A stretch of DNA of 64,000 nucleotides from Klebsormidium nitens (lineage: Eukaryota > Plantae > Klebsormidiophyceae), in contig DF237158.1 in the NCBI GenBank assembly GCA_000708835.1, positions 1 to 64,000 on the forward strand, given 5' to 3'. Below, one piece after another: positions 1 through 64,000 of the stretch (positions are counted from its first letter, which is position 1; each line of letters starts with the position of its first letter). Under the pieces are notes generated by a model. The model searched no databases. It had not been told where the DNA came from and worked only from the letters and a program-made list of their open reading frames with translations. The position numbers were made by a program, and so were the translations under genes.

Positions 1-502
1 TCGGCAAAAACCAATAGCTCTAAGTACCTGCCATGACGTGGCCAAAACATGCGTTTCTGGGCGTTTTGGAGCAGGCACCGAGAACGCGTTTGACGTGTTT
101 TTTCGACCTTCTGACAAATTGTTTTCAATGAGACCCGGGGGGATCCTTAGTTCGTCGAGTGAAGAAGGGATGGGGCTCTTAAAATCAAAAATTTATCTGT
201 GATTTTCAAAAAAATGGATGTCAATTGGTTAAACTTGTGCAAAACTGGTGAAAGCAAGCGTTTAAAAAGTAATTGGGTCATTTTTTTCAAAAATCACATA
301 TAACTTTTGATTTTAAGAGCCCCATCCCTTCTTCACTCGACGAACTAAGGATCCCCCCGGGTCTCATTGAAAAATATTTGTCAGAAGGTTGAAAACACAC
401 GTCAAACGCGTTCTCGGTGCCTGCTCCAAAACGCCCAGAAACGCATGTTTTGGCCACGTCATGGCAGGTACTTAGAGTCTTAGAGCTATTGGTTTTTGCC
501 GA
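1..502. mobile_element. Foldback / MITE-like element made almost entirely of long inverted repeats; left end cut by the window edge
   Basis: 1-~216 is the near-perfect reverse complement of ~279-502 (tcggcaaaaaccaatagctctaag at 1 vs cttagagctattggtttttgccga ending at 502). There are a few mismatches and an 8-nt duplication (cttagagt, 471-478) in the right arm. The AT-rich core is about 60 bp and non-coding. The TSD cannot be seen. Confidence 0.85.
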
Positions 503-1073
503 CTAAAGCTTACGAGGTACCTTTTGATGTATCCTTTCATGTGCAAAAGACGGATCTCAAAAAGATGGAGCGAAGCATGAGATATGCATGAAGACGTCTT
601 CACATTTCTGTCCCACGGGAAATAGGGTTTTGATTCTGCGAATAAGGGAATTTCGACCTTAAATATTATGTGCACTAGCTCGATCCGCTTATTACGGCAG
701 GTGACCGCGCCAAGTGGCATTACCGCTTGACAGCAACTTGAACTCATTGGGCGAACGCCGCACCTCCCCAGCAGCTTCCGCGTGACCGAGTACTGTCGAC
801 CTCAGGCGAAGTTCAAACTTGGGCGGTGGTGATTCATGAACCTGTCACGGTGCTCTGGTATGCCAATCTCATACGCAGCACAGGACCATTGGCATTGGCA
901 TGGCCCCGCGTCGCCGTGAAGTTGGCTCATCTCTTCAGCATCAGGCTCTCATGTGCTTGTTTGGCCCGGGTGAACTCTTTGCCCAGAGCTTTTGTACGTG
1001 CCAGACCAGCTGGGGAACCTACCGGGGATTCAGGTGGAGCAGTGCGCAAACACGGAGTGGCGGTACATAAAGA

Positions 1074-3219
1074 ATGGCTTCGCTGTCGACATCAGGTCAG
1101 TCGATTGCAATGCCAGTGATGAGTTCGGAAACGTCAGATAGCAAGGATGCCCATCGCGAGTCCATCAGCGACGCCCATAGTGGGCATGAAAATGTTGGAG
1201 TGCCGTGCTCCTCCGGGGAGCTGTCCTCGGCTCCAGGGTCCCCTGCTGCCAAGGAGGTGGCCTGGAGCGAGGAGGAGGAGGAGGAGGAGGAGAAGGTGTG
1301 CAGAGTATGCTGCTGCCAAGAACCGGATCCCGCGGGTGAGGAGGCGCTGGCTGTGCTCGAGATCACTAGCCACATCCCCCTCCTAGAAGAGCAATTCGAG
1401 GAGGCAAGGCGTAGACGGAGCTTGAGTCGAGACTCCGTCAAGGGCTTGAGACCCACCGATTCTTTTGCTGCCATTGTCGAGCGACCCGCCCCTGCAAGGG
1501 GCAGCTTCCGAGGTCTTGCTGCGGACCTTGCAAGGCGGATATTCCAGAAGGAGGAGGGGCCGGCGGCAGGCGATGGAGGCCCTGCTCTGCGCAGAGCCAG
1601 CAGCCTGTCCTGCGGGGTGCCCCAGCAAGGCGTCCTCAGGAGTTGGTCGCTGCCACGACCAGGCGCGGAACACGGCGTCGACTTGGAACAGGGGGTAAAG
1701 CCTTCGGAACGACTGCCCAAGCAGACAGCAAAGCCAACCCCGGAGGCAATACAAGACGACATACAGCAGACCGGCAGCGTTGGCCAGCAGGCAGCAGAGG
1801 CAGCGGCTCCGCCTGGGCCCATGGCGTCGGCGCCTGCCAGTGAAGCTCCTGCAGGGGATCCCCCGGCGGAGGTGGTGCCTGGCATGCCCCGCGGCCGCAG
1901 CCAGCTGCTGCAGTTGGGGTGCCACTGCCAGGGGGACCTGGCGCTTTGCCACTACGCGTGCTTTCTGCGCTGGGTCGTCTCGCGCGGGCCGTCTGCCGCC
2001 CACTGCGACAACCAGTGCGAAATCTGTGGCCAGGTAGGTGGCCGGGATCACCAGGAGCTCAGGGGCCATCGCAGCAGCTTGGCTCTTTGGAAGTCCCGGG
2101 TATGTGCCAGAAAGTTCAGTTCGTGCCGGCTTTGATAAGGGGACTCTGGCTTGGTCTGTGTGCAGCCCGCAACCAGCGTGAGCCAGGCCGACATCAACAC
2201 CATCAATTCAGCACTACGTCATCGGCGGCGGTTGACGGCCGGGCAGCGAGAAGGACGAAGCGCCCCCGTGGAGTTGCTTGTCCCTGAACTAGCAGGCGGC
2301 GACCCCAGTGTGGCGGAGAGCGAGGCAGATGCGCGCGCCCTGATTGGCGCTGCTGCCTGGTTTGACCCCCTGAACCGCGGGGGTGGGGACGCTCGCAGCT
2401 TTGGGCGTACGCTGCAGGTGGACCGCGCTCATCCGGCGCCCGCGGAAGTATCGATGTTGACGCACAGCACGCGGTGGGCGGTGGAGATTCTCGGGGTGGC
2501 GCTGGCCACCGCACTGCTCACGCTCACGCTGAGCCGCCTCTTTGTGGATGTGCTCCCACAGGTAAGCAGCCGCTGGGGCAGCGAGGCACCGGCGGGCCGG
2601 GCTCGGGCGTGCATCGCTCACAGGATGCATGTGCATGCCTTCCGACATGGCTTGAGCACACTCTGTATTCTACGGACATGATCATCAGAGCACACTGGCC
2701 TGTATCCAGCTGGCGCAGTTGGCAGAGCCGGGTCAGGGTGCCCTTCCCCATCTGGAGACCTGTGCTTTGCTGAAGAGCGGTCCCACGTTTTTGCAGAACC
2801 AAGTACGATTCGGACTTCACTACATCCTGTCCGCCATCATTGCATTCGTGGCCGTGATCTGGTTCCGTGTTGTGAGTCACTCCGTCCAAATTTACTCATT
2901 GATTGGATTGGCCGTGAGCACATCCTCACAAATGCTTCTGGTAAAAGTATCTGCGATTCTTTCTGCTTGCCAGGGGCTCTAGGGCATCCAGTTTTTGGTA
3001 AAATTGGTAGCTTGTTGTTCCATCAAATGCTTGAACCAGGCGTTAAATGTCTCTGCATCCTTGCTTTCCTTTCTTTTACAGGTGGCCATCCCCCGGTTGC
3101 GCTCTGGCCCTGCCCGTAGTGGGGCGATTGTAATGTGCATATGGCTTATGGTCCTTGGCGTCTGGTTTAGTGGAACCAAGCCCCCAGATAGGACCTCAGG
3201 CTCTGGCCGTGGTCCGTGA
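1074..3219 (+). CDS. RING-CH (RINGv, C4HC3) membrane-anchored E3 ubiquitin ligase, MARCH-like; resembles the plant At2g34200-type family
   Basis: CRVC followed later by LGCHCQGDLALCHYACFLRWV..CEICGQ, then C-terminal TM helices (RWAVEILGVALATALLTLTL; GLHYILSAIIAFVAVIWFRV; GPARSGAIVMCIWLMVLGVW). Predicted exons 1074-2033, 2166-2561, 2797-2871, 3082-3219, with GT-AG introns that keep frame. Confidence 0.88.
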
Positions 3220-4837
3220 GGTCTTCTTCTCTTTGCCATTTAGGCATAAAAAGGTCCGAGAAGTACTGTACACGTTGCGAGTAAGGAGAAACTCATAAAG
3301 GTGTTATAGGTCAAGGAGCTTGTCTGTCGCTCAAGCTAACCCGTCCTACTCGGGCAAGTTGACCAAGCGCGGACAGAGTCTGAGAAACGAATCCGACGTG
3401 GATCCGCCATTGAAGACAACATAAAAAGGCAACAAGTCCACAGGATCCAAATTGGAGCAGCTTATGAGTAGCTCCTTGTTTATATTTATACCACCGCATA
3501 CACAGTTGACGGACAACTTCCCGAAGGTAGAGCAAGCAAATACATACAGATGAGGCTGGCCGTCAGATCAGCAGACTTTTTAGATTCAATCGACGTTTAC
3601 CTGCTACTGCACAAATGTACAGGCCATCATGGTCTGTCTATGAGGGACGCACAACAGATTCCCGGCCTGTCATGAAGTTGATTGACCTCAGCCTGCACCG
3701 CACATGCACGTGAGTCAATCTTCGATTGCACTTCAACACTAGGCATGTAGGAATGAACCGGAATACGATACCGATTGTCATTTTCTGAACAACGTCGGAC
3801 ATGCATCAGATGCGAACAATTATATGGGTGCGTAAGGTGCATCTGGTGAGAGAATCGTGGCCGGACACTCCATGCAAACTTACACATCGACGCGGAACTC
3901 ATCATGGTGCAGTGTCATGTTGAAGCGCAAGCTTGCCTCCGACGCAATCTGGTTGCGCAATTTATCATGCGCGTTTCGCTAGCTAGACCCGCTGATCTGT
4001 CCTTACAATTGAGAACTGCAAGCTAGCCTTATCACCGTGCCACGAGCGATCGTCTGGGAATCTACATGTAGCCTCATCATGAGTGCAACGTACACAAGGT
4101 CATGAATAATATGCATGGGCATCATCGCACGGCGTGCATTTAGTGCGCTGCATCTCGATCATATGATCGTAATGGCCATCGGGATAAATGTTCCAGTGTC
4201 AGGGCAAGACCATTCAGAAAGACGAGCGATCCATGTCGTTTGATGTTGAGCACGTTGGCTGAACTTGTAGGCCTTCGTAGTCCAAGCGAAAACGTTGGAT
4301 GACTGCATCATGCGTTTTATCGGACTGACGCCAAAAGGATTGACACCAGAAGGTCTTCTGGCTACAGCGAATGACCGCAGTCACGTGCTCAGGCCGTCGG
4401 AGTGAGGGCTCGACCCTCCTGCAATGGGGAGCCTTGAACTTTTTAATGTCGAGCAAAGAGCAGATCGGCTAGTCAGACTCCTGACTGCAAAGGTGTCCGG
4501 CAAGAAAAAGCAAGGCTCGCTTTTCTCCGGTAAACATTCTGAATAGTCCTGCACACGTTCACTGGCTGCATGAGAGGGCCACGCAATCCAACGATCCGTT
4601 ACGGGCATGAACAAGGAACAGCAGACTTGCCAGCAGCCCAGCTCATGTGTTGTTCGCGCCCATGCGACTCAAGCCTCCCCCGTCTGCACTTGGAATGCAT
4701 ATCTTTTTGCACTATGAACCATCAGGAAGGACACAAAGTGCAGGCAATCTCACCTGGACGCTTCAGTGCTTCTGCACCGGATCCAGGACCGCAGTTGCCC
4801 TTCCCTTGTCTTGAGCGCGCTTACTCGTAAAACATCG

Positions 4838-7800
4838 TTACGGGTCGTCGTCTGACTCCGTGACCTGGTCCTGTTCAAACCTTCCCCCTACCCCGACCTC
4901 TCCTCCCTTCTCGTCGTCGTCGTCTGAGTCCTCCAGCTCGTCCTTTTCGAAGGTCAAGCTCCGTTCCCCCAGGGCCCCACCCCACAGAGCCCCCACCTTT
5001 CGCAGAACACTAGCGTTTCCCGCTGTCGAGTTGCCCTCAGCTATTCCCAGCTGCACAGGACTGAGGGACGATGTCCAACACGCAGGAGTGTGGGAGCTTC
5101 CGTTCCGCCCCAAGCTTACCCCAGCTGTTGCCTTGCTCGGCCTGCCATCCACCCCTGCCGTAGCTACGACAGCCCCTTCCCCCCGCGCCTCCTCCCCCTG
5201 TTCTTCGTCCGACTCGGTCAGCTCGTCCTGCTCCATCAGAAACCCCCGAATGAGGTCCTGCGCTGCGTGCCCCTCGTGCTCGCCCCCCCCCTCCTCGCCC
5301 CCGCTCCCCGCCGCGTCCTCGTCCGAGTCGGTCAGCTCGTCTCGCTCCATCTCCACGTCGCGCACCGGCGCTGCGCGGCTCCTGCGGCCTCCCTCCGGAC
5401 TGCCGCCCTGCGTGCCGCGCTCCGCCACATGGTCCTCGTCGTCCGAGTCTGTGAGCTCGTCCCGCTCCATCTCCACTGCGGGCATCCCGGCACCCGGCGC
5501 GTCCCGTCCGCCCGGGGCTACTTCGAACGAGCTTCTCAGGTCCTGCTCCGAACCGCCATACTCCTGCCGTCTCCCCGTTACCACGTGTTCCTCGACCTCC
5601 TGCACTTGCAGGGTGCTCGTATTAACTGGTAGCCTCCCTCCTGCCTGCGCCCCGGTGCTCGCATGGGGCAGGCCATTGCGTTGCCACGTGTCCTCTTCGT
5701 CGGAGTCGGTCAGCTCGTCCCTATCCATTGCGAGCATCGCCCCCCTCTGCCGTGCCTCTTCGCTACTCCAGGCGGCCCCCAGACTTCCGTTCCCGGCAGT
5801 CCAACGAAGGGGATCTGTGCCTGCCAGCGGATGCGCGCTCGCCCCTGGGCCAGGCTGCACTGGCGCTCGGACAGGCGCTGCCTCCGTCCCCTGCCCACGT
5901 ACGGGCGGGAATGGTTGCTGGGGCAGGCTGCCCAGGGGCCGGACCTGGTGCAGCAGCCCCGCCGGACCCCGTGGCGGGAGCGGCATCAGGGGAGGCGGCC
6001 TTGGTCCGGCCCAAGTGTGAATGGGGGGCACGGACTGGCCTAACTGCCCGCCACCAGCGCCAATGATAGTAGCAGGCCGGCTCCCCTGGTTGCCATGCCC
6101 AGTTGCAATATGCGTGACGCGCGCTGCTCCAGCTGGCGGCTCCCCGTTTCCCCTTGCCCCCGGCAGCCTGTGCACGGTCACCCCCGGTGGCCGCTGCCCC
6201 GAGGGTGGCCCCTGTCCGCCTCCCGCTGTGCTGCCGTTGGCCGCCCCCCTCTCCGCAGCGGCTGCTTCCTGTGCGGCCCTCTGGCCCTCCTGCGCGCTGC
6301 GCTTCTCGGCGTCTCTGGCCGCCTGCTTGCGCCGCCGCTCCTCCGCCTCCCGCGCCTTCTGCTGCGCTTTCACCGCCTTGGGCTGCCGCTGCCGCGTCTT
6401 CCACGGCTTGGGGCTGGCGGGCGCGCCCGCGAGAGGGGCTGCAGGCGTCGCGCGGGGCGGGGCTTGACCTACTGGAGCGGCGACTGGCATCGCCACTCTT
6501 TCTAAGCCCGCTGCGTGCTTGGAAGTGTCAATCTGTGCACGCGGGCTACTGTGCCTGGTCTCTTGGGCCGAGCCAGGGCGTGTCTGCTGTGGTATCCCTA
6601 CTGTACCTACGGGCGGTGGCGGTCTAGTGCTGTCGGTGGGGGCTGTGCGGCCCCCACTGCTGGCAGAGGGGGCGGGGAGGGATGCTGGGGCCTCTGGCCG
6701 CGGCCCTGCGTTGGAAAGCGGCGGCTCCTCCCCGGATGCCGTCTGCTGTGGGAGGGGCGTACTCGCTGCTGTAGGCCGGGGCACCTGCTGGGGCCCCTGC
6801 CCCCGATCCGTCGGACCCCCTCGAGCTGCGGTACGTGTCGGAACGGGCGACTTGGGGACGGGCCTCCGCTGGACGGCCGTCCCCGCGCCTTTGGCCGGGG
6901 GTCCGGCCGACGGCCCTGCAGGCCGTGGCCCATCGTGCGGCACAGCAGCCACGGGCGTGGCCCTCCTGGCCTGAGGCCGGATGACGACTGTGCGCGCGGC
7001 TGGACCGTTGGATGCAGGGGCGGAGGGGTTGTGGTGGGCTGTGGGGAGGGGTGGTCCGCCTGCCGCAGGCGGGTGGGCCATGGGAGCGGGAACAGGGACG
7101 GAGGGATGGACCGGTTTGTGGGCAACAGCCGCTGCTGGAGTTTGAAGCATGGGCCTGGGCGCCAGAAAGGGCAGTGCTTGGGTGGCGAGGGGCCGCAGAG
7201 GCGGGCGTGCCAACGGGCGGTGTGCACCATTTGTGGGGAGCAGAGATTGGCCCCTGCCCGGAGCAGGACCTCCCTTGCTCCTTTTCGCGGGGGGCTGCTG
7301 AGCGGCCAGACCGGTCATCCAGAACGGCCGAGTAGGAGCGGCGGGGGGCGGAGCCGCCGGGGCCCCTGGCGGGTGTTGAAAGACGGCTGGTTCAGGTTGC
7401 GCAGGCGGTGCTTGGGCGACGGCTTCTGCCAGGAAGAGGCCCCGCACGGCAGGCCGGGGAACCGCCTCGCCTCGCTCCGGGGGGGTGTCCGACTCGGTGC
7501 CGCTGCTGTCGCGGTCGGCCTCGGCGGGGCGCAGTGGGCCGTCGGTGGCCAGCTCGCGCAGCTCAGCCGCAGCCTCCTGGCGGGCGCGCTGCGTGGCCAG
7601 GCGCTGCCGCTGCTTCTTGCGCCGCTCATTTCGGATTTGGCTGCGAGGAGAAAAGGTGAGTTCATCAGCCCTGCCTCCTAGTAGCTGGGAGTTCAGGAGA
7701 CGCCAATGTCTGGACATGTGTAACAGGATCGCCGCTCTTTGTTGGACTGGGCGCAAGCCACCATCAGCTGAAGGTGGTTCTTCCGCTGCACCCTGCAGGC

Positions 7801-10800
7801 CCGGCATGAGGGATTAACCGAAGATGCGACGACAGAGGAGGTTGCGCCTGACCTGGCCTTCCAGGTTTTCGGCTTGAGGCCGCACGCCTGGCGGTACAGC
7901 TTGGGCAGCAGGGCGGGGTCCGCGCGCGGCACGTACGCGGCCAGCTGCAGCCAGTCGTAGCCATGGTGCAAGATGCCCTCGTCCACGAAGAACTTCTCCT
8001 GCGCGCTCAGGGGGGCGGTCTGCAGCACGCCACGAGCCCGGTCAGACAGCGCAGCCAGGCCGGGCAAGGGTGGAGTGCACAGGACACAGCGGGACGAGGG
8101 GATGCGCCGATTTAGGCAATGCTTACGCCCTCGAGCTGCAGAAGGACGCCCCGGGTGGAGGGTGCCCGGAAGCCTGCCCCATACGAGGGCCTCTACTGAC
8201 GGCGTGAGGCCGGCGCTGCCTCACCTTGGAGTGGCGCATCTGCTTGACGACGTTGTCGGGCGCGTTGCTGCTGCAGCGGTTCTTCACGCGCACCACGATC
8301 TGGTGCACGCTCTTGGTGGGCAGGAAGCGCTGCCGGATGCGCTCCCAGTCGCTGTTGAACTCTTGCATGCCCAGCGCCAGCAGCCTGCGGCGCACCAAGA
8401 GGAGGAAAAAACGGTCAGGCCCCTCTTTCGTGGAGTATCTAGCCTAAAATGACCTCGCACTCGCTCCGACTCGTCCTGTGCCATATCCGTCTCTCCCATG
8501 ACAGCAAACCGACAAGAGCACGCAGCCGCAGCGATTGAAAACCTGCAAGCCAGGAGGTTCTTTGTCGGTGGCCGTGCACAAGCGCCCAGGCACGCTGGCT
8601 CACTCGTCTTCCGCGTCCGAGAAGACGCGCAGGCGCGCGGTGGGCGCGGGCTCGCGGGGGAAGAGCGCGGGGTTGAAGGCGGGGTGGAAGAGGTCCTGCA
8701 CCAGGTCCGACACGATGGGCGCCACCAGCGCCATCGCCACCAGCGTCGGCTTCGCGGCCTTCAGCAGCTCCTCGCCAATGGCGCCCTCCACGCCCCGCCT
8801 GCCACGGGGCGCCAGCACGCTGCCTTTCGGAGCCTGCCCGTCCACCAAAGCAGTGTCCGTACTGGGTCGTTCAGCCGCTGCATCAGCCCCCTCTTCCAGG
8901 AACAAAGATCGCGGCGGGCGAGCGGGCACGGCTTCTGTCTGGGGCTCGGATAAGAGGACGGAATGGAAGCCGGGCGCGCTTTCGCGGTCGGGGCCTGCTT
9001 CCTGCGGCCCAGCCTCCGTAGGCTGCCCCAGCAAGGACGGGTCCCAGGCGGCCCCCGGCAGAGGGCACGGGTTGTGCTGGTTGGTCAGGATGGACCGAAT
9101 GGTTTCCGAGGGCTTCTGGGGCGGCCGGGCGTTGGGGTTGGGGGGGAACAACGGCTTGAGCAGGGCGCGAGGGAGTCCCTGCCCCGCCTCAGGGGGATAC
9201 TTGCGGTCGAGCTCCGCAATGACTGCACACCACAGATCGAAAGCGGCATTTAGGGACGTGTCGTGCAAAAACCAGCATAAAAGATAGGCACGTGTTGTGC
9301 AAAACACCAGCATAAAAGAGGCACAAATGCGCGACTTACAAAGAACTAAAATGATTGACGCCGTGACGGTTTGGAAAGCCACTTCAATGAAGCATGTTTC
9401 ACATACGAAAAACGCACTTGTCCCTAGCTCTGAACGGATATTACTCAAACAACGGCGAGATGAGGGCCACGGCAAGCCCAGCTGCTTGTTTGTCTGGGGA
9501 CAAGCTCCTCGTACAGGATGTGCAGCGTGGTGGGGGCGGCCGTACCGAGGTCCATGTCGCGCAAAAAGTCGGGCACCGCGTGCAGCGGCTTCACGTCTAG
9601 CAGGCTGCGCACGGGGCCGTCCACAGTGGGCGCCCAAGGGGCGACGGTGACCTGGCCGTCCAAAAGCAGGTGCGGGTGCAGGGACGGGCGCGTGCAGGGC
9701 GGCTGGAAGCAGCGCGCGGGGAAGGCGATCTGCTTGGCGGCCAGCACCCGCTCGCGGGTCGCCACTAGGTTTTCCAGGAAGGCCTTGCACTGAGCGGCCA
9801 GCGCGCGGCTGGAGGGCGGGCCCAGGCAGGTGAGGCAGAAGAGCTGCACCAGCAGCTGCACGTGCTCGTGGAGCTGGCAGTACAGCTGGCCCACCTGGCA
9901 AGGGCGAGAAGAAGGAGAGGGTCGTATGAGCACCCACAAGAGGACGGGCGGCGCCTCGAATTTGATGACAGATTCGTACTCCAAAAACGAGTGCGGAAAA
10001 TCCAATCAAGTTTGATCCGACTTGTTGCTTTGTGTCTGTAGCTTCGCATGCGGCCTGCTTGCCCGTCAGCTTCACGTCGCCACCTCAACCTGCCTCCAGC
10101 TTCCGACGGAATTGCAGCTTTACCTGACGGGTGCACAACCTCACAAGCACCCAGCCGAGAAGATTACCTGGTTGGCAGTGAAGCGGGGCACGGTGGGCGG
10201 GGGCGGGGGCGCGGCCCCGACGGGCTTGAGCATGAGGACGGGGCGCAGGCGGCCGTCCTGGGTGGGCATGTGGCACACCACCTGCTGGTAGCGCCCCTCC
10301 AGGCTGGCCGGCTTGATGGCCAGCGGCCGCCGCAGGGCCGCCGCACGCGAGGCTGCCTCAGGGGGCTTCTTCCGGCGGCTGCCGCGGGGCCGCCCCAGCT
10401 TGCGCTTCCCGGCCAGGGGCTGCACAGCAAGGGACCAGGGCGTGGGCGTCACGGCAAGTGCGGGGCAGCGGGGGACTGCTGTAGGGACTGCTTTAATACA
10501 GAGACTCCGCAGAGACGGTCATGTCTCGACTAAAACAGCGGCAACACCAAGTTGACGCCCAAAATCAACGGGACTGCGGGCGCTTCTTCCCCACCAAGAG
10601 GTCGTGAGCGTTGGCCAGAACCGCGATGTCTGAGCAGGGCTGGAGCGAGATGGCTCCCACCACTACACAACGAACAGGGGGCTCTCCAGGGAAGACAAAG
10701 AACAAAGAGAATTGACTAATCAGGTGCACAGAACAACACCAGACACAAGGCTCACACAAATGCATGCTGCCGAGCCCCTGGACTCTCCGCGCGTAATCAG

Positions 10801-12452
10801 GGTGAGTTCTCCTTTTCACGCAACACAACACGCCACAGCTTGACACCGGCACAAACAAATTCTTAATTCATAAAAGCTGAAAAGGTTCCTGAGTTCCTAT
10901 CAGTCTGCTTCGATTGAAGCCGGGACTGTGCCAGGTCGGCGTCCTATCATCAATCTCTATCCATTGCCCCCCCTTTTCTTCACCTGTGCATCTTCCTCCT
11001 CCTCGTCCGGCTCCTCCTCTGCCACGAAGTCATGATCATCCTCGTCCTCGTCCTCATCCTCGTCCCCCTCCCCCGCCCCCACCCGCTCCTGCTCCTTGGG
11101 CTGCTCGTCCAGCGCACTGATGGACGCCAGGAAGCGCGCGTACTCCTCATCATCATCGATGCCAGGGAAGAAATCGTCCTCGTCATCCTGCAAGGAAAAG
11201 TTTGATCACCTTGAAACGCTTCTAAATGTAACTGCCCTACTCAAAAAAACTGGATTGCAATCCAAGCTGCCAGAAGCAAGACGCCAAACATCCAATGAAG
11301 CTGGCCCTGACCACGTCGAACATGCTTACGCCACCGCGGCTATCTCCGGAGCAATACACAATTCCTTATTGACAGGAGAGTGGTACACATGATGCTCCAG
11401 ATGGAACTGTTGAGCCATCCTATCCGGTCCTGGTACTCCCAAGGGCACTTTGAGGGTGTCTGCATTCATCTGGGGTGCCCCCAACGTCAGACGATCTGTG
11501 GTGCTGCCCTGTACCTCTCTGTCTGGCTTGCCCACCTGCAGGAACGTGTCCAGCTCTTCCCACGTCAGCTCAGCCAGGGACACCTGCGCCCGCGTGCGCT
11601 TCGCCGGCCCGTCCAGTGGCTCCTTCCCCTCCTCTGCCGGCCCCTCCCCCTGCTCCTTCGGCGCCTGCATTGACAGAGGCAGGTCCAGGGTGCCGTCGGG
11701 CGGACCGTGCGCCTTGTTGGGGCTGAAGGTGAGGGGTGCCCCAAACGGGTGAAACGCGCTCTGCCCAGGGCTGAATGGGCCCAGTACCGGCACAGGGGGG
11801 TGGCCCCCTGGAGATTGGGGAAAAGGCAGCAAGCTGGGGGAGGGGGCAGACGGCATGCCCAATTCGTCCAGCAGTGCTTGCTGAGGGGGGGGAGCGGGGA
11901 CGTCATCCTGCTGGGAGTGAGATGGGGGCAGGGTGAGGCGGGCCAGGCTGTTTTGTCCTTTGGGGGAGGCAACTATGGACTCAAGCGGTTGGACATGGAA
12001 GCTTGTTCCCTTGAGCCCAACATTCTATCCTGGAGCATAGATTCTTCATCAAGTTGGGGAAAACAAGCCTAGACGTGCACCGAGGCACTTCTTCGAGAAG
12101 ATCTGCTAACGAGGGGCACACAAGCAGTAAGGATACCTTTTAACCTTTTTGTGTTATTTGGTGAGCTGACCATGCACAAGAAGACAGGTCTCAGCGATGG
12201 CCAATGCCGGAGTCTCTGCCTCCCCTCTGCCTCTGCCAGAGTGTATGTCAGTTGAGCCACCAAAAGGATAAACGCTTAACACCGCACCTCGGGCTCTTCC
12301 TCCTCGGATTCTTCCTCCTCGGACTCCCTGAGGAAGAGAGGGTTGAAGTCCACATCATCGGCGTCGTCATCTTCGTCGCTCGGCTCTTCCCTCGGCAGCA
12401 CAGCCTGCACGGGTGTCGCCACGTCCTTTGCTTGCCCCTGTTCATCCCCCAT
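4838..12452 (-). CDS. DUO3: DUO POLLEN 3 / GON4L-like nuclear regulator with Myb/SANT-like domains and a long low-complexity C-terminus (multi-exon)
   Basis: Family motifs appear in order: DDVDFNPLFL (exon 1, ATG at 12452); PAKRTRAQVSL..EELDTFLQ; DDDEEYARFLASI; LLALGMQEFNSDWERIRQRFLPTKSVHQIVVRVKNRCSS (8226-8398); DW..RADPALLPK; repeated acidic DELTDSD motifs. The last exon is about 4838-7820. Not all internal exons were fully resolved. Confidence 0.8.
4845..5728 (-). repeat. Six dispersed copies of an acidic peptide motif, (M/F)E/D-x-D-E/Q-L/V-T/E-D/E-S-D, in the DUO3-like C-terminus
   Basis: Translated copies: MDRDELTDSDEE, MERDELTDSDDE, MERDELTDSDED, MEQDELTESDEE, FEKDELEDSDDD, FEQDQVTESDDD. 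At DNA level, gtc(c/g)gagtc(g/t)gt(c/g)agctcgtc recurs. Confidence 0.9.
9263..9324. repeat. Short imperfect direct repeat (2 x ~28 bp) in a DUO3 intron
   Basis: gtgcaaaaaccagcataaaagataggcac / gtgcaaaacaccagcataaaagaggcac. Confidence 0.85.
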
Positions 12453-13113
12453 TGGTCCTTCGCCTTGCTCCCTGCTCGTCGACTCTCAGGCTGGAATCAC
12501 TACCTGCTGCAACCGCCTAGAACCGCGACGTCCAGCCACTCTCTGCAAGCTTAGGCTTCAATTTCTAGCTGCGCGGTTGTTGCTACATCCTTCTACTCAG
12601 TGAGTTAGATGTAGTAGCTGCCCGATTGGTGATAGTGCCTTGTGCCAGTTCTTGCGCCCCCATGGCCACGAGGGCCGTGATCCATTGCACATGAGGACTC
12701 ATCAGAGCTCTGCTGCAGCATTTCAGTCTACCCACTCACTTCTAGTTGCTAAGCACCACGTGCTCAGGTTTTTTTGTCACTGTTATCCACGTGTCATTCA
12801 CGTGCGCATTCCTGGACGAATAGAATTTGTTACCAGCTCTTCGCTGACCATTATCATGGAGACTCGCCGAGCCCTGTCCTCCTGCACTTCGCGGGCTAAG
12901 GTTTTTATGCCACCCCCATACATTGATACAATCCAGAGGGCCATTTGAAATTGGCATTGGCATTGGCAATTGCCTCATCGCGGCACCTGCAGGCTGCATG
13001 TGCTGGGCGCTCCTCCTCCTCGGAAGCTGTTTCGGGTCTTGACTCAGGTGCTCAAGCGATGAGCTGATATGCGCTTGCATGTGAGCTGCGCATTCTTGGC
13101 CTCATGTCAGAAG
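12453..13113. promoter_or_regulatory. Probable shared divergent promoter region (DUO3-like / exonuclease)
   Basis: Head-to-head predicted start codons about 660 bp apart. No specific cis element identified. Confidence 0.4.
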
Positions 13114-15806
13114 ATGAGTGCCAGCTCTCGGGCCTTCTTCTCCCCCCAGCAATGCAGCATTCACCTGCCTCCTCCTCTCCGAACCATCCGCGGCACGTCC
13201 TACATCCTGGAGAGTACCTCCATCAAGGCGCACACCGCCTCTAACAGGCACCATCGTGAACTATTAATCCCTCTAATTCATGCTCTTATGCCTTCCTCAC
13301 ATCTTCCTGCGATATCCAATGCTCTGAGAGTTGGCTTTCCAGTGGACATAAGTCCTGCAAGGAACGTGCAACAAGGTCCGCTGGCGCCCTCTGCTGTCAA
13401 GCAGACTGTTTCTCCTTGGGCTGCCCATCCCGGCGGTCCGTGTCGGAAGGTGACCCCTCCTCCGCACCTGCTTACTGGGTTAGCGGCTTTGTCTGTTGCG
13501 GTAAGGAAGAGGGGTTTGCGCACCAGGGCAGCCAAGGGTCCGTCTCCTGTAAAGCTGGACAATGCGGACCAGCCCAAGAGTCAGCCCTGGGTTGCGGATC
13601 TTCCCGGCTGGTTGGAGGGCATCCGAGCGCTACCGTTGGAAGAGCGGCCCTGCCCCATGGTTGTGGTGTTTGACATTGAGACGACGAGTCTGAGCCGGAG
13701 AATATCAAGGATTATCGAGTTTGCGGCTCGGGATGCAGAGGGTGAGTCGCACAACGTCAAACGTGCTCCGGCAAGTGGGCAGTGGGTTCTGCGCTTGTGT
13801 TGACAAGTGCTTTCTGTTCTTAAGTAAGCCACGGGCGTGTCATTGGTGTGTGCGCTGTGATTGTAGGAACCAGGTTCACATAGGCAAGTCCTGACCAATG
13901 GTGGTCAACGAATGTCACACATACTGTTGTGTCTGATCTTCCACCTCAATTTGTGCATTCGGTCCAAGCTGCGATGTGCTCTGCCTTGTCTGACCCCGGC
14001 CCTTTGCTTGCAGGCGGTGAAGGTGCCGCCATCCACTCCCTCATCTTCCCTGGGCCCCACCAGTCCGTGGGCGGCTCCATTCACTCGCACCACATCAGCG
14101 ATGCCATGCTCACGCCGGCGCTGCCCACCTGGGGGCAGTTCTTCCCCAAGCTGCGCTTCTGGGTGGAGAGCCGGAACCCAGACGCACGACCTGTGCTGTT
14201 TGTTGCCCACAATGGAAACAGCTTTGACGTTCCTATTGTGGCCTGGGAAAGTGCACGCGAGGGCTTGGCGATGCCCCAGGACTGGCTATATGTGGACACC
14301 TTGAGGCTTGCTCAAAAGCATCTCAACGCCAAACAGGTGGACCCCGAAAAGGGCAGCTTGAGACTGGAGCACCTGAAGAGGTACTTCCAGGTGCCGTCAG
14401 ACAAGGCCGCACACCGCGCGCCTGCCGACGTGGACGTGACCCTCCATGTCCTCAGCCGCATCCTGCAGTATCGCTGCCTCCCCGTGGGCATTTTGTACGA
14501 CTTCGTCATGGCATTTGGCATAGCGGACAGGGAGTTCCGTTTTGGATTGAAGAAGGACGAGTTTGCAGCACTCCAGGATCTGGTGGCCGCAGGCGAGCAG
14601 CAAAAGCGCGAGCAGGACGAAAAGGCTCTGGCATGGCCGGGGGTGTTTGTAACTAACGCGCATAGGAGAAACGATTCGCAGGGCAAAGGAGATCGGAATT
14701 CGGTGACCAGGGATGGGCCTGAGAAGGAAGAAGTTGTGAGGGAGGGACGGTCATCCGGCGAAAGCCTTCTGGTCTCAGCGCTGGCGCATGTGGGTGAGGA
14801 AGAGGTGGCTGTCGGGAAGCGTCCAGCAGACCCGAGCAACGCAGTGGCAGGGCCCCAGATGGCAGGCGACGCGGAGCTGCCGAAGCCGCTGCCAAATGTT
14901 GGGAAGGCCCCCGTGATCGCATCTGTTGAAGTTCGGAGGCTGCGCTCGAAAATTAAGGGCAGTCTCAAAGAGCGGGCGAGCAGCGAGGGCCAGGCCGATG
15001 TGGGCGGAGGCGGAGGGGATCAGGGGCGAGCAGCTGTGGATGGAGAGGGGCAGGGGGGGGGCGTAAGCGGTGATTCGAAGCATCTGCCGGGTGAAGCAAG
15101 GGAGGGCCCTCTCGCACCAGCAGGAGTAGAGAGGACGCTGCCCCTCCTCGCCAACCGCCAGGGGCGTGTCTGGCCCCGGCTGCCGCTCAGAAGAGTCGAC
15201 GTAACAAATGGGGCAGCAGCGGCGGTTCCAGTTGCAGCTGCTGAGGGGATTACCAAAGGGCGCCTACCTGCAAGCGCAGTGGTGCAGGAACGAGACTCGG
15301 GGGGCTCGCGGGCCCGTCCTCCCTTTGGAAAGGCGGGGGAGCTGATGGCGCATCTGGACGACTTGCGCGAAAGAGTGGCCAAGAGAACCTCCGACGAGCC
15401 GAGCGCAGCCCTCCAGGGAGAGGACACCCAGCTGACCAGCGCGGGAGGGACGAACGTGCTGGTGCGAGGGCCCGTGGTCGTAACCACCGGGGGCGACGGG
15501 GGCAACGAGGCTGACCGCGGCGATACCGGGTCGGGTGACCTTCCCAGCGCAGGAGATGCCCTGAGGGGCCAGCTTCAAGCCTCTGCAAGGAGGTTAAAAC
15601 GGCAGGGGCAGCAGAACGAGGCGGGGGAGGGGCTAGAGCGTAGTAGAAAAGGATCGATGGATGGGGCCCCTGACATGAGCGGGATTCATGCCGGGATGTC
15701 CACCTCTCAAGGGGAAAGGTCGGAAAGTGCAGCGTTCACACAGGAGCCCCCCTCAGTGATGGAGCGGTACCGGCTGCTGATGGCGCAAAGCAGGAGGCAA
15801 CTGTGA
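13114..15806 (+). CDS. DEDDh 3'-5' exonuclease (DPD1 / Pol III epsilon-like), possible organellar transit peptide, long disordered C-terminal tail
   Basis: ExoI VVFDIETTSL, ExoII FVAHNGNSFDVP, YVDTL, ExoIII AHRAPADV. One intron at about 13742-14014 (GT...ttgcag). The Ser/Arg-rich N-terminus starts at ATG 13114; ATG 13288 is an alternative start. Confidence 0.85.
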
Positions 15807-16884
15807 CAAGGGCACCGCATAGCCTTGCGCTGAGACACCAAGTTTGAACGGAAGTGCCCCCGTGAAGGTAAGTGTCATGATGCGGATCTGCCGACGGTTG
15901 TGTGAACATTTCTTGGGTGATGCTCTTTTGAAGAATTTGTATTGGCTTTGGCAGATCCTTACTTGAGAGTTGACATCGATCGAGCAACGCAGACGAAGTT
16001 GCCAATGCAAGCGTATGCGTTGCGGGTACCCTGAAGGCTCGGTCAATAATGATCAGTCTTTCTGGCTTGTTGAGAATCGATCTGCTTGGAAGATCCCGCA
16101 CTCTGCTCTCGGTTAATTGACTTTCATGTTGTGCAGAGCCGACCTCAACCGAGAGACTTCACAAACTACAATGCACCGGCACTCGCACTCCTAAAACGGC
16201 CCTAAGAACTGTCACAGACATTGCCGAAAGCATCATTCCACTGCGGTGTTTAACAAAATTTCGAAGCGCTGTACACGGGTCTGTAACTCATGATAGACCC
16301 GTGTGCGTGCCACTCGGTCTTAAACGCAGCAGAGCTGCCGTCATGCCTTAGCTTAGGTTGCATATCATGAAGACTGCACATTACTGTTTATTGCACCCTG
16401 TAACGGCAGCCCACGCCATTGGAGTTTTGATGCAGACACGGGCCGGTGGGCCATAGCCGAACATAAATCATGAATTCACATTTTCATGGCGCAGCTATAC
16501 ATGTATTGATAGTTTAACGTACCAGCCAGCTTCAAAGTGGGGCATATATAGGGCGCATTGACCGCCGTTGATTGTAAAGATAGAGACTGCATCCTTGAAG
16601 TGAGGCCTAACATGTGTGCAATCCCGTGTTCATTTGACCTGCAGTCACGCGCGTGCGTTGATGTATATATGCACCGAATGATCAAGAGCCGAATGTACCA
16701 TTCTCCTTTTGGCTCAAATCACCTTACAGTGGCAATCAATGTTGTAGACTTGAATTTGCCCAAGGAAGATCTGATATTGCAAACTTGATTGCTGGCTACT
16801 ACACGTGCAGATATGGACAACAACGATATGCAACCTTTATTACTGATAGGAGATGAATGCATGATCCCGACGCAGCTTGTAGAT

Positions 16885-17634
16885 TCACATATCCTTTTGT
16901 AGCTTGGTCGCTCTGTGACGGTCCTGCCTGCACTCTCTACATACGACACCAAGTCCGTCCGCAGTCTTCCCACTAGCTACAAAGGAAGCTGCAGACTGCA
17001 CCGTTTTGCAAACAAAGCACATTTTGCTCTTCTTTGCAGTCATCTTGGCTAACTCGATCTGACGCGTTGTTAGTTCAAAGCATGAGGTGCAAACAAGGAG
17101 TGCTGACTTTTCATCAGATCGGGGCTTAAATTCTCCAGCACCTTTTCGAATCTTGCATAGATTGCATAGAAGCTTATGCCCCTCATAGCATGACTTACTC
17201 TTTGCAAGGCCAACTGAAGCCTCTGAATGCTTTTTGAAGAGAGACTCAGCATTAAGCTTTTTTAAATCACTTTGACTTTCATTGGACTTCTTCTTCGCTT
17301 TTCTAGCACGAAGTGCTGCACCCTCACATTCTTTGCAATCAGACCTAAGGCCTGATGCGCGGCCCCGGCTTTTGAAGTATGCACTTGCAGGTTTCATCTG
17401 GTTGCACCTGCTGCAGCGCTTCTCCTGAACATCGGGGGCCAGTACTGGCAGGGCTTGCTTCCGCAGCCGATTGTTCTTTGCCTTGGTGCACTCCTTGCAG
17501 GTGCTCATCAGGTTGAACCTGCACTGGCCGGGGTAGAAACCATCCCGCCCTTTCAATATGCCACACTTAGTGCACGTCTTGGCGATAGAGCTGGCGTCCA
17601 GAACGGGTATCTGCTGCAGGGCCCCTTCCTCCAT
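16885..17634 (-). CDS. Intronless 249-aa protein with four tandem CxxC-x21/22-CxxC zinc-ribbon repeats (Stc1-like / endonuclease-associated type)
   Basis: KTCTKCGILK..F..CKEC; KRCSRCNQMK..YF..SGLRSDCKEC; LCNLCKIRK..EF..VCTSC; KMCFVCK..SF..DGLGVVCREC. Single ORF from ATG to stop, basic composition. Confidence 0.75.
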   Translation of the reverse strand: MEEGALQQIPVLDASSIAKTCTKCGILKGRDGFYPGQCRFNLMSTCKECTKAKNNRLRKQALPVLAPDVQEKRCSRCNQMKPASAYFKSRGRASGLRSDCKECEGAALRARKAKKKSNESQSDLKKLNAESLFKKHSEASVGLAKSKSCYEGHKLLCNLCKIRKGAGEFKPRSDEKSALLVCTSCFELTTRQIELAKMTAKKSKMCFVCKTVQSAASFVASGKTADGLGVVCRECRQDRHRATKLQKDM

Positions 17635-18090
17635 TCTTCTGCGCCTTTGGCAAAACCTTTGAACAGAGCTCTGCTATCCTGAACAGCGATCTCGAGCAAA
17701 GAACGATGTGAGCTCGCAGTCGGCACGCATGACATTGACCACCACGGCCTGCAAATTGCAATGCAAAATTGCCTGACAGAATCTGGCCGGGACAGTCGTA
17801 CCGGCTGCTTGGGCAGCTTCAAACCCCTCTGGTTGTGGCACCGGTTACGCAACCCGATTCTATGTCAATGCGCTGCGCAGCTTTCGTACCTACACTGACA
17901 GGCTACAACTTTCATTGTCAAGGTCCATGTTTGATCAGGCGGAGGGGACATTCCAGTCATGGTACGTGTAACGTGGGCATTGGGCAATTGCGCTGACGAG
18001 GGAGCTCAAATTGCGCAATTTGACGTCTTCTCTCTCCGATTCTCTTTTTCAAACACCAGTTGTCTTTAAGGTGGAAGCATTTTGTTCCCC
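17635..18090. promoter_or_regulatory. Probable compact bidirectional promoter (zinc-ribbon gene / UBC gene)
   Basis: Divergent ATGs only about 456 bp apart. Confidence 0.45.
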
Positions 18091-21000
18091 ATGGCCTCCG
18101 TTGAGACCGCTGCAAATGAGGCAGAAATGCCCCCTGCAATTGCAACGGGCCAAGGCATGGGGTCCCCTCAAGGTGCTCCAGTATCTGCCACCTCTGATGA
18201 TCCTGGCCCACTCCCCACGTGGACATGTCTCTTTTGCACTTGGCAGAACGCTGATGTGCCCACCATCAATGTGTGTGACGCCTGCGAGAAACCCCGCAAT
18301 GCTAGCCCCAAAGTGGAGGAGAATGCTGCAGTGGAGGCTACTGGAGGTGTTGGGATGGAGCAAAAGGCCACCCCCTGGGCCTGTGCAGAGTGCACTTTCT
18401 GGAATGAGCCAGGCGCAGAGGCGTGTGCAATGTGCCAAGTAGTCCCAGGCTTTGCTAATGTCAGCGCTCCTGGTGGTGCTCAGGGACCCCCCAACGATGC
18501 ACATGGTGGCGCTCCCGTGAACAAACCCCTGAGCTGTGAAGCTTGTACAGCCAGCACACCGTGCCAGAATTGTCTGACTCAGCTGAACGCTAGCCTGGGG
18601 GGCCAAGAGGCCAGCGCTGAGCAGGGGGTGGGCCAGCAGGGGCAAGCAGCGGCAGGGGGTGACAATGTGGAAGAAGTGCACGCCCAACATACCGCAGGAG
18701 AGGAGGGGCAGCCACCACAAAGTGCCGAGCAGGGGACAGACAAGCCAGCGCAGAAGGCCCCCGGTAAGTGCTCGCCAGAAGTCTGAATTTCTCAAATGGT
18801 ACTGTTTGCTAGTGGTGGCTAGTGAAACCAGGATTTCCACAAGTTCAAATGTATTTGTAGTGACCGTGTTGCTGGGTGCCTGCAGAGCCTGTGATATGGA
18901 GCTGCCAGGTGTGTACGTTTGAGAACCAGGAGCCAGACGTTCGCTGCCAGGTGTGCACAAGCTCAAAGCCCCCACAGGGGGAGAACCCAGAACAGGTACG
19001 CACAAAGACTGTGACAGCCCGTACAGGCTCAGGGATCCCCAGGGGGAGTGACTCCTAAAGCGTATGAGATGTGTGGTGGAAATCTCCTGGCTGTGTTGTT
19101 TGTTCAAATGACGAGTCTTCTCTTGAACAAAGGCTCTGGGGTTTCTCTCAGTCCCCTTTTCACCATGGGTCTTCAATTGACGGGTGCAGACAAGTGGTTG
19201 GCATCCCTTGTCTGTGCAGGTGGCTGGTGCCAGCCAGAACATGTGCACCTTGTGCGGCCTGATCAAGCCGTTTGGCCAGCCATGGAAGGGCGGCCTCTGC
19301 TCTCAGTGTCGGCCCATTGTGGAAGAGGACCTACCAATGGACGTTGAAGGTATGAAATCTCTGGCGACTGTCTACAGGACTGCGCGGTGGACAGGACGGT
19401 ATTAAGCATGTTGAACCTTGGGTGACAGGATCTGAATGCCTCCCTCTCCTATGAGATCAAAAAGTCATAACTTGTGTCAACATCGTGGAAGTTAAAGTCT
19501 AGACAGTCTAGACAGCCTTTGCAATGGACCAAGATGAAGTCAGTCTTTAACACCAGACAGAAAATTATGCGACTGTACAAATCTTTCGTTGTCATCCTCC
19601 TTACTATGAGATTACAAATCCGCCTCGCCTGCGTTTTGTTCAGTGTTGGTACACTAGACAGCCACAAATACTTCGATCAAGGACCTGAGCCCGTTCATTC
19701 AATCATTTTCCAGCCCTCCCTGAGACTGAAGTGGGCCAGTCTCGGTCTGCTCCCCCGCCTGGTCCGTGCGGCGTGTGCCACAAGGTGGTCCCAGGCGTGC
19801 TCCTGCAGACGGTGGATGGGTGCGGTCACTGCGCGTGCTGCGCGTGCCTGGCCTCCCTCACCCTCACCAGGATGGACGTGGCCCCCCCGGCTTTAGCTGC
19901 AGCCCACAGCGACATCCTGGCACTTCTCCACTGCTGGGAAGCAGGGTGGGTCTGGCCAACGAGCCTGGCAAGGGCCCCTTCGCAGGGAGCACTTTAGATA
20001 CATGTCTTCTCTTGTGCTTCCTTGTGTCGCTCTACTTCAATCTGAAATTTTGCATCCCAGGCGCCAACAGATTTGCTCTTGCAAATCTGGAAGATGAGCA
20101 GTCGACTCCATCCCCGGCAGAACAACTGTTTCGAGGACCTTTTTCAGTGTCATATCCGTCCTCCTGTGCTGGTACAGTTGTCCCCGCCTCCTCAGCAGCG
20201 GCAGCCTGTCCTGCTCCCTGCCCCTCCCCAACTTCCTGGCCCTCTCGCACTGGCTGGTCACGGCCATCAGCAGCGTCTACCCGCAGCCGACTGCCGTCAC
20301 TAGTTCCAGCCCCGATAGGGCCACGAGCCAGGCTGGGGTGCAGGAGGCGCCCCCGGCAGGCCCCACGCCAGAATTCACCTGCGGGGCACAAGGCTGCCCC
20401 TCCCAGGGAGTTCCCCAGGCCTTTGTTTCAACTGGGGAGGGTGAGCTTCCAGTCTCTCATTGAATTTCGGCAACTGTAGGCCCCGCCCATCGGTACAATG
20501 CGTGTATACAAGAAGTTCGCTGAGCTCGAAAGCACCGAAAGAGTGTGACAAACATTCTGCCGTCAACGAGTCTTTCTGTTCTTCGATTAGAGCAAGCCGC
20601 TCTGGAAACCCAACCACCAGAGCAGCTAAACGAGCTTGCTTAGCTGGACAGTAGTTTTGACATAACCCAGGAGTGCCCCGGTTCAAAAGTAGTGCGCAAC
20701 CAGTACCTTTCGACTGGCCCCTACCTGATACGCTTTCATGCAGACCCTCTTCTTGCTGAATCAAGCTCCCGTGTGTTTCCCAACACCTCTTTTGTTTCAT
20801 GTCGTGTGCAGGTGATCCGTCCCACGTGTGGGCGGTATGTGCGGCGTGCCCCCACATGACGTGCCTGGCGTGTGGCGCGGCGGTGGGTGTCTCCCTGGAC
20901 GCTGAGTACCGCGACCACCGCTTCAGCTGCCCCCTGGCGCAGACGTGGGACGTGTTCCGCGCGCTGCTCGCGTTCGAGGAGGCCTTCCGGACCAACGAGG

Positions 21001-24000
21001 CCGTCGGGAAGGCCAGCGCAGACGACGCAGAGGGCCGCTCGCACAAGAAGCAGAAGACGGAGGCAGCAGGGAGCGGCAAGAGGAGGATTGTGTGGGCCAA
21101 GGGCACAGGTCAGCGCGCCTGACCCGAACGTGTGCGGATCACGGCCTTGCAGAGCGCGTTCGAAGCTCTTGTGGGGAGCTGAAGCTGACTCTGTGAGGGT
21201 TCGGCTTTCTTTGGGCAGGCTTAGGCTCTTAGGTTGGATCCCCGACGTCGATCTTTGGGATGCGTGAGGTTAGGAGCACCGTGTCCGACTGACGCCCCTT
21301 CGTATGTAGCCCAGTCTTGGTTGCGAGATCTGTACGGCTTTGATTGAAAGCAGATACTTCATGCTTACGTCGAGCACGTTCTCGGGTTGTGCCAATCTCC
21401 TTGGCTCCGTGCTGACAAGTCAGAGCTGCAGAGCGGACCTCAGGCGCCTGAGAGGACCTTTGCCGACCTATACCACTCTGAGCGTTGGTCTGCCTTTAGC
21501 TTCTACTGGAGACAAGGGTGACAGTCCGGTACATTCGTGTGCAGGCTTTGGCGGCGGTGGTCGCGACGAGTACGAGGAGGACGCGTACGACGACGAGGAC
21601 GAGGACGAGGAGGACGAGGACGACAACGAGGAGCCTTTTGAGGAAGACGACGTCGACGAGGGGGAGCAGGCTCTGGCGGGACTTGGCGAGGGGTCGGGCG
21701 ACGAGCCCGACGATGAAGACGATGACGACGACATGGATGACGTGGGCGAGGAGGAAGAGGCAGCGCTGCTGCAGGCGCTGCTGGCATCGCAGGCGGAGGC
21801 GGGGGCCGCCACACAAGGAGGCGAGCAGGAGCAAGCGGAGGGCGCAGCCACCGGCCCAGTCTCGGGTGGGGGCACAGACGCACCCAAGGAGAGCCCAATG
21901 GGAGAGGCGGCCCAGGGCACGCACCACTCTGGCGCCACCGGCAATGACGGAGAACAACATGGGCAGCTGCTGTCCGCATCGGCAGGAGGGCAAGCAGCGG
22001 ACTTGCTGGCGGGGATGTCGCCCGTCACGCCCTCTGTCGGGGAAGCTCCCGTGAAAGCAGCCTCTCCACCGTGGGCAGCCGCCGGCAGTCCACCGGAAGC
22101 CACGGCCTTCCCTGGCAACATGCTCGAGACGAGCCCTGCCGCTGAAATGCCTGCATCCAACGCTGAAGCTGCTCCAGAGGCGGCCACGGGGGGGACAGCG
22201 CATACAGCAGCGACCGGAAGTTCCGCGGGTCCTGTCGCTCCCCAGCTGCCGACTGGATTCCACCTCGACCTAGCAACGATCCCCGGTGCAGTGCCAGGCC
22301 CTCTCGGCGGTGTCCCCGACGCTGCTCCCGCCCTGGCTGCTGCCGGCATGTCCCCGCTTGCGGGCATGGTTCCCCCTGCGGGCTTGTTCGGCCTGCCTTC
22401 CGGCGTGGCGGGGGTCGGGCCGTCCTCGGACAAGCGCAAGGAGCGCAAGGATAAGGAGGAGGCGCGAGAGGAAAAGCTGCGCGAGCGCGAGAGGCAGGCC
22501 GACATCCGACTGGCGCTGGCGGCAGAAGCCCTCACGGAAACACTGTCAGGTGCGGGAGGGCATTTGCGCAAAGGCGGGATGTGGTGGCTGATGGTCAACT
22601 TCGTTTGCTTGGATAGTTCTCTTCCCTCTTGCATCACTTTCCCGTTTAGAAGTGTCCCCTCCTATTCGCAGAAATTGCACACAAAGTATCTTCGTTCCGT
22701 CTCGTGAAGCTGGGGAACGAGACCGTACGGTTTGTGCCGACGTAGATTATCTCTTTCCGGTAAAGATTACCAGTTTGTCGGGTCTGTACTGGTCGCCCGA
22801 CACTAAGCCTCCTCCGCTCGTACAGGCGACGACTTTGCGCCTGTGCCCAACGCTGCGACAGCGGCCCTGGTGCGGCGCAGCTGGGCTTGCCGCATATTGG
22901 CGGCGGTGCTGGCGCGGTGCAGCCTGCTGGACGTGGGCCACTGCCGCGAGCGCGAGCAGCTGTACCTGCACCTGCTGCACCTCGTGCGTGCGCTGGGCCG
23001 CCACTCCGACCTGCTGCCCGCGCTGCTCGCCGACAAGGACGACGATGACGACGGGCCGCACGCCAAGCACGCCGGCCCCGACCCGCGAGGCGCGGAGCGC
23101 AAGCGGAGCAAGGGCCTGCTCGGCATCGTGCTCACCACCATCAGCTGCGCGCTGGCAAAGCGGCGGAGGCAGGACGGGCCATCACAGGATATGGAGGAAA
23201 CTGCTCGCAAGCAGCCGGAAGGGGGAGGGGTGTCGTCCGTGATGGACGGGCTGGCTGCAGCGGAGGTGGTGGCAGAGCGGGGCATCCGGCCCGACCCGGC
23301 GCTGAAGCCGGAGCGCATCGTTCTGGAGGGCGGGCGGTCGGTGCTGGCGGCGCTGGCGGACCTGAACCGGCAGGCGCGCATTGTACAGCAGGGGCTGAAG
23401 CACGGCATGGCGGAGGGCGAGAACGAGGGCGACTTCGGGGTGGCCATGGTCGGGCTGGTCCTCGAGGTGAGCGACTGCTACGAGCAGGCCAGCCGCCGCG
23501 CCGCACTCTGGGACAGCGAGCGCAGGCAGGCCGGCGAGGAGCGGGACGCGCTGGCCGCGCTCGAGCAGAGCGCCCGGGAAGCGGAGGAGCGCGCAGTTGC
23601 AAACGAGAGCGAAAACGGGCGGCATGGCGGGGAGGCCGCGAACAGCGAGGATGGAGCTGAAACCGAAATGTCAGAGGAGCTCGTTGCCAAAGAAGATGCG
23701 CCGGAAGTGGAGGTCGAGGATGCGCCCGCTGCGCAGACTGGTGATCAGGAGATGGCGGAAGCCGAGCGGGCGGTAGGAGGCTCGGGAGAGGCCGCCGGGG
23801 CGATATCCAAGTTGGGGTTAGAATCGTCGGGTGCGGACCAAGCCCGCGGGAAAACCCCGCTCAAGGAGCGGGTGATGAAGGGGCTCAAGGGGATGCTGAT
23901 CAGCAAGAAGAACCACGGCAAGCAGAAGGAGCAGGTCGCAGAGGCCACTCCGAACGGGGAAGCGAAGCGGGAGGAGGAGGAGCTGCCGAAGACTGCGGAC

Positions 24001-25709
24001 GCCGGGGCGGGCAGGGGCACGGGGGCAGAGGGCGGGCCGAGCCTGGAGGCGCGCATCCGGGCGTACAAGGCGGGGCTGAAGGCGGTGCAGTTCCAGGAGG
24101 TGTCGCTGCTCGGGGAGGACGGGCAGTACGAGCACAACTACAGGCACGGCACACCACCGGTCGCACTCTGAAATACCAACTCCTTGTTTGGTGGAGGGAG
24201 TAGTTACCGGGAGATTGTGAAAGTGCTTGCGTGTCCGTCGCTGAATATGGAGGCTTCTGACAGTGTCTTGCTCGAAAGATTGTCTGTTAAACGACGCGAG
24301 ATTTGATTTGACTTGACTGCTTGTCACTGTCTCGTTTAGAGTGAAGGTGCTGGTGTGAAAGGTAGAACGCTTCTCAGTGCTGAGGCACCAAGGAAGAGAG
24401 CGGGCTGGGTGCAGTTGCTGATTTAATTCCCTCCGAACAAGGTTGTTTACTGCTCAGATTTGTTTTTTATGATTCTATTCTACATGATTCCGAGCCGCCC
24501 AGATTGACCGCCGTTCGGCCGTGGTGCAGGGGCGAGGTGGGCAGCGCGTATGGCGAGCAGTCGGGCAGCGGCGCGCACTCTGCGAAGCGGCAGCTGCGCA
24601 TGCTGCGCGAGATCGCGTCGCTGGCCACGACGCTGCCGCTGGAGTGGGAGTCGTCGGTGCACATCCGCGTGGACACCACCCGCATGGACCTGCTCAAGGC
24701 CGCCATCATCGGGCCCCAGGACACGCCCTACAGGCAAGCCCCGCACTCCCACCCACCAGCTCGGGGCGCCATTTGTGAAGTCCATATCAACCTCCCGTTT
24801 CTAGAAGGTAGATTTGGTTGTGCTCTGAGCAAATCTAATCTCTGCTGGTGTGTTTGCAGCAACGGCATCTGGCTGTTCGACGTGCTGCTGCCCCCCGACT
24901 ACCCCGAGATGCCGCCCCGCGTCAAATTCCTCACCACGGGCGGCGGCACCGTGCGCTTCAACCCCAACCTGTACGACTGCGGCAAGGTGCGTCACCCGGC
25001 ACCGCACTTACCACAGGACTGCGCGTGTCTCGCAGAAGCGTCTTAGCCCCAGCAGCATCATGTTCAAACTCTATTGGAAAGTCCAAGCATCGAAACTACA
25101 GACACAATCAGTGAGGAGCGCTGGCCAATCCTCCTTACTTATGCTGTCTATTCAGGTCTGGGTTCACCCTCCATTGCCTCCCTTGCGTTAGGGCAAGCTC
25201 TTCGATTTGTTCCCCTAAGGGTTGCCCCGTAGTTTTGGTCCCTCTCTTGTTTGAAGTAAGTGCGCAATTCTGCAGGGTGCCGCCTGCCTTGACGCCCTTT
25301 GCATGCGTGCGTACAGGTGTGCCTGTCGTTGCTGGGCACGTGGTCAGGCCCGAGCTGGCGGCCGGGCAAGTCGACGCTGCTGCAGGTGCTCATCTCGCTG
25401 CAGAGCCTGGTGTTCGTCGCGGAGCCGTACTACAACGAGCCCGGCTACGAGGCGCGCGAGTCCAGCGCCGCTTCGGAGGCGTACAACCAGGACGTGCGCC
25501 TCAACGCCATGCGGTACGCCATCCTGGCGCCCCTCAAGAGCCCCCCCCGCGCCTTCCAGGACGTGACGCAGCAGCACTTCAAGCTGAAGCGCGCGGAGCT
25601 GGCGGCGCAAGTCGACGACTGGATCAGCCGAGCGGACAGCAAACATAAGGAGGCCTGCACGCAGGTCGGCGCAGAGATCATGGAGGAGCTGGCCAAGCTC
25701 GGCGAGTAG
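18091..25709 (+). CDS. Giant E2/E3 hybrid-like protein: RanBP2/NZF zinc fingers + RBR-type RING + IBR-like + BIRC6-type C-terminal region with UBC domain
   Basis: NZFs: [50 protein letters not shown]: [22 protein letters not shown]-like: CGAQGC..CAAC..TCLAC..H..C. BIRC6-like WAKGTGFG (spliced) and SLLD..R..LYLHLL.L. UBC: [80 protein letters not shown]....PYYNEPGYE. All exon junctions I checked keep frame. Confidence 0.85.
24144..24529 (+). other. Predicted non-canonical GC-AG intron (donor TACAG|GCACGG)
   Basis: This is the only donor before the stop at 24169-24171 whose phase (2) matches the acceptor ttgac...gtgcag|G. The nearby GT at 24160 is phase 0. Confidence 0.6.
24734..24859 (+). other. 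Predicted non-canonical GC-AG intron (donor TACAG|GCAAGC), 126 nt, in frame and stop-free
   Basis: Removing it restores the UBC core sequence [15 protein letters not shown]. Acceptor is tgtgtttgcag. Confidence 0.7.
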
Positions 25710-26986
25710 AGAGGAACAGAAGACGGACGGTAGAGGGTTAGCTGTCGAATGTACTTTGGAAGAGGTGCGCGCCGTTCAACCTGTGCTTTAACGGAGATCA
25801 CGGTCAGTTGAAATGGTGTAGGATGGAGAAGAAGCAACAGGCTAGTCAAACGGGTAGGACCATGATAGTTGTACGTATACACAGTCGGACTTTGTGTACA
25901 TATGGAAAGTACTATAGCTTGGAACTGGGCGCAGTCGAACCCTTCTCGGTTGTTCCACTTGTCACTCCACGCTGCTGCTTGTAGCTGTCTAAGATAGATC
26001 GGATCGAGTAAGTAATCAGTGGCCATCAACGGAAACATTTCGAGAAGCACAGGAAGCATTGAAAGGGGCCACTAACCTCGTCAAGTGCAAGGGAAAGTTC
26101 GGTATCAGCATAGATATATAGTCATCGGATCAAACGGCATTTGCCTGGCCTGAGCTACTGCTGGCCGATTCCGTTTCCCGCACGTCTTTACCGAATGGAG
26201 GCACCCAATGCGGATGATTGATTGAACAAGACGGCAAACTCTTGGCACTGCCGCGCGCGTGGTTCAACGAGAGTCGAATACATACGTAGGGAATTCGTGT
26301 TGCAACTTAGGACTTTGTCTCTCTTCGACGGGTTTTGCAGTGGTATTGAGGTGTATCGTGTCATATATATCGATATCGTTCTAATTATGATTTTGAGAAG
26401 TGGCATATGGACCCCACTCTAATGCTGGCCATCCCGCCCATTGGCCGGTACGCGACGGTATACCCTCATATCATGTTGGGTCGTCTCAAAAATCTGATGA
26501 GAAGTGTGCCCTGATCAAGTGTCCCGAAGGTACAACAGATACTTCAGTGCTTGCGTCAAATAACAGCATGCAACAATTCAGCAACATTAAGTGCGTGCGA
26601 CACGTTACTCTAGTTGTACTACTGGTCAACTCTAGCTAGCTTTAGGACATGAATCTAGCGCTGAGCCTACACTTTATTCAAAGCAAGATGGTATTCCCAT
26701 GCTGATTGCGCGCGTCTACACTAAAGCTTCGCACTAACTTCGCCATGCTGGGCTATCGACTGTTGCAGCCAGGCAGGAACTCACAAAGTTTACTTTCTAT
26801 TACATACATCAATCAATTGCCTTGTTGGCGCTAAAGCGTGCCCTTCTCCGTTTGTCACTTTCTTCGTCGATTCCACTCGCCTGTGCGCCATTGCCAGTCT
26901 TTTCATGCGACAGCTCTTTGAAATGTACACTCATGTCGCCCCAGCACCATCAACACCAACTTACAACCGCGTGCTATACAGTCTCA

Positions 26987-28588
26987 TCACTGTTGGAAGG
27001 CATCCTGGAAAGCGCACACGGAATCGTGAAAGTCCTCTTTCGAGAAGCAAAAAACGCCTTCCCGGGTCACAATCTGCTCCGGCTGCGTAAAAGAAGAGAG
27101 CGACACGGTTAAGTAACCTCGAACAGCAACCAGCAGGGATTTTCTTGCTACCAATCAGCTCTTCGTCATATGGAAAGCTCCCGAAGGTCTCCTTCAGACC
27201 AACGCCCTAAACACTGAGCTCAAGGAAGGATAGCGTGGCATTGGAGATCTAGAGAACTTATAGAATTGACTCAGGCGATCCTTCGAGCAAAGCTCCTACT
27301 GGCAGGCTTAGGATACTTGCGTCAGCAGGTCTCGATAACTTTCATGACCAGATTCATCACAGCAAACGACAGCGTCGAATGTATATCCCTGGTGTATTGG
27401 ACCCCCTTTAGCTCCTGCATCCAGTTCGTTCATCGTGCCCAGTTGACCTACCCAGACTGCCGTCCACTCCAGCTGGCTCGTATCCAGCACGGCCTCTGCC
27501 CACGTGCCCCGGAGCGCTGCCACTCCGCCCCACCCACCTCCATTCAACACGTCTTTTGCAAAGCGCCACGCTTCCTCCTGCTCTCGCTCTCTGTCGTCCG
27601 CCCAGACTGCTGCCCGGGGGCTGGCTCTGTACAGTGGGCTTCTCAGCTGCGAGCTCCTCTGCCGACTGGCTAGCCGCGGTGTCATGTTCCCAATGTCCCT
27701 CAACGCACTCCGCCCTGCTGCCCCCGCTTTTGGACTCTGACCCACGCTGCTGAGCCACAGGTGCTGAATACGAGGAACACCAGGCGGCGACCACGCCAAG
27801 CTTTTCTGACAAGCGGCAGGCGAGCATGCAGCCGGACTGATTGGGGCGACGTGTGGGACCCCAGCTGGACACTCCTGGTTGCGAGAGACCCCGACCTCCA
27901 TGCTGCCTCTCCGGGGTGACAGCACAGGGCCGCTGGGTCTTGTTTCCTGGTGCAGGCGGGGCCTCTTGCCCGCCTCTGCGCCGTGGCTGGCGGCCAGGTC
28001 CGGCAGTACCCACGAGTAGCCCGCCGAGCTGACCTTGCGCTTCTGGGGCAGGATGCACCGCTCGCTGCTGCTCGTGGCCTCGTCCTGGGTGCTGCCGGCA
28101 AGCGGCCCCTGCCGGCACCGCTCCTGCACTGCCTGGCTCCCACTCGCACTTCCCCCTTCGCCCTCGCTCTTGTCTGGAACGTCAAAGCTCTCATACATAT
28201 GCAGCCTCCCTTGCTCGTCCCCTGCCCTCGCCTCTGCTTCGTCGCCCCGTGCATCCTCTGACGTGAAGTCCTTGTTTTCCTTGGCGCCCTCCCTCCTCAG
28301 CCGGGCCGCGTTCTCGTCGGCCCACTCGATCTGCACGTGGGCCGCCCCCCCAAGCCGGAACGAAGGCCTCTTTGCCGCGGCCAGGATCTTGCGCGCGCAC
28401 ACGCGGCTGCTCACAATGAGGAGCGCGGCGCCCCCGTTGAGCATGAGGCGGCTGCGGCGCTTGGGCGGCAAGAAGTGCGCCGCCAGCACGCCCTCGAACT
28501 GGCGCTGCAGGGCGGCCTCCAGCGCGTCGGGGTCGTCGCGCTCGTCCAGGCCGGCCACGCGCAGCGCCACGCACTCGGCCGCCATCAT
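26987..28588 (-). CDS. Uncharacterised protein with an N-terminal degenerate RRM-like fold, a disordered middle and a globular-looking C-terminus
   Basis: LRVAGL..DALEAAL..F..GAALLIV..A.KIL..F.LGG..VQIEWA has RRM-like beta/alpha patterning. The large exon is 27317-28588, and a predicted last exon 26987-27082 (ttacgcag acceptor) gives PEQIVTREGVFCFSKEDF..QQ*. Confidence 0.55.
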
Positions 28589-30331
28589 TGCACGCAAGAT
28601 CGAAAGGGGCCCACCGCGTGGAGAGGGAGGCAGAACAGGGACGAGGACAGCCCCGAAAGGTTGCTGCCAAAGAGAACTTTGTGGCAGGAACGGGCTGTTC
28701 AAGGCGTTGAACATTTGTCGTCAAACTGATCCTAGTCTCTTTTGACACAACCCCAAGTCTCTGTCTGATTGCGGGAGATTGTAATATAGGCAGGCAGACT
28801 GACAACGGCCACTAGCGCCACTGGGTGCGGCGCTCTTTGGGAAGCGTGCAAAGGATAGAGTATAAAGATTGAGGCCGCAGCGGGCATGCTGCTGGCTGGA
28901 CGTCCCGAATCCTGGGATCGTAACGGGCTTTTGAGTGGATGAGGTCGGCCAGCGAGCTGCCAGCCTAGAACCGTAATCATTGACCAGGCCGCTTGTTAGG
29001 CCGGCTCGCCTGCGCTGGAGTAAATCCTGTTGGCATGTTGGTGACGTCATGAGTACCACCAGATACTTGCACGACGCAAATGGTGATACCGCATTCACCA
29101 GTGAATCATCCCACGGTCTGCTCGCTTCAGGGCACTGAGTCCACTGAAAGTGCCAACGTACACGTCTATGCATGCCACAGCAATCGCCTGTATGTACTAG
29201 TAGGTCATACATCACGTTATCAAGTCGACTAACATGCACCACCGTCAATCTGGCCCATATGCGCTCATCCGCAGGCTTCGAATATGAGCACCGTCGGATG
29301 AAGGGAGGACGGTCGTTTTCAGATTTTCTGGGCAGCGCCTTTGGCGGCAAGCATTTGCTGCACTGGATCAATGCAGTCCATCAATGATTGATTTATCTTC
29401 AGTCCTCATTGAAACGGGCCGCGAGACTCGAGGCACTTATCATGTGTCATGTGGAGAGGTGGAGCTTATTTGAGGATACCGTATTTGGGCTGAGTACGGT
29501 CAACAGAACTTTTGCGAGTGACTTAAATCTGTGTACAGGATCATGCTCATCATCCCAGACTCGCACGTATATATCAGCGCACAGCGCAGTTGGCCAAGAC
29601 GCGTACGTAGGTACCCCGACCCGGACCCCGACCCGTACTACTTATTCAGCAATTACAGCTCTGAAGGGCTTGCATACAGTTATATAGGAGACTTATGTGC
29701 GCGCTGCGTCGCAGAAGCCTGCCGGCCGGCATTCACGTCACAAATACGAAGCAGGGTACATGCTTCATTCTAACAAGGCATCGACAGTCTGGCACAAACT
29801 CGCTGTCATGCAGTGTATATATGTACAGTATCTGGACAGTATCGACGGTTGAAGCTTGATTCAACCCCCGTGCGGGACACATTTAATCGACGGCTCCTGT
29901 TGAGGGATCCCCCAGACGGCGGTCATCGGTACGGGATGCCCCGGTAAAAAAATAACCGTCTACCCGAATGGTCTTGAGAACCGGTGAAAGCCAACCTGGA
30001 AGCAAGACAACTCCAACCGTGTCGAACGGAGTGCAGAAGAAACCGTCCGGAACGACGGCCGCAGAGTGGCGGTGCGAGCGGTCCGCGTCTTCCGTTCCGT
30101 CTTCCTCCGCTACCTGTATGTTATGCTATAGGACCACCCTTTCAAACAAAATTTGGAATCGCTCATGCAGGACTGATTTTGGATTTCACGTTTCGAGGAC
30201 ACCCTGTCCCAAGACTCAAGAGCGGCCGGATCAGTGGGTTAGGACTACTTTCTCTTTCTGTGCGTAGACCACTGCAGTTGATCAGGCATCTGCATCATTG
30301 CTACCGTACATGCAGCGGGAGTTGCATCTTC

Positions 30332-33300
30332 ATGATGGCCACGCTTGACGCAGCTTCCAGCCTTGTCGATACAGACAAAAGAGGAGAAGCACTGCCTGTG
30401 ATCGACTGCCTGGGCGACGATCTGCTGTGCTTGGTGCTGGGGCGCTTGAGCACGCGGCCGCTGCTGCAGTCTCCCGCGCTGGTCTGCAAGCGCTGGTCGC
30501 AGCTGTGCAAGGTGGGGGCGACCGCGCAAGGCAGCGCCAGGCGCACATCGGGTCCACGTTGGACCGATTGCCCAGCTTCTTAAAATCCGTTGTTAGTACT
30601 TGTTCCTTTCCTTGACTTGCAATTGGTTGTTGCAGCCGTCTAGAAGTCAGAACTCCGCTGTATCTTCCGCTTGACCACTGCAGGACGCCCTTCTCCTCGA
30701 TTGCAGGCGCTGGTCACTGTATTCTCCCCCCCTCGCTTCCTGGCAAAACTACCCGCGTCCAAGAGCAGCACCTGGCTGCACCTACGTGGCCCCGAGGCGG
30801 CGCGGATAGTGGAGCGCCATGCAGCCACTCTTGAGACGCTGGACCTGCGCTACCTGGGGGCTGCAGCCAAGCACAGCCCGAGTAGCGAGTGAGGTACCAT
30901 CGCACTCTGTCCATGACTCGTTTGGGGGACTTGTAGGGGATAGGCATGCAGTCCGCACGACTGCTTGGCAATCTGCCGGGTCCGCATGCCTCGCTGGTTG
31001 CATAATGTCTCTGTGACTTGTGGGTAGTTATCTTGCAGCATCATGGTGCAATCTTGTAGCCAGCATTGCAATTGTTTGAGTTTGAGAGGGCAGCATTTAT
31101 ATGCACTCATTGGACAGCTACTGTCAGGCCTGCCATTGCGTGCCTGCCCCTATTGTGTGCTTCTCTAGGATAGTTAAGTAAGCTCAAGTTATAGTGAGAA
31201 CGAAGCTACACCAGAAATCCAAACCCAAACAATCACCCGCTCCGCACCCGTACCCACCCTAACCCCCATACTAACCCTACCCGTCCCAGTACTATAACTC
31301 GAGCTTTCTTTACCTATTCTAGAGAACGAATCCTTCTCCCCCGCCTGCCGCGCCTGCGCACCATGGTCCTCCCTGCGCTGGAGTTCGGCCGCCAGCTCGA
31401 TCTGACGGTCCTGCCCCGCAGCCTCACCACACTGCGTTTCGCTTTTGAACCCCACTCCTACGCCACCCCGGCCGCCCTGCCCACCTGCGCCTGGTGCTGG
31501 CTCGACAACGCCGGCCTGCGCACAATCCGCGAGCGGTGCCCCAACCTGGAGAGTGTGGCATTTGGGGTTTGCCATGATCGCATCACCACGACGGACACAC
31601 GCCCCTTCCTGGCGGCCCTCTCCCCCACCCTCAAGACTGTCTCCCTCCAGTACGGTGAGGTGGAGGGGGTCCAGGACCGTACGCTGCGCCTGTGGGACGA
31701 TCTAGCCTTTATCCTCCGCACATGCCAGTGCCTCGAAAGTTTGGAAGTACAGGGCCCGGTGTTCCGCCTCTATCCCGAGATCTCTGGCTGGGCAGACGGG
31801 CCAACACGTGAACCCCCGGCTCTGTCGTTCCCACCGCGGTTGCGTGAGCTGCGGCTGCTGGAGCAAGGGGATACGCGCAACCGTTTCACTCAGTACGGGC
31901 TGCGCCTGCTTGAGCCGGCAGTGCGTGCGCAAGGCCACCAGCTGCACGCCTTCCAGGTAGCGCCGCTATCTCACAAATGGTGGCTCTGGGTCGCTGCGTC
32001 ATGGAAACGCCCGGCTATTGTGGACTGATCGTCGCTGGGAAGATAAATTGTTATCAGAGTAGAGGGAAGCGCACTGTTCTGAGGGCGAGCTGCAGTCGTC
32101 GGGTTGTTTATTCATCAGCGCATGTGGTGCAGGCCAGCGCAAACCAGATCGATGGGCCTGAGCGTTGGGACTGGTCGTGGACCCCCAACCTGCGCGTGCT
32201 GGACTGGGGCAACACGTTCTGGATGCGCGCCTCCAACATCCGATTCTCCAAGGTAAACCGATGCACGTGCTACTGGCAAAGCCACGAAGTCAGTAGCTGA
32301 GAGGAGCCACGCAGAGACGAGTCTTGGAATGTTAAGGAGAGCCCTGCAAGAGGATTCACGGGTACATTAAATAGCACGGCGAACAAGGCCAGTCTAGGCC
32401 AGGCCGCTATAAGTTGCAGGGTGGAGGTGCTAGAGGAACTGCTGATGTGTATTGGTGGAACCTATTTGTGAATGCGAAAGCAGGCACAATAATATGGTGT
32501 TTGCCTTGCTGCAACCGTGACCCCTAGCTGCGACAGAAAGCACTGACCCTGTCATCTCTTAAGCTGCCGTCAAGCGGCAATCTCTCTGCCGGCCAACTGT
32601 GTGGTGCTGGTCATCCACAATCTTGGCCCCCCACCCCCGTGCATTGTGTGTGCAGAGGGCGGCCCGGAGCCTTCTAGAGACTCTGCTTCTGCTCCCCCGG
32701 TTGGAGCGGGTTGTGCTGGCGGATGCCACCGACGAGATGCTGGTGGCGCTCGGGCAGCACTGCCCGCGCCTGCGCGAGATCCACATCCATGTGAGGCCCC
32801 AGGGACGAGCGGAAAGGTCTACAGTGGATCGAAGAGATGATAATATTGCTCTTGACCGAAAGGCCTGCCCGCAGTAGTCGGGTGGTGCGCTTGCTCATCT
32901 CGTGTGCATTCAGCGGGAAGCTCATCTCGTGTGTATTCAGTGGGAAGAGGTCAATCGACGAGATGAAGACCTCACAGTGTTGGATGGCCCTTGAGACGGC
33001 TTTGCTTGCAGACATCGTCAAACTAAGGTCCTCCCTGATATTAGTTATCTCTGGAGCGATGTCCCTTCGCTCGGCCCTGGTCCTGCTTCAAACCCGTTCC
33101 CCCGGTGCAGGGCCCAGAGTTCGCTTTGCGGCCGGTCGAGGGGCTTCCCCGGTACCCGCGGGTGGAGGAGGTGACCAACCGGGGTGTCATCGCGCTCGCA
33201 GAGGGCTGCCCCCACCTTCGCGTGGTCGACGTCGGCCACAGCCTCGTGAGCGTGGGGGCGGTGCGCGCGCTGGCCTTCCACTGCCGGGAACTGCAAGTGC

Positions 33301-34216
33301 TGATTCTTACCGGCTGCCGGTAAGTCCTGCGGACCAGCGCGGACGCACTGAGCGGCCATGTGACAACGAATCTTATTGCGATTGTTTTCTACGCTTCCTT
33401 AAGTCGTGTCTATGCATATATGCCATCCTGAGGGAGGGCGGAGAACAAGGGGGCCGTTAACGCATTCGCGTCGGGGCCTCGAAGCAGCGTTTTGCGGAGG
33501 GGCGGGACAAATCTGGACCGTGCTTCTTGTCGACACAACCTGTTGTATGTATCTTTGAGAACAACAGACGGCTTGGAAAGATATGAGGACGCTCAATCAC
33601 TATCCTGTGTTTGTTTCTGCTTTGTAAGCTCAGTCCACGTCCACATATCTGAAGTTGGAGGCTCGCCAGCGTGCCGCAGGCGCCCTACGTGATTGCTTTT
33701 AGAGGGGCTTGCCTTATCCTGGATGCATGCCGCACTGCGCGTGCAGGCCCACCCCGACGCTGCCCGGCATTGCGGACGACGCGGTGGTGGCGCTGCTGCC
33801 CCGCCTCGGCTCGTGCCTGCACCTGCTCGACCTGGCGGGCACCGGGGTCACGGCCGCCGCGCTCCAAGCAATCGCCGACTGGGGACAGGTGGGCGACGCA
33901 CATGCTGCCGCAGCGCGGCAAGATGTTCAGGAAGAGCATCATCACCACTGCTTCACGGAAGAGACCAGAGAGCGGGAACACCGGGCGAGAAGGAAGTCAA
34001 CGGATCTGCCTCCCTCCTGATCTTGACCCAGCTGATCTGGCTCTGTTGCAGGAGCATCCGTTCCCGCTGCGCGTCCTGGTGCTCCCCTCGCGGCCGGCCA
34101 TCCAGAAGTCGAGCTGGGCTGCGCAGCTGAAGGCGCGGCCCGGCCTGGACGTCAGGTTCGGCTCGTCGGGTATCCGCTGGGCCGGGCTTCATGAGAGCCC
34201 GCTCCTGGAGGACTAG
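30332..34216 (+). CDS. F-box / leucine-rich repeat (FBXL-type) protein, about 8 exons
   Basis: F-box IDCLGDDLLCLVLGRL..LVCKRWSQLCK. LRR-like repeats: LRTIRERCPNLESV, MLVALGQHCPRLREI, GVIALAEGCPHLRVVDV, VRALAFHCRELQVLILTGC, LHLLDLAGTGVT. Stop at 34216. Confidence 0.88.
32893..32946. repeat. Tandem duplication (2 x 27 bp) in an F-box gene intron
   Basis: gctcatctcgtgtgcattcagcgggaa / gctcatctcgtgtgtattcagtgggaa; both differences are C>T. Confidence 0.9.
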
Positions 34217-35733
34217 TACGACGTAAGGTGTCGATGTTATATAATGAGGTGAGTATATCACGACGTTCGGTTCCACGCGCGCTGATTGAGTAGAATATGT
34301 CGAGGAAACATTGCAAATCCTCGTGATATATGCACGTTTGTGCAGATCAAGGTCAAAGCAGCCGTAATTAGCGACTGCGCATCTGCGCAATGCGACACTT
34401 AGCTTTGTTTCTTAGTTTCGGAAGGAGAGATGAAAGAACAGAAGGGATAGTATCGCTTTGCAGCCCGATGCCAGAGCTCAACATTGAACAAGTCATGAAG
34501 ATCATTAAGGATCCAATGAATGAGGATATAAGCCCGGGAGTCCAGTAACGTTGTGGGCCCGTAAAGAAACAAACATAACCACATTAAAGTCAGAGCGGTT
34601 CCGACCTGGTCTCCCTTCAAAGAATGAAAGTTCTGCAATGAACGTTCCAACGTCCCAATCGAAACTGGCCAGAGCGCGGTTCCTGTCGCAATATCACTCT
34701 TCTGAACATTGTGGTTCGATTCGAAGATCAACTTGAATACAGTGTTAGTGGCCAGCGCTTCTACTTAATTCAATAATCATGTTGCTACCATGTTGCAGCT
34801 ATAATCAATCAAATCATAAGATGCTCTCGAGCACTGCATCCACAATCGTGCACTGCGTATCCTTCAGAACATATTTCACACGTGCATGCAAACATGATGC
34901 CTTGACTGGATTGCTGCGCGGAGCCATGCCTTGAGTGATCAGCTAGGTCCGACAATCTGGCATATGCACTCTCTGCCCCCGCAGTATATGGTCACGTGAG
35001 TCCATGGCAAATGGGAAACGTTGCACTAGCTCGCTGCAGCATTATACATAGAATCAAGTACTGCCGGATATATTGGCAGTGGTTCACACATGCGTGGCCT
35101 ATATGTGCGTCCGTTGTTGGAAACATGTATGCATTTAGTATAAGCATTGACTGCTGTAATAACGTACATCAACTGCACGACATGGTGCTGCACATGGCAC
35201 ACGCCGCCAGTGAATTAATTGAGTCCCGATTAGCGTTCCCCCGCTGCCGATCCATATCATCTTTTCCACAGCTAGTACGTCCAATCGCATTTACTTGAAT
35301 AATGGACAATGATAAATCACCATATGCTGGAACAATGCAAAACGGTTACTCGTCACCGAACACGTACATTCAATGGGCCCAACATGGTGCACGTGCATTC
35401 TTGATGCAACATCCTTTGCTCATGGTCTGCAGACCGCAGCGTCCGAATATAACAAACGCAAGCTGCGGGTCAATCAAACGTAGCATCGGCCATCATCAGG
35501 TCAACAATGATTGCGGATCTTCCAGGCAAAAAATCAGGCGTATGCCTGAGCTTCATGTAATCCTCACACTTCTTCCCAAAGGGAAGCTCTTCCTGCAGAT
35601 TGACATTGGTGTTGTCTTCGACCTAACAACACTGTTTCGACATGCTCAACGAGAACCTTGCTGAAGACATTCAGAAGGTCGAACTGAGCAGAGGGCAAGA
35701 AAAGTTGCAGCAACATACGTTCTACGAATCAGA

Positions 35734-38700
35734 TCAGCCCCCCGAGTGCGAAACAGGCTCCGTCACGAAGCGCCCATCCTTGAAACTGTTGACGAATTGC
35801 TCCGGCAGAGCGTGCTCGACGAGGTCGTCGGCCGCCGTCTTCCCGGGCACCAGCACGTTGATCTCGCTCGACTTGGCGGTCGTGATGGACGCGTTCAGCG
35901 AGCCCGCGCTCAGGTAGAGCTGGCAGCCGTCCACCTTGTCGATGGCGATTGTGGGCGCCACCCCGTTGCTCTGGATCTCCACGCTCGTGCTGTTCACCAC
36001 CTCGCACGCGGCCACCACGTCCTGCGACACGAGCACACTCGGACTCACCATCTCGATCGCTGAGCGTAACAATCGGTTTGTAAAAGAAGCTGCTCGAGCG
36101 TTCGGGTTTCGGAAAGGCCAGATCGTTCGACCCGTGAAACGGAGACCGACTAGACTGTCTAGGTTGTAATCGAAGACGCTGTGAAACTTAGAACCGGTGC
36201 GACGACTGCTCGAGCGGTATCCTCACCTCGAATACCAGGCCCGTCCTATTGCACTTGTCCACGGTGATGTTGTTCACTTTCCCTGCAGAGTACGCCGGAA
36301 GTGAGAATACAGCCGAGAGTTTCACTCCCGCCGCTGATGTCATACTGCTACCTACACAACGCAAGCAGGCAACCTGGAATCCATTATAAAGTGCCACTAG
36401 TATGACCGGAATAAAGAGGAATGAGAGGAATAATAGGAATCTGACTTCGAAGCAGACAAAATAACCAATGTGAAGTAATCAGACTGGCTGTTTGGACGAA
36501 ATGTGACCGGGTCATGAGCTCAGACGTGCATGATAAAACGTAATCCCAAGCGATTTGTGGAACATGCACCGAGACGGATCGACCTACCTTTGACCTGTAC
36601 GACCGTGTTTTTGCAGTTGTAGATGTAGACGGACTGCCGTGGGTTTGTCTCTGCAATAACGATGTCCTTTTTTCCGTTGAAATTCTCGACCACCCACCTG
36701 CAGCCGGAGAGCCTTGTCAGCAAGCCGATTGTTGAGCACTAAAAGACCAGGCTGCCGATGATGCTGATGGCACAACATTCGCAGTGCGCCGTCAATGTCT
36801 TGAAAACCTGGAAAGATGCGCCTCAGCTGGAACCCAGGGCAATAACAACTGATTCTCCTACGGAGATCTATCAAAAAGCTGCTTGATACAACGATTCAGT
36901 GGCTGCATTCCACATAAAGTGTGCGTAGGGCAGTAAAATTCGTAGTTGGCGGGGCTCACTTGCGATCCTGCTGCAGTTCGAACTTGGGTGCGGCCGCCGC
37001 TGGAGCTGCTGCCTTGGAGGCCGCTGCAGGAGTAGCAGCGGGGGGGGCAGCCGAAGCAGGAACAGCGCCGGTGCGGTCGGTCCGGTTCTTGGTCTTCATG
37101 TCGTCAGTCACCTTGCGCAAGCCTAAGGAGCAGACGGCAGGGGGCGGTGAGGGATGAGGAGAACCTCCGGCGCTGAGGAAGCAAGCTTTGGTCAGAATCT
37201 GTTGCAGTACAGCCGAGTCTCAAGTGCTCAGGTATCTTGAACGATGGCTGGCTCCTTGCATCGGCTTGATGTATTTAACGTCCAAAAAGGTGACGTGCAG
37301 CTAACGTTCTTGCATTCAACGTTAAGAGCTGTGAGATTAAGATTGATGTCCATCTTTCAGCTGCACAAATGCGACAGACCAAGTCGCTTCCAGTGGGAAC
37401 CCGAGTTCTAAGTGACAACGATATCACCGCTGTTCATGAATGTCGTCAATTAGCACCCCACTTGGTGGAACTTCCCAACCAAGAAGCAAGAGGTCACGTC
37501 CCCCTTTCCTGCCACAGAAAACGTGCACAAACGCACGTGGCATGCTTTGGCCGCGGCGGGCCGCTGCCAGTTCCTCACCCGATGTGACCGCGTCTCCCTT
37601 GTTCAAGTCCTGCAGGAGCGCGCTCATGCCTGATGCAGGTGCGGGGGCAGCGGCCCGCGGCTGCAGCAGCGAGCCTGCAGGGGGGGTAGGGGGCGGGGCG
37701 GGAGCCTTGCGGGGAGGGGGGGGAGGTGTACGGGTGGCTGCGGGAGGGGCGGTGGAGGCAGGGGCTTCGCCTTTGAACTGGGAGATGGGGATGCCATTGG
37801 GCTTCCAAGCAGGGCCGGTGGTTTGATGCTGCTTGACGTAGTCCTTGAGGCCGGGCAGGAAGACGGCCTTGAGCGCCTTGCACCACTCCACGTGCTGCGC
37901 GTCCTTGTTGCGGTACGCCATTAGCACCTGCGCAATCGCAGGCGTGACTATGGCGGGCTTCACTTGACGCTCCTTTCAAGCGGCTTCTGAAGCAGTGCTC
38001 AGTATGTAAGTTCTGGTCCACAGCATGCCCATGAGCTTGCACAATAACGAACATAGAAAGGACCCCTGCTAATGATCTTGCAATGTTGATGCCTTCAGTG
38101 GTACGCATAGATACTTGGAGGGATGATGCCTGTACCTTGTTCACATAGAACTCCGCTGCTTGGAAGGTCTCTTCCACATGCTGGGCTGGTAGACTCATCC
38201 CTGCAGAAGAAGACAAACGCCACCATGAGTGGCCATGAATCCTGGCAAGCTGCTTCAATTGAGCTGCTTCCATCGCAAAATTTAACAGAGACAGGTATGA
38301 GCTAAATACCACAGCTTCACCAGTAATCATCAAGTCGAGCAGTGCCAAATTATCCTGAGCACCTGTCCTGCTCACCGCTCTCCTTCCCTGCGTAGAGCAC
38401 CCAGGTGAGTGCCTGCAGGCTGTCCGCCACCGCCTTGAGGTGCTGGAACTCGTCCGTCCTCTTGCCCTCAGTCAGGCTGCCCGCCTTCATCATGACCTCC
38501 CCAACAGGACTCACCAACGCCTGCATCTCTGCTGGAGTGGGCGCCTGCAGGCAACCACCTGGTGCTTCATACTCATGCGACACCCCCATCATCCTGTGTA
38601 TTGTCAGGGATCAACGGTGTGTGAATAATCAACAAACGCAGTAACTAGGCTCTAGCCTGCTCAAGGTTTGGAATGTATTAAGCATTACTAAGGTGGACGG

Positions 38701-39430
38701 GCCAACCTACTGTGGTACCCTTCTGGCTGGAGGCGACCACTGGCTTCTTCCCTGTTACTTAGCTCTCAAAGCAATCTCATTGTGTCCAAGCAGAAATGTG
38801 ATAAAGATGTCAGCATTCGCAGGATCATTTTCGCACATTCCATCTGTAGGCCGGAGGCAAAGCACACAGTTGACATTACAACCGCCAAGTTCCATTGTGA
38901 GGGCTGGTAACTTACAGCTGAGGAACTTCCAGCAGCAATGACAGCACAGAAGCCTTGCACAGAACCCTGCGAGCCAAAGAATCTGATCGTCCGCTAACAG
39001 GCACAGATTTAATACAAGGCATCAAAGCGCGTGTCGATCCCAGGGTGGGCCTGTGTGAGGTGACAGTGAATCCTGCACAGCATCAATTCTTGACAATCTT
39101 GAGCGCCTCGTATGCAGGACTCACCTTGCAATGGGAGATTGCCAGGACAACATTGCGTTCTCTTTTGAACGCCTCCTCCAACAGCTTGGAGGCCTCTCGA
39201 ACTGGGCCTCCGATGGCCTCTGATGCTCCCACAAACTTGGTCACTGCAGTGTCAATCAGCTCATCAAAAGCCGCAACAGAGGTGGCCAACGAGGACTCCG
39301 TGGGTGAGGCAGTGCTTGGATCCGGCTGTCCTGTGGCGCCACCGCTGCCAGAAGCAATGCCCCCGGCAGACTCAAGCTTCTCCACTGCAATTTCCAGGCG
39401 CCGGACCAGCGCTTCCAGATTGGAAGCCAT
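35734..39430 (-). CDS. CAP1: Adenylyl cyclase-associated protein (CAP/Srv2), actin monomer-binding; multi-exon
   Basis: N-terminus MASNLEALVRRLEIAVEKLE; helical domain HLKAVADSLQALTWV..P..HVEE..QAAEFYVNKV and HVEWCKALK..L..YVKQHQTTGPAW; poly-Pro; WH2 ALLQDLNKG..VTSG/LRKVTDDMKTKNR; CARP WVVENF, VYIYNC, KVNNITVDKC, PTIAIDK.DGCQLYLS, ITTAKSSEINV, LPEQF. Confidence 0.97.
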
Positions 39431-39946
39431 GGCCTGCTCTTGACAAACCCGCACTTCAAAGGCCTTGTTGCGCAAGGGTTTATGCGGCCAGCACCTCTTG
39501 ATGTCAGGCTGTGTGAAGTAGGTAGGTGGGTACCGTACTTCAAGATCAAGGTTTTAGGCTCAGGTAGGTACATGTCGGACTCTGACTCTGAGCAAAGGTG
39601 CTTGGTGAAGCTGGGACAGCTGCAGGGGCCCGTTAGGTAGGGAAGACTGACGTTCAAGGGCTGTGAATTCACCCGCTGGATTGAGGTTCTTGCCACTTGT
39701 TCAAGTACCATAATGACAGAGCTGAAGAGGTGGCAGTGCTCAGTGTTCACTGACAGCTCAGAAATTTGGCCCTGCTGCAGCAGCTCAGCTCGACACGAGG
39801 AGGTGGTGAGCTCTCGGGTGTGCAGGATTCAGACAATTAAAGTGGCAGATCAAGCAGCAAAAGTTTCTGCGAATATGTGTCGCCAACTCTTAGTAATGTT
39901 TTGACGGGGGAGAGCATAGTCCAAATTGAAGAGTCAGGCGGGGCCA
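39431..39946. promoter_or_regulatory. Probable bidirectional promoter (CAP1 / glycosyltransferase-like gene)
   Basis: Divergent ATGs about 516 bp apart. Confidence 0.45.
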
Positions 39947-42868
39947 ATGGCGGCGCAAGGGGTTGGAGCAAAGGTTCTGATCCAGACCTTTGCCTTTCTC
40001 TTCCTCCTGTTTGTAGCGGTCTATTATGTCTCCATGGCCAGCTCAACAAGGTCGACAGACATCTGCTATGCTCTGCAGATTGATTGTAGTGAGTCCTGGT
40101 CGTTTTGGGGCAAACATCCAGAGCAATTGCTTTTGCCCACAGTGTACAAGTTTGAGAATGAAGGACGATGCCCTGTGTACACTTACTTTGAGCCAACGCA
40201 GGAGGCGCCTTTAGAAATGGTCAAACTTCATCGACTGGCACAGGTGTGGCGCAAGAATTGGTGAGCTGCCTGACTAGCTTGCACGCACCTTCTCACTCTC
40301 AGTGTGCCCATGAAGCACAAAATGACCTGTCCTGCTCTCTTGACAGATGTTCTCCGGAACAGACTCTGAGGCAATAGACACTGCAATGTGGTCTTAACTT
40401 AATCTGAGGTTCGGCGTTTCAATGTCCTTGTCCTTGAAGTTCCTTGTCTGATAAGTATATGCCGGATTTTGCAAGTCTTTGAGGGTCTTTGTTGCAGAAC
40501 GATACAACTTCAGCATTGCTGCTGCAGAAGGCAATGAGGCAGAGGGGGCCACAGAGGGCCTGGCTTTTGTAGGATTCATACACTTTCTTTGCCATTCTTT
40601 TCATTGACCTTCCCTCAGTCAGCTGCCACACCTTGAACAACTTGCGCCTCGAGGAGAAAAACGAACATACAACTTGACGCCCCACACCGTCGTGATTCTA
40701 CGCGCAGGTACCGTGCGGGGTGGAAGCCGTATGTCATTGGGGAGGACGAAGCAAGAGATCATCCCCTGTATCAAGAGCTGCGGGAAAAGTTCAGATTGCT
40801 TCCAACGGTCAACGACAGGTTCTATGAACTACAGTGCTATCTGCGCTGGGTGGCAATGGCAAACCTTGGCGGGGGGTTCATGTCTGACTATGACATCTTG
40901 AACTACGGCTTCCCGCCTCCACCCGCTTCGGAGCTTAGTGGGCCCTGCGGGAGGGGCACCCTGACATCTTACGAGAGCCTTATGCCCATGCTCGTGTCGG
41001 GGGACTCAGAAGCCTACATACACATGGCAAAACTGTTTGCCAATTATCAGGTGTGGACAGATTCCTCCTCTGAAATGAAGGTTGAGTTTGTCTTCATTGT
41101 GGGCTTAGGCCTCAAGTGAACTGAAACAGTTGTAGCGAAAGCCCAGTCGGTGCATCTTGATTGCCTTGCCATACAATGCTTCCATTGTTTGAGAGCTGAA
41201 TTGGGCAACAGGGTGAGAGCAGTTTGAGGTTCGTCATCTGAGAGAATTGCATGAGCTGAACTCACAACACTCTTCTGCATTTGCAACAGGTACAGAACGA
41301 CGATCTTGATGCCAAAGGGAGACCGCATGTGTCTGATATGGAGCTGACTCTTAGCCGGTTCTCACATGAGTTCGAGGTTAAGCCGCATCAAGATACGCTC
41401 ATCCACTACTCTCATTGGTGAGTGCAACTTGAGTTTCAGAGATCTTTTTCCCTTGTTCTTGATTTCAGGGCACAGAAAATAGCCCTCACGCATGCCGCTT
41501 TCATGATTTACTGATACAGTTCGATCTTCAAACGTGAGCACAGATTCGTGTGGATTCTGCAAAGAGATACGTTTTCGAGCGACTCCGTCCTGTCGTCAGT
41601 CACCTACATCGATCCATTCGCAGCTCCTGCCTCGATCAAGTGCTGCCTTTTGTTTTTGATGTCACGCTGGTCCCATTGCTGCCAAGGCCAAGGTGGCGGA
41701 CAATCAAGTGAAATTGAGTCGTGTAGGCCATGCTCTGAGCTTGTTACATACCAGAAGTAACGTACCTTGCCCAAGGTCCCGGTTCATACTGTCTGGTTTC
41801 AACATCCAGAACATCCGAAGTGGGAGACGGTCTATCCCAATTGTGTGCTGGCTACTTTCTTCAAGTAAACGCGAAGTGCCTGGCCCAACCAAAGGTCTTA
41901 TTCACCAATCTGTCCGGTATTCATTCAATTGCTTTCTTCATTGACACCAGGAAGTTGAGGGAGTAGATGTCTTCAATAATGGTTTGACGCAGCTCGCCTG
42001 GAGGTTTCGATGGCTTTTAGCATCGCTGATACCCTGTCCTCCTCGCAGGTACGTCCTGGACAACGTGGGCGAAATTCAGCTCCCACGGTGGCAGATTGTG
42101 AACAAGCTGGCTTGCTTCGAAGCTCTCTCTGTGAAAAAGTTGTCAGCGGTGTACCTTCCGTCGTTCACCGAGGGCGATCTAATCGCTAAGAACATGGTCG
42201 AGCGCTTGCAAAAGTGCCTGGTCACTGATCGTCAAAGTGCGCAGCGGAATCGAGCAAAGGAGCCGTATACCATCGTTCTCCTTCCGCCAAGCCCCATAGT
42301 AACTTTTGCTGTTGAGTATCTCAAGTACGTTAAAGGGACGGACTCGGTTCTGCTGCAGAGGTGGTTTGAGAAGAGCGCTGGGTTAGGCAAGCAGTTGACT
42401 TTTGAGGGGTTTCTGGGGAGTCTTGAAACCAGTGCAAAAAGTGTAAACGATTTCGATGGTCTAGTCCTTGGGCCTCTTCTCAACGGGGCCGGTGTCTCTG
42501 GGAGTGGGCTGTCCGCTATCGATCAGGTCGCAGCCGTAGAGAAGGCAATCAGCGGGGACCGTTTCATGGTAGGATTCCTGGACCAGGTCAACGAGACGCT
42601 GAGCTTATTAGAGTACGAGATTGGGTACGATCTGGATGAAGAAGATTACAAGGCTCTTGGGGAATGGCTTCAACACGAATGGGGTCAAATACACGAGGTG
42701 GTGCTCTCCTTGTCCTCTCGGGTACAGAAGCTATTCGAAACCAGTTTACCACTCGATACGAGGTTGCTTAGCTCTATGAGAAAACACTTCGAGATCAGAA
42801 CGCGGAAGTTTGCAGAGTGGACTTCGAGCAGCACAAAGCCGACTCCATATCGTTCAAGGGTCTCTTGA
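39947..42868 (+). CDS. Type II membrane (Golgi-type) DxD glycosyltransferase-like protein with a C-terminal degenerate sulfotransferase-like domain
   Basis: N-terminal TM VLIQTFAFLFLLFVAVYYV; W..NWYRAGWKPYVI..A..HPLY..LPTVN..YE..CYLRWVA...GGGFMSDYD. The last exon has YTIVLL.P..V.YL, LTFEGFL, FMVGFLDQ.NETLSLLE..IG and D..L...R..F. Middle exons (41.3-41.97 kb) are only tentatively resolved. Confidence 0.62.
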
Positions 42869-43821
42869 GGACGAATCTTAAGTTGATGACCAGCCGACGA
42901 GATCTTTCTCGTTTTATTTGGCCTCTGGACGGACGGCTGCAGTCATACTGCCCTTGTTGTCGTACTCTGATCCAGTCTTGATTGCAAAGTGCAAACATGC
43001 AAGTGGTGAACCCAGTAATGGTTGAAAGCTTGGATGATCGTACTAACAATTCGATCTTGTCCAGCATGTCTCCAACCTACTGGCCGCGCCCGCGCCGGCC
43101 TGGCACCGTGCCAACCATGCATATGGGTGCTGAAATGACAGGCCGGATAATATCAGGGAATCCAAGCTCGCACTTCATGTGATAACTTGCTGCATGTCCG
43201 CACTGACACGTGCGGCGTGCTTGCATGCGCCAACGCATGTTGGCAACGTTTGTATCCAGTCCGATCCGGGGACCATGAACATGACGATCCGCATCGGTGC
43301 AGGACGGTACGCATGTATATATATTGCACTTGAGAGCCAGTGGCATGTAAACAAGCTAGAGCTGTATATTGATGACTCGATATACATGACGGTATACTGA
43401 TAGACTAGGTAATACACAGTCTATGAAAGACAGCTCGCTCAAGTCACCGCACGCATGTGCTCGGATGCAGCCCGTGCCGTGCGCGCAGCGGACATTGCAG
43501 CGTTCCTGCAACTCACGTACACACATACTTATGCACTTACACAAACCGGCTACAGCGCTGAAGTTCAGGCTAAAGCGTTGTAGTTGATTGATCAGCGCCC
43601 CCGACAATTAGGCCACCGCATGCACCTGATTTGACATGTTTGTGGCACGCACATGCTTCGCAAATTTATCTTTCTATTGTGGCAGCCAGCCTTCGCAAAC
43701 GTCAAAGCATGCAGCAGTGAGGACGTTCAGGACACGGCTTAAAATCGTGATCCGAAATAAGAACCTAATCAACAACTCGGGCAGCGAGCTTCTAAGGACA
43801 AATTGGTTGCGGGTTGTTCTA

Positions 43822-45545
43822 TTAAGTGGCTTTGGGCAATGTTACAGCTGTTTCCGGCGTGTCCATATACTCAGCCCTGTACCAGAAGGATTTTGAGAGG
43901 CGTCAGATGAATATGTGCTGCAGAGTAGCATCGAAAGTCCTCAGGAACAAACAGATGCAACCAGAGGCGTAGTGAAGATTGCAATAAACAATCCAGAAAC
44001 AGGCTTGTCCAACAAACGTGCTGAAAGTTGATTGAGAATCTAAGAGATCAGCTAAAGCCTGCTTTGCCGTGGTTCAAACGACAAAGAGACTCACTTTAAC
44101 TTTCGCCCCAATTGATAAAGGCCTGTAGCAGCCATGAACATGTTCACTGTCATCAGGTTATAATTGACCTGCAAAAAAGGGATGACAAAGTCGCATCTAA
44201 CAACCCGCTTCTTGCAACTTGGGAGTAAGTCATGCGGAGTTCTTGCCACTGCCATCTTTCTTGTACAAAGGTTTACCCAAGCTTTGCTCAAGTCCTCTCC
44301 TGGCTCTAGATGTGTCACATCCCTTTCGCATCATTCATTGCAGCCAGACTGGCTTGCTCCAGTGCTTCGAGCAGGGCTCTCAGCATTCACCAATGACATC
44401 CATCTTTGAAAAGAGCAGATCGGTCCTCCAGATCTGATGCAAAGAAGCGCATTGCAAAGAAGCTTGGAAGAGAATTCTCAAACCAATCAGAGCTCAATTC
44501 CCAACATCATCAGAGTCCTTGCCTCAGCCAGTGAACAGAAGTTGTGGACTCACAGGAATGATTTGTGTTGAGTATCTGGTCCAGATGACACCCGTAGCGG
44601 TGATGGCTGCAACATAGAAACCCCTTCATCAAAGAGAATGTAAACGCAAATTGGGCAATTAGCGCTAAGAAGAGGAATTCACCAAGGCACATTTGAAAGC
44701 ATGGGTTTTGCGTCTGCCTGCCTTTTTGGAAGGGCACCTTATTGCAGCACCACAATCTCAGACTTCAACTTCAGCAGTAACCGAAGCGGATCCGCTGCAG
44801 AACGGACTTCCGGAGCACTTGTGTTGGTTTCAGGGCAGTAACCGGGGAGCCAACGAACCTGTCTGCTGTGGGTACGATATCTTCTCGACAGGTTTGCTCA
44901 TGTCAGCAACGTTGGCCAGGCTGATGCCCCATTTGAATGTGGGTGCCCAGAAATGAACTGCAAGACTACAATACTTGGTAAGCCAGCTCCAATCAGCTTG
45001 CACATGTACCACAAACATGTTAGTGAGCGTCCAAACGTTGCTCATCTTGTACCAGTACCTTTCAATGTCCGGCTTCAATGGGTGTCTTTGTTTCCTGCCT
45101 AACGCAACCGCATGCTGTTTAAGTGTGAAGTTCCAGCCAACCAACAATATGGGGCCACCTCAAGGGGAAAAAGAACATCACAAAAGCTGTGGGACACCTC
45201 AGTTTGCACCTTGCGGCCATGCTCATGAGGGGCGAGGCCTTCACATTCAGCACTATACGCCCATCTCAGCCTGAATCGACCAAGGTCAATAAGTACGCAT
45301 TGCAAAGGCGCGGCTTGGTTCTAGTCAAATGCCACGAAGCGGGGCAATACCTGCCGGGTAGTGAATGGCTGTCAATGGAAAGCATGCTGAGGACTGCATA
45401 CTGGAGCCCAACACTCCTTGCAACAGGATGGAACTGCCCTCAAGCTGCAGCCAGAGCATGTTATGAAAGTTGTGTTCATTGACTTACTTGTCTTTGGACC
45501 CACTGGCGAGTTCCAAAAGCCGACCAATTTTGCTCCAATACTCAT
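43822..45545 (-). CDS. MPC2: Mitochondrial pyruvate carrier, MPC2-type (multi-exon)
   Basis: Spliced protein: MSIGAKLVGFWNSPVGPKTIHFWAPTFKWGISLANVADMSKPVEKISYPQQ..AITATGVIWTRYSTQIIP VNYNLMTVNMFMAATGLYQLGRKLK AEYM... The last exon (43822-43876) is less certain. Confidence 0.95.
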
Positions 45546-46943
45546 TTTGGCGGATGCAGAACTCTTCGTAAACCTAAGCAGATTTCTGACGGAGCCTTTT
45601 TACTAATTTCTGCCTATGCACAATCTGGATCAAAGCTGAAAGTGCCTGTCAACCCTCTGGCCAGCTATTGGGAATTGTGAGCTCAGAATTGATCGAGTCA
45701 GCACACTCTTACAAGTAATACCTATTTCTGCCACTAGAGCCTAGAGGATGAGGGGAGAAATGCTGAGAATTCAGACAGATCTATGCTTCACTGCCTACAG
45801 CCTCAGGGTCCCGAGTTCACCAGAGTCTCCGCCCTTCTTGGTGCAAGCGCCCTTCCTGTTCAAGGCTGTTGACCTTGACAGTGTTGTAAAGGCACGCAAA
45901 CACACACCAGACCGTCATACAATTTTTCCCGACAATTCGACCGGGAAAGCAGATTATTTATGCTGATTCCAACATGACAATCCGACAGTCGACTGCTCGA
46001 TGATCTCGAGGGGGAATTCGAGGCTGATTTTGGCCGTTTTGGCAACTTTTGGGGCTTCTAACTCCTGAGGACTGCTGAACCGTTTCAGTTTTTAACGTTT
46101 TCCCAATTTCCACTATCCGAACAGGAAATCCGAATTTTCGACTTTCCGAATGCAGATACCGGTACATGGACCGGTCTGAGCTTCTTTAGAATCAGGCTCT
46201 TTTTGCTGAATATCCGCCGTATAGGTAGGTATGCCGATCGGTTGCTGAACGGTCTACGATATACAAGGACTGGCCGGCCTCGGCAAATCGAGCTAGGGCG
46301 AGGAATCAGGATTCTCCTGAGATTTCCAATGGCCTTTCAATGACCCGGCCACTGCGGTCTGAGTCCTGAGTCCTGACTGGCCCTCCTGGAGGGTTCACGA
46401 TACTCGGTTTTATTCCGCATAACCCGGGAATGAGTACGCGTGGCAACATTGCAGCCAAGATGCAACTAGACGAATGGCTGCGATGACATTTGTGTCCATC
46501 ACATGAGGCAAACACACCGTACAGCGTGTCGCTATATCAACGATTGATGCAATCGTTGAACGGTGAGGATTTGCCATGCTTACGAATTTGAGCGGCAAGA
46601 GATGTTAATCCAAGAACCGCCAGTTGCTGTGCCCAGTAGATTTGAATCAAGCCCACTCTCCTAGCCCCTAGGTACGTAGCGGGGAACCATCCTCGTTCTT
46701 TCGAAAGGTTCAGAGGTCCGCAGATGCTCATCACGCCTTACACAATCGATCGGCGCTGCAACAAGGTCAAGGAGGCGACGGCTTGTAGACGTCACGAGAG
46801 ATGTAAAGAAGGTGCCGTACATTCTTTTCATTGGGCTCGCTCCAAGGATAACTGAAGGGTAGTTTTGGGTGCAGCTCCGCAACCCGCATTACATCTGTTA
46901 GATACCATCTCTTCATCAAACGTTGGATCATAGCTGGGACGGC

Positions 46944-49900
46944 ATGAGTGGCATTGGGTGCTTCCCTGGAAAGGCTCAGCAGGCCCTTTTCCAGAATGGG
47001 GGGTCAGTGCTACAGTGGAAACCTGTGCAGCCCGTGCGTTATGGGGACAGTCCAGGCAGCGACGATCTTCCATACTCCTCATCCTCAGAAGATGATCTTA
47101 CCCCCCAAAAGCCGGCCCGATTCACACCAGCAGATGAAGGTGGTCCGAGGAAAAATGTGCCCGAGGACAATGCTAATGATAGCATAACAAGCAGTCAACA
47201 AACTACGGAGACGACTGGAACGTTTGAATCAAGTGATACAACAGGAACCAGTAGATTGCAGGGCTTACCAAGCATGGGGCCACAGAGAGGGCTGCAGGTC
47301 GAAGAAGAGAGGAGACAGTTGGCAGCTGTGAAAGAGGAGTCAGCAGAAGGGTTTGAGGGAAGTCCGTTGTTTGCTGGATTGCCTGTCGGATCCAGTCCGT
47401 CATCATCCGTCGTCTTGAAAAAGGCTGCACTTCCAGAGCCATCCCCTGTTGTCTGGGAATTGCAAGAATATGGTGACAAGAGGCGCCAGCAACTGAAGAA
47501 GGAGGCCTGGCAGCTGAAAAGATATGAGCACCTGCTCAATCTGCTCAAAGAAGGCCTCATTGACCAAGCGGACTTCCAGGTTGGTCATTTCAATCTCATA
47601 CAATGCCTGCTTTCTTCAATGAGATTGAGCCTGCACTAGTTGCACATGCAAAATTCGGTTCCTGTGAGACTGTTTTGGTTCAGATTCCGACTTCCAAAGC
47701 CCGATTCAAAAGCTTCTTTGCACTCTTGTGTCTGCTGATGAATGCATCTTTCAAAGTGTGTAGCACTTAAACGAGAGAAGGGGTTGGTTTACCAGCATCT
47801 GGCAGTGGTAAACACTAGTAAATTGAGAGATTGCAGCATGGGACATAACATCAGAATCTTCTGAGAACGTGCCACAATGTAGAGTGCTTGAAGCACTCTG
47901 CTTCTCAAATCTGCTCTCACTTCTGCTTGTGAACGTAAGCAAGATAGTGATGTTAGACAGAGAAGGAACTAACGTGCAGGGCATTGTGGTGCTGATACTG
48001 CATATCAAGATTCTTTGGGTCCGCTCGCATGTTGCATGCCAAAGGTGCAGTACGTGAAAGATGCTGTTAGGTCTTCCTTGATGCCCCACCATCTACCTTC
48101 CAAGTTCTCTTCCCATCATAACCTGCAGGCTCACAAAAAGCCCATCATGAAGTACATGTCGGATACGTGTTCAGAACCTGGAAGAGAGAACAAAGAGCTC
48201 GAACATGATAAGCTGGTCTTCTTGAAGCAGCTAAAAGAGGTAAGTTATCAGTCCCTCTCTGCAAGGTGACCCCAAGGCAGTCGCATGAAGTTGTGGGGAA
48301 CATGCCATCATATGAGTATGCCTTTGCTTAAGCACCTGGATAATTGTGTCGCACATAAGGATGAACAGCTTGTCCATGTGGTGGCAACACTTATCCATAT
48401 CAATTTCTCCCGCGTCCTTCGTGCAGGCGGACTGCTTGACTGGCTCTGAGTACCGCTCAGCCAAAGCTCCCATCCTGAGGCGACTGGCGGGCTACCGCAT
48501 AGTCTCCCCATCGCGAGACAAAGGGAAGGCAAAGGGAGGCTTCAGGGCCATACTCAACAAGCTGAAAGTGCACGGACTTCGCCACCACTCTCCCCCTCGC
48601 AGCGGAATGTGAGTTACCAGAATGCGCGGCTTGCAGCTTCAAGATGGACAACTTGTTTCCAAATTCACTCCCTGGTGTCGCTGCATGCTTCTAAATAATG
48701 CTGGAAGCCCCAGACTCACTGATGGCTTCTCTTTTGCAGGAGTACGCCAGCTGGGTCCCCTCCTCGGGGAGCCAAGTGGAAGTCTGCTTCTAACCCATAC
48801 TTTACCCACTCAGACCCTATTCCGGGTGGGCCCTTTCCACCTCCCACCTTTGCGAGACGCATGTCCAGCACGGCCCCATACACACTGGGCACTAACCCGC
48901 TGGCGGAAGACAGCCAAGCAAAGAAGCAGGTGGGTGCCTGGTCGGGCATGATGCAACGATGCAAGCACAGGTTCTCAATCACCATGCTGCATCAAATGTT
49001 CCAGTGCGACCGAAGTAGGCTCCTTCTCATGTGGGCGCTTGAAAGCGTAGCATGCTGTGGTACCTCAGCATCTGACGATGTCTTGTTTGTGATGGATCCG
49101 CCAAATCTACAACATTCACTTGAGATGCTGCATCCAGGCTTACTCTCTGGTCCTGCAGGGTGGAAGCGGTGGCGGTGAAGGCAGTCAGACCCCCAGCCAG
49201 GACCTGAGTAGCAGCCCCCCCAGCAGCATCCGCTCGCCTCTAGACTGGCCTCGCACGGCAGGCGATCGCCGGGGTCCCGATTGGACCCCCAAGATGGGAC
49301 CTGTGCAAGGCGAGAAGGTGGCACAGGCTCACAAACCCCTGAGTGCCGCAGGATTGGGCAGTGAGGCTGACAGCAAAGACCGGGGTGCTTTTGGCAGCGA
49401 GTTTCAGGTTCAGGGGGATGGATTCGGCAGCAGATTGGACGCCCCTGGCAGGATTCCGGGCTCGGTTTCTTTGGATGCAGGGAGCAGTAGCCGAGGGACG
49501 TCAAATAGAACCAGCAGTGGCTTTGCTTCGGAGTTCAGCGGTTCGCTGAGTGTGAACGGGCACCAGCTCAGCCATGCTGGTAAGGAGGCGGTTGGTAAGA
49601 AGAGAGGGGGCCATGGGGAATTGGGGGAGGGCAAGACAGGGCTGTCCGAAAGCAATGGTGGACGGCAAGGGGGCAAGGGCGCAAACTACCCGAGCAAGTT
49701 CCTCCTGGCGCTTCATTCCTCGGGCGAATTCGGGGGCTTCACGAACCCCTTTAGCCAGCCTCCTTTGTCCGAGGACTTCCTCGACTCCCCGCTGGGCACG
49801 GAGAAGGAGATTTGCAGTGATCTGGAGAGCAGCCCTGAGGAGTCCGCGGGGGTAGCATTGCCCTCTCATCAAGGTGCAAACCAGGGTCTGCCTGGCTGTG

Positions 49901-52900
49901 GCGCTCACATGCCCGCTGAGAGGTCTGGGACAACGGAGGCCAAACGGGATAGTAGGGGAAAGCCTGACAACCCGCTCAGAGAGGAAGTCTCGACGGAGTT
50001 TGTGGCAGAGGAGAGACCCCAGGGCAAGGACGACTCTGGCAGAGGCGTGCCGCGGGTCAACCTGTTTGGGGAGAGGGGAACGTCCACAGTTTCGGCAAGG
50101 CAGGAGCGCGAATCCCGTTCGTCTGCTGCTGCAGATGCCTTCGGGACAGACGTCTTCTGCGCCAAACCGTTGGTGAAGCCTGGGCCTCCTAAAAAGCTTC
50201 AGAGTGTGCTGTCTTTCCCCCCCTCCTCCGGTAAGCCTGCCGGCCGGCCACCCTCAGGCCCCAGATCCCGGCCCAACTCCCCTCCTGCTCGGGCGGCCCC
50301 TCCTGTCCCAAGGTCCCAAACCCTGCCCTCAAACGTGCAGTCTCAGGACTTCAAGGAGGGGGTGAAGGCTCCCGCCGGGCTGTTCATGGGGTCCGCTGCA
50401 GATCCACGGCAAGTGATCCCAGTTGCCCCGTCTCTGGCAGCGAAGAAGCCCATCCCCGAAGTGAAGGTCACGACCAGGATCAACGTGGCCAAGATTGCCA
50501 TCACCAGGCAGGCGTCCAAGGGGCCAGCAGCCAAACAGGCCACCGTCTGGAACAGGTGAGCTCAACGTACAGTCGCTGCTGCTCTCAACTGCAGTCCTTA
50601 AGTCGAGAATGCCTAAAGGCTTGTACAGAAACATTCTGACCAGTCCCTTTGAAAGTTCGTCAGTCTTTGTGATGATTGTTCATGTCGACTTGCTGAGATC
50701 CCGGGAGCACGAGCACCTATATATATTGTGCTACTGCCGATTCTTGCCTCACGTCGTGGTCCTTGTGTACAGGCTGACCGGACAGAACCAAGGCAAGCCC
50801 AAGAAACGGGCAGTGGGTGGGCGGGGAGAAGCGGCCGCGCTGCTGGACAGTGAGTCGGAGGTGTCCTCCGAGGACGAGCTGGGCAACCCGAGCGGTGCTC
50901 AACCAAGCCGGGCGCCACAGTAAGTCAATCAACAAAGAACCGAGTCTACACCTAGGAAACTTACAGGAGACAGGAACAATACTCCTCTTCTGTGGTTCGA
51001 GGATCGTCTGACGATCAGTTAGACTATTGCCCATCAAGTCGACATTGTTGCTTGAGCTCGTAAAGGGAGCAGGAGGAAGACAGCGTCGCAAAGATGCGGT
51101 CTGCCTGCTTTTCAGAATTTTGATGCAGTTATTAGGGCTTGTCTTTTTCGTTCTTCTTTTGTGTCATCTGGCCCCAGCGTTGCCCTTGTGCTCGTTCGCA
51201 AGCATACCCTACATAGATGTATGCCTAGCCCATTCGAGTGGAAGAGACTCGGCCTCTGGTGACAAATCGCTCTTGCTATATGCGAGGTGGTCCTCGTCTA
51301 GCATGTGACTCTTGTTACGTTGTTGCTACAGGGTTGCCTCCGAGGCTCTGACAGGGAGAATCCCCTCTGCGCTGGCCCAAGTCAGGTCCCAAGGAGAGGC
51401 CACGCGCCACGCGGCTCCCCCTGGCAGGACCAAGCGTGGGTCCGACGATCGGAAGCAGCACAATGCGGCGCCGCCAGCCAGACAGTGGGGGGCCAAGCCC
51501 CAAAGGGCGGGCGCGCTCCATGCCGTGCCTGAGAGCCCTGACAGAGCTGCCAAAGACGACCTGGGAAGCGAAAAGGGCCAGGGCGGAGTGGAAGATTCGG
51601 AAAGGATGGAGGAGACGGCGTCTGAAGCCTCTGACGAAGTGCTGTTTGAGGACGTGGCCCGGGACGAGGAAGTCAGCAGCAGGAAGGGAGCGGAAAAGAG
51701 GACAGCAGAGCTGCAACGGGGTGCTCCCGAAGGGAAGAGCGAGACGGCTGAGCCGCGGGGACTTTCGGAGAAGGTCGGAAGGGATGGACACCAGCGGCGG
51801 CCCAGCCAAGACATGGACGTGCTGGCCAGCGTGTTCGACCCGGAGGAGCCCGCACCTGCTCACGCGAGGGGTGAAGCTGAACAGGAGCCGGGGCAGAGGC
51901 GGGCCGGTTCAGAAGCTCGAGCGGAAGTCAAGTCGGGATTTGCGGTCCGCGCTAGACGCAGCCGAGCCAACCGAGAAAGCTCCGCAGGAGCATGTGCCCC
52001 CAGCCGTCGCTCCCAAGGCCGCCACGGCCGCCGGGCAGCCGGAGGCGCTGCGCCACAGGAGGCAGCCCAGCCTGGAGACAGTGCCGGGGGACGAGAAAGC
52101 GGGCGGGACGGCTGGGGCAGGGGCGCAGGAGGCCAGCGCCGCAAAGGCAGCCCTGCTAAGGTACCCCGACGGCCGTGCAGGCCAGCATGAGAGGAAGAAG
52201 AGCCGCGACCTCGAGAAGGAGGAGGCCGCTGTGGAGTCGGCCGCCGTTCCATCCACGGGTGTGCGCTATCCAGAGGAGCATGCGGCGCGGCATGCAAGAA
52301 AGAAGAGCCGCGACATGGAGAAGCTGGCAGCGGAAGCGAGCCTGGGCAGCCAAGCGAAAGGCGAGGGGGCGGCTGCAGAGAAAGATAGGGTGAAACAAGA
52401 CGGGCCCCAGGCGGAGACGGCCCAAGCTAAAGGGCTCAGAGCGGTAACCGCGAAGGCGGACGAAGTGAAGCCTGCCCGCAGTACCCGTCAGCCTGAGGAG
52501 AGAGCAGGGACGGAGGCCCCTCAGGTGCCCGCTGCCCCGGCTGTGTTGCCGGCTGCTCCGCCCGCACTGCCCGCGGCTGCCCCACAGGTGAGGCATCTCT
52601 TTTTACTTTCTCTTCTCATGTCAAGGATCGCAGAACTAGCTTCTATCATTTTGCGACCACCTTCAAACCTGCTCGAAGCCGCTCAGTCTGACCGCAAGTT
52701 GCCAGAGTGGAAAGGTTTCTAGCTGATTGGTTGAGTTTCGCCTTTACACGATTGTCCAGATGAATTTTACGGTGACTTCAAAGCCACTGCGGTGGTTTGG
52801 CAGCACGTCTGCTATTGCATAAACCAGGCAGCCTGATCGTAAGTTCCACATTAGTTTATTGCTCAGTTGTTGCCATATACGTTTGCAGGCTCCTGCTTCT

Positions 52901-55363
52901 GGCGCCGGCTCAAAATTGGCAGACCTCAAGGCTCGCATGGCCAGCATGAGGGGAGGCGGCCCTAAGCCTGCCGCCAAGCCCGTTCAGGCGGCCCCTTCCG
53001 CAACCGCTGCTGCTGTGAAGCCGAGCGAAGCTTCCGCTCCCCGACCGTCCGAGGTTGTCGTCACAAAGGCCCCCGCGCTCACTGCCACAACAACCTCGGA
53101 GACCCCATCCCCAGCCATTGAAGCGAAGGCCGTCGTGGTCGCTGTCGCTAGCCCGGTGGTCAAGGAGGAGGCGAAGCCCGGCCCCGCCCCGTCCGCCAAG
53201 ATGGATGTCGCCGCCAGGGTGGCAGCCCGCATGGCGGCGCGCGCTCAGGTGACCAAAGCGGCCAGCGCCGCCCCGCCCAGCGTCACCCCCCCGGCTGCCA
53301 GCACCGACGCCACCAGCAGGGAAGCTCAGCTGGAGGCCACCCCCGAAAACACGAAGGCCGCTCCGGCAGGCACGGCCGAAGGGACGGTCAGCAAGCGCGA
53401 CAACCGCTCTCTGTCTGTGCCCAAGCGGCCGACAGAACGGACAAACTCAGTTGCAGAAGGAGATGTGGACGCCGGAGAAGGATCCCGGCTGAACAGGGCC
53501 CGGAACTTCAGCGGGCCGATCAGCTTCAGTGGGCCGCTGCGGAGGGACGACGTGGAGGGCGGCCGCGAGGCGGGGAGGAGGACGGGCCACGCAACGGCGC
53601 CATCGTCACCACGAGAGGCGGGTGGGTACCGCATCACCACCCAGCAACATCTCGTCTTCTGTTCGTACAGTAATGAGAGGCGCAAATGATAGCCGTTGAA
53701 CTTGAACGGAGAAAAATATAGTGACAAGTTCGCCGTTAGGAGCCGGCGAGTACATTCTCCTTTGAGCACAGCAAGTTCCCTTGTCTAGTGTGAGCTGTTT
53801 CTGGGCTTTCGCGTGAATCTCGAGAAGAGGCGGCCGTCTGAGACACCCTTGTCGCAAACACCGACTTTGCTGTGAATCGACCTCTCGGCTGGCGCTCTCG
53901 GCTTCCAAGCCTGTCTTCCAACGCGGGCACTAACTTTTTTGGCTGCGTGTGCAGACTCCGGAGGCCCCTTCCAGCAGTCGCGGAGCCAGCCGGGCAGCCC
54001 CACGCGCAGCGACAAGCTGCTGGCGCTGCGGCGCCAGGTGACCACCATGAGCTCCGCCGTCAAGCCGGCCGCAGCAGAGGCAAAGCCGGCCGCACTCACC
54101 ACCACCACTAAAGCGTGGCCCGGGATCAAAAGGTACGGACACAAACTTCAGGAGTAGCGCTGTCCGGCAATGCCATCCTGAATGTCTCTCCTTTGAACGG
54201 CCGATCTGATGCCACAGCTGTCTGGCACGACGCCCTGCTGACTTTGTCTCGGCTGCGCTGTTGGCAGGGGCAAGGACGGCCCGGCCAAGAGCACGACCCC
54301 GGGCGCAGACAGCGCAGCGGGCAGTGACACGAGCAAGGACGACGCACTGGTGAGGATGCCCGCGAAACCTATGCCCGTCAGGGCCAACCGAAATTGCTTC
54401 AGGTCTCTGCCGTCTAGCTCGAGTGGTAGGAATGACAGGGTGGCTTGATAGAGTTCGATAGCAAATTGGTGCATTGAAGGAAGATCCGCCTTGTTGGTAT
54501 CTACTGGCTGATTGCCGACGCTGCTTGCAGGCGTTCTCCGAGAACATCAAGAACACCCTGGGACGGCTCCGTATGGAGAAAAGCCAGCAGAAGACCCCTG
54601 GTGCACACGCGACCAGGTACGGGACGCGCCGCCACGGCCAGGAACGGCTTGCCTGCTAATAAGGCGCTCCTCCGTGATTCTTTCCTCGGGCTAGAGAACC
54701 AATCAAGTCGGATTAACAAGCAGCCCGGACCCTGGCCGCTTCTGCTGTCGGGAGCATGTCCTAACAAGTACCTATTTGAGAGGCGGAACCTTGGGGATAC
54801 GAGCTACAACTGGGCCGGTGTTAGCTTCATATTGCGGTCTGACCCCACTTCATGCATTCGCAGGGCGCCACAGGCGGTGAAGGCTTCGGCCCCCGTGTCC
54901 CGGGGCATCGAGGGCGCTCTACACGAGACGAGCCGGAACACTCCGGCAAGCACCTGGTAAGCCAAGTGCTGCGACTGGCGTGGTACCCACTGGTGTTGGC
55001 AAGCTTGACAGCTTGACTGACGATCAATCTTGTGCGCTCCTGCCGTTGTGATGTGCTTCGTCTGGGAAGTCTGCAGAGGCGAACTTCGAAGTACGCTCCT
55101 GGGGCCCCACTTGCGATCTCGTGTTGCTTTGTACCCTCCGTTGTTCAACAGCCTTGTTCTGCTTGTCCAGGGCTCGTGTGTCCAAGCTGAAGGACCCCAA
55201 GGCTGCGGACGCTGCCCGCGCTCTGCGCGTGTCGGGCGCCAACTGGGAGGAGGAGATGCAGGCCGCGATGCAGGGCAAGTACGCCGAGAACATCAGCCCC
55301 GAGAAGAGCGCGTCAATGGACACGGCGGGGGGCGTCCGGGACAGCCTACGTAACTGGAGATAA
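46944..55363 (+). CDS. Very large, mostly disordered protein with two N-terminal SHOCT-like helical motifs (about 12 exons); contains an apparent frame switch near 51.9 kb
   Basis: HLLNLLKEGLIDQADFQ|AHKKPIM and LVFLKQLKE|ADCLTGSEYRSAKAPIL match the SHOCT pattern L..L...G.I/L...EF/Y...K..IL. Phase-compatible exons: 46944-47579, ~48128-48240, 48427-48608, 48740-48929, ~49159-50556, ~50773-50920, ~51331-52587, ~52889-53630, ~53956-54133, ~54268-54350, ~54531-54617, ~55171-55363. Confidence 0.6.
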
Positions 55364-57310
55364 CATGGCCAGGGCAACAAAGCGTAGCGGTGGTGGTTAA
55401 GGCTATTTTTAGAAAGCCAGGAGCGGCGGGCAGATAGTTGGAACGATGCGTTGTGGTGGAGACTGCTTCAGGACGTGATGCCGAGCTCTTGTACTCGATT
55501 GATGGTTGAAGCTTTGAGCAGGCGTCGGAGCGCGGTAAAATTTAGCGGTGCCAGTCCGACGGGCTGGCTGTATCTAAGATTCGTGGTTTTCCTTCTAATC
55601 CTCACAGGACTGCCCTAGACGATAGGACACTTGATATCCACGACAGGCCCCGTGATCATCACGATCACGACTTCATCTTAGGACGAGGTAGAACCGTGCC
55701 CACGTCAAAATCCTTGTCTTTGACGGGTGCACTTTTTAGAACCCCTATTTCACGATCTAGTGCTTTCAGTCGTCCACTGGCGTTTGAACATTGTCATTCT
55801 CGAAGAACTTGACTCTTCAAGGACAAAACCGAGGGCAACAGAGTACTGGGCGTGACATGGTCAATCGCAGGTGTTTACGATCTTGGTTCAGTTAGAGACG
55901 TGGCAGCATTATGCAGGGTTGGCAACGTTGGTAAACAGTGCCCTGCAGTACGTGGCTTCTTGACTCTGCAAACAATGATTTTACTGCGACGGTTGTCCTG
56001 GGGTGTTTGTGTATCTGAGCAACATCAGTCATGCATCAAGCATTATCGATCATCCTCGTTGTTGTTCAGGCCTCGGTCCACTGCGCTTATATTCATGGAC
56101 ACTTCTCTTCAAGCCCGTGCGCATCAAAGGCATGGGGCGTGTGCAGGTACTTCGCAGTGTTCGGTCATGCATCATGGCATGGATGACAACTACAACCATG
56201 AATCCATAAACCCTAGGTCCGACATTGACGTGCATGCCATATACTCTCCGATCGAGTCAGTCTGAAGCCTATCTTAGCCTCCACGAACCGTGAGAGCTTC
56301 GGCATATACCGGTCACGTACTTATTGTCCGGTCGTCCGATCATTCGAACATGCCGCTACCGGTAATTAGCATGAGCTCCAAAGGCGCGTGCGGCCGCGGC
56401 GATTGATCGAGCTTGTGCCTTGAGCATATCTATATCAATTAGCACACTGACGTGCAAACAGGCCCCACGTTTGATGGACGAGCTTACTAAAATGGTGATA
56501 TCATTAGCGCATATACATATGTCGGATTGCAACAGTACAAAAGACTGAGTCCTCGACCAGAAGATTATATTGCAGATCTATGGCAAGCACGGGCATTTCA
56601 CACTGACAGGTAAAAGTGTTCACATGGTCTGCTTTACATGATGTCGAGTTCGACGACAGGCCGCGGCCCTGATATGGAGGTTACTATGACACGGTTGTCA
56701 ACTGGCTGGTAACAAGTGCGTACGTCCCCTTCTAATCTGAAACCTGGTCAGCCACCTGGTCCCGCTTTTTGACCGGCTGACGGAACTAGTGATCAATAAC
56801 ACTTGCCAGAACCTCAGTGCATTCTTATCGAAAGTAAACGTACGCACGCCAAGCCGTTCTTCAGAGTTTGATATCGGTCGGTTGAGCAGGAGGCTGTCGT
56901 CCACCTTTTTTGTGACGTGTTCTTATACTAGACACTATCGTCACCAAGCCTATCTCCAACGCAAAGTGCTTGCCTATATGCACGGTTACTAACGCAGGTC
57001 AGAATTAAAGCCAGCTCCTGGTGCAGCGCCCGTCCTATTGAACTCCGCTTACCCTCATTTCATGCTAGTTTGTGCAAAACATATGAGGCAGCAAATTGTA
57101 AATGCACGTCTTACGAGTAAACGTCTTGAGGCCCACTGATCGTGCTTAAGATTGATTCGCTGGCCACACAACCCGTTGGCACCTGTCATTCGCCGGTGGA
57201 CACCCGTGCACCAGTCTCCGTCGATGCTCTGCACTTCTCCTCTTGCGGATTGCCAAGCTCAGTGTGTTTTTTCCGCAGCGTCCCCGAGCCGCCCGCGCGG
57301 CCGCGTCGGC

Positions 57311-60300
57311 TCAAGGCGCGGTCCTGATGGTGGTGCGGCCCAGGTAGTCGGCGAAGTCCTGCAGGCCGCCGCCAGCTTTGAGGCACAGCCGCTCGTTGGC
57401 CACCGCCAGGTGCACCTTGCGCCCCGCCAGCCGGTACACGCCGCCCTCCACCTGGCAGCACGGACAGGCAACAACAGCGTCAGCAGGAAGGCGGGCCAAG
57501 CCACGAAGCAGCGCAAGTGAACTATACGAGCAGCTTCTTCTCCGCCGACTCAGCGGCGGCCCTTCGACGGATGTCCGTGTGCTCGACTGCCAGAAGTCGA
57601 TCTGTCGATCTTTCGCCGCTCCCAAACACCTACTCCAGCATCTTCCTCAGCCGATCTTCCGCTGTGATTGCTCTACCGAGCTTCGGCAATCTGTTGCCTC
57701 TGCAATTACGTCATATTCGTCAAGACGAGATCTGCTTTCTTTCACGGTGTTTCGCTTCCACTCGTTTGATATCAGAATTGCAGCGGAAGCCGTTCTCGTG
57801 CAAACCATTATCCTGGTCGACACGTTCGATTTTATAATGGTGCCGCAACGTGTTCGCACCTTGACGAGCGGCAGCTTCCTCCCGGTCTGCGCCCGGTACG
57901 CGTCGTGCAGCGCGCGCACCAGGTGGTCCATCTTCTTGGCCTGCGCGCGCTGCCGCATCTCCGCCGACATGCTGCGCAGCAGGGGCCGCTCCGTATCCTC
58001 CTGCAATGGACCGGAGCGAATGATCGGATCAAGATAACACCGAGGCGCACTGGATCTGCTTGCCTACTGAGCGACATCCATTGTGGGCGACGCAAAAATA
58101 AGCGTCCCAGGGACAACCCAAGTATACTGCACGAAGCATTCGAAACGGCACGAATCCAATGAACCGACTCCATTTGTTCCAGCTGGCCTCACCCGGGGTG
58201 CCGTCCTGGGGCTTAGGCTCTTGTACGCCAGTAGGTCCGCCAGCTGGGCCGGGGACAGGGTGCGTTTCTCTGCCGGGGGGGCGCTCGGCGTGCCACTAGA
58301 CGAAGGGGCGTCGATGCTGAGGGGGAAGGGCGGAGATCGTGTCAGAAAGCCCACGGCGGGCCCGTTACCGGTGCCGGCGAAAAGTCACACCCACGTCCAC
58401 AAACGACGGCTGGAATGAAATGCTGGCAGAAAGGTTTGCGTTGAAGTGCACCCCAGCTTAACGAACACGAGGAAGAGGAGAAGTGTGGTGAGGCACGAAA
58501 ACGATCCCGATAAGAGAACGACTGCCAGTGCTCCGAAAATGTTTGAACCACAGCATGGAAGTCCAGTCAGCTTTATTAATTCCGGGCATACTTAAAAGAT
58601 GGTCCGCGGATACTTAAAAGACGGTGGTGCTGAGCCTCTGGAGAGCCGTACCTGTCCTCCCTCGTCGTGCCCACGTGAAGCAGCCCCTCCGCTTTGGCGA
58701 TGGCGAGCCGGGGCTCGTGGCTGGATCTGCGGCGGCTCTGGCTGCCCAACCCGCTGTCAGCCTGCGGCGAAGCGGCGATGCCGCCGGCCACCTGGAAGAA
58801 GCAGCCAAATCGTCATGGGTGTGGCAAGGGTAGGAGGAACCCCTGATTCAAGCGAACTTCGTGAACGGCTTGACGATAACAGCTTTTCTTTGTTTGCACA
58901 AAAGGAGGTCAACGAGAGTATTTTCGAGGTGCGCCGTTCAGACAACGAATCGTCACTCGTGCACTTCTTTGACCGTCAGAGGCCCCAGGGTAATAGCACG
59001 GGGGCGCTGCGTGCTTGGGGGGTGGTCTCACCTTGGTCTGCTTTTGCTCCGCGGCCTGCAGCTCCTGCGCGGCCCCTTCCAGCAGCTCCGCCAATTGCGC
59101 CAGCCGCACCTCCAACTCGCGGACCTGCTCCCACGGGCGACACGTGTTAGCCTCACTCCCTCATTCAATGACTCCTTGCAGGACCTTTGTTCAGGATCTG
59201 AGGACTTGCTTCGTTCACGCAAACGGGAAAAAACTGTCTCGATGTGTTTCAGAACGTGGTCGTGTCGCGCAGCTTCGCAAGCAACCGTATGGGCTGCTGT
59301 AGAACGCGCCCCTGTCCCGCCTTCGTCCATCTGATTTGTCGTGAATGCACTCGGCATAAGTGGGGCACCGGTGCGGCCGCCATGAACCGTCTCACCTTGC
59401 TCATCTCCGCAGTTTTACTGCCCGGGCGGGGGCTGATGAGCTCTCTCGCCACAGAAAAGCGTTGGGCGAGGGACACCAGGGCCGCCACCCGGTCCAGCTC
59501 AGAAAGGGGGTCGGGCTCCACGCCCACACTCTGGCGGCGGCGCAGCAGCAGCAGCCCCGACAGCTCCTCCTTCTCCTGCCGCAGCGCACGCACCTGCGAG
59601 CAGCAAGCGCGCGGATCCGTTTGGTCCATTATCTGGGTTTTTGACGAAACGCCATGTGGTTCTGGACGGATCGTAACGGACTGGTCTTAGAACCCTGCAA
59701 ACATCTTTACAGAGACGTTTAGCAGATTTGCCTCAAGTTGGACCAATACAATGGTCGGAGGTGTTAGGATGCCTTCGGCGCAGATAATCTTACTAGGTCC
59801 TAAAAAATCCCAGCATGTCTATGAATACTTTCAAATCAGCTGCAACCTGGGGCCAAAATCTGAGCAAGCCTCTCTTCAGAGAAGGAGAACGTGCACGACC
59901 ACTTCGTGTTACAGACCAGCATATCGAGCTCCCCTCCTGTTGGTTACCTTTTTGGCGAGCCGCACGCACTTGGCCTCCAGCTCCGCCCTGGTCAGTCCCG
60001 CCAGGTACTCCTCTGCCAGCACTCCCTCGGCCACTGCGGAGCCAGCCTCGCTCGGCGTCTGCTCTCCCTGCTCGCACTCTTCTTCCTTGCCCCCCCGTAG
60101 CTCCGCGTTCTCCGCGACCACCTTGGAGAGCGCCTCCCGGAAGCTGTTCTCTGCGCTCAGCGCATTTGGCGAGTCCGGCAGCTGCCCGCTGTGCGCCCCC
60201 GCCAGTGACGAGTAGTGCGCGGCGGTGGGCGCCTCTGCGAGCCCGCTTCCCACGGTCTGCGAGGCCTTGGCGGCCTTGGTGGGCTTGGCAAACGGGCCCA

Positions 60301-62806
60301 AGCCCCGGAAGTACGTCCCCAGGAACGGCAGCGGAGCGGGCACACGCGCCGACGGGCTCTGCTCGGCGTCAGATTCCTCCTCGTCGCTGACGTCATCCTG
60401 TCCTGGCGCCTGTTTTTGCCCCGCTCTTTCCTCTTGCAACTGTTTGGCTGCCAACGCATTCGCCTCTGAATTGCGGCTCTGCTCCGAGGGGGTGGTGGTA
60501 CCACTTTCACCGGCGTTCTTGTCGCCCTTGAGCCCCCCCATGCCATGCGGCGCCTCTTGGTTCACGCTCTCTGCATCGGACGAGTCCTCCGACGCCGAGT
60601 CCAGGATGTATTTCCGGCCTTTCCGTCTGCCCGCCAGCTCCGAGTACGTCGACCCTCGACGACTCGCCCGTCCGCTCCGCTCCTCGGCATCCATACTGCT
60701 CTGGCGGGCCCTTGTGAACACGCCTTGTGCCTTTTTCGTTCCACCAGCCACCACGCTTGCTCTGCCATCCCCAATCGACTCCCTGCTCGTCAAGGGGGCC
60801 CCCTGGCCCACGCTGCCGGTGCTGCTTTTCCTGCTGAGCGGCCCCCCCACTAGCTCCACCTCGTTGCTCACTGAACTGGATCTGCCGCCCGCACCGCTTC
60901 TCCCAGCAGCCTTCACCTCCAGGGTGCCATCTGGAGAGAAACTGCCTTCTACCACAGCCGGCTCTTCCTCTCCACCATCACTTGCCCGGCTCATTCTTCT
61001 GACTGCCCCTTCATTATCTCCCAACTCCAGGACCTCGTCCAAGTCAAGGCTCTTGTCCTCCTCTGCTCCGTTTTCTTCCGCCTTTGCGTCATCCTGTTCT
61101 CTAGGTGGGGCCCCGTCCTCAAGAGCGCCGTACTCAGGCGCGGTGACGCTGCTCTGGGACGATCGCTTTGACAGCTGCCCCTCCACAGAGCTTCGCCTGC
61201 TGCTCGTTCTCTTCGCCATTGGCACCTGTGTCTCCAAGGCAGGACCCTCCACGTCCACCATAGCAACGCCCTGTGCTTCCAGCGGATTCACCTCAAAACC
61301 TCCGTCCATTTTGGCAGTGCCCGCCCTCTTCTTCCTTTTCGGTTTCTCCCCTTTGGCCCGTTTTGACCTCTGGCTCCTAGCTGGCGGCACCATTTCCTCA
61401 GTAATGTCGGTAGGCTGGCTTTCCTCCCCCCCTGTGATTGGCTCCTCAACTGCGACGACTATGGCTCCTGTTTGGCCAGCGTCCGGAAGCTGGCCCCCCA
61501 GGCTGCCGGCATACAGTGCTCTAGTCTCAACCCCTTCCTCGCCCCCTACTGAGCCCGCGTGGACGACCCCCCTGCCCAGCTCGATCGACTTTTTGGCCCG
61601 CCGCTTGATCTTGTTGGACGGAGCAGGGGGTAGAGCTGCCGCTTCCAGTGCTCCCGTTGAGGCCCCCGTCTGCCCTTGCTCTTCTTGGCAGCCTTCCTGA
61701 CCAGGCAGACTCTGCCTTCCGCTGCTAGGAGCTTTCTTTGCGCTGCCATTGCTCTCTACGCTACTCCTACGCAGCAGCCTCTTCATCTCAGCAACCTCGG
61801 TTTCAAGCGATTCCAGCCGCTCCGACCTGGACCCTGCACTGGCCCCCTCAGCAGCTGCCTGCTGGTTCTCCTCGAGTGCAGCCAGGTTGGTTGAGCTCCC
61901 GGTTGGCAGGGCGTGGCTCCGCCGCCCCTCGCGCAGCAGCCGGCTCTCGCTGCCCCCCAGGCTTCCAGCGTGGAGGATCTTGCCGGGAGGTGGTGCAGAC
62001 ATTTTGGGCGTGGCTGTCTGTCGTTCCTTTTCAAATTGCAGCTTTAACTGGCCGCCTGCTTCTGGTTGATTCTCTTGCGCTGCTTGGGCCACCTCGCCAT
62101 CAGATTCTTGCCTGCTGTCATGCTTGTCCATGTGTGCAGGCTCCGACTCAGCGGCCGCCAGCAAGGCTGGCAGATCTTCCACAGCACTGATGGCTTCTTG
62201 CCGCTTCATCCCTGGAGATGGACCTGGGACTGTCAGTTACGGACTTGACTGCAAACTTCGAGGTCAAAAAGTTAACATCGAAATATGAAAAGCAGCTCGA
62301 AAGCGACAGCATCTGGTATCAACAGTGTTTTTCCTCTGGTCAAAGCGACGCAGCCATGTGACATTGCAGAGTAATTTTGAAGTACTGCCTAAAGACGCCC
62401 CACCTTTGCACCAGATGAGCGTCTCCAGCGAGATGTCCCCTTTGGCCCACAACCCACGCAGTACCTCCCACGAGCACGGCCCAACCGGGCGGCCCCCCGT
62501 CTCCTCGTTTCCATAGAAGAAGTGCAGCGTCTCAAAGTCCGCAGGGAGCGACACCAGGCTCGCTATGCCGACATCAGGGCCCAGTGGGCCCTCCATCCTT
62601 TTCTTTTTCAAAGTGAAGCATAGGAGGTCGGCTTCCTTTTGCAATGGGCGATACTCCTCCTCCACTACACACTCGTTGCGGAAAGCGGCAATGATATGTT
62701 GGCAGTAAGCTGACCTGGCATCTTACAGTGGATCAATCAGTGAGTTGTACCTGAGATACCTGCATTCAGGAGCATTTTGCACAAATTTGAAGACGTGAGC
62801 TTCCAT
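57311..62806 (-). CDS. Protein with an N-terminal GYF_2-like domain, a long disordered region, a coiled coil and a C-terminal GAS2/GAR-like domain
   Basis: GYF_2: FFYG..GRPVGPCSWEVLRGLWAKGDISLETLIWCK|GM..AISAVEDL. Coiled coils: LEAKCVRLAKK|VRALRQEKEEL and VRELEVRLAQLAELLE. GAR-like: LHDAYRAQTGRKLPLVK|VEGGVYRLAGRKVHLAVANERLCLKAGGGLQDFADYLGR. The start codon (62806) is tentative. Confidence 0.7.
58588..58625. repeat. Short direct repeat (2 x 16 bp) in an intron
   Basis: atacttaaaagatggt / atacttaaaagacggt. Confidence 0.8.
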
Positions 62807-64000
62807 CACTCGTTGAGTCTTTTTGTGTCAAACTTCAATGGTCCGTTTGATCAGCTGGCATGGTTGCAAGGAAATCATGCATTTCAAAAGTTCAGACTGT
62901 GACTCCAATCAGTGTGAGGGCACCTCAGAAGCGCATACGTATTCCCCTGCTGGTCTTAGAATCATGTGATCAAGCTGCCTCGAACGTACAACGTCCCTTC
63001 CGACGGACCTGGACCGCTATATGTAGAACTGAGTAAGTCGCTTGCGCGCCAGGGTGCTGCCACTTATCAATGGCGCATGCATTCTCAAGTCCCACGTGCT
63101 TTGTCCCAGAAAGGTCATCCATGATTCAAACCTTTCAAGTTCTGTGACTTCAGCCAAGTCAAATCCATGGCCATCTACAACTTCCAACCCACATGGACTG
63201 CGCGCGAGCAACCTCGCAGCATCGGAACACCGTCAAGTAAATTCAGAAGTCAAATTTTCCACCGTCGATAAACCTTGACATCAAGCACCGGCGCGGCCGG
63301 GCGCTATCAAGGGCGGCGGCCGCCCGCCGAACCGGTCCGGCGGCGCGGGCCGGACCGCGCTGTGAGCACCCTCAGTCTTTGAGGAAGACAGCTAGGGGCA
63401 CGTATAGTCCGATGATGGTTACTCTCGGTAGTCATGTACATGGCCCAAAGGGCAGAGAAAAAGCGCACATACGGTATCTTAATGATCCAGTTACATGCAA
63501 TTGGATCAGCTAGTATAAGTGTGGCAAAACTTGAAAGCGCGGGAGCTGGAGGATCTAGGCGGCACTTTAAGTGAACGGGCGATAGCAAGTGCGCCCTCGA
63601 CCGAACCCGAGATGCAGTCGCCTGACGTGTGTGATGCAGGAATATATAAGCTTAACAACCTTTGTCGGGGAGGAACTGATCACATCATTGCGCCTACTGC
63701 TATACGCAGTTTGGGTATCACCAGATCTGAAACGTAGGTGCACACTTCAGCTCACTCACTACAGCATATATGCATGTGTCCATGAGAATGTGTCTGACGC
63801 TTCCCAGATTCATGAACTGATCGATGCAGCCATATCTGAAGCATGGATGGCAGCGAGGGGAGAAAGACCTCGTCGCGTTTTATCCTCAACGTAGCCGAAC
63901 TAAACGTACGATATTGACAAAGTTTGCATGCCGTCTCGATGCAGTATTGTGACGCATGAATGGTAAAAGCTAGCTTCTAACCTTTCCGCTCGTAATCTGT

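What the first reader, a model, noticed from the sequence alone, without database searches (positions are those of the whole stretch)
18091..25709. NZF x3 - RING1 - IBR - BIRC6-type UBC: an RBR-like front end fused to an E2 in one polypeptide
Seen in the sequence, with checked junctions in frame: three RanBP2/NZF fingers, two extra CxxC..CxxC ribbons, a C3HC4 RING ending C-x4-C (CWEAGC, typical of RBR RING1), an IBR-like C6HC domain, the WAKGTGFG motif, an acidic tract, a BIRC6-like helical segment, and a UBC domain with an intact catalytic Cys (GKVCLSLL). I see no RING2/Rcat. Established: BIRC6 and UBE2O are E2/E3 hybrids; RBR ligases use RING1 to hold E2~Ub and RING2 as the catalytic acceptor; NZFs bind ubiquitin chains, as in HOIP. 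Inference: a self-contained ubiquitin-chain-reading conjugase in which the UBC replaces RING2, or an E2-to-E2 relay. I do not recall this architecture being described.
Basis: partly seen in the sequence, partly recalled or inferred. Interest (0 to 1): 0.78.

Follow-up and report, generated by a model that had tools for sequence, protein, structure and literature searches.

The report
Algal RING1-IBR fused to BIRC6-type E2
One expressed 11-exon gene of a streptophyte alga encodes a 1,583-residue protein that joins ubiquitin-binding zinc fingers and the first two-thirds of a parkin-type (RBR) ligase to the ubiquitin-carrying end of the animal enzyme BIRC6; it belongs to an old, widespread family for which I found no published study.

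Summary
Spliced transcript contigs from four independent runs join exons 1-9 (junctions 1-8). With two homology-placed junctions they give one clean 1,583-aa ORF at 18091-25709.

- **UBC:** BIRC6-type, 6e-26 to solved BIRC6 UBC structures.
- **Stretch before the UBC:** as a family profile, WAKGTGFG plus the helical region matches BIRC6 residues 4288-4553 (8e-21).
- **RING:** RBR RING1 type. A relative's model has RBR RING1s as the top 11 of 48,161 solved chains.
- **Second zinc domain:** IBR ligand order. It links to Pfam IBR only through fungal relatives. The direct fold test was inconclusive.
- **NZFs:** NZF2 and NZF3 resemble ubiquitin-binding NZFs. NZF1 is atypical.
- **Rcat:** none.

The architecture is not a one-off. 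It occurs in chlorophyte and streptophyte algae, bryophytes, ferns and gymnosperms, including a 1,209-aa Klebsormidium paralog that this scan already followed up. Basidiomycetes carry an IBR-UBC version, and one transcript contig encodes a complete RBR plus this UBC.

I found no paper on the family. The mechanism is inferred: most likely a BIRC6-like E2/E3 hybrid working on already ubiquitinated proteins.

The parts
18091..25709 (+). Whole CDS: 11 exons, 1,583 aa, stop TAG at 25707-25709
   Evidence: Spliced model. Junctions E1-E9 are seen in RNA contigs of 4 runs. Colinear 11-exon orthologs in L001 and L002.
18220..18294 (+). NZF1 (aa 44-68): atypical RanBP2-type finger with TW instead of TF and a longer loop
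   Evidence: Pattern match. No Pfam hit. Conserved in L002; in L001 a TGA sits at the first Cys codon.
18376..18438 (+). NZF2 (aa 96-116): W-x-C-x2-C-T-F-x-N-x6-C-x-M-C
   Evidence: Best solved match is the NPL4 NZF at 5.2e-5, then TAB3, Nup358, TRABID, TAB2 and HOIP zinc fingers. Pfam zf-RanBP 17.4 bits, below cutoff. dN/dS for aa 40-120 is 0.12 against L002.
18535..18573 (+). Extra zinc knuckle (C149-x2-C152-x5-C158-x2-C161)
   Evidence: Seen in the sequence. All four Cys are conserved in L001 and L002. No family hit.
18897..18956 (+). NZF3 (aa 229-248), with TF and a hydrophobic residue between the last two Cys
   Evidence: Pfam zf-RanBP 18.8 bits, E 9.8e-4, below cutoff. Conserved in L001 and L002.
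19244..19309 (+). Extra zinc ribbon (C270-x2-C273-x14-C288-x2-C291)
   Evidence: 76-86% identical in L001 and L002. Only a chance-level zf-A20 hit.
19767..20277 (+). RBR-type RING1 (aa 323-383) plus the following helix, split by intron 4 (19946-20177)
   Evidence: All 8 ligands are conserved in orthologs. A family profile built without this gene matches aa 315-579 at 89.6 bits. The family profile hits RNF144A and HOIL-1 RING1. A relative's AF2 model has RBR RING1s as its top 11 structural matches.
20380..20930 (+). IBR-like C6HC domain (aa 450-509), split by intron 5 (20441-20811)
   Evidence: Ligand order matches the parkin IBR. The equivalent fungal domain hits Pfam IBR in 24 of 25 members. 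hhalign of fungal against plant/algal alignments gives 98.5% probability, E 3e-15. The direct fold test was inconclusive.
21093..21552 (+). WAKGTGFG motif (aa 564-571), split by intron 6 (21109-21544)
   Evidence: Junction seen in RNA contigs. The motif aligns to BIRC6 'YWAKGTGFG' at residue 4288 onward.
21562..21759 (+). Acidic tract (aa about 575-640), followed by an Ala/Pro/Gly-rich linker up to about aa 870
   Evidence: Translation. Poorly conserved, dN/dS about 0.3-0.5.
22828..24143 (+). BIRC6-like helical region (aa 905-1130), Glu/Ala-rich linker, and the pre-UBC helix from Y1317 (24064-24143)
   Evidence: Family profile A2 matches BIRC6 residues 4288-4553 at E 8e-21. The exon alone finds nothing in the PDB.
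24582..25517 (+). BIRC6-type UBC core (aa about 1361-1520). Catalytic Cys1455 is the codon at 25320-25322
   Evidence: Pfam UQ_con 4.3e-9 on an exon piece. Exon 11 matches BIRC6 UBC structures at 6e-26.
24144..24529 (+). Intron 8, GC..AG (donor GCACGG)
   Evidence: Joint 24140 to 24527 with 4 ambiguous bases in all 4 runs. Sequence read.
24734..24859 (+). Intron 9, GC..AG (donor GCAAGC); placed by homology, not covered by laid reads
   Evidence: Sequence. It restores the BIRC6-like 'DTPY-S-NG' continuity. L001 and L002 have the same exon break.

Best explanation
**What it is (shown).** This is a single expressed gene for a 1,583-aa member of a conserved eukaryotic family. In this family the C-terminal catalytic module of BIRC6 (the WAxGTGxG motif, a helical 'NDSxLD' region, a pre-UBC helix and a UBC with an active Cys) is preceded by an RBR-derived RING1-IBR unit that has no Rcat. 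In algae, one to three NZF fingers come before that.

**How it most likely works (inferred).**
1. The UBC Cys1455 is charged directly by an E1, as in BIRC6 and UBE2O.
2. The protein then acts as a self-contained E2/E3 hybrid.
3. The tandem NZFs (NZF2 and NZF3 keep the TF...hydrophobic ubiquitin-binding signature) bring in ubiquitin chains or ubiquitinated proteins. The output would then be chain extension or branching on proteins that are already ubiquitinated (E4-like).
4. RING1-IBR acts in cis. It docks the protein's own UBC~Ub, and/or offers the allosteric ubiquitin site that RBR RING1-IBR units have, so it positions or gates discharge rather than catalysing anything itself.
For: **One transcript.** GT..AG/GC..AG joints E1 to E9 appear in contigs of 4 runs, and two contigs span E1-E8. 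The ORF is clean.

**UBC and the region before it.** Exon 11 matches BIRC6 UBC structures at 6e-26. The pre-UBC region matches BIRC6 residues 4288-4553 at 8e-21.

**RING1 is of RBR type.** Profile hits to RNF144A (8.9e-5) and HOIL-1 (1.2e-4). The VIA search puts RBR RING1s in the top 11 of 48,161 chains, at Z 8.7 to 5.8, with ordinary RINGs at or below 5.4. Foldseek's top hits are the RNF216 and HOIL-1 RBRs. Eight of the 10 nearest ESM Atlas cluster types carry IBR.

**IBR by transitive homology**.

**No Rcat**.

**NZF2 resembles ubiquitin-binding NZFs**, with NPL4 as best match.

**Selection and conservation.** dN/dS is 0.12-0.42 on the zinc domains and about 0.2 on the UBC. All ligands are kept in orthologs that are 55% and 79% identical.

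**Family spread and tree**.

**A complete RBR in front of the same UBC type** in P0045 suggests that RING1 and the UBC work as a pair.

**Literature.** BIRC6 and UBE2O are the known E3-independent E2s (PMC12818219, abstract, seen).
Against: - No biochemical data exist for any member.
- I could not model the full-length protein, so RING1-UBC docking in cis is not shown.
- RBR RING1 domains hold E2~Ub in an open, lysine-unreactive state. Cis docking could therefore inhibit rather than help.
- The NZFs score below Pfam's threshold, and land-plant members have lost them. Chain reading therefore cannot be the family's core function.
- The direct IBR fold test failed: pLDDT 62.7, best Z 2.8.
- P0045 is a single 1.9-kb transcript contig and could be an assembly chimera.
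Confidence: 0.5

Rival explanations
1. RING1 recruits a separate, E1-charged E2~Ub. Because there is no Rcat, ubiquitin is transthiolated onto the attached UBC Cys1455 (E2 to E2), which then modifies the NZF-bound substrate.
For: RING1 is of the RBR kind, which specialises in transthiolation rather than aminolysis (fold matches). There is no Rcat anywhere in the protein. The only conserved catalytic-type Cys downstream is the one in the UBC.
Against: I know of no precedent for E2-to-E2 transfer. BIRC6-type UBCs are charged directly by E1. P0045 keeps a full Rcat together with the same UBC type, which suggests that the UBC feeds the RBR rather than replacing its RING2. Fungal members lack RING1 altogether but keep IBR and UBC.
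Confidence: 0.13
2. Two engines. RING1 works as an ordinary RING E3 for a free E2, and the UBC works independently. The fusion only places two activities on the same NZF-bound substrate.
For: Pfam RING models pass their cutoffs in close relatives: zf-RING_UBOX 28-32 bits and zf-C3HC4 25-30 bits in P0003 and P0005. A hydrophobic residue at C1+2 (V325) is present, which is the usual E2 contact.
Against: The structural neighbours are RBR RING1s, not canonical RINGs. The residue after the last ligand is Pro, not the Arg/Lys/Asn 'linchpin' that canonical RINGs use to activate E2~Ub (sequence).
Confidence: 0.12
3. RING1-IBR is a non-catalytic relic of an ancestral RBR-UBC fusion, kept only as a structural or ubiquitin/partner-binding module. 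The protein is functionally just a BIRC6-like E2 with targeting domains.
For: Rcat is lost in all but one member. Fungi have lost RING1. The paralog and land-plant clade carries a SAP insertion inside the IBR, which shows that this region tolerates remodelling.
Against: All 16 zinc ligands are nearly invariant across the family and under purifying selection. That shows the fold matters, but it does not prove a catalytic role. This rival overlaps with the best explanation.
Confidence: 0.2
4. Artefact. Two neighbouring genes (a zinc-finger gene and an E2 gene) were read as one, or the contigs are chimeric.
For: I found no full-length public protein model for this locus. The big search with exon 8 returned only exon-sized ORFs from two other assemblies. 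A length-appropriate search did not list it either.
Against: Contigs from 4 studies splice E1 to E9 with consensus introns. The same colinear architecture is annotated as single proteins in more than 20 species. There is no stop in 4,752 nt.
Confidence: 0.02

Closest known systems
BIRC6 / BRUCE (animal giant E2/E3 hybrid)
   Same: UBC of the same subtype (GKVCLS-L, NPN; 6e-26). The roughly 270 residues before it (WAKGTGFG, NDSxLD helices, LQF helix) are shared at profile level with BIRC6 residues 4288-4553.
   Different: No BIR domain and no giant armadillo/WD40 scaffold. It has 1,583 aa against about 4,860. An NZF plus RING1-IBR front end takes the place of the BIRC6 N-terminus.
RBR ligases with NZFs: HOIL-1 (RBCK1) and HOIP (RNF31)
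   Same: NZF fingers are combined with an RBR-type RING1 and an IBR. HOIL-1 is among the best sequence and fold matches. UniRef names three family members after it.
   Different: No Rcat/RING2, so there is no RBR catalytic cysteine. A UBC domain sits at the C-terminus instead.
Klebsormidium nitens 1,209-aa protein P0027 (paralog; scan finding s1-316301)
   Same: Same order: NZF x3, RING1, IBR, GTGYG, helical region, UBC.
   Different: Only 25% identical in RING1-IBR and 55% in the UBC. P0027 has a SAP-like insertion inside the IBR. It lacks the two extra ribbons, the acidic tract and the long linkers of this gene.
Land-plant RING1-IBR-UBC proteins (for example Riccia R1flu_016813, Marchantia paleacea Mapa_002367, Physcomitrium)
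   Same: RING1-IBR-GTG-helical-UBC. The best match to this gene's RING-IBR region is P0005 at 2e-14.
   Different: About 870 aa, no NZFs, no acidic tract.
Basidiomycete 'ubiquitin conjugating enzyme family protein' (for example Coprinopsis P0055)
   Same: IBR-like domain, GTGYA motif, NDSLTD helices and the same UBC type.
   Different: No RING1 and no NZFs.
Angiosperm PHO2/UBC24 and UBC23-type large E2s
   Same: Large E2s whose UBC is related to the BIRC6 type.
   Different: They form a separate clade with 100% SH-aLRT support. They have no RING1-IBR, and none of them matches the RING-IBR profile.

Membership tests
BIRC6-type E2 module | UBC fold with the catalytic Cys in a GKVCLS-type loop and an NPN motif, closest to BIRC6 among solved E2s | tested here: met
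   Exon 11 against the PDB: BIRC6 chains at 6e-26, then UBE2O at about 5e-16 and UBE2Z at about 7e-15. Pfam UQ_con hit.
BIRC6-type E2 module | Conserved pre-UBC region (WAKGTGFG, NDSxLD helices, LQF helix) | tested here: met
   Family profile A2, which includes this gene's exons, matches BIRC6 residues 4288-4553 at E 8e-21. Exon 8 alone gave no hit.
BIRC6 orthologs | BIR domain and giant N-terminal scaffold | tested here: not met
   No BIR hit in any exon piece. The protein is 1,583 aa.
RBR E3 ligases | RING1 of the RBR type (C3HC4 ending C-x4-C, followed by a helix) | tested here: met
   Ligand pattern. Profile hits to RNF144A and HOIL-1 RING1. RBR RING1s are the top 11 structural matches of a close relative's model. 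This gene matches the family profile at 89.6 bits.
RBR E3 ligases | IBR domain (C6HC) | tested here: inconclusive
   The ligand order fits. The link to Pfam IBR is transitive only: fungal members score up to 1.3e-5, about at cutoff, and hhalign of fungal against plant/algal alignments gives 98.5%. Direct Pfam hits in plant and algal members are no better than 0.011. The fold test was uninformative.
RBR E3 ligases | RING2/Rcat with a catalytic cysteine | tested here: not met
   No Rcat pattern in the model. No Cys pairs after aa 510 except within the UBC. No IBR or IBR_1 hit on exons 7 and 8.
NZF / RanBP2-type ubiquitin-binding zinc fingers | W-x-C-x2-C-x3-N-x6-C-x2-C finger that passes the Pfam cutoff | tested here: inconclusive
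   The pattern is exact in NZF2 and NZF3. Pfam scores are 17.4 and 18.8 bits, below the cutoff of 27. NZF1 has no hit. NZF2 matches the NPL4 NZF at 5.2e-5.
NZF / RanBP2-type ubiquitin-binding zinc fingers | TF plus a hydrophobic residue (ubiquitin-contact signature); actual ubiquitin binding | not testable with these tools
   The signature is present in NZF2 (TF..M, identical to NPL4 in the alignment) and in NZF3 (TF..V). NZF1 has TW..A. Binding itself needs an experiment.
Green-lineage RING1-IBR-UBC family (uncharacterised) | Colinear RING1, IBR, WAxGTGxG, helical region and BIRC6-type UBC in one protein | tested here: met
   A profile built without this gene matches aa 315-579 in one stretch, E 1.2e-23. 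In the UBC tree the gene sits inside the streptophyte clade of the family.
E3-independent E2/E3 hybrid enzymes (functional class) | Substrate ubiquitination without a separate E3 | not testable with these tools
   Inferred only, from homology to the BIRC6 catalytic module.

The most novel reading that the evidence does not exclude
The family embodies a ligase logic not described so far. An RBR RING1-IBR that has lost its own catalytic Rcat would use the covalently attached BIRC6-type UBC cysteine as the ubiquitin acceptor. A free E2~Ub docks on RING1 and hands ubiquitin to Cys1455 (an E2-to-E2 relay), with the NZFs choosing ubiquitin chains as the substrate.
Probability: 0.12. Interest if true: 0.85.

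Novelty: new variant of a known kind. Interest (0 to 1): 0.6.

Why it matters
E2/E3 hybrids are currently described as just two enzymes, BIRC6 and UBE2O. This gene and its relatives show that the BIRC6 catalytic module is an old, portable cassette. In the green lineage it is wired to an RBR-derived RING1-IBR, often with ubiquitin-binding NZFs. In fungi it is wired to an IBR alone.

That gives a compact system of 870-1,600 aa for asking three questions:
- How does the BIRC6 module work without its 4,000-residue scaffold?
- What can an RBR RING1-IBR do without an Rcat?
- Can RING1 act on an E2 in cis?

The Marchantia and Physcomitrium orthologs are genetically tractable. The apparent absence from flowering plants would explain why plant ubiquitin research has overlooked the family.

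Tried and rejected
- **Pfam on raw ORF pieces** found only the UBC and a weak NZF3. RING and IBR are split by introns, so that blank meant nothing.
- **phmmer of single exons E4, E6 and E8 against the PDB** found nothing useful.
- **The one big HMMER search, with exon 8,** returned only 3 hits, because exon 8 is poorly conserved. It did give the entry points: P0003, and through P0001 and P0002 the loci L002 and L001.
- **A word search with whole P0003** found only 4 liverwort proteins. Searching with the UBC region opened up the family.
- **hhalign of the family IBR against the single-sequence IBR or Rcat of P0045** was uninformative. Probabilities were 0.5-39%, slightly better for Rcat, and single-sequence templates are too weak.
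- **AF2 of the isolated IBR** gave pLDDT 62.7, and its fold search reached a best Z of 2.8. I count this as inconclusive.
- **The protein atlas feature search** gave no usable hit.
- **A search for this gene's own public protein** did not list it. I could therefore not run Pfam or AF2 on the exact spliced protein by reference, and I did not type it in.
- **Rejected: a two-gene artefact**, because of the spliced contigs and the conserved architecture.
- **Rejected: a BIRC6 ortholog**, because there is no BIR domain or scaffold.
- **Rejected: a true RBR**, because there is no Rcat.
- **Rejected: a PHO2/UBC24 type**, because those form a separate clade.

Full report
**Gene model and expression.** The region is GC-rich exons separated by short introns. 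I laid Logan contigs of four runs from four studies on 18650-24649. The contigs are spliced, so these runs are RNA.
- They show joints at 18763/18886, 18995/19220, 19349/19714, 19945/20178, 20440/20812, 21108/21545 and 22549/22826. All of these are GT..AG.
- They also show a joint at 24143/24530, which the sequence shows to be GC..AG.
- Two contigs (5,364 and 5,203 nt) carry exons 1 to 8 in one piece, and the joint into exon 9 is present in all four runs.
- The last two introns (24734-24859, GC..AG, and 24987-25316, GT..AG) lay outside the 6,000 nt allowed. I placed them by BIRC6 homology and splice consensus. The 5,364-nt contig has about the right length left to cover them plus a 3' UTR.
- The eleven exons give a 4,752-nt ORF of 1,583 aa with no internal stop.

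**Checking the domains.**
- *UBC.* Exon 11 alone matches BIRC6 UBC structures at 6e-26, well ahead of UBE2O and UBE2Z. The protein has the GKVCLSLL loop and the NPN motif.
- *Pre-UBC region.* Exon 8 alone finds nothing in the PDB. A family alignment running from the GTG motif to the UBC (A2) matches BIRC6 residues 4288-4553 at 8e-21. That match includes YWAKGTGFG, LRNDSVLD...LY..LLELLR and the LQF helix.
- *RING.* The spliced pattern is C-x2-C-x14-C-x-H-x2-C-x2-C-x28-C-x4-C-P. Pfam does not see it in exon pieces, because the last ligand lies in the next exon.
  - Close relatives pass the Pfam RING cutoffs.
  - A profile of 25 relatives built without this gene matches aa 315-579 in one stretch: 89.6 bits, E 1.2e-23 for a nominal database of one million.
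  - The family profile's best solved matches are the RBR RING1 domains of RNF144A (8.9e-5) and HOIL-1 (1.2e-4). The HOIL-1 alignment runs into the first IBR Cys pair.
  - An AF2 model of the Marchantia paleacea relative (pLDDT 81.3, pTM 0.68) has RBR RING1 domains as the top 11 of 48,161 chains. These are RNF144A Z 8.7, ARIH2 7.7, parkin 7.1, and HOIL-1 and HOIP 6.6. The first ordinary RING scores 5.4.
  - Foldseek puts the RNF216 and HOIL-1 RBRs first.
  - Eight of the ten nearest ESM Atlas cluster types are IBR-bearing.
- *IBR.* The ligand order is C-x4-C-x23-C-x2-C-x4-C-x2-C-x14-H-x3-C. This is the IBR order, with a long last loop.
  - Direct evidence is weak. Pfam IBR is no better than 0.011 in plant and algal members. 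An AF2 model of the isolated domain reached only pLDDT 62.7 and found nothing.
  - Indirect evidence is good. The equivalent domain of 24 of 25 basidiomycete members hits Pfam IBR, best 1.3e-5 and about at cutoff. The fungal and plant/algal alignments match at 98.5% probability, E 3e-15.
- *NZFs.* NZF2's best solved match is the NPL4 NZF (5.2e-5), with identical TF and M positions. TAB3, Nup358, TRABID, TAB2 and HOIP zinc fingers follow. Pfam scores for NZF2 and NZF3 are sub-threshold, and NZF1 has none.
- *Extra ribbons.* The two extra Cys4 ribbons are real and conserved, but they match no family.
- *Rcat.* There is no Rcat. After aa 510 the only Cys pair lies in the UBC.

**Relatives.**
- The big search with exon 8 gave only three hits. 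Two are exon-sized ORFs, and their contigs (L002 at 79% identity, L001 at 55%) carry colinear 11-exon orthologs with every RING and IBR ligand conserved.
- dN/dS is 0.12 for NZF1-2, 0.23-0.24 for the IBR, 0.31-0.42 for RING1 and about 0.2 for the UBC.
- The third hit, Riccia fluitans R1flu_016813 (867 aa), has RING, IBR-like domain, WADGTGFG, helices and UBC.
- Searching with its UBC region opened a large family: liverworts, mosses, a lycophyte, ferns, gymnosperms, Klebsormidium, Chlorokybus, Mesostigma, Cymbomonas, trebouxiophytes, and many basidiomycetes.
- An iterated local profile from this gene's aa 300-575 pulls in about 100 of the 123 proteins. Green-lineage members match RING1 through GTG, while fungi match only the IBR-to-GTG half.
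- NZFs occur in the algal members (Klebsormidium 3, Chlorokybus 2, Myrmecia 2, Apatococcus 2, Mesostigma 1, Cymbomonas 1) but not in land plants.
- Angiosperm hits are PHO2/UBC24 or RWD types. They lack the RING-IBR and form a separate clade with 100% support.
- One Logan transcript contig, P0045 (595 aa), has a canonical full RBR in front of the same UBC type: Pfam IBR 54 bits, IBR_1, and an Rcat motif.

**Relation to earlier work of this scan.** The notes list a followed-up finding on another piece said to be of the same genome: a 1,209-residue NZF x3, RING1-IBR, UBC protein. That length and architecture equal Klebsormidium nitens P0027. This gene is a distinct paralog of P0027, 25% identical in RING-IBR and 55% in the UBC. 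It groups with L001 and L002 (99% support) inside the streptophyte clade. I did not verify the organism independently. I also found no full-length public protein for this locus.

**Mechanism.**
- *Shown:* a single transcript, the domain identities above, conservation, and the absence of an Rcat.
- *Inferred:* the BIRC6-homologous module is charged by E1 and acts as an E2/E3 hybrid. The NZFs recruit ubiquitin chains. RING1-IBR acts in cis on the UBC~Ub, or as an allosteric ubiquitin site.
It also fits less well with P0045 (Rcat and UBC together) and with the fungal members (no RING1).

**Literature.** Six full-text searches found no description of a RING1-IBR-UBC or RBR-UBC protein. A 2025 paper still describes BIRC6 and UBE2O as the only two E3-independent E2s (PMC12818219, abstract).

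**Verdict.** It is a new variant of a known kind, an E2/E3 hybrid with an RBR-derived front end. It is a second paralog of a family this scan has already met.

Noticed in passing
window 24144-24529 and 24734-24859: There are two consecutive GC..AG introns (donors GCACGG and GCAAGC) just before and inside the UBC-coding part. Such donors are often missed by gene predictors. This may be why I found no full-length public protein for this locus.
   Followed up: partly
window 21842 / 24043: Contigs in runs X1 and X5 show a non-consensus joint (CG..GC, 2,200 nt skipped, only 21 nt on one side) with 255-nt loose ends unlike the window. This is probably another locus or a chimeric contig sharing a short GC-rich word, not an isoform.
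   Followed up: no
window 19916-20206, 20455-20840, 24154-24509: Low-depth unspliced contigs (depth 6-11 against 55-224 for spliced ones) cover introns 4, 5 and 8. These are pre-mRNA or retained introns. One of them ends in Illumina adapter sequence.
   Followed up: no
L003 (P0045, Logan ERR2041121 contig, 1,931 nt): This is a 595-aa ORF with a complete canonical RBR (RING1-IBR-Rcat) directly fused to the same BIRC6-type UBC, without the GTG motif or the helical segment. If it is not an assembly chimera, it is an E2-RBR fusion and is arguably more striking than the window's gene.
   Followed up: partly
L001 5143-5151: In the 55%-identical relative from a JGI metagenome, a TGA replaces the first Cys codon of NZF1 (TGG GTC TGA GCT TTC TGT). 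Either NZF1 is being lost there or this is an assembly error.
   Followed up: partly
P0027, P0003-P0005, P0042, P0050 (alignment A1, columns about 215-265): A SAP-like helix-hairpin is inserted between the first and second halves of the IBR in the Klebsormidium paralog, liverworts and ferns. Pfam SAP hits 4 members, and the AF2 model is confident there. The insertion is absent from the window's gene and from mosses.
   Followed up: partly
window 16885-17634 (- strand): The upstream neighbour is a 249-aa ORF made of repeated CxxC...CxxC units. The syntenic ORF in L002 carries a faint Pfam Stc1 hit. Gene order appears conserved between the window and L002, with an ORF carrying a weak Pfam RNase_T hit further upstream in L002.
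   Followed up: no
P0044 (Klebsormidium nitens, 837 aa): A third Klebsormidium family member matches only the IBR-GTG-UBC part of the family profile, like the fungal proteins. Both architectures therefore coexist in one alga.
   Followed up: partly
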